Source: Thalassolituus hydrocarboniclasticus (GTDB lineage Bacteria; Pseudomonadota; Gammaproteobacteria; Pseudomonadales; Oceanobacteraceae). Taken from it: a stretch of 32,000 nt of DNA. Positions 1 to 32,000 of this stretch are shown here, in pieces (within the stretch, counting starts at the first letter, position 1; every line of letters starts with the position of its first letter). The notes beneath the pieces were generated by a model. The model was not told the origin of the DNA, ran no database searches, and saw only the letters and a list, made by a program, of their open reading frames with translations. Position numbers and translations under genes: made by a program. The DNA lies in contig NZ_CP054475.1 in NCBI RefSeq assembly GCF_025345565.1, forward strand, positions 2,844,006 through 2,876,005. The letters are read 5' to 3'.

Positions 1-421
1 TATTACTGGCAATGGTATCCCGCTGGCGCTGAACGGTGCGGTGCATCTCCCGCATACGATAAAACGAGCTGATTTTTGCCTGTAAAATAATGTGGTTATA
101 AGGTTTGCTGAGAAAGTCATCGCCGCCGGATTCCAGACAATCAGCAAGACTCTGTGCATCAGTAAGAGAGGTAAGAAAGATGACCGGAACAAAATCCTCT
201 CCGGCATCCGCCTTAATTCGACGAGCAGCCTCACGGCCATCCATCACCGGCATCATAACATCCATCAGAATGATATCCGGCCGGTGCTGGTCAAAGGCAT
301 GAACTGCCTCAACACCATTTTCCGCTTCCAGCACCTGATAACCCTGATTACGCACTATGCGCGACAGCACCATCCGGTCAATCTGATTATCATCCGCAAT
401 CAGAACTTTAATGGCATCCAT
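1..421 (-). CDS. Response regulator receiver domain protein, C-terminus cut by the window edge; may continue into an output domain
   Basis: Manual translation of the reverse complement from ATG at 421: MDAIKVLIADDNQIDRMVLSRIVRNQGYQVLEAENGVEAVHAFDQHRPDIILMDVMMPVMDGREAARRIKADAGEDFVPVIFLTSLTDAQSLADCLESGGDDFLSKPYNHIILQAKI. Has acidic pair DD, phosphoacceptor D in LMDVMMP, T/S and K of SKPY. Absent from the ORF track because it is truncated. Confidence 0.93.
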   Translation of the reverse strand, partial: MDAIKVLIADDNQIDRMVLSRIVRNQGYQVLEAENGVEAVHAFDQHRPDIILMDVMMPVMDGREAARRIKADAGEDFVPVIFLTSLTDAQSLADCLESGGDDFLSKPYNHIILQAKISSFYRMREMHRTVQRQRDTIASN

Positions 422-432
422 GCAATGTTAAC

Positions 433-738
433 TTACTGTATTTTGAACAGCTGTTCGAAATTTGAAATCGTCAGTATTTTCCGCACATCCTGGTTACAGT
501 TCACAATGCGTACGTCGGCGTTATCACCACCGGCATGATCCCTTAGCAGTAGTAACATTCCCAGCGCCGAACTATCCAGATAGGATGTTCCACCGAGATC
601 AACAACATAGCTTTGTACATCCGCCGCCATGTTTTCATAAGCATCACGGAATTCCTGATGTGCACTGAAGTCAAAACGTCCGTCGACTTTAATCGTCAGT
701 TCCCGCCCATTCCCTGCAAGAGATGCTTGTACAGTCAT
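433..738 (-). CDS. STAS-domain (anti-sigma factor antagonist-like) protein
   Basis: ORF 433..816; likely start is ATG at 738 (MTVQASLAGNGRELTIKVDGRFDFSAHQEFRDAYENM...YVVDLGGTSYLDSSALGMLLLLRDHAG). The D(x)SxLG..LL phospho-Ser loop is typical of STAS. Ends about 11 bp before the response regulator start. Confidence 0.9.
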   Translation of the reverse strand: MTVQASLAGNGRELTIKVDGRFDFSAHQEFRDAYENMAADVQSYVVDLGGTSYLDSSALGMLLLLRDHAGGDNADVRIVNCNQDVRKILTISNFEQLFKIQ

Positions 739-957
739 CTGTTCTTCTCCACCGGATAATAATGATTCCTTAAACCAAACGGGATTCTTCCGTCTTTGGT
801 TATGCAACAAGAACATTATCCTGAGTTTTGTAATACTTGCCTGACTACAATTTACAGGATTATCTGATTCTGTCGTTATCGCATGATTCCTTCAATAGGT
901 TTAGCACAAAGATGTCTTTTGTCATTGTCGCTTATCACAGCCTGCCACATAAAATTC

Positions 958-1995
958 TTATACCGCTGCCTCCAGCATCAGCTCAGCAATTCGCGACAGA
1001 GGCGCGACTTTATCGACTGCGCCAAGGTCAATTGCGGCCTTAGGCATGCCCCAGACAACACTGCTGGCTTCGTCCTGGGCCAGAGTGTAAGCACCAGCGT
1101 CATGCAACCGCTGCATCGCTTTGGCACCGTCAGCCCCCATGCCTGTAAGCATGACAGCAACCAGACGCTTTCCATCCATTTTTTCAGCCAGATCATCAAA
1201 CATAACCTCAACCGATGGCCGGTGGCGATTTACTTTTTCACCATCATCCAGAATACAGTAATAACTCTGCCCTTCACGACGGAAACGCAGATGGTAATCA
1301 CCATGGGCAATGATCGCCCGGCCAGGCCGAACCTCCAGACCGTCACAGGCCTCACGGACTTCTATCTCCATCGTACGATCGAGACGCATCGCCAGTGAGG
1401 CACTGAATACAGCCGGTATATGCTGCGTAATCACAACAGGAGGGCAATGAGCCGGCAAGCGGCTCAACACTTCCCGGATCGCTTCAGTTCCTCCGGTAGA
1501 TGATCCGATCACAATCCAGCGACGATAATTAACAGACGCCTGCACTACGGGCAGAGGCCTTAATACTTTTGCACTACTCAGGGGCTGCACTCTGGCACGG
1601 GATGCCATGCGGACTTTATCGGTCAAAGCCGCTGCGAAGGACAGAAAGCTTTCTTCATTGTGCGCCTGCGGCTTAGTTATGTAATCTACCGCCCCCATTT
1701 CCAGAGCATCCAGCGTAGCGGGAGCACCGGCTTCAGTCAGAGTAGAGACCATAACCACAGGCATCGGTCGCAGCCGCATCAGGTTATTCAGGAACTGCAG
1801 GCCATTCATTCTTGGCATTTCAACATCCAGAGTCAGAACATCCGGATTCAGCTGCTTGATTTTCTCCCGTGCAATAAAGGGATCAGCCGCCATGCCGATC
1901 ACTTCGATATCCTCAGTGGCATCAAACACTTCTTTAAGCATTTTTCTGATGAGCACCGAGTCATCTATGATTAACAATCTGATCTTATTGCTCAT
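958..1995 (-). CDS. cheB: Chemotaxis response regulator protein-glutamate methylesterase/glutamine deamidase
   Basis: Receiver domain (LLIIDDSVLIRKML...LTLDVEMPRMNGLQFL) plus CheB catalytic motifs (IGSSTGGTEAIREVLSRLP, VITQHIPAVFSASLAMRLD, MLTGMGADGAKAM). Confidence 0.98.
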   Translation of the reverse strand: MSNKIRLLIIDDSVLIRKMLKEVFDATEDIEVIGMAADPFIAREKIKQLNPDVLTLDVEMPRMNGLQFLNNLMRLRPMPVVMVSTLTEAGAPATLDALEMGAVDYITKPQAHNEESFLSFAAALTDKVRMASRARVQPLSSAKVLRPLPVVQASVNYRRWIVIGSSTGGTEAIREVLSRLPAHCPPVVITQHIPAVFSASLAMRLDRTMEIEVREACDGLEVRPGRAIIAHGDYHLRFRREGQSYYCILDDGEKVNRHRPSVEVMFDDLAEKMDGKRLVAVMLTGMGADGAKAMQRLHDAGAYTLAQDEASSVVWGMPKAAIDLGAVDKVAPLSRIAELMLEAAV

Positions 1996-2003
1996 AATTC
2001 CTC

Positions 2004-2657
2004 TCAGAACAGATCAACAGAGGTAGCATCAGGTTCAGATGATTGCGAAACCGCTTTTTTGTATGCTTCTTCCCGAACGATCAGTGTATCGTTCTGCAGT
2101 TGTTTGATACGCCGCACCTTTACAGATCCGGTATCAGGAAAATAAAGAACTTTCCGGGCAAATACATCACCAACATCTGAAGCAACCACGGTAATGTTCT
2201 CATTTGCCAGATAGTTATAGGCAAACAGTATATTACGCTGCCCAATATCACTCATCGAAGCAATCATCTGTCCACCACCAAACAGTTTTACTTCCAGATT
2301 TTCGCGCCGGCCGCCCCGCTTGAGTATCTCGTTAATCAGATATTCCATAGCCCAGTTGCCATAGCGGGAAGCATGGGTTGATGGATTTGTTCCCCATACA
2401 TCTGATGAATGCTCACCCTGCTCAGGAAGCATAAAATGATTCATCCCACCAATACCACGGACACGATCACGGATACAGGCTGCAATACATGAACCAAGCA
2501 CTGTTACGATCATTTCACCATGTGTTGAGACATAGAATTCTCCCGGAAGGATTTTTGCAGCCCAGGTCTGATGAACGTTATCCCAGTAACGGTTAACATG
2601 CTCAAACCCTGCACTGACAGGTGGCTGAACCGGACGTCCGGATAGAATCATGGTCAT
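2004..2657 (-). CDS. cheD: Chemoreceptor glutamine deamidase CheD
   Basis: CheD motifs: VTVLGSCIAACIRDRVRGIGGMNHFMLP; AMEYLINEILKRGGRRENLEVKLFGGG. Confidence 0.96.
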   Translation of the reverse strand: MTMILSGRPVQPPVSAGFEHVNRYWDNVHQTWAAKILPGEFYVSTHGEMIVTVLGSCIAACIRDRVRGIGGMNHFMLPEQGEHSSDVWGTNPSTHASRYGNWAMEYLINEILKRGGRRENLEVKLFGGGQMIASMSDIGQRNILFAYNYLANENITVVASDVGDVFARKVLYFPDTGSVKVRRIKQLQNDTLIVREEAYKKAVSQSSEPDATSVDLF

Positions 2658-3511
2658 TTTATTTTCCGGTAGATAGTATTTCCCAATGATTCAAATCGAT
2701 CAGTTATCCCAGATAGATTTTCTGAGTGCCCGATCATGAGGTGTCCTCCGATGGGCAGAAGATCGGCATACCGGTCGAAAAGAATCCGCTGTGTATCTTT
2801 ATTAAAATAAATAACAACATTACGGCAGAAAATCACATCAAACGGGCCTTTAACAGGCCAGTTTTCGAGAAGGTTCAGGCGCTTGAAATAAACCAGACTC
2901 CTGATTTCATCTTTAACCTGAACCGAGCGTTCATCACGACTACGCAGGAAGAATCTCTTAACTAACCCCTGCTCCAGCCCTTCAACATGAGATGCCGGAT
3001 ATACTCCGGAGCGGCCGGTGTCCAGTACATTAGAGTCCAGATCCGTAGCCAGAATTTTGATATCCCAGTCTGACGGAAAACCAACCTGCCGGAGAGTAAT
3101 TGCAATTGAGTAGGCTTCCTGTCCGATAGAGCAACCTGCCGACCAGATACGTAATCGCTTGCGCTCTTTGTTAGCAAATCTCAACTGCGGAAACAGCGCT
3201 TCCTTCAGAAAAGTGAAATGATGTTCTTCACGAAAGAAAGAAGTCAGATTCGTTGTCAGCGAATTAATGAATTCTGTGGATTCAGCATCCAGATTCTTCT
3301 CCAGATAATCAAGATACTGACGAAAGGTAGAATAGCCGCACGCCCGAACACGTCGGGCAATCCGGCTGTAGACCATATTACGTTTATGGTTTCCCAGAAC
3401 AATACCTGTGAGTTCTCCCGCCAGATGAGCGATCTGTGCGAAGTCCTCATCGGTCATCAGGAATTCACGGACTTCGCTGCCAGCCTCCGGCGCTACAATT
3501 TGCATAGTCAT
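2654..3511 (-). CDS. cheR: Chemotaxis protein methyltransferase CheR
   Basis: CheR N-terminal domain and SAM-binding motif RIWSAGCSIGQEAYSIAI; LLPIGGHLMIGHSENL near the C-terminus. Confidence 0.97.
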   Translation of the reverse strand: MTMQIVAPEAGSEVREFLMTDEDFAQIAHLAGELTGIVLGNHKRNMVYSRIARRVRACGYSTFRQYLDYLEKNLDAESTEFINSLTTNLTSFFREEHHFTFLKEALFPQLRFANKERKRLRIWSAGCSIGQEAYSIAITLRQVGFPSDWDIKILATDLDSNVLDTGRSGVYPASHVEGLEQGLVKRFFLRSRDERSVQVKDEIRSLVYFKRLNLLENWPVKGPFDVIFCRNVVIYFNKDTQRILFDRYADLLPIGGHLMIGHSENLSGITDRFESLGNTIYRKIK

Positions 3512-3521
3512 AAATCAGCAA

Positions 3522-6047
3522 TCAGAACTCTGCCCATTCATCATCGTCATCCTTAACAGACAAGCCCATGTTTTTCTGACCATGAGTGTGCCCTCCGTTT
3601 TGAGCAACAACTGCAGGTTTAGGCGCTGAAACCGGAGTTAATGCTGGTGCCATTTGACGCGGGTGGCCATCAACACTGAAGAACTCCATCATCTGCAGCA
3701 TGGACTGAGCCTGTTCAGCCATAGCCTCACCTGCAGCCGAAGCCTCTTCAACCAATGCAGCATTTTGCTGGGTCATTTCGTCCATTTGAGCGACGGCACT
3801 GTTTACCTGCTCAATACCGGACGATTGCTCTCTGGCTGCCGTACTGATTTCCTGAATCATCACCGACACCCGATCCACAGCCTGGATAATTTCACTCAGT
3901 GTTTTCCCTGATTCGTTAACCAGCGATGTACCCGCATCAACCTTATCAACACTGTCACGGATCAGATCTTTAATTTCACGGGCGGCACCTGCTGAGCGCT
4001 GCGCCAGATTACGGACTTCGCCCGCAACTACCGCAAAGCCACGGCCCTGCTCACCTGCTCTTGCTGCTTCAACCGCAGCATTAAGAGCCAGAAGGTTGGT
4101 CTGGAAGGCAATTTCATCAATCACACTGATAATATCTGCGATCTTTTTACTGGCCGCATTAATCTCATCCATTGCGACCACAGCTTTGCTGACAACATCC
4201 CCGCCGACCTGAGCTTTTTGTTTCGCAGAGCTGGCCAGCTCATTGGCATGTACTGAGTTTTCGCTGGTTTGCTTCACAGCACTGGTCATCTCTTCCATGC
4301 TGGAAGCGGTTTCTTCCAGACTGGATGCCTGCGATTCTGTCCGCTTACTCAGATCGGCATTACCCTGAGCGATTTCACTGGCACCGGTTGAAACCGTTGA
4401 TGCCGCTTCACGGATACGCGTAATAATATCGGTCAGACGATCAACGGTAGCGTTAGCATCCTGCTTGAGCTTATCGAATGCCCCCTGATAATCATCGTCA
4501 ATTTTTCGCGTTAAATTTCCATGTGCAAGTGCATCAAATACACGGATTGTGTCGCTGATAACACTATCGGCGATGGTCAGCAGACGATTCAGCCCCTGAC
4601 CAAGGTTCAGGAAAAATCCTTCCTTGCCGCTCAGATCAATACGACGGGAGAGATCACCGGAAGCTGCTGCTTCTACAATACGATCAATTTCCTGTTCAGC
4701 CGATACCTCATCGGTACGGTCTTTCCATTCGACAATAGTGCCGATGCGTTCTTTTTCATCATTGAAAATTGGGTTAGCAATCAGACCAAAGGTACGGCCA
4801 CCGACAGTGATCTGGGTTTTATAGGTATTCTGCAAGGCAGCCAGCATAGTGCGCTGGTGCTCCGGCCGCTTATGGAAGACATCAATATTCTGTCCTTCCA
4901 AGCGACTTGCATCGAATCCGGGGATATCCAGCCGTAAATCAGATTCGGCATTCTTCATCATGCTTTTTACAGCCTGATTCATGTATACGATGTGCAAGTC
5001 ATTGTCCGCGATCATCGCATTAGTAGTGACAACATCCAGCGCCTGCTTAACACGGGCATTACTGTCAGCCATCTGCTTTTCACTCGCCAGGCGGGCAAGC
5101 TCTGCAGTCATATCCTGCCATTCGACGACAGTGCCAAGGCGTTCACTTTTCTCATTGAATACCGGTGAGGCGACAAGGTTAAAAGTCCGGCCTCCTACAG
5201 AAATTCTGGTCTGATAAATACTTTTCAGACTGCTCAGCATTGCACGCTGATGTTCAGGGTTTTTGTGGAATATATCGATATTCGATCCCAGCACCTTATC
5301 GACAGAGAAATGCGGAAGATCCTTCTTAAGATCTGATTCCGCCTGACTGAGCATTTCCTGAACAGAGCCGTTAAGATAAATAACATTGTTGTTCTCATCA
5401 GCCATCATGACATTGGCCTGACACACATCCAATGCCTGCTTAATACGCTGATTTTCCTGAGAGAGTCTTTGCTCACGCTCCTCCTGACGTAAAGCTTCTG
5501 TCTGATCCAGCCACTCAACAACCGTTCCGAGACGTGAACCTGAAGATGAAAAAAGAGGTGTAGCTATCAGGTTAAAAGACCGGCCACCAACTTTGATGTT
5601 GGCGTTATATTTCGTTTTGAGTGATGCAATCATGGATTTCTGGTGCGAAGGATCCTTATGAAATACATCCATATTCGTTCCCAGCAGAGTCCTTACAGAG
5701 AATGCAGGAAGATCCTTCTGAATATCACTCTCGGCTGCATTCAGCATTTCCTTCACCGAATCATTCAGATAACGGATGTTATTCTGAGAGTCTGCAATCA
5801 TTACATTGGTATTGCATACTTCGAGAGCTTTACTCAGACGCTCAGATTCTTCTGCAGAAGCACCTGAAATTCCTCCTCGCCCGGATTGATAACTGATACC
5901 GGCACTTACGGCCAGGGCAATCAAACTGACAAGGAGATTTACAACCGTGTCGTCAGTGCGGTTAACCGATAAATATAACAACGCCAGAATCACCGGAGAA
6001 AGTGGTATGGCAACAGATAGAAACGGATTTTTCATTGCATTGTTCAT
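3522..6047 (-). CDS. Methyl-accepting chemotaxis protein with two N-terminal TM helices, three tandem PAS-like modules, HAMP-like linker and C-terminal EWAEF pentapeptide
   Basis: ORF 3522..6080; start probably ATG 6047 or 6035, since the 6080 start would overlap cheW. MCP hairpin motif [39 protein letters not shown]-like stretch present as [52 protein letters not shown]. Confidence 0.96.
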
Positions 6048-6048
6048 A

Positions 6049-6588
6049 TTATTCGGCCTCAGATCCCTGATAAGATTCATGCCTTAAAATAGCGCCATCT
6101 TCAAAACTGCCCTGGATAGACAAGAGCTTGCCTACATCAAGAAGAATGACCATTTTCTCGTTAACGTTAACCAGCCCTTTTATAAATCCTGAATTTTTGT
6201 CTTCGGTAAGTTCCGGCGGTTTACGTGTGGATGCATCTGCAATGGTATAAACATCAGACACAGCATCGACCACGATTCCCATAACCCGCTCACCGCTATC
6301 GCGTTCAACTTTCAGAATAATGACAACCGTCACAGGGCTGTATTCAATACGTTTAAGACCAAAACGGATACGCAAGTCCATAATCGGTACAATTGTTCCA
6401 CGGAGATTAATAACACCACGGATGTACTCAGGCGCATTGGGTATCAGGGTTGATTCTTCCCAGCCCCGTATTTCCTGAACAGCAAGAATATCAACACCAT
6501 ATTCTTCATCTGACATCATGAAAGTAAGATATTGCTGTTCATCGGCAGTACCCGATTCACTTTTTCCTGAACTTGTTACAACATCCAT
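6049..6588 (-). CDS. cheW: Chemotaxis coupling protein CheW
   Basis: [58 protein letters not shown] is typical CheW. Confidence 0.97.
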
Positions 6589-6596
6589 AATATTTC

Positions 6597-8717
6597 CTAT
6601 GCTGCCTGATCTGGCCGGGCATGGCCCGTCACAGATTTATCCAGATTTTTACCGACGTCAGAAACATCAATAATTAATGCAACGGTTCCATCACCAAGAA
6701 TAGTAGCGCCAGATACCCCGGTAACTCTCTGATAGTTTTGTTCCAGACTTTTAATAACAACCTGCTGCTGGCCGAGAAGATCATCAACAACAATGCCTAT
6801 CTTTTCATTATCACCCTCGACCACGACCAGCATCGGGTTTTCGAACTCATCCTCAGTAGCGCGAAGATTGAACAGTTCATCAAGGCGAACAATTGGGATG
6901 TATTCATCCCGTAGTTTCATCACATACTGACTGCCAGTCACATGATTCAGCGAGCGCTTCTGCAGCTGAATGGACTCAACAATAGAAACCAGAGGGAAAA
7001 TATAGGTTTCGTCTTTCACCTTAACCAGCTGACCATCAAGAATCGCCAGGGTCAGCGGTAAACGAATGATGAAGGTAGATCCTTTACCAAGTTTGGATTT
7101 CACCTCAATACTGCCATTAAGCTCAGTGATATTACGCCGGACAACATCCATTCCGACACCGCGACCGGAGATATCACTAACGACATCGGCGGTAGAAAAC
7201 CCCGGGAGGAAAATAAGCTGATGGATCTCTTCACTGCTGAGTTCCTGAGTTTCCGGAATCAGTTTTTTCTGCCTGGCTTTATTTAAAATCCGCTCTTCAT
7301 TCAGCCCGGCGCCATCGTCTTTTACTTCAATAACGATATTACCGCCCTGATGATAAGCGTTCAGAGTGATAGTCCCCTCTGCAGGTTTACCGGCAGCCAG
7401 ACGCTGTTCCGTTGTTTCCAGACCATGATCAAGAGAATTACGTACCAGATGTACCAATGGATCGCCGATTTTTTCCATCACGGTTTTATCCAGCTCGGTA
7501 TTTTCACCCAGCATGACCAGATTTACCTGTTTTCCCAGCTGTCCGCCCAGGTCACGAACCAGACGCGGGAAGCGGCTGAACGCGAAACTGATCGGCATCA
7601 TGCGGATCTTCATCACGCTTTCCTGCAGCTCTCGGGTATTCTGTTCTAACTGCGCAAGTCCTTCCTGCAGGCGGGCAAGACGGCTCATATCAAAATCCTG
7701 CCCCAATTGTCCGAGCATAGACTGAGTAATAACCAGCTCACCGACCATATTAATAAGACTGTCGACTTTATCGATGGATACCCGGATAGATGAAGGCTCA
7801 TTAGATTTAACAGCCGCACGGGGAGTCGCAGCAGGTGCGGGTTTATTAGCTGCAGATGCGCTGAGTGCCTCTGTAACTTTATCCGGTATTGCCGGAGCAG
7901 TTAGCTCCGCACTGATGTCAGAGGGTTCTGTTTCTGCCTCCGCCTGGTCTGCCAGCGCAGTACCGTCATCGGCGGCAACGGCTGATAACGGCTGATATTC
8001 AATCTCACAATCATCTGCAACCCATTCAAATACACCGGAGATATCATCGCGACTGGTATCGCCACGCACTTCCAGAATCCAGCTGAGGTAACATTGTTCA
8101 GGATGCAGGCTGGTAAACTCAGGCAGATTATCGGTTACCGGGGTTACGCTCAGATTGTCGGCACCGACCAGTTCCTGCAGTTCGCGGAACATACGGAATG
8201 GTTCGTTACCGGTTTGCAGAATATCTTCTGCCGGACGGAAAATAATGCGCCAGCCCTGAATGCTACTGTCTGCTGATGTTTCCTCCGGTTCCTGCCGTTC
8301 TGAAGGTACTTGCTGCTCAGCGTCCGAAGGCTGCTTCAGTATTTTTTCAAAGCTGGATTTTAACGCAGCTGCGCGTTCACCATCCGGTTCCGAGCCAGCC
8401 TGAAGACTACCAAGCATCGCCCGCAGACAGTCAACTGACTGCAGAAAAAGATCAATATAATCACGCTGCATACTGCGGCTGCCACTGCGGATTTCATCCA
8501 GTAGTGTTTCTACGACATGGGTAAATTCCGAAACCTGCATAAAGCCAAAGGTACCGGCACCACCTTTAATTGAGTGAGCAGCACGAAAAATAGTATTAAC
8601 ACTTTCCGCATCGACTTCCTGCGGCTGCAGGTCCAGCAATTGACTCTCCATCACATCGAGTCCTTCGAAGCTTTCTTCGAAGAAGATTTGATGAAACTGC
8701 GAAAGATCGATGCTCAT
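6597..8717 (-). CDS. cheA: Chemotaxis histidine kinase CheA
   Basis: HPt domain (IFRAAHSIKGGAGTFGF), H-box/dimerisation, HATPase motifs (HLVRNSLDHGLE, GRGVGMDVVRRNI, GKGSTFIIRLPLTLAIL), CheW-like C-terminal domain. Confidence 0.98.
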   Translation of the reverse strand: MSIDLSQFHQIFFEESFEGLDVMESQLLDLQPQEVDAESVNTIFRAAHSIKGGAGTFGFMQVSEFTHVVETLLDEIRSGSRSMQRDYIDLFLQSVDCLRAMLGSLQAGSEPDGERAAALKSSFEKILKQPSDAEQQVPSERQEPEETSADSSIQGWRIIFRPAEDILQTGNEPFRMFRELQELVGADNLSVTPVTDNLPEFTSLHPEQCYLSWILEVRGDTSRDDISGVFEWVADDCEIEYQPLSAVAADDGTALADQAEAETEPSDISAELTAPAIPDKVTEALSASAANKPAPAATPRAAVKSNEPSSIRVSIDKVDSLINMVGELVITQSMLGQLGQDFDMSRLARLQEGLAQLEQNTRELQESVMKIRMMPISFAFSRFPRLVRDLGGQLGKQVNLVMLGENTELDKTVMEKIGDPLVHLVRNSLDHGLETTEQRLAAGKPAEGTITLNAYHQGGNIVIEVKDDGAGLNEERILNKARQKKLIPETQELSSEEIHQLIFLPGFSTADVVSDISGRGVGMDVVRRNITELNGSIEVKSKLGKGSTFIIRLPLTLAILDGQLVKVKDETYIFPLVSIVESIQLQKRSLNHVTGSQYVMKLRDEYIPIVRLDELFNLRATEDEFENPMLVVVEGDNEKIGIVVDDLLGQQQVVIKSLEQNYQRVTGVSGATILGDGTVALIIDVSDVGKNLDKSVTGHARPDQAA

Positions 8718-8722
8718 ACCGG

Positions 8723-9085
8723 TTACCCCAGAACGCGTTTGATCGTGCTCAGAAGCTGTTCCGGATTAAAAGGTTTTACAATCCACCCTGTTGCTCCGGC
8801 CTGCTTTCCCTGTGCTTTTACGTCTCCAGCCGATTCAGTCGTCAGCATAAGTACGGGCACAAACTTATAATCGGCCAGTTGGCGTAATTCCTTAACTAAT
8901 TCGATGCCATTCATATTCGGCATGTTCACATCGGACAGCACCAGGTCATATTTTTTCTTACTGGCAAATTCCAGCGCCTGTACGCCATCGCAGGCCTCCT
9001 GCACATCATGCCCGGCACCACGAAGGGTAAAAGACACCATCTGTCGCATGGATGCAGAGTCATCGACAGCTAAAATACTCGCCAT
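8723..9085 (-). CDS. cheY: Chemotaxis response regulator CheY
   Basis: Stand-alone receiver domain: MASILAVDDSASMRQMVSFTL...LVLSDVNMPNMNGIELV...LMLTTES...GWIVKPFNPEQLL. Confidence 0.96.
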   Translation of the reverse strand: MASILAVDDSASMRQMVSFTLRGAGHDVQEACDGVQALEFASKKKYDLVLSDVNMPNMNGIELVKELRQLADYKFVPVLMLTTESAGDVKAQGKQAGATGWIVKPFNPEQLLSTIKRVLG

Positions 9086-9134
9086 ATTACAGCTCCTGTT
9101 GTTTAAAAATCGTTCAAGGCCCGGCAGGTTAATC

Positions 9135-9416
9135 TTATTCGCTAAGATTTAATTCGCTGGTCAGCCCAAGATAAGCAGAGATTTCCCGCACCGAATCGCT
9201 GACACTTTGCCAGTGAATTCTGTGGCCGGTTTTTTCCAGCGTTCTTTGCAGCGACAGCACCAGCTGAAGACCCGCCGTATCACAATATTGCACCTGACCT
9301 GCTATCAGACTGATATCTCCAGCGGTGGCCAATGCCTGCTCGGCGCTGGCATACAGCTTTTCAACCTGTTCAATACTGAGCCGTTCGCCGCAGTCGATGG
9401 TGACGCTATCAGTCAT
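9135..9416 (-). CDS. STAS-domain protein, first gene of the chemosensory operon
   Basis: MTDSVTIDCGERLSIEQVEKLYASAEQALATAGDISLIAGQVQYCDTAGLQLVLSLQRTLEKTG has the STAS (MlaB/SpoIIAA-like) pattern VQYCDTAGLQLV. Confidence 0.85.
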   Translation of the reverse strand: MTDSVTIDCGERLSIEQVEKLYASAEQALATAGDISLIAGQVQYCDTAGLQLVLSLQRTLEKTGHRIHWQSVSDSVREISAYLGLTSELNLSE

Positions 9417-9647
9417 AGCAAAGCCCTACATAATGTCTGATAACTAAGATTAGACGCTGATTACAAAGCTGCTAGAGATTCTGCATATAACAGCTTATTC
9501 AGGGGATATTCTGTGGAGGAAAAATGCGTGAAAGATAAAAACTGCTGCAATATGACGGAAAAATGATCACTTCAGCCGCGTTAGTTGCAGGGGGCAACAA
9601 ACGGATAGCGGAGCTCTTTGTCAGTCTTATGCATTAGGTAATGGGGG

Positions 9648-10112
9648 TTAATCTTTATTAACAGAAGTGCGCTGGAATGCGGCGCGGTTTGCCCATTCAT
9701 CAGACTGTTTCTGTAATTCTTTATCTGCTTGCTGCTCGTACTCTCTGTCCAGCCTGTCCATTAATCCGGACAGCGCTTTGACCTTGCCATGATGCTCAAG
9801 ATACTGGCGACGCGCAGCATCTGTGCGATCCTGCAGCAGTCTGATCTGTTCATTCTGAGTCCGGAGTGCGGTTTCAATCTGGCCAATAAAGCCCAGCGTA
9901 TTGTGCAGAAAGCCAGAGCTGAGCGCTTTGCCTGTCGGTGACGACAACTGCTGCTGATACTCGTTGGCATATCCGGTAAGTTGTGCCCGCTGCTGCTCTT
10001 CCTGCTGTAGCTTTTGCTGCAACCGGCCCCATTCCTGCAGTGCCTGCTGCTCGGCTTTTTCTGCCATATCAAGCAGCACCTGCAGACGGCGGGCACGCGG
10101 ATGCTTTCTCAC
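9648..10112 (-). CDS. fliJ: Flagellar export protein FliJ
   Basis: About 150 aa charged coiled-coil protein directly downstream of fliI; ATG overlaps the fliI stop. Confidence 0.9.
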
Positions 10113-11446
10113 TGTTTAGCCTGCGGAGGAGACGGGAATAAATCGTTCAGCTGTTTTTCGCTCGCCGCCATGTCAGCACCTTCGTGCAAGCTCTGGCGCA
10201 GCATCGCTTTGATTTTTGGCAGCCGTTCAATCGCCACATCCAACAGGTTATCGCTGCCAGGCTGATAAGCGCCAACACTGATCAGATCCTGATTCTGACG
10301 GTAATGAGACATCAGTTGTTTACACAGCTGCGCCTTACGCAGCCATTGCTCGCTGACGATCTGCGGCATTACCCGGCTGACCGATGCTTCAACATCAATG
10401 GCGGGATAATGGCCTTCTTCGGCCAGCTTACGTGAAAGCACAATATGGCCATCAAGAATTGCCCGGCTGGCATCGGCGATCGGGTCCTGCATATCATCGC
10501 CTTCACTCAGTACGGTATAAAACGCGGTAATAGAACCGCCACCTTCCTGACCGTTACCAGTGCGTTCAACCAATTTAGGCAATTTATTAAACACCGACGG
10601 CGGATAACCTTTGGTCGCGGGCGGTTCGCCCACCGCCAAAGCAATTTCACGCTGCGCCTGGGCATAACGGGTAAGCGAATCCATCAGCAGCAGAACGTTC
10701 TGCCCCTGATCACGGAAATATTCGGCAACCGAGGTGCAATACTGCGCGGCACGTAAGCGCATTAATGGTGAGTCATCCGCCGGAGAAGCCACCACCACAG
10801 AGCGGCTCAGGCCTTCTTCACCAAGAATTTCGTCAATGAATTCTTTCACCTCACGGCCACGTTCACCGATCAGCCCGACCACAATAATGTCGGCCTGAGT
10901 AAAGCGCGTCATCATACCGAGCAACACGCTTTTACCGACGCCGGAACCGGCAAATAAACCAATACGCTGGCCGCGGCCAACGGTCAGCAAGGCATTGATT
11001 GCACGGATACCAACATCCAGGGTTTCGCGAATGGGAGCACGGTGCAGAGGGTTTATCGGGCGTCCCTGCAGGTTGCCCTGATCAACATCCTGTAAAGGCC
11101 CTTTCTGGTCCAGCGGCCGCCCCGTGCCGTCCAGCACGCGGCCAAGCAGGTTAAACCCCACCGGAACATCAGCAGCAACCGACAGAGGCCATACCCGGGC
11201 GCCGGCGCGCAGGCCATCGACCTGCTCAATCGGCATCAGGAAAATACGTTCACGGTCAAAGCCAACGACTTCGGCTTCGATATCCTCGGCCTGCTTACGC
11301 TCGACCATGCAGCGGTCACCCACCCGCACGCTCAGCCCTACCGCTTCCAGGGTCAGGCCAACCATCCGGACAAGCCGTCCGGCTACTTTCGGCTGATAGG
11401 GTTTTTCCGGCAACTGAATATGCTGCCAGCGCTCACTCAGGCTCAT
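10109..11446 (-). CDS. fliI: Flagellum-specific ATPase FliI
   Basis: ORF runs to 11677, but the likely start is ATG 11446 ([27 protein letters not shown]...). Walker [44 protein letters not shown]. Confidence 0.97.
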
Positions 11447-12491
11447 ATCCGTGATCCTCATCAGGCTCAGCATTATCTGCGTCATCCTGACCAGCCGGCG
11501 CATCATTCTGGCTATCGCCGCCTGTATTAAGCGCTGTACTGAAGGCGGTGTTGATTTCGGAACCAGCAGATTCAGATACATCCGCCGGCAATTGCTCAGC
11601 CACTGAAGCCGCTGCAGGAGCAGACTCTGCTTCCGGCAACTGTTGCTGTTCACTCTCATCCGGAAAACTGGCTGCATGATGCATCAGTTGTGGTAACACA
11701 CTGTCGAGCAACTGATTAAGGTGGTCAGCCGCGGAATATTCCACCAGTGAGTGTTCACTTTCGATACGGCAAGCACCAGCCGGGAGTTTATCATCCACAC
11801 TGTAATGCAGTTCCTGGCCGGTAACATCCAGACTGGCCTGCAGATGACGGGCATCATCCGGACCAACAAACACTTTGATCTCTTCCTCGCCTGACGGTAA
11901 CTCGGCAAGCGCATGCTGCACAAAGCGGTGAATATTCACGGCGCCATCGGCCAGCTGAGAGCCAATAACCCGTTCGCAGATTCCGGCCACCAGTGCCGCC
12001 AGAACCTCCGGCAACTGCTGATCCCGCTCGTTCAGTGCACTCTGCAGTTGTTTTATAACCCGCTCAAGACGCCCGACCACGGCATTGATATCGGCCTGGC
12101 CTTTGCGTTTGCCATCCGCCTCACCGGCACCAAAGCCTTCTTCCCGGCCTTCGGCATGGCCCTGATCAAAAGCTGCTTTATAGCCTTCGGCATGTCCGGT
12201 GTCATAGCCTTCACGCTGCCCTTGCTGACGCCCTTCGATAAGCCCCTGCTCAAGACCCGCGTTATAAGCATCGCGGCGGATATTTTCCAGCTCTTCGGCC
12301 GTCGGCAGACTGACATCAGCAATATCATCGCCCTCATCGGAGGACTGTTCTGCCGCTGCTTTTTCAGCCGCTTCCTTCTCCACCAGCCAGGCCGGAGGCT
12401 CGGTCCAGAATGGCAGGCGCCAGGGTTTTACCTCCCTGGCTTCTTTAGCAGGAATGGGCGGCAGATGATGCTTCTGATGAAGTTCTGTCAT
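11433..12491 (-). CDS. fliH: Flagellar assembly protein FliH, with N-terminal GxxxG repeats and a long acidic C-terminal tail
   Basis: Between fliG and fliI; [42 protein letters not shown] repeat; FliH core ([33 protein letters not shown]). Confidence 0.93.
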
Positions 12492-12492
12492 G

Positions 12493-13527
12493 TTACATCA
12501 TGGCCTCACCGCCACCGCCCAGCACGATTTCGCCGGCATCGGCCAGACGACGGGCGATGGTGAGAATTTCTTTCTGTGCGCCTTCCACTTCGCTGACTTT
12601 GACCGGCCCTTTGGCCTCAAGGTCATCACGCAGCAGTTCGGCTGCACGTTTGGACATATTTTTGAAGATTTTTTCCTGTACCAGCGGGTCGGCGCCTTTC
12701 AGCGCAACCACCAACAGATCGGTAGAAACTTCGCGCATCAGAGCCTGAATACCGCGGTCGTCGACATCCACCAGATTGTCGAAAACGAACATAAGGTCCT
12801 GGATCTGAATACCCAGATCTTCGTCCACTTCCTTGATCTGTTCGAGCAGATCGCTGGCCATAGTACTGTCGACGAAGTTGACGATATTGGCCGCCACTTT
12901 GACACCACCAATACTGGTGGTCTGCGCGCCCGCTTTGCCGGAGAACTGACGCTCAAGAATATCGTTCAGTTCGTGCAGCGCTGCCGGCTGTACCGCTTCC
13001 AGTGCGGCGACACGCATGATGATATCGAGGCGGACTTTCTCATCAAAATTGGAGAGGATTTCCGCCGACTGATCGGCGTCCAGATACGAGACCACAATGG
13101 CCTGAATCTGCGGGTGCTCATGACGGATCAGGTCAGCCACCTGACGCGATTCCATCCATTTCAGCGAGTCCAGACCGGTGGTGTTACCGCCCAGCAGGAT
13201 ACGGTCGATGAGCGCACCGGCCTTATCATTCCCCAGCGCCTGAGTCAGCATGTTACGGATGTAATTATCCGAGCCCAGCCCCATACCGGTCTGACCGCTC
13301 ACCGCTTCAAGGAACTCGGCCACAACCCCTTCGACCTGGGTCTGGTTAATATTATTCAGAGTCGCCATCGCGGTACCGACGCGCTGTACTTCTTTCGGCC
13401 CCATATGCTTCAGAATTTCGGCCGCATCTTTTTCGCCCAGACTCATCAGCAGTACGGCAGCACGCTCCAGCCGGCTGAGTTTGGTCAGGCCGCTATCAGC
13501 TTCCGCTGGTGTGTTCTCATTTGCCAT
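12493..13527 (-). CDS. fliG: Flagellar motor switch protein FliG
   Basis: ERAAVLLMSLGEKDAAEILKHMGPKEVQRVGTAMA; EHPQIQAIVVSYLDADQSAEIL; C-terminal FliG charged helix region. Confidence 0.98.
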   Translation of the reverse strand: MANENTPAEADSGLTKLSRLERAAVLLMSLGEKDAAEILKHMGPKEVQRVGTAMATLNNINQTQVEGVVAEFLEAVSGQTGMGLGSDNYIRNMLTQALGNDKAGALIDRILLGGNTTGLDSLKWMESRQVADLIRHEHPQIQAIVVSYLDADQSAEILSNFDEKVRLDIIMRVAALEAVQPAALHELNDILERQFSGKAGAQTTSIGGVKVAANIVNFVDSTMASDLLEQIKEVDEDLGIQIQDLMFVFDNLVDVDDRGIQALMREVSTDLLVVALKGADPLVQEKIFKNMSKRAAELLRDDLEAKGPVKVSEVEGAQKEILTIARRLADAGEIVLGGGGEAMM

Positions 13528-15205
13528 GATCTTCGTTCACCCACTTGATTACGACCTGAGCTACCCGCGCCGGATCTTCGGCAATCAGCCCTTTCAGTGC
13601 ATCCAGCTGGCGCTCAAAACTTTCTGACGCCCCCGGCAGCAGGAATTCATCCATACCCGCCAGGGTGACTTTGTCATCATCCAGACCGGCTTCAGCGTCC
13701 TCCAGCTCATCCAGCAGGATCGAAGCTTCGTCGCGTCCACGGTTGGCAATACTCTTGATAGTAGGCCTGATCACACCAAAGATCAGCACCAGAATAAACA
13801 GGCCGGCAAGAATTTGTTTCATGATTTCCCAGAACCATGGCTGGGTCCAGAAATCCGGATCACCCAGTTCAATTTCGCCTTTGCCCATAAAGGGTGAATT
13901 AATGACGTTGACGCTGTCGCCGCGGGAGGCATTAAAACCAACGGCATCTTTTACCAGTACTTCAAGACGCTGCAGGTCGTTATCCGTCCAGGGGGTATAA
14001 ACCGTTTCGCCTTCGGCATTCACACTCGCGCGGTCATTCACCACCACAGCAACGGTCAGGCGGCGGATACGGCCAACCTGCTGTTGTTTATAACTCAGAG
14101 TGCGGTCAATTTCGTAATTACGGGTCGATTCAGAGCGGCGGTTAACCGCTGCACCAGCGCCTCCGGCACCACCATTAGCGACTTCCGGTGCATTGGCCGC
14201 AGCCGGCGGCTGATTGGACAAGGCTCCCGGAATTCCGCCGTTGGTTTTATCGGCATTTTCTTCGTTGAGTAACTGCTCGCTGCGCAGGGCAATTAAATCC
14301 GGGTTGTACAGTTCTTCACTTTGCTCCTGTACCGTGAAATCAACATCGGCCGAGACCTCTGCTTTATAGTTGTCGCTGCCCAGCACCGGCTTAAGAATAT
14401 TATTCACCGCCTGGGTAATTGAGCTCTGAACTTTTTCGGTATATTCAAGCTGTTTGTGAGCCAGCATTTCGCCGCTCTGCTCTTCTATTTTTGACAGCAG
14501 ATTACCCTGCTGATCAACCACCGACACATCGGCCCGATCCATTTCGCTGACACTGGATGCCACCAGATTAACAATGGCTTCCACCTGATCGCGGGATAAA
14601 TCACGACCGGCATATAATTCAACAAAGACCGACGCCCGCGGCTTGCGCTGATCGCGAACAAACACCGATTGTTTTGGCAATGCCAGATGCACACGGGCAT
14701 TACGCACCGATTTCACACTGGCAATAGTACGCGCCAGCTCACCTTCCAGGCCACGGCGATAACGGGCATTTTCAATAAACTGGCTGGTCCCCAGTGTGCT
14801 GTCTTTATCCAGCACTTCAAGACCAACGGTTTTATCGTCAATTAAGCTGGCGGCGGCCAGTTTCATTCTGGCTTCATGCAGATCCCCGGCCTGCACCATT
14901 AATATCTGGGTCGTGGGATCAATTTCGAAGGGGATACTTTCGCGCTGCAGTACCTCAATAATGTCCTGCGCATTATGATCCTGCAGACGATGAATCAACG
15001 GTTTATAGCTTGGTTCACGCGACCACATCAGAATGGCAATCGCCAAGGCAATCACCAGCGCGATACCGGCAATAACACCGATCTGACGAACAATAGAAAG
15101 ACGATTAAAACCCGATAAAACCGGGTGACCAGCCTCTGCCGTTTCCTGCGCGGCAGGCGGAGAAACTTCCAGATCGTCGGTCGTTGATGCGGCTGCGTTA
15201 TCCAT
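13517..15205 (-). CDS. fliF: Flagellar MS-ring protein FliF
   Basis: Two TM segments, YscJ/FliF motifs (ARVHLALPKQSVFVRDQRKPRASVFVEL; GLEGELARTIASVKSVRNARVHLA). Confidence 0.98.
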   Translation of the reverse strand: MDNAAASTTDDLEVSPPAAQETAEAGHPVLSGFNRLSIVRQIGVIAGIALVIALAIAILMWSREPSYKPLIHRLQDHNAQDIIEVLQRESIPFEIDPTTQILMVQAGDLHEARMKLAAASLIDDKTVGLEVLDKDSTLGTSQFIENARYRRGLEGELARTIASVKSVRNARVHLALPKQSVFVRDQRKPRASVFVELYAGRDLSRDQVEAIVNLVASSVSEMDRADVSVVDQQGNLLSKIEEQSGEMLAHKQLEYTEKVQSSITQAVNNILKPVLGSDNYKAEVSADVDFTVQEQSEELYNPDLIALRSEQLLNEENADKTNGGIPGALSNQPPAAANAPEVANGGAGGAGAAVNRRSESTRNYEIDRTLSYKQQQVGRIRRLTVAVVVNDRASVNAEGETVYTPWTDNDLQRLEVLVKDAVGFNASRGDSVNVINSPFMGKGEIELGDPDFWTQPWFWEIMKQILAGLFILVLIFGVIRPTIKSIANRGRDEASILLDELEDAEAGLDDDKVTLAGMDEFLLPGASESFERQLDALKGLIAEDPARVAQVVIKWVNEDHGK

Positions 15206-15220
15206 AAGTCAGTACCAGAA

Positions 15221-15619
15221 TTAAACCGGCATATTCATAACGTCTTTATAAGCTTCGACCAGTTTATTACGCACTTGGGTCATAGCCTGAAAAGAAACGC
15301 TGGATTTTTGCAGGGCAATCATCACTTCCGGTAAATCAACGGAAGGATCACCCTGCTCAAAACGGGTTGCCAGATTACCGGCAACTTTCTGATTGGCATT
15401 CACACTGTCGATGGCATTTTTAAACATGCTCTGAAAATCCGGTACGGTATTATCACCCCGTACTGCGGTTTCATTTTCGTTCAGCTTTGCCTGTCGAACC
15501 TGATTCAGTGTGGTTTGTGGATTGACTGACTGCGGTGCATTGGCATTCTGGCTGCGCAGCTGGTTTTTCACCTGCCGCATCTGCATCAGAACCGAATTAA
15601 TATCTACGCGATCAACCAT
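15221..15619 (-). CDS. fliE: Flagellar hook-basal body complex protein FliE
   Basis: C-terminal DLPEVMIALQKSSVSFQAMTQVRNKLVEAYKDVMNMPV is diagnostic of FliE. Confidence 0.96.
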   Translation of the reverse strand: MVDRVDINSVLMQMRQVKNQLRSQNANAPQSVNPQTTLNQVRQAKLNENETAVRGDNTVPDFQSMFKNAIDSVNANQKVAGNLATRFEQGDPSVDLPEVMIALQKSSVSFQAMTQVRNKLVEAYKDVMNMPV

Positions 15620-15709
15620 GTTGTTACCCTCAGCACTGCAATGATGGTCTGCCTGTTACTTCAGAAATTTGACGCTTTTAGTCACTTTTCTTACTCCTTT
15701 TACTGACAC

Positions 15710-15725
15710 TGCAATAGCCTTGCCA
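15710..15725 (-). promoter_or_regulatory. Sigma-54 (RpoN) promoter candidate upstream of fliE
   Basis: Minus strand reads TGGCAAGGCTATTGCA, matching TGGCACG-N4-TTGCW with 10 nt between GG and GC, about 90 bp upstream of the fliE ATG. Confidence 0.8.
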
Positions 15726-15740
15726 GTTTATAAAGAAGAA

Positions 15741-17111
15741 TCAGGAAACCAGCATGGCCTCGACATCCACACCTTCATCACGCAGTTTCGCCATTTTATA
15801 ACGCAGGGTACGCGGGCTGATTCCCAGACGGTCAGCGGCTTCTTTGCGGCTTGGCTCTTCTTTCAAGGCGCGCACAATCAATTCCACCTCGCGGTGGCGC
15901 AGGTCACTCCCCAGCTCGCCATCATCCACGATCACTTCCGCCATTACAGGTGTTACTACACTGGTATTTTCCTGACGGTTTTTCGGCACCGGAGTCAGAA
16001 TAAAATCATTGGCGAATAATTGCGGGCCGGTTTGCATAATTAACGCGCGCTGCATGGTGTTATCCAGCTCCCGGACGTTGCCCGGCCAGGGATGGGCCAG
16101 CAATTTCTGCTCAGCATCTGCCATCAGACGCGGTACAGGACGTTTCATTTTACGCGCATGGTGTGCCAGCAAGCGTCCGGCCAATGGCAGGATATCGTCT
16201 TTACGTTCACGCAATGGCAGCCACTGCAGCGGGAAAACACTCAGGCGGTAATATAAATCTTCGCGGAATTTTCCTTCGGCAACATAGTCGGCCAGTTCAC
16301 GGTTGGTGGTGGCGACAATACGCACATCCAGATCGAGCACTTTTTTTCCGCCCAGACGCTCAACCTGACGCTCCTGTAATACACGCAATAATTTGGCCTG
16401 CAGACCAAGGTCCATTTCCGTGATTTCATCAAGCAATAAGGTGCCACCTTCTGCCTGCTCGAATTTACCCGGCATGGCGTTATAAGCACCGGTAAATGCA
16501 CCTTTTTCATAACCGAACAGCATGGCTTCCAGCATGTTTTCCGGAATCGCGGCACAGTTAATAGCTATAAAAGGCTGGTGACGACGCCCTGACTGCTGGT
16601 GAATATATCGCGCCAGTACTTCTTTACCTGTGCCACTTTCACCGCTGATAAGCACGGTAGAATCGGTCTGCGCGACTCTCTGCGCCAGCTGGAATAACTG
16701 CTGCGATGCCAGCGCTTCACATACAGGTTCGGAGTCATCGGCCACCGGCGCATCGTTATTAAACGGACGCAGCAAAGCATCCAGCTCCTGCAATTCGAAG
16801 GGTTTCATTAAATAATCATTGGCCCCACGTTGCATGGCTTTAACTGCCTGGCCAACATCGCCATAGGCGGTCATCAGCACTACCGGCAGCCAGGGATGCT
16901 CCTGCTTAATGGTCTGCAGTAATTCCAGCCCGTCCATGCCCGGCATATTGATATCCGACAGAACCAGATCAAGATTCTGGCTGCGGACAATGGCAATCGC
17001 CTCGACACCATTCGGCGCTTCACACACCTCATGGCCTTTCAGCATCAGGGTATCAACAATAGCTTCGCGCAGACGCGGATCATCTTCCACTACCAATAAA
17101 CGCATAATCAT
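15741..17111 (-). CDS. fleR: Sigma-54-dependent flagellar response regulator FleR/FlrC
   Basis: Receiver domain (LLVVEDDPRLREAIV...LVLSDINMPGMDGLELL), AAA+ motifs [15 protein letters not shown] and GAFTGA, Fis-type HTH (SRKEAADRLGISPRTLRYKMAKLR). Confidence 0.96.
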   Translation of the reverse strand: MIMRLLVVEDDPRLREAIVDTLMLKGHEVCEAPNGVEAIAIVRSQNLDLVLSDINMPGMDGLELLQTIKQEHPWLPVVLMTAYGDVGQAVKAMQRGANDYLMKPFELQELDALLRPFNNDAPVADDSEPVCEALASQQLFQLAQRVAQTDSTVLISGESGTGKEVLARYIHQQSGRRHQPFIAINCAAIPENMLEAMLFGYEKGAFTGAYNAMPGKFEQAEGGTLLLDEITEMDLGLQAKLLRVLQERQVERLGGKKVLDLDVRIVATTNRELADYVAEGKFREDLYYRLSVFPLQWLPLRERKDDILPLAGRLLAHHARKMKRPVPRLMADAEQKLLAHPWPGNVRELDNTMQRALIMQTGPQLFANDFILTPVPKNRQENTSVVTPVMAEVIVDDGELGSDLRHREVELIVRALKEEPSRKEAADRLGISPRTLRYKMAKLRDEGVDVEAMLVS

Positions 17112-17129
17112 TTCCTCCGTTCTGACGGC

Positions 17130-18365
17130 TTAAACCGGCAAAATTAATTCCGCCGACACGCCACCGGCCGGACTGTCTGTTAATAAAAAGTCTGCCCGAT
17201 GAGCACGGGCAACTGCCTGAACGACAGCCAGACCAAGACCTGTACCATTGGCTTTAGTGGTATAAAAAGGCTCCATGATTTTCTGTTTCTGCTCCGCACT
17301 CATACCCGGACCGTTATCCATTACCTGAATACGGACACGGCCTTCGCGGGTGGCACTGACCAGAATTTCCAGATGCACAGGGTTGCTGCTGGATTCCAGC
17401 GCGTTATTCACAAGGTTCATCAGCGAACTGATCAGTGCATCACGGTTACAGACAATACGGACATGCGGAATCTGATTGTCGATATGACAGGTCGCGGCAA
17501 AATTCGCCAGCGGCACCTCCATCGCTGCGGCCACACCCTGCATTAATTGTTCGAGGGTCACTTCATCATTTAATGGCGCTTCACCACGGGCAAAAATCAG
17601 CATGTCGCGCACCTGATTTTCCAGGTGACGCAAACGTTCCTGCAGTTTTCCGGCAAAGCGGATACGGGTATCTTCGGCGATCTGTTCACCGGCCAGATGT
17701 CCGGCGTACAACGTGGCTGCCGCCAGTGGTGTACGGATCTGATGGGCCAGCGATGCGACCATTTTGCCCATCGCTGACAAGCGTTCGTGCTGACTCAGCT
17801 GCGCCTGCAGGGCACGGGTTTCGGTCATATCGGTTAACAGAATTAATTGCCCCGGCTCATTGGCCATCGGGGCTGTACGCAGGTGTACACGGCGACCGTC
17901 AACCAGAGAAATTTCATGGCCATCATCGCGGCGCGGCTTAAAACATTTCTGAATTAACGTGCGCCAGCGCTGGCCACACAAAGATGCAGCTCCGGAAGCA
18001 GCTAACAGCAGCTCGTCTGCGGCCGGATTGCTCTGGCGGACATAACCGTTTTTATCCAACAGCAGAACGCCGGCCGGTAATAATTGCAGCAGACTTTCCA
18101 GGCGGTGCGCGAGCCGCTCTTTTTCCGCGAGCTCCTGCATACGCTGCGCCGAGACATTGGCTAACTCACCACTGAGCTGCTCAACTTTATTTTCCAGAAA
18201 ACTGTAGGAGTCCGTCAGTTGCTGAGACATTTCACTGAACAGCACAAAGGCCTGGCGTAACTCTGCCTGATCCATATGTCCTGACGCTGGCGAAAGATGC
18301 TCTCTCACCTGACTCAACGCTGCATTTGCCATATCCACCTCAGTTGCTTGTCGAAAAACCGACAA
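17130..18365 (-). CDS. fleS: Flagellar sensor histidine kinase FleS/FlrB
   Basis: PAS-like region, H-box AMGKMVASLAHQIRTPLAAATLYA, HATPase motifs NLVNNALESS, DNGPGMS, GTGLGLAVV; directly upstream of fleR. Confidence 0.95.
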   Translation of the reverse strand: MSVFRQATEVDMANAALSQVREHLSPASGHMDQAELRQAFVLFSEMSQQLTDSYSFLENKVEQLSGELANVSAQRMQELAEKERLAHRLESLLQLLPAGVLLLDKNGYVRQSNPAADELLLAASGAASLCGQRWRTLIQKCFKPRRDDGHEISLVDGRRVHLRTAPMANEPGQLILLTDMTETRALQAQLSQHERLSAMGKMVASLAHQIRTPLAAATLYAGHLAGEQIAEDTRIRFAGKLQERLRHLENQVRDMLIFARGEAPLNDEVTLEQLMQGVAAAMEVPLANFAATCHIDNQIPHVRIVCNRDALISSLMNLVNNALESSSNPVHLEILVSATREGRVRIQVMDNGPGMSAEQKQKIMEPFYTTKANGTGLGLAVVQAVARAHRADFLLTDSPAGGVSAELILPV

Positions 18366-18388
18366 AAAAACAGTCTGAACATGGGTTG

Positions 18389-18404
18389 AGCAATTAGCGT
18401 GCCG
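18389..18404 (-). promoter_or_regulatory. Sigma-54 (RpoN) promoter candidate upstream of fleS-fleR
   Basis: Minus strand reads CGGCACGCTAATTGCT, which matches consensus TGGCACG-N4-TTGCW at every position except the first T. Confidence 0.8.
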
Positions 18405-18481
18405 TTTTTTTAGCGCGATTCATAAAGAAAAGCGTCAATAAAATAAGAAGATTCGGAGGATGGGGGTACAGAAGGAAAGAG

Positions 18482-18506
18482 AAACGCCGCGCAAAGCGCG
18501 GCGTAT
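18482..18506 (-). terminator. Rho-independent terminator downstream of fleQ
   Basis: CGCCGCGC-AAA-GCGCGGCG perfect 8 bp stem; minus-strand transcript continues into TTTCTCTTTCC. About 30 bp past the fleQ stop. Confidence 0.8.
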
Positions 18507-18535
18507 CTGCGGACTATTCAAAAAAGAAGACACCT

Positions 18536-19996
18536 TCAGGCAAAATCTTTTTCTTTACGCTGCAGATTATATTTGCGCATTTTCTCGACCAAAGTCGTAC
18601 GCCGGATATTTAATTTCTCAGCAGCACGGGCCACGATGCCGTTCGCATCATCCAGCGCCTGCTGAATTAATGAACACTCCAGATCCTGCAGATATTCACG
18701 TAAGTCCAGACCATTAACCGGCAGTAATGCGGGAGAGTCGATACCCGCCAGACGGCCATCATTCTGAGTTACATCGGCAATAACCGGCGCCGACAGGCTT
18801 TCGTCATTATCGTCCACATGACGGAATTTCTTCGGCAGTTCATTCACCCCTATCACGCCATAAGGATGCAGAATCGCCAGTCGCTCCACCAGATTGGCCA
18901 GTTCCCGCACGTTTCCATGCCAGTCATGGCGGCACAGCGACATAATAGCGGCAGAATTAAAGCGGATAGAACCACGCTTCTCATTTTCCAGGCGGGAGAT
19001 CAGCTCATTCAGTAATAACGGCAGATCTTCGACGCGCTCCCGCAGGGAGGGCATATCAATCGGGAAAACATTGAGACGATAGTACAAGTCTTCCCGGAAC
19101 GTACCGTCTTCAATCATCTGCTCAAGGTTTTTATGGGTCGCCGCAATGATGCGCACATTCGTCTCAATGGTTTTATTGCTGCCCACACGCTCGAACGTAT
19201 GCTCCTGCAGAACACGCAGTATTTTCACCTGCATATTCAGCGGCATATCGCCGATTTCATCGAGAAACAACGTACCACCTTCAGCCATTTCGAAACGGCC
19301 GGGACGGCTGTTAATGGCTCCGGTAAAGGCACCTTTTTCATGTCCGAACAATTCGCTTTCGAGTAATTCGGCAGGAATAGCACCACAGTTCACCGGTACA
19401 AAAGGCTTGTTCCGGCGGTGGGAATGGTAATGCAGGTTGCGCGCAACCACTTCTTTACCGGTGCCGGATTCACCCTGAATCATCACGCTGACATCTTTAT
19501 CGGCAACCTGCATAATCAGCTCACGAACATGCTGAACCTGACGACTGGTTCCGACCAGACTGCGGAAAAGCTGCACTTCACGGCGCTCTCCACGACTGCG
19601 GTTATGTGTGTATTGTTCGCGGTACACCTGACAGCGGTGCAGACTATCGAGCAGCTTGTTATAACTCGGTGGCATTTCCACATTAGCCAACAACGCACGG
19701 TGAATATGTTCTGGCATGCTATCGGGCAGTGAGCTGTCACCCATAAAAAGAATCGGAATTCCTTTATCCCAGCTCAGCAAACCTTCAATAACATCTTCCA
19801 GCGCAACAGAGTTGCTGTCACCAAGAAGGACGGCGCTGATTTCTGTACTGTCTTCAATTTTACCTTCCACCTCCCTGCGCCAGTCGGTGGTCTGAGCAAC
19901 AATGGCCTCTTCGCCAAGAAAATCAAGAATGACTTTCATGTCGTGTCGCCGCTGCGCATCATCGTCTACCAGCAGTACTTTAATTTCTCTCCACAT
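18536..19996 (-). CDS. fleQ: Flagellar master regulator FleQ/FlrA, sigma-54 enhancer-binding protein
   Basis: ORF to 20035; likely start ATG 19996 ([24 protein letters not shown]...). Degenerate FleQ-type receiver, [21 protein letters not shown], Fis-type HTH ([24 protein letters not shown]). Confidence 0.95.
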
Positions 19997-20186
19997 GGTG
20001 GTCAGCCTTTCCTTCCCAATGTGACTATCGGTCAATTCTTCTTTTTATAACGTCATAAGATTGACTGGAACTACGTAAGTTAAGTAGCAATCCACAAGCA
20101 AGTCAAACTTCTGACGTTAAATAATAATTTGTTGTTAAGCGCTCACGCCGGGGGCATTTATAGCTGAATGTGTCGTCAAAAGACAA

Positions 20187-20219
20187 GGCACAATCCGTCT
20201 ATCCATGACAAATTGTGCC
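20187..20219. repeat. 8 bp perfect inverted repeat GGCACAAT ... ATTGTGCC between fliS and fleQ
   Basis: Read directly: GGCACAAT (20187-20194), 17 nt spacer, ATTGTGCC (20212-20219). Confidence 0.75.
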
Positions 20220-20246
20220 GGAATTCTGGAGGGAAATGATTAATTT

Positions 20247-20711
20247 TCAGACAGAAATATGACTTTCCAGACGGGCATCGCTGACAGCTGTAACAGAAGG
20301 CGATGATGCGCTGCCATTCAGACCTTGCAGATATTCCTGACGGATACCATCCCAGCCCTGTTTAACTTCCAGCAATAAACTCATGACCTCATCAATCATG
20401 GCCAGATCATTCTGACTGGTGGCTTCCAGCAGACGCCGGTTCATATAGTCGTAAAGACGGTCAAGGTTTTGCGACAACTCACCACCCGCCGAATGATCCA
20501 GACTGCCCTGCAATGTCTGGATAATTTCCATTACCCGTCCCAGCAGATTGGCCTTGGTGTCCATCTCTTTGCGTTCGATGGCTCCTTTCGCCTGTGACAT
20601 ACGCGTCAGCGCTGCCTCCATTAACAATTGAATCAGGCGATGAGGATCGGCATCCAACACCTCGGAAGTCACGTTTACCTGCTGATATTGCTGCGCACCG
20701 CTCTTATACAT
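20247..20711 (-). CDS. fliS: Flagellar export chaperone FliS
   Basis: ORF to 20852; likely start ATG 20711 (MYKSGAQQYQQVNVTSEVLDADPHRLIQLLMEAALTRMSQAKGAIE) matches the FliS N-terminus. Confidence 0.95.
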   Translation of the reverse strand: MYKSGAQQYQQVNVTSEVLDADPHRLIQLLMEAALTRMSQAKGAIERKEMDTKANLLGRVMEIIQTLQGSLDHSAGGELSQNLDRLYDYMNRRLLEATSQNDLAMIDEVMSLLLEVKQGWDGIRQEYLQGLNGSASSPSVTAVSDARLESHISV

Positions 20712-20908
20712 GTCACGTCTCCTGAATTCACAAAGGCCTGTTACCAGTATTACGGCCGTACGGAGAATTTCTTTAGCCTCTGATTTAACAGACGGCCATG
20801 CCCAGTATTCCATAAAAACGGCAAGACCTCGCCGGACGGCAACCTGTAACACCCCCGATTGCCGCTATAGATATTCTCAAAGTCCTTAGTATTCAATGAG
20901 TTAGGAAA

Positions 20909-20924
20909 TGGCACGCATTGTGCT
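20909..20924 (+). promoter_or_regulatory. Sigma-54 (RpoN) promoter candidate upstream of the TPR-methyltransferase gene
   Basis: TGGCACGCATTGTGCT: perfect -24 TGGCACG, 10 nt between GG and GC, -12 TGCT; 42 bp before the ATG at 20967. Confidence 0.82.
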
Positions 20925-20966
20925 GATAGCCGGATTGTCAGTGCATTTTTTAATGAGGCTTCAATT

Positions 20967-22985
20967 ATGGCTAGCGCACAACTACAGACCGTCGCCCGCA
21001 ACGGTACAGGTGAATACCGCCACCTGTATGAACTGGCGAGCAAGCTGTACAGCGATGCGGTCGCACAGCAGGATGAACACCTGCTGCAGGAAGCCTGTGC
21101 GCTGGCAGAAGCAGCACAGCAGCTGCGCCCCGACAACCTTGCCGGATTAAATCTTCTTGCCCGGATTGAATTACAGCAGCACCATCTGGCGGCCGCGGAA
21201 TACTGGGTAAACCGTGGTCTGGCACTTAAACCAGACAGCGCCAGCCTGCTGTACAGTGCAGGCCATATTGCGCTGAGCCAGCAACAGCTGGATAAAGCCG
21301 AGGATTATTTCACCCGCTCCAGCCGTATCTCACGGGTGGCCACTAAAGCAGCCAACTTTCTTGCCCACGTTAAATTATTACAGGGCGATTATGTTGAAGC
21401 ATTCCGTCATTATCGTGAACTGGTCAAAACCCAGTCACGCGACAAACAGATCCGCAGTAAATTATTTGAATCCGCCTCACAGGTTATTGCAGATTTTTAT
21501 TCGGAAGAGCTGGAACAGGATCTGTTACGCTACCTCGACTTTACTGATACCGATCACAGCCAGTTACGCAGCCTGACCACCTCACTGCTGAAACATAAAT
21601 TACGGCTATCTGAAGCCGGATGTCCGCTTGAGCTGGAAACCATTGCCAGCGATAACCTGCTGTTAAAATCCCTGACCCGTTTTTATTTTTGCGACCCGCT
21701 GATTGAACGTCTGCTGCTGACGCTGAGAAAATCATTGTTATTATCCTGCAGCAGCAATCTTGCAATAAAAAAAGACCTGCTACCTCTGGTAACTTCGCTG
21801 GCGCACCAGTGTTCGCTGAATGAGTCCGTATGGTATACAACTACTCAGGAAGAAGCTCTGGTACAGCAGTTGGAAATGCTGTGCAGTAAAATGCTGAACA
21901 TCGATGAATTACAGGCAACCGATATTTATCCGGCTATGCTGCTGGTGCAAATGTACAAGCCGCTAATTCATTGTGAGTTTTTTCAGGCACTGACTCAGAA
22001 GAAACTGCAATGGCCAAAAATGATGGATAGTCTGGTTCGTTCGGCAGTCACTGAACAGCAGAACCTGAGTCGCCTTCTTGATACCATTCCAACGATTGGC
22101 ATCTGCGCCGACAGTACCTCAAAGAAAGTTCAGCAACAGTATAATCAGAATCCTTATCCACGCTGGACCGATATCGGTTACAGCCAGCCGGGCAATTATA
22201 AAACTGCGCTACAGTCTGCTTTTCCACAACATGAACTTCTGCCCCAAACAGACAATGGAACCCTGAACATTCTGGTAGCAGGCTGCGGCACAGGCCGCCA
22301 TGCTATTCGCCTTGCGCAATATTTCACGCAGGTAAAAGTCAGCGCTCTGGACCTGAGCCATAGCGCACTGGCTTATGCCAAATATCAGGCGGAGAAACGC
22401 CACTGCCATAATATTCACTTTATGCAGGGTGATATTCTGCAACTTGATAATCTGCGTGAAACTTTTGACGTAATAGAGTGCTCAGGTGTTTTACATCATA
22501 TGCACTCCCCCATCACCGGTCTGCGGGCATTAGCACAACAGCTGAAATCCGGCGGCGTAATCAAAATTGCGCTTTACAGTGCCACTGCGCGCCAGAAAAT
22601 CAGTGAGCTGCGTAAACTCTGGGGAAATAAACTACCAGGGAAACCTGCAGAAATGCGTCTGATAAGGGAAGCTCTGCTGCAGGGGTCTATCGAAGGTGAT
22701 TGGAAAGAGATCTATAATTCACCGGATTTTTACAGCCTGAGCGCCTGTCGTGATCTGCTGTTTCATGAGCAGGAGCATGTGTTTGATGTACTGGAATTAG
22801 AAGACTTTCTGGCCGGAGCCGGACTGGAATGGATTGGCATGTTGCCACCGCCCGACTCGCAGGAATTACTCAGCCTTACAGGTAAACACAGCAGCCGGAT
22901 TAGCCCCGAAGAATGGCACACGCTGGAACAGAACAACCCGCAACTCTTTGCCGGCATGTACCAGTTTTATGCACGTAAGCCTTAA
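20967..22985 (+). CDS. TPR-repeat protein fused to a class I SAM-dependent methyltransferase domain; putative flagellar-locus modification enzyme
   Basis: N-terminal TPR-like helices (ALAEAAQQLRPDNLAGLNLLARIELQQHHLAAAEYWVNRGLALKPDSASLLYSAGHIALSQQQLDKAEDYFTRSSRI); C-terminal motif I LNILVAGCGTGRHAIRLAQYF, VSALDLSHSALAYAK, FDVIECSGVLHHMHSP. Confidence 0.9.
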   Translation: MASAQLQTVARNGTGEYRHLYELASKLYSDAVAQQDEHLLQEACALAEAAQQLRPDNLAGLNLLARIELQQHHLAAAEYWVNRGLALKPDSASLLYSAGHIALSQQQLDKAEDYFTRSSRISRVATKAANFLAHVKLLQGDYVEAFRHYRELVKTQSRDKQIRSKLFESASQVIADFYSEELEQDLLRYLDFTDTDHSQLRSLTTSLLKHKLRLSEAGCPLELETIASDNLLLKSLTRFYFCDPLIERLLLTLRKSLLLSCSSNLAIKKDLLPLVTSLAHQCSLNESVWYTTTQEEALVQQLEMLCSKMLNIDELQATDIYPAMLLVQMYKPLIHCEFFQALTQKKLQWPKMMDSLVRSAVTEQQNLSRLLDTIPTIGICADSTSKKVQQQYNQNPYPRWTDIGYSQPGNYKTALQSAFPQHELLPQTDNGTLNILVAGCGTGRHAIRLAQYFTQVKVSALDLSHSALAYAKYQAEKRHCHNIHFMQGDILQLDNLRETFDVIECSGVLHHMHSPITGLRALAQQLKSGGVIKIALYSATARQKISELRKLWGNKLPGKPAEMRLIREALLQGSIEGDWKEIYNSPDFYSLSACRDLLFHEQEHVFDVLELEDFLAGAGLEWIGMLPPPDSQELLSLTGKHSSRISPEEWHTLEQNNPQLFAGMYQFYARKP

Positions 22986-23005
22986 TTTCTCTGCAGCAAC
23001 AGGAA

Positions 23006-23683
23006 TTACAGCTGCCACTGTATCGGTGCTTCACCACGGGAAATAAGGTAATCGTTAATACGTGAAAACTGGTGATTCCCGAAAAATCCGCGGTGCGCGG
23101 ATAACGGTGAAGGATGCACCGACTTCAGCACCAGGTGTTTCTGCGGATCAATGACGGCACCTTTTTTCTGCGCATAACTGCCCCAGAGTACAAATACCAA
23201 CCCTTCTCGCTGTTCATTCAGTGCACGGATAGCCGCATCGGTAAATTGCTCCCAGCCTTTGCCCTGATGTGATCCGGCATTGGCCTGTTCCACCGTCAGC
23301 GTTGCATTCAATAATAAAACGCCCTGATCAGCCCACGGGGTCAGATCACCACTGCCACTCATATGCAGACCAAGGTCACCTTCAATTTCTTTAAAAATAT
23401 TCACCAGCGACGGTGGAATTTTTACCCCAGGCTGCACCGAAAAACTTAAACCATGAGCCTGCCCCGGACCGTGGTACGGGTCCTGACCAATAATCACCAC
23501 ACGCACCTGCTGAAAGGGCGTGTGATTAAAGGCATTAAAAATCTGCGGACCCGGTGGAAAAATAACCTTACCCGCCGCCTTCTCTGCCTTGAGAAATTCG
23601 CGCAGATTATGCATATAAGGCTGCTCCAGTTCAGAACCAAGCACTGCCTGCCAGGATGGATGTAATTCTCCGGCTTTTCCCAT
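23006..23683 (-). CDS. ung: Uracil-DNA glycosylase
   Basis: [49 protein letters not shown]. The ORF runs to 23734 but the likely start is ATG 23683. Confidence 0.98.
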
Positions 23684-23742
23684 GATGAATATCCTTAAAA
23701 ACTGTCTGTTAACTGTCCGGGTTGTCTGTGGCAACAGGCCCT

Positions 23743-23772
23743 AACAAAACAGGCAGCCGAAGCTGCCTGTTG
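23743..23772 (-). terminator. Rho-independent terminator downstream of lysS
   Basis: Minus strand reads ACAGGCAGC-TTCG-GCTGCCTGT followed by TTTGTTA; 9 bp stem with UUCG tetraloop, about 20 bp after the lysS stop. Confidence 0.9.
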
Positions 23773-23790
23773 TTATCGTCTGCTCAGCGC

Positions 23791-25323
23791 TTAATCCACC
23801 AGAGGCTTCATGTGCGGGAACAGAATAACGTCTTTAATGGTGTGGCTGTTGGTAAACAGCATCACCAGACGGTCGATACCAATACCTTCACCAGCAGTTG
23901 GTGGCAGACCGTATTCCAGCGCGCGCACGTAGTCTTCGTCGTAGTGCATCGCTTCATCATCGCCGGCGTCTTTTTCTTCAACCTGCTTACGGAAACGGGC
24001 AGCCTGATCTTCGGCATCATTAAGCTCAGAGAAGCCATTGGCCAGCTCACGCCCGCCGACAAAGAATTCAAAGCGGTCGGTCACAAACGGGTTGTCGTCA
24101 TTGCGGCGCGCCAGTGGTGACACTTCCCACGGATATTCGGTAATAAAGGTCGGCTGATCCAGCTTCTCTTCGGCGGTGGCTTCAAAGATTTCACACACCA
24201 GCTTACCGGCACCCCAGCCTGCTTCTTTCGGCCCCAGATGAATACCCACGCTGCGGGCATACTCTTTCAGGGTTTCGATGTTGTTTTCAGCATCGCGCAG
24301 AACAGCCGCGTCCATTTCCGGATTATATTTGAGGATGGCATCGACCATGCTCATACGGGTAAATGGCTGGGCAAAGTCGTAGGTCGCATCGCCGTATTCC
24401 AGCGTAGTGGTACCCAGTACGCTTTCCGCCAGGAAGCGCAGCATGGCTTCCGTGGTATCCATCATATCGCGGTAATCGGCATAGGCCTGATAGAACTCGA
24501 TCATGGTGAATTCAGGATTGTGACGGGTGCTCAGACCTTCGTTACGGAAGTTACGGTTAATCTCGAACACGCGGTCAAAACCGCCCACCACCAGACGCTT
24601 CAGGTACAGCTCCGGTGCAATGCGCAGGAACATATCGATGCCCAGTGCATTGTGGTGGGTTTCAAACGGCTTGGCCGATGCACCACCGGGAATAGTTTGC
24701 AGCATCGGGGTTTCCACTTCCATAAAGCCGCGCTGCGACAGGAAGTAACGGATACCTTCAATAATTTTTGAGCGGATCAGGAAGGTACGGCGGGTATCTT
24801 CGTTAATGATCAGGTCAACGTAGCGCTGACGGTATTTCATTTCCTGGTCGGCCAGACCGTGGAATTTATCCGGCAGCGGACGCAGTGCCTTGGTCAGGAT
24901 GCGGAAGTTGCTGAGCTCGTCGATATCGACATACAGCTCGCCCTTGCCGGACAGGTGTAACGTACCGGAGCCGGCAACGATGTCACCCAGATCGAGCATC
25001 TGCCAGGCTTCGCTTTCTTTCTGCATGCCTTTGGCCATGTAAATCTGGATCGAGCCGGTGCTGTCCTGAATACCCACAAAAGGACCACCGCGACGCATCA
25101 CACGTCCGGCAACAGCAACACGGATACCGGCAGCAGCCAGTTCTTCCTGACTCTTGCTGCCGTGTTCGGCTTTCAGTTCACCGGCCAGATGTTCACGACG
25201 GAAATCGTTCGGGTGAGCATTTGATTTACAGTTGCTGCGCAGCTGTTCAAGCTTGGCACGGCGCTCGGCGATCAGTTTGTTCTCATCCTGAGCTGGCTGC
25301 TCGGTCACTTTGTTGTCTGTCAT
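23791..25323 (-). CDS. lysS: Lysyl-tRNA synthetase, class II
   Basis: Class II motifs: [16 protein letters not shown], [41 protein letters not shown]; full-length 510 aa. Confidence 0.99.
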
Positions 25324-25361
25324 GGTGTTACCCTAAAAATTAGATGATACGAAGCGTGTGG

Positions 25362-26457
25362 TTACAGGCCTTTTTTCAGGCTGGCTTCGATAAACTGGTC
25401 AAGATCGCCGTCCAGTACCGCCTGGGTATTACGGGTTTCAACCCCGGTACGCAGGTCTTTGATACGGGCATCGTCAAGCACGTAAGAACGGATCTGGCTG
25501 CCCCAGCCGATATCCGACTTGGTATCTTCCAGCGCCTGAGCCTCAGCATTACGCTTCTGCATTTCCAGCTCATACAGCTTGGCTTTCAGCTGCTTCATCG
25601 CCTGGTCTTTGTTCTTGTGCTGCGAACGGTCATTCTGGCACTGAGTCACGATACCGGACGGCATGTGGGTAATACGCACCGCCGATTCGGTCCGGTTAAC
25701 GTGCTGACCACCGGCACCGGAGGCGCGGTAAACGTCGATACGCAGGTCGGCCGGGTTAATCTCGATATCGATATTGTCGTCCACTTCCGGCGATACGAAC
25801 ACCGATGAGAATGACGTATGGCGACGGTTGCCGGAGTCAAACGGGCTCTTACGTACCAGACGGTGTACACCGGTTTCGGTACGTAACCAGCCATAGGCAT
25901 ATTCACCCTCGACGCGGATAGTAGCGCCTTTGATGCCCGCGACTTCGCCTTCAGACACTTCCATCAGCTCGCCTTTGAAGCCATGCGCTTCGATCCAGCG
26001 CAGGTACATACGCAGCATCATGTTCGCCCAGTCCTGGGCTTCAGTGCCGCCGGAGCCGGACTGGATTTCAACGTAGCAGTTGTTCGGGTCCAGTTCGCCG
26101 GAGAACATACGGCGGAATTCCAGCACTTCCAGTTCTTTCTGCAGGGCAGCCAGTTCGGCGCGGATATCTTCTACCGAGTTTTCGTCTTCTTCCTCAACGG
26201 CCATGTCCAGCAGGTCACGGGCGTCACTCAGGCCGGTATCCAGGGTATCAATGGTTTTGACCACATTTTCCAGAGCAGAGCGTTCTTTGCCCAGCTCCTG
26301 CGCGCGTTCCGGGTTATCCCAGACGTCGCCCTGTGACAGTTCCTGTTCTACTTCTTCCAGACGCTCAAGCTTGTTGGCGTAGTCAAAGATACCCCCTAAG
26401 CACGTCGGTGCGCGCTGTCAGGTCTTTGATGGTTTCGAGGATCGGATTAATTTCCAA
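25362..26457 (-). CDS. prfB: Peptide chain release factor 2, expressed through a +1 programmed frameshift
   Basis: Zero frame from TTG 26457: (M)[26 protein letters not shown](26385-26383), then +1 into [14 protein letters not shown]..., joining the 300 aa ORF that holds [17 protein letters not shown] and RF2 domain sequence. Confidence 0.95.
26382..26397 (-). promoter_or_regulatory. RF2 programmed +1 frameshift signal
   Basis: Minus strand AGGGGGTATCTTTGAC: SD-like AGGGGG, CTT slippery codon, TGA stop followed by C; the canonical prfB arrangement. Confidence 0.95.
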
Positions 26458-26714
26458 TGTAATACCCTGTTGTCATCCGGCAGACAGGCCGGTCGGAGTC
26501 AGTACGGCCAGCACTCAGGGCGCTGACGACAAAAAAGAGGCAGCATTTTACAGAAGTCAGGCGCCGGATGCGAGTGTGTTTCGGGGGGAGTCAGCGCAGC
26601 AAGACGGCTCAGCCGGGGCCTGAAGAACACAGCGGCTACAGGCAATGATTGACCATCCCGCTGTGGATGTTGCCACCGTTTATGGAACAGACAGGAAATA
26701 TACAATAAGGCTAT

Positions 26715-26762
26715 TGCAAATCCTTCGCATTAAGATTACATTGCAAATCAAACTGATTCGCA
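26715..26762 (+). promoter_or_regulatory. Duplicated Fur-box-like element upstream of bfd
   Basis: TGCAAATCCTTCGCA (26715-26729) and the near-palindrome TGCAAATC-AAACT-GATTCGCA (26742-26762), both of iron-box type, just before the bfd start. Confidence 0.5.
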
Positions 26763-26778
26763 TCCGGATTTGATTACC

Positions 26779-26973
26779 ATGTACGTATGTTTGTGCAAAG
26801 CCGTTACCCAACAACAGATTGAGCAGGCCGTCGAGCAAGGCGACAGCTACGCCCAGATCCGTCAGAAGCTGGGTGTTGGTACTGACTGCGGCTGCTGTGG
26901 CCAGAGCGCCAAGCAGATGATCCGTGAGCATACATCCCGCCTGCCGCCCTGCGAGTTCGCAGTAGCCAGCTGA
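26779..26973 (+). CDS. bfd: Bacterioferritin-associated ferredoxin, (2Fe-2S)
   Basis: MYVCLCKAVTQQQIEQAVEQGDSYAQIRQKLGVGTDCGCCGQSAKQMI: CxC...CxxC BFD-type cysteine pattern. Confidence 0.92.
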   Translation: MYVCLCKAVTQQQIEQAVEQGDSYAQIRQKLGVGTDCGCCGQSAKQMIREHTSRLPPCEFAVAS

Positions 26974-26993
26974 GAAAACTGACATTCAGATGC

Positions 26994-27024
26994 AAAAAAA
27001 GAGCGCCCTGGGCGCTCTTTTTTA
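26994..27024. terminator. Bidirectional Rho-independent terminator between convergent bfd and the SnoaL-like gene
   Basis: AAAAAAAGAGCGCCCTGGGCGCTCTTTTTTA: GAGCGCCC/GGGCGCTC stem with A-tract on the left and T-tract on the right. Confidence 0.93.
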
Positions 27025-27051
27025 TTGGCTGACAAGGACAACACTGAGCCT

Positions 27052-27489
27052 TTATCCGGCTGCCCGTACCGGACCATTTCCCCAGTCCTGAGCCATCTGA
27101 CGCTGCAGCCCGGCCAGATCGACCAGTGTATTCTGGCTGCAGACTCTGCCCCGGCGGATTTCCCAGGTAGACACTGCGCTGAAGCTAATCACTTTATTAT
27201 TGGGAGGAAAACCGAACAGGGGTTTCTGAAAGGAGCCGCTGAATGTCGATATCGTTATAACGCGATCATCTTCAGCCATGATGTCTTCAACCGACACATC
27301 AAGATCGGCAATCGAAGTGCGGATTTGTTTGACGTATTCAACGAAGGTATCAATGTCTTTAAAACCTTCGGCAAAGGTCGTGTGGTAAACAAAATCGGGA
27401 GTCGCAATCTGACGCAGCAAATTGAAACGGCCGGTATTCCAGGACAGATTAATAAAGTGTTCGACGAGTTGTTTGTTGCGCTCTGACAT
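27052..27489 (-). CDS. SnoaL-like / NTF2-fold protein (polyketide cyclase-like family), function unknown
   Basis: MSERNKQLVEHFINLSWNTGRFNLLRQIATPDFVYHTTFAEGFKDIDTFVEYVKQIRTSIADLDVSVEDIMAEDDRVITISTFSGSF...STWEIRRGRVCSQNTLVDLAGLQRQMAQ. Confidence 0.8.
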   Translation of the reverse strand: MSERNKQLVEHFINLSWNTGRFNLLRQIATPDFVYHTTFAEGFKDIDTFVEYVKQIRTSIADLDVSVEDIMAEDDRVITISTFSGSFQKPLFGFPPNNKVISFSAVSTWEIRRGRVCSQNTLVDLAGLQRQMAQDWGNGPVRAAG

Positions 27490-27630
27490 GGCGGATCCTT
27501 GCCTTACACAGTGAACATTCCTTTAAACAAGCCACTGTCAGCCTGCTTATCTATGTCTCGGACATTCTGGGTCACAGTGACGTAATTTTCCACTCTAATA
27601 TTTTGTAAGATATCTCGCACAACAATGCGC

Positions 27631-27653
27631 GATCACCCCGCTATGGAGTGATC
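27631..27653 (-). terminator. Hairpin just downstream of the fliD stop; weak terminator or mRNA 3' structure
   Basis: GATCACCCC (27631-27639) pairs with GGAGTGATC (27645-27653) with one mismatch; no clear U-tract on the minus transcript. Confidence 0.4.
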
Positions 27654-27658
27654 ACGGT

Positions 27659-30600
27659 TTATTTCTTGGAGTTATTCATTGCTTCAAACTGCTGCTTCAC
27701 ATAATCCAGAGTAGTATTAAGAGTGGAAATAATGGAGTCGTTGTACAGGAACTGGGCTTTAAGCCGCGCCTCCTGCGCAGAAATCCGCGCTTCCATACGG
27801 CTGCGATCTTCATCAACCGCTTCCAGTTCATCATCCAGCCCCGACTGTTTAACCCCGATGACACTCTTCTGGCCATTAAGGAAACTGTCCATAATATCTT
27901 TCAGTTGATCGCCGAAGCCGGTGATATAGGTCACACTGCCACGCTCGCCGACATTGCCACCGGTCACTTTCAGACGCAGACCGGAAGCATCATCGATCGT
28001 ACCCACCTGGTCTTTACCCGGCTCGCCATCACCCGCGCCCCGGACAAAACCAAAAACAGCAGCGGCTTCATTGGAAAAATCCATTATTTCAACAGACGAT
28101 GACGCACCGGTTGAAGCAGAAATAATGCCGAATTTATTATTGGCAAAGGATGCAGGGTCATCTGTAAATTCTACTTTTACAGCAATACTTTCATCTTTAA
28201 ATGCTGCGGTATCATTAATCGCCTGCTGCAGTGCCTGAGCCAGAGTTGCACCACTGTTGTAGGTCGCAGGCTGATTTAATGTTACTTCGGCTTCAACACC
28301 ATCGATCTTAATTTTAAAGGTGTTATTGGTTGCATCGATATTCACCGGGGTCGAAAAGTCCGCCGCTTCATTACCGATGTAATAGCCATTACTGGCTTTC
28401 ACATTACCATCTACCGCTCGCAGGAACTGGCCGCTACCCGTTGCTTCAATACCGTTGATGGTACCGGCAACGTCTTTGCCTTTAGCCGTTGATGGCGAGT
28501 ACTGACTGACATCCTGCAGGCCGAGGAAAGCGATGGATGAGCTGTCCAGTCCGGTAAAACCAACAGCTGTGCCCTGACCACCAATGGTGATATTCAGGGA
28601 GCCCAGATCTGATTCCGGATCGTAAACATAATCAACCACGGCATCCAGATCGTAGCCAAAGGTTCTGGAGGTGTCGGTCAGGCCGAGTCCGTCGTAACCA
28701 TTACTGACGGTTTCAGCCGCAAGGCCCAGCGAGCTTAGCGCTGTACCGCCAAGGTTTTTAATTTCCAGAGCGGCACCGGAGCCAAAGGTCGCAGCGGTTT
28801 TAACACCGTCTTTACTCTGGGTTTCAAAGTACAGCTGACCGCTGTCATCAACGCGGGCTTTCACATCTCCGGCAGCAAATTGCCCGGTCGCAGCCAGTGC
28901 CGTATCCAGCGCCTGCTGAATAACAATCAGATTAGAATCGGCATTATTACTGCCCGTTGTGCCATCACCGCTTACATCCACATTGATGTCGACGCCATCC
29001 AGTGTCAGGGTGAAGGTTGCATTCTGCCCGCCACTGAAATCAATACCGGCAGAAATATCGGCAAAACTGCTGCTTTGTGCACCACGGCCGTCGCTGACAA
29101 CTTCAATATATTCTTCGTGTCCGGTTGCTACCGTAGTTAATTTCAACCCGGTTCCGTCCAGACTGGCGCTGACCACACCTGCACCAAAAGCATTATCCAG
29201 GGCGGTCTGAATATCGACGATGTTGTCACCGGAGTCGCTGTTCACCAGCACATCTTTTTCCACACCCGACACATTCAGGCGGAAGCCGGCATTAGTCGCC
29301 GAAAAATCAATGTTGGTGCTGATATCACGGGTTGCCGTTGCAGTTTCCGCGCCTTTAACCGCACCGGCAAAATTAGCATCAGCGGCCAGCGTAATATTTA
29401 ACTGATTCTGAATCTCTGCCGCTAACGCATCGCCTGTTGCATAAGTACCGGCCGGAACAGATACCTTGGTGGCACTTTCGATACCATCGACCTGTACGTT
29501 AAATTCTACCGGTGAGCCAAAGGTCAGCCCCGGATCTTTACCGTTAGTCTGTACGCCCTGAGTACCATTAAGGCCCAGCTGCACATCCGAAGTATTAGTG
29601 CCAACCGCAGTCAGCTCAATACTGCGCGCCGTGCCTTCGGCCACGGTTTCAAAAATCAGATAGCCGTTGTCATCAAAGGACGCCGTTACCTGGCCATTCA
29701 GTGCGGTTGCATCAATAGCAGTCTGGATAGCCTGCAGGGTATCTTTCCTGTCACCAAATACCCCATCACCATTCAGATCCTGGCCATTGGCATTCTGATT
29801 AACCACAACAGCTACCGGACCATTACCATCAACGTCGAGAGAAAAGCTCGCGTTACTGACCGAAAAATTGATTCCGGTACTGGCAGAAACTGAGGTATTA
29901 CCAATCTGAGTAGTCGCACCTTTACCATTAAAAGCTTCGGCATTCAGCGTGGTCAGCTCGACGCCTTGATAGGTACCCTGACCAAGCTTATTAAAGCCCA
30001 GCGTGTTGGCCAGATTAGGATCGACAGCCGCAAAATACACCTGTGACTCGGAGCCGTATTTGTTTGAGGTAATGGAAAAGTTTTTATCCGTAGCACTGTA
30101 ATCAACCGAAACACTGTGCCCATATTTAGACAGGGTTTCACTGCTGTTAATCTGCAGCGCCAATTGCTTGGCCAGATCCTCACCAGAGCTGTAACTGCCA
30201 TGGGTCAGCTCAATACTGGCGGTCTGACCATTTACGTTAATACGGAAATTATCGTTGCTTTCATCAATCACAACCGGCGAAGAAAAATCCAGCGAAGACA
30301 GTGATCCACCAACGTATTTAGCCTGACTCGCTAATTGAGTAATATTGACGTCATAGGTGCCCGGCTTGGTATTAATCGAGTCGTTGACATAAGTAATCTG
30401 GCTGTCGGTGGTGGTACCGGATTTAGCCAGCAGGCCCACAATAGACGCCCGGTCTTCTGTCATCGCTTTTTTGAATTTGGCCGTATTAAAATCCAGCTGG
30501 TAGTCATTATCCCGGTTGGTATCAACCCCCAGCTCGGTCAGTGAGCGGTATTTACCGGTTAAGCCAACGATAGGTTCGCTGATCATCGCGCGGATCTGCG

Positions 30601-31609
30601 ACATCATCGTACGGATGGTAGAGTCACCCAGTAACAGGCCCGCCTGTTGCTTGTCCACGTCATAACCGGACAGATCATCAACAAAGGTTTTCAGCTCATT
30701 ATAGGCATCGACAAAACCCTGAATACTTTCCGACAGTTTGTCGGTATCGGCACTGACTGTAACGCTGATGTTTTTACCGACATCGGCATTTTTAAGATTA
30801 AGGGTCACCCCTTTAATCACTTCATCTACGGAGTTACTGCTGCGGGTGATGGTCAGGCCGTTAACATTCAGCTGCGCGTCTTCGCCGCGGCTGGTCTGGC
30901 TCATATTGGCGGCAGTATTCTGGTTTTCATTAAAGGCCAGTGCACCCAGCCCGCCACTGAGCATCGCGCCGGACTCGTCCAGCGCGACAATACGCATGGC
31001 ATTTTCAGCCCCGGTTTCTTCCGAGGTCATCAGCAGACGATAGCCGCTGCCATCGTTGATGATACTGGCGGTTACACCCATATCGGCATTATTGATCGCG
31101 TCGCGGATACCGCTGAGGGTGCGGTTGGAGTCGTCGATAGTAATGGTTTTGCCGAGACGATCCGGATTCAGGTCTTGGCTGACAAAATTGCCGCCGGCGC
31201 CATAGGTGATATCACCAAAGGTAAATACCAGTTTTCCGATACCAATAATTTCGTCAAAGCTGCTGTAGGTTTGTGTTGCCAGGGAATGGGATTTAGCCGT
31301 GTTCAGCACTTCGACATTATAGGTGCCCGGCTCGGACAGGCTGGAGGTTGTTGCGGTCAGAATATCTTCATCAGACGACGTCGCCGTGGTTGAGCTTACC
31401 AGACTCGGGCTGGACAAATTGTTAGCCGCAGACTGTACCTTCGCCATCATCGACTGAATTTCACCATAGGCGGTGATTTTGGCTTCCACCAGCTGCTGAC
31501 GGCTATCCAGACGCAGCGATGTTGCCTCTTTCTCTGCACTGATGATTTTTTCCACCAGATCCGTAGTCAGAACTCCTGACCCTAATCCCAGTGATTCTAT
31601 CGACGCCAT
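27659..31609 (-). CDS. fliD: Flagellar hook-associated protein 2 (filament cap) FliD, unusually large at 1316 aa
   Basis: FliD N-terminus (MASIESLGLGSGVLTTDLVEKIISAEKE), FliD_C core (AQLNVNGLTITRSSNSVDEVIKGVTLNLK..., VDAYNELKTFVDDLSGYD...GLLLGDSTIRTMMSQIR) and coiled-coil C-terminus (RMEARISAQEARLKAQFLYNDSIISTLNTTLDYVKQQFEAMN). A single open frame throughout. Confidence 0.96.
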   Translation of the reverse strand: MASIESLGLGSGVLTTDLVEKIISAEKEATSLRLDSRQQLVEAKITAYGEIQSMMAKVQSAANNLSSPSLVSSTTATSSDEDILTATTSSLSEPGTYNVEVLNTAKSHSLATQTYSSFDEIIGIGKLVFTFGDITYGAGGNFVSQDLNPDRLGKTITIDDSNRTLSGIRDAINNADMGVTASIINDGSGYRLLMTSEETGAENAMRIVALDESGAMLSGGLGALAFNENQNTAANMSQTSRGEDAQLNVNGLTITRSSNSVDEVIKGVTLNLKNADVGKNISVTVSADTDKLSESIQGFVDAYNELKTFVDDLSGYDVDKQQAGLLLGDSTIRTMMSQIRAMISEPIVGLTGKYRSLTELGVDTNRDNDYQLDFNTAKFKKAMTEDRASIVGLLAKSGTTTDSQITYVNDSINTKPGTYDVNITQLASQAKYVGGSLSSLDFSSPVVIDESNDNFRINVNGQTASIELTHGSYSSGEDLAKQLALQINSSETLSKYGHSVSVDYSATDKNFSITSNKYGSESQVYFAAVDPNLANTLGFNKLGQGTYQGVELTTLNAEAFNGKGATTQIGNTSVSASTGINFSVSNASFSLDVDGNGPVAVVVNQNANGQDLNGDGVFGDRKDTLQAIQTAIDATALNGQVTASFDDNGYLIFETVAEGTARSIELTAVGTNTSDVQLGLNGTQGVQTNGKDPGLTFGSPVEFNVQVDGIESATKVSVPAGTYATGDALAAEIQNQLNITLAADANFAGAVKGAETATATRDISTNIDFSATNAGFRLNVSGVEKDVLVNSDSGDNIVDIQTALDNAFGAGVVSASLDGTGLKLTTVATGHEEYIEVVSDGRGAQSSSFADISAGIDFSGGQNATFTLTLDGVDINVDVSGDGTTGSNNADSNLIVIQQALDTALAATGQFAAGDVKARVDDSGQLYFETQSKDGVKTAATFGSGAALEIKNLGGTALSSLGLAAETVSNGYDGLGLTDTSRTFGYDLDAVVDYVYDPESDLGSLNITIGGQGTAVGFTGLDSSSIAFLGLQDVSQYSPSTAKGKDVAGTINGIEATGSGQFLRAVDGNVKASNGYYIGNEAADFSTPVNIDATNNTFKIKIDGVEAEVTLNQPATYNSGATLAQALQQAINDTAAFKDESIAVKVEFTDDPASFANNKFGIISASTGASSSVEIMDFSNEAAAVFGFVRGAGDGEPGKDQVGTIDDASGLRLKVTGGNVGERGSVTYITGFGDQLKDIMDSFLNGQKSVIGVKQSGLDDELEAVDEDRSRMEARISAQEARLKAQFLYNDSIISTLNTTLDYVKQQFEAMNNSKK
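28040..30289 (-). repeat. Divergent repeated beta-rich modules inserted in FliD (about aa 441-1190)
   Basis: Recurring pattern (I/V)(N/D)(F/I)..(T)N..F.(L/I).(V/I)(D/N)G....V......L..(I/A)(Q)..(I/L)(D/N).......VxAxxDDxGxLxFxT, e.g. GINFSVSNASFSLDVDG, NIDFSATNAGFRLNVSG, GIDFSGGQNATFTLTLDG, PVNIDATNNTFKIKIDG, PVVIDESNDNFRINVNG. Confidence 0.8.
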
Positions 31610-31667
31610 ACCTGTTCCCCCGTGTTACCGAACCATCCGGTCTGTATCAAGCTTAGATGGCCCTGAA

Positions 31668-31710
31668 ACAAAAAACCCTGTACTGGCTTTATCGGCCAAT
31701 GCAGGGTTTT
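31668..31710 (-). terminator. Rho-independent terminator between flaG and fliD
   Basis: Minus strand AAAACCCTGCATTGGC-CGATAAA-GCCAGTACAGGGTTTTTTGTTTC: long stem followed by a T-tract, about 40 bp past the flaG stop. Confidence 0.85.
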
Positions 31711-31746
31711 CTGAAGGGTTGTTTACCTAACCCATACACTGATCAC

Positions 31747-32000
31747 CTAAACTTGCGCGCTGAACAATAAAGATGGTTCCTCATCATTCAATTTCTGCGC
31801 CAGTTCCAGAGCCAGCTCACTGGGAATCTGTCGGATCAGTTCCGATGATGCCCGGTCATAGACGCGGATAATGGTTTTACCGCTATCTTCGTCCAGCTGG
31901 AAATCCAGTGTTCTTTCTGTTTGCTGTACATACTCATTGATACGGGAAATTGCTTCTCTGACCTGATCTTTATTCAGTTCCGCAACTTTCTCAGTTCCAA
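31747..32000 (-). CDS. flaG: FlaG family flagellar protein, N-terminus beyond the window
   Basis: Manual translation: ...VAELNKDQVREAISRINEYVQQTERTLDFQLDEDSGKTIIRVYDRASSELIRQIPSELALELAQKLNDEEPSLLFSAQV*. The stretch LDFQLDEDSGKTIIRVYDRASSELIRQIP is diagnostic of FlaG. Confidence 0.95.
   Translation of the reverse strand, partial: GTEKVAELNKDQVREAISRINEYVQQTERTLDFQLDEDSGKTIIRVYDRASSELIRQIPSELALELAQKLNDEEPSLLFSAQV

What the first reader, a model, noticed from the sequence alone, without database searches (positions are those of the whole stretch)
28010..30409. Giant FliD filament cap with an ~800 aa repetitive insertion
Typical FliD proteins are roughly 450-700 aa; this one is 1316 aa in a single open frame. 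The conserved N-terminal region and C-terminal coiled coil are intact. From about aa 400 to 1200 there are at least five recurring beta-rich modules with the pattern 'IxFSxxNxxFxLxVDG ... LxxIQxALDxA ... VxAxxDDxGxLxFxT'. The cap may carry a large surface-exposed array that could act as an adhesin, a shield, or a phage/receptor-evasion surface. Sequence divergence between modules argues against a recent assembly duplication.
Basis: partly seen in the sequence, partly recalled or inferred. Interest (0 to 1): 0.78.

Follow-up and report, generated by a model that had tools for sequence, protein, structure and literature searches.

The report
Giant flagellar cap matching giant flagellins
This is a real 1316-residue flagellar filament cap protein (FliD) in which a normal-sized cap carries an 847-residue insertion of six repeated domains; it is fixed across a whole family of marine bacteria, the same family known for giant flagellins and extra-thick flagella.

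Summary
ORF 27659-31609 (-) encodes a 1316-aa FliD, 100% identical to Thalassolituus hydrocarboniclasticus FliD. Without aa 402-1248 the protein is a complete 469-aa canonical FliD. The 847-aa insertion replaces a ~17-residue linker between the last D1 element and the C-terminal D1/D0 helix.

AlphaFold2 (pLDDT 87) and profile comparisons resolve a D2-like beta frame carrying six ~100-aa D3-like modules of two subtypes. Two modules are nested inside a third. The closest folds are the FliD head domains of H. pylori, C. jejuni, E. coli and Serratia. There are no DNA-level repeats, so the duplications are old.

The protein is not a peculiarity of this genome. 66 species from Thalassolituus to Saccharospirillum carry the whole insertion. 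Complete FliD genes measure about 1300-1340 aa, and the insertion is as conserved as the core.

Wherever the upstream DNA showed a flagellin, flaG and a large or giant flagellin (732-1361 aa) lay directly upstream. Other lineages show the same scaling: FliD 939, 1073 and 1408 aa with flagellins of 713, 843 and 1393 aa. A one-module 677-aa FliD sits beside a 396-aa flagellin.

Most likely this is an enlarged cap adapted to thick, giant-flagellin filaments. A fast-evolving evasion surface is disfavoured and an adhesin role is untested. It is a new variant of a known kind, of moderate interest.

The parts
27659..31609 (-). fliD, 1316-aa filament cap protein (stop codon included)
   Evidence: ORF. 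Pfam FliD_N and FliD_C. 100% identical to T. hydrocarboniclasticus FliD.
31397..31609 (-). aa 1-71: N-terminal D0/D1 segment
   Evidence: Aligns to Salmonella FliD residue 1 onward. FliD_N covers aa 11-108.
30800..31396 (-). aa 72-270: canonical head (D2-D3), normal size, with a Flagellin_IN-like motif at aa 155-196
   Evidence: The domain limits are approximate and come from alignment to Salmonella and E. coli FliD.
30407..30799 (-). aa 271-401: C-terminal part of D1 (helices 289-314 and 330-344, hairpin 362-374, short helices 376-394)
   Evidence: AF2 model. Aligns to E. coli, Pseudomonas and Salmonella D1.
27866..30406 (-). aa 402-1248: the 847-aa insertion (87 kDa, pI 4.06, no Cys or Trp)
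30302..30406 (-). aa 402-436: frame segment 1 (beta strands), D2-like
   Evidence: AF2 strands. Weak alignment to the Salmonella D1-to-D2 entry. hhalign of frame against the protein's own D2 gives 60%, E 9e-5.
29987..30301 (-). aa 437-541: module M1 (type A)
   Evidence: hhalign M1-M6 99.5% (E 7.5e-23) and M1-M3 97%.
29561..29875 (-). aa 579-683: module M2 (type B)
   Evidence: hhalign M2-M5 98.8%, M2-M4 97.4%, M2-M6 92%. M2 against the protein's own D3 gives 76%, E 2e-5.
29369..29539 (-). aa 691-747: N-terminal half of module M3 (type A)
   Evidence: The concatenated M3 halves align over 95 columns to M1 (97%) and over 88 columns to M6 (97%).
29069..29317 (-). aa 765-847: module M4 (type B), nested inside M3
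28703..29044 (-). aa 856-969: module M5 (type B), nested inside M3
28511..28657 (-). aa 985-1033: C-terminal half of module M3
28364..28489 (-). aa 1041-1082: frame segment 2
   Evidence: AF2 strands. The sequence GKDVAGTINGIEATGSGQFL has its counterpart in the one-module 677/685-aa FliDs.
28031..28363 (-). aa 1083-1193: module M6 (type A)
27917..28009 (-). aa 1201-1231: frame segment 3
   Evidence: AF2 strands.
27662..27916 (-). aa 1232-1316: C-terminal D1/D0 helices (1232-1244 and 1250-1314)
   Evidence: AF2. aa 1249-1314 align to Salmonella FliD 402-467.
27628..27656 (-). terminator-like hairpin (12 pairs) immediately after the fliD stop codon
   Evidence: Consensus scan only.

Best explanation
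The gene encodes the filament cap (FliD/HAP2) of the polar flagellum of a Thalassolituus species. A complete canonical 469-aa FliD (D0-D1-D2-D3-D1-D0) is interrupted by an 847-aa insertion. The insertion sits in the short linker that joins the last D1 element to the long C-terminal D1/D0 helix. It behaves like a second, overgrown head: a D2-like beta frame in three segments carries six ~100-aa D3-like beta/alpha modules. The modules fall into type A (M1, M3, M6) and type B (M2, M4, M5), and M4 and M5 are nested inside M3. They arose by old serial duplications of a single-module version that still exists in ~680-aa FliDs of other bacteria.

Inferred: the C-terminal helices that follow are about 80 residues long and must span D1 plus D0. 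Each of the five subunits should therefore project its 87-kDa array from the head-proximal end of the leg, outward and below the D2-D3 plate. The solved C. jejuni D4 domain lies in this position.

Inferred function: the arrays widen the cap so that it reaches over the thick outer-domain layer of filaments built from large or giant flagellins. There they could hold or guide the very long outer region of each newly exported flagellin while it folds, or stabilise the cap on a >=30 nm tip. The core capping mechanism (legs in the filament end, stepwise rotation) is presumed unchanged.
For: Identity:
- Pfam FliD_N and a split FliD_C.
- Alignment of both ends to Salmonella FliD.
- The core without the insertion is 469 aa.
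- flaG lies upstream in the sister genome, and fliS and fleQ lie downstream.

Architecture:
- AF2 gives pLDDT 87 and 82.
- Module homology by hhalign is 89-99.5%.
- Frame resembles D2 and M2 resembles D3, weakly.
- Foldseek top hits are H. pylori FliD D2-D5 (E 1.5e-7), C. jejuni FliD, and Serratia and E. coli FliD D2-D3 with probability 0.99-1.0.

Constraint:
- 66 species carry the whole insertion.
- Complete FliD genes measure about 1300-1340 aa under a first-ATG ORF call.
- The insertion is as conserved as the core.

Link to giant flagellins:
- Every locus in which a flagellin could be detected upstream of fliD has a 732-1361-aa one there, with flaG confirmed between them in L001.
- Other lineages: FliD 1408 with flagellin 1393; a split 388+1020 FliD with flagellin 1187; FliD 1073 with flagellin 843; FliD 939 with flagellin 713.
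- A one-module 677-aa FliD sits beside a 396-aa flagellin.
- The carriers include genera reported to have giant flagellins. Filaments of >=30 nm were measured in Bermanella marisrubri and Oleibacter marinus, and that paper asks whether other flagellar components are correspondingly large (PMC6248924).
- C. jejuni D4 protrudes from D1 and lies between D3 and the junction layer (PMC7316729; PMC12221982).
Against: - No functional or structural data exist for this protein.
- Within the family FliD length is constant while flagellin length varies almost two-fold, so there is no fine size matching.
- The Salmonella cap (~13 nm) is already narrower than its 24-nm filament (PMC12221982), so a cap need not cover the outer domains.
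- C. jejuni D4 is described as distant from the cap cavity and probably not involved in flagellin incorporation.
- Head domains are partly dispensable or replaceable in Pseudomonas (PMC8533109).
- The co-scaling rests on few phylogenetically independent lineages, and giant-flagellin taxa outside the Gammaproteobacteria were not examined.
- No sequence homology was found between the FliD modules and the flagellin outer region.
- The spatial position of the insertion is inferred. Model coordinates could not be inspected and no pentamer was predicted.
Confidence: 0.6

Rival explanations
1. Tip adhesin. The five arrays are a surface-binding organ at the flagellar tip, for example for attachment to oil droplets, particles or other cells by these hydrocarbon-degrading bacteria. 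Their link with giant flagellins would then be incidental or secondary.
For: FliD acts as an adhesin in P. aeruginosa (mucin), and C. jejuni D4 was proposed to relate to heparin binding (PMC8306008; PMC7316729). The array is large, acidic and presumably exposed. Strong conservation fits binding to a conserved ligand.
Against: No adhesin, lectin or carbohydrate-binding family hits appear in Pfam or NCBIfam. The modules resemble FliD head domains, not known binding domains. An adhesin role does not explain why multi-module FliDs sit beside large flagellins in several lineages.
Confidence: 0.2
2. Domain accretion with little specific function. A head-like domain inserted in the leg was duplicated repeatedly and is retained because it has become structurally entangled with cap folding or oligomerisation. 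It would not serve giant flagellins or adhesion.
For: FliD, flagellin and hook proteins commonly gain outer domains. FliDs with 1, 2, several and at least 9 matched stretches exist (677 to 1860 aa). Head domains are partly dispensable in Pseudomonas.
Against: All six modules are kept with almost no indels down to 43% identity in Saccharospirillum, at the same conservation as the core. The unfolded protein must be exported through the ~2-nm filament channel (PMC9254593), so 847 extra residues are presumably costly (inference). FliD size co-occurs with flagellin size.
Confidence: 0.15
3. Variable shield or evasion surface. The array masks the tip from phages, grazers or immune receptors and evolves to escape them.
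For: It is presumably surface-exposed and repetitive. H. pylori D4/D5 are strongly antigenic.
Against: Length is near-constant and the insertion is as conserved as the core across about 60 species, whereas the adjacent flagellin is the hypervariable partner. No DNA repeats exist that could drive rapid variation.
Confidence: 0.05

Closest known systems
Canonical FliD/HAP2 of Salmonella and E. coli (467-468 aa; PDB 9gnz, 9m6i, 5h5v)
   Same: aa 1-401 and 1249-1314 align collinearly to Salmonella FliD 1-384 and 402-467. The core without the insertion is 469 aa. The order D0-D1-D2-D3-D1-D0 is the same, and there is no Cys.
   Different: 847 aa are inserted in place of a ~17-residue linker before the C-terminal helix. 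The whole protein scores below the NCBIfam equivalog cut-off (250 against 387 bits).
Campylobacter jejuni FliD with extra domain D4 (PDB 6sih, 9gsx)
   Same: An extra beta-rich domain protrudes from the D1 leg rather than from the head. It lies outside and below the D2-D3 plate. Foldseek matches the insertion to this protein at E 1.5e-5 for the best chain.
   Different: C. jejuni has one domain (~640-aa protein) against six modules plus a frame here. No sequence-level similarity was detected between module M1 and any PDB chain. Whether the insertion point is exactly the same was not established.
Helicobacter pylori FliD with D4 and D5 (685 aa; PDB 6iwy)
   Same: It carries extra domains with D2/D3-like folds and is the best structural match to the insertion (E 1.5e-7 and 8e-8).
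   Different: The H. pylori extra domains are described as residing in the head region. NCBIfam profile offsets suggest that, in long-FliD models I take from memory to be the Helicobacter and Vibrio types (PRK08453, PRK08724), the extra residues precede D1c. Here the head is of normal size and the extra domains follow D1c.
One-module ~680-aa FliDs of other bacteria known only from metagenomes (e.g. P0198, P0201)
   Same: They have the same insertion site and a homologous frame plus M1-like module (query 1-140 matches protein ~400-540). They are probably the ancestral state.
   Different: They have one module against six. The example examined sits next to a normal 396-aa flagellin. This class is also not captured at cut-off by any NCBIfam FliD model.
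Giant flagellins of the Oceanospirillales (Thomson et al. 2018, PMC6248924)
   Same: They occur in overlapping genera (Thalassolituus, Oleispira, Bermanella). The flagellin gene lies directly upstream of flaG-fliD. Both grew by internal domain duplication and nesting.
   Different: It is a different protein. No detectable homology exists between the flagellin outer region and the FliD modules. Flagellin length is highly variable whereas FliD length is fixed.

Membership tests
FliD / HAP2 filament cap | N-terminal FliD_N domain (PF02465) | tested here: met
   aa 11-108, E 5e-20, 72 bits against a cut-off of 24.8.
FliD / HAP2 filament cap | FliD_C domain (PF07195) including the C-terminal helix | tested here: met
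   147 bits against a cut-off of 25.4, in two stretches. aa 1249-1314 align to Salmonella FliD 402-467. AF2 predicts a continuous helix at 1250-1314.
FliD / HAP2 filament cap | Head of D2-D3 beta domains between the D1 segments | tested here: met
   aa 72-286 align to crystallised D2-D3 fragments 5xlj, 5h5w and 5h5t.
FliD / HAP2 filament cap | Flagellar late-gene context (flagellin-flaG-fliD-fliS) | tested here: met
   The sister genome L001 has flagellin-flaG-fliD. The window has fliS and fleQ downstream, after an inserted housekeeping block.
FliD / HAP2 filament cap | NCBIfam equivalog score cut-off (PRK08032 and others) | tested here: not met
   The best score is 250 bits against a cut-off of 387. 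This shortfall fits a divergent, interrupted architecture and does not indicate a different family.
FliD / HAP2 filament cap | Pentameric cap at the filament tip, required for flagellin polymerisation | not testable with these tools
   No multimer prediction or experiment was available.
Head-expanded FliD (H. pylori D4/D5 type) | Extra domains inserted within the head region, before the C-terminal D1 helices | tested here: not met
   The head (aa 72-270) is of normal size and the insertion follows D1c at aa 402. In NCBIfam models PRK08724 and PRK08453, D1c sits at profile positions ~430-590 of ~672. Their extra residues therefore precede it. The assignment of these two models to Vibrio and Helicobacter is from memory.
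Leg-inserted FliD (C. jejuni D4 type) | Extra domain protruding from the D1 bundle | tested here: inconclusive
   The insertion lies between the last D1 element and the C-terminal helix. The literature says D4 protrudes from D1. The exact C. jejuni insertion point could not be mapped, and no sequence similarity was found.
Flagellin_IN motif domains (PF07196) | Pfam match at or above the gathering score in the repeated modules | tested here: not met
   The whole protein scores 21.3 bits, below the 22.7 cut-off. The one reported stretch, aa 155-196, lies in the canonical D3.
Known adhesin or carbohydrate-binding domains | Any curated family hit in the insertion | tested here: not met
   No Pfam hit in the insertion reaches its cut-off; the only one listed there is KH_PARP14_8 at aa 766-789, E 0.79, 10 of 27 bits. 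The two stretches scanned on their own, aa 395-560 and 1041-1248, hit no NCBIfam model.

The most novel reading that the evidence does not exclude
The cap's job extends beyond inserting the flagellin D0/D1 core. Five 87-kDa arrays would form an outer skirt or folding platform that co-evolved with giant flagellins. They would retain and organise the 600-1200-residue outer region of each nascent subunit, making the thick (>=30 nm) filament possible. Cap size would then be a general, predictable correlate of flagellin outer-domain mass, and FlgK may be enlarged too.
Probability: 0.3. Interest if true: 0.75.

Novelty: new variant of a known kind. Interest (0 to 1): 0.58.

Why it matters
Thomson et al. 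(2018) showed that giant flagellins make extra-thick filaments and explicitly asked whether other flagellar components are correspondingly large. This locus answers yes for the cap. Bacteria of overlapping genera carry a FliD nearly three times the normal size, under strong constraint. In the few other lineages sampled, cap size rises with flagellin size.

The locus also defines an uncurated FliD architecture: a second, D2/D3-like head inserted after D1c. This architecture ranges from one module (~680 aa) to at least nine matched stretches (1860 aa). No solved structure or NCBIfam model covers these modules.

The idea is directly testable. One can delete or swap modules, or image the filament tip, to ask how a cap copes with subunits whose outer domains far exceed the core. 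In the open literature searched, no paper mentions FliD together with any of these genera.

Tried and rejected
- **Assembly artefact or gene fusion.** Rejected. The same protein is 100% identical in NCBI, and the full-length insertion is present in 66 species.
- **Recent DNA duplication.** Rejected. There are no tandem or long direct repeats.
- **Modules borrowed from the neighbouring giant flagellin.** BLASTP (E 0.14) and profile-profile comparison against 54 flagellins (maximum probability 16%) found nothing.
- **Insertion equals the extra domains of Vibrio-, Helicobacter- or Campylobacter-type long FliDs at sequence level.** No PDB chain or NCBIfam model matches the modules.
- **An 832-aa two-module FliD class as an informative outgroup.** It is rare, sits on a 3-kb contig, and its nearest relatives are the giant forms. 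No flagellin context was obtainable.
- **Apparent intermediate sizes.** Several (771, 1020 aa) turned out to be giant genes split by frameshifts in metagenome contigs.
- **First plain self-BLAST attempts.** They returned only the identity hit. A masked sliding-window version was needed.
- **Exact look-up of the window protein in the contig collection.** It found nothing.
Full report
**Observation**

The window holds a single 1316-aa ORF at 27659..31609 on the minus strand.
- Pfam finds FliD_N at aa 11-108. FliD_C is split: aa 242-406 match profile positions 1-170 of 236, and a second stretch is reported.
- Against solved structures, aa 1-401 align collinearly to Salmonella FliD 1-384 and aa 1249-1314 to Salmonella 402-467.
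- The protein is therefore a complete canonical cap protein interrupted by 847 aa (aa 402-1248; window 27866-30406). These replace a linker of about 17 residues in Salmonella.
- Without the insertion the protein is 469 aa and 50 kDa, against 467 aa for Salmonella FliD. The insertion adds 87 kDa, is acidic (pI 4.06) and has no Cys or Trp, like the rest of the protein.

**Repeats**

Masked sliding-window self-BLAST shows divergent internal repeats, 25-47% identical with E down to 2e-12.

AlphaFold2 on the insertion, with an alignment of 29 homologues, gave a confident model: mean pLDDT 87.1 and pTM 0.61. A second model of aa 230-1316 reproduced the same secondary structure at pLDDT 82.1.

The insertion consists of a beta "frame" in three segments (aa 402-436, 1041-1082, 1201-1231) and six modules of about 100 aa. 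Each module has the pattern beta-beta-alpha-beta-beta-beta, sometimes followed by a short helix.

| Module | Residues | Type |
|---|---|---|
| M1 | 437-541 | A |
| M2 | 579-683 | B |
| M3 | 691-747 + 985-1033 | A |
| M4 | 765-847 | B |
| M5 | 856-969 | B |
| M6 | 1083-1193 | A |

Profile-profile comparison of module sub-alignments gives:
- Type A (M1, M3, M6): 97-99.5% probability, E 1e-11 to 1e-23.
- Type B (M2, M4, M5): 97-99%.
- The two types are linked through M6 (M2 92%, M5 96%, M4 89%).
- The two halves of M3, when joined, align over 95 columns to M1. M4 and M5 are therefore nested inside M3.

No tandem or long direct repeats exist at DNA level, so the duplications are old.

**What the modules are**

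Foldseek against the PDB puts FliD head domains on top:
- H. pylori FliD D2-D5 (6iwy): E 1.5e-7 and 8e-8.
- C. jejuni FliD (9gsx).
- Serratia and E. coli D2-D3 fragments at probability 0.99-1.0.
- P. aeruginosa flagellin D2/D3, more weakly.

At sequence-profile level, M2 resembles the protein's own D3 (76%, E 2e-5) and the frame resembles its own D2 (60%, E 9e-5). The first frame strand (…TTDSQITYVNDSINTKPGTYDVNITQLASQ) aligns weakly to the D1-to-D2 entry of Salmonella FliD.

I read the insertion as a second head: a D2-like frame with D3-like modules inserted into it. This is an inference from moderate evidence. No Pfam hit inside the insertion reaches its cut-off, the two stretches scanned against NCBIfam hit nothing, and the M1 region has no sequence-level PDB match.

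**Position in the cap**

The insertion follows the C-terminal D1 elements: helices 289-314 and 330-344, a hairpin at 362-374, and short helices at 376-394. It precedes helices 1232-1244 and 1250-1314.

About 80 helical residues correspond to roughly 120 Å (from general helix geometry), enough to span D1 plus D0. The insertion should therefore leave the leg at its head-proximal end. This is inferred, because coordinates could not be inspected.

The only solved analogue is the C. jejuni D4 domain. [quoted passage not shown] In the cap-junction complex it lies between a neighbouring D3 and FlgL, far from the cap cavity (PMC12221982).

The extra domains of H. pylori FliD are described as residing in the head region. 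NCBIfam profile offsets suggest the same for two long-FliD models (PRK08453, PRK08724) that I take, from memory, to be the Helicobacter and Vibrio types. That arrangement differs from the one here.

**Distribution**

- The protein is 100% identical to FliD of Thalassolituus hydrocarboniclasticus. Nearly all of the 120 best homologues, down to 59% identity, are 1306-1325 aa; two shorter entries look truncated.
- A scan of one genome per species found 66 loci, nearly all encoding the whole insertion. They span Thalassolituus, Bacterioplanes, Oceanobacter, Bacterioplanoides, Parathalassolituus, Venatoribacter, Oleispira (60-62%), Bermanella (51-55%), Oceaniserpentilla and Saccharospirillum (39-42%).
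- Region by region, the insertion is as conserved as the core, with almost no indels. Examples are Oleispira 61% against 57%, Bermanella 53% against 52%, and Saccharospirillum 43% against 47%.

**Context**

The window is a polar-flagellum and chemotaxis cluster with cheB/D/R, an MCP, cheW, cheA, cheY, fliJIHGFE, fleR/S/Q and fliS. The window ends 391 bp upstream of fliD.

In the 96%-identical T. alkanivorans locus, the genes upstream of fliD are flaG and a 1041-aa flagellin. A Maf glycosyltransferase and sugar-modifying genes lie beyond them.

Across the 66 loci, complete FliD genes measure about 1300-1340 aa under a first-ATG ORF call. The adjacent flagellin, wherever one was detected, ranges from 732 to 1361 aa.

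These are among the genera in which Thomson et al. described giant flagellins. [quoted passage not shown]".

**Beyond the family**

An exhaustive search with the insertion found 401 clusters at E <= 0.001.
- Many FliD-sized proteins of 660-830 aa match only module 1 at the same site (query 1-140 to protein ~400-540) or only the last part of the insertion.
- Larger forms of 939, 1020-1170, 1408 and 1860 aa also exist.

| FliD length (aa) | Adjacent flagellin (aa) |
|---|---|
| 677 (one module) | 396 |
| 939 (Pseudohongiella) | 713 |
| 1073 | 843 (FlgK at least 993) |
| 771+542 (split) | 953 |
| 388+1020 (split) | 1187 |
| 1408 | 1393 |

An orphan 1172-aa FliD and the 1860-aa form gave no flagellin context. 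Cap size thus rises with flagellin size in the few lineages sampled. The sample is small and not phylogenetically corrected.

**Interpretation**

Shown:
- This is a FliD with an old, strongly constrained, six-module head-like insertion after D1c.
- It is fixed in a family that builds flagella from large or giant flagellins.

Inferred:
- The arrays project outward beneath the head plate and adapt the cap to thick filaments. They might do this by retaining or guiding the very long outer region of nascent flagellins, or by stabilising the cap on a wide tip.

Against this reading:
- FliD length does not track flagellin length within the family.
- The Salmonella cap is already narrower than its filament.
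- C. jejuni D4 is thought not to take part in flagellin incorporation.
- The modules show no homology to the flagellin outer region.

Rivals:
- A tip adhesin remains possible, given precedents in P. aeruginosa and C. jejuni.
- A neutral accretion of domains is less likely given the conservation.
- A variable shield or evasion surface is disfavoured by the conservation and fixed length.

**Novelty**

The protein is annotated as FliD in public databases. However, no paper in the searchable library mentions FliD together with any of these genera, and the giant-flagellin paper does not mention the cap.

The architecture is not covered by any solved structure or curated NCBIfam model. I rate it a new variant of a known kind, of moderate interest.

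Noticed in passing
window 23006-27489: A housekeeping block (SnoaL-like gene, prfB, lysS, a UDG-family glycosylase) sits between fliD and the rest of the flagellar cluster. It is present in the Thalassolituus and Bacterioplanes loci. It is absent in Oleispira and Bermanella, where fliD is followed directly by the TPR-methyltransferase, fliS and fleQ.
   Followed up: partly
window 20967-22985 (+): A 672-aa TPR + SAM-methyltransferase gene is transcribed divergently between fliD and fliS. It is conserved in this position in most loci of the family that extend far enough downstream, and a 695-aa relative follows the split fliD in L075. It may be a flagellin-modifying enzyme, but its function was not examined.
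   Followed up: partly
window 26370-26400 (-): prfB carries the classical programmed +1 frameshift site (AGGGGGTATCTTTGAC; CTTTGAC at 26382-26388). This explains why the listed ORF starts late, at a GTG. It is an ordinary feature.
   Followed up: yes
L076 1-1235; L073 1-1661: The hook-filament junction protein FlgK is also very long next to multi-module FliDs: at least 993 aa and at least 888 aa, both cut by the locus end. It is 659 aa next to the one-module 677-aa FliD (L070). Another flagellar component may scale with flagellin size.
   Followed up: no
L068 126-5708 (protein P0180): An 1860-aa FliD from a metagenome has nine stretches matching the modules. It is the largest seen, and fliS follows it, but the contig starts at fliD so the flagellin is unknown.
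   Followed up: partly
L001 691-4860: Upstream of the giant flagellin in the sister species lie a Maf-type glycosyltransferase, a GDP-mannose-dehydratase-like gene and a DegT aminotransferase. This suggests that the flagellin, and perhaps FliD, is glycosylated.
   Followed up: no
L045, L055, L057, L065: MAGs labelled Colwellia, Polaribacter, Crocinitomicaceae and Alkalimonas carry this gammaproteobacterial giant fliD locus at 41-61% identity. Binning contamination or mislabelling is likely, at least for the two Bacteroidota labels.
   Followed up: no
L072 5823-10063; L075 3522-7480; L028: Several apparently mid-sized FliDs are giant genes split into two calls (388+1020, 771+542, and a 694-aa truncation). 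They are probably frameshifts or assembly errors, and they could mislead length surveys.
   Followed up: partly
window 27628-27656 (-): A 12-bp-stem hairpin lies directly after the fliD stop codon and is terminator-like by a consensus scan only. It fits fliD ending a transcription unit before the inserted housekeeping genes.
   Followed up: no
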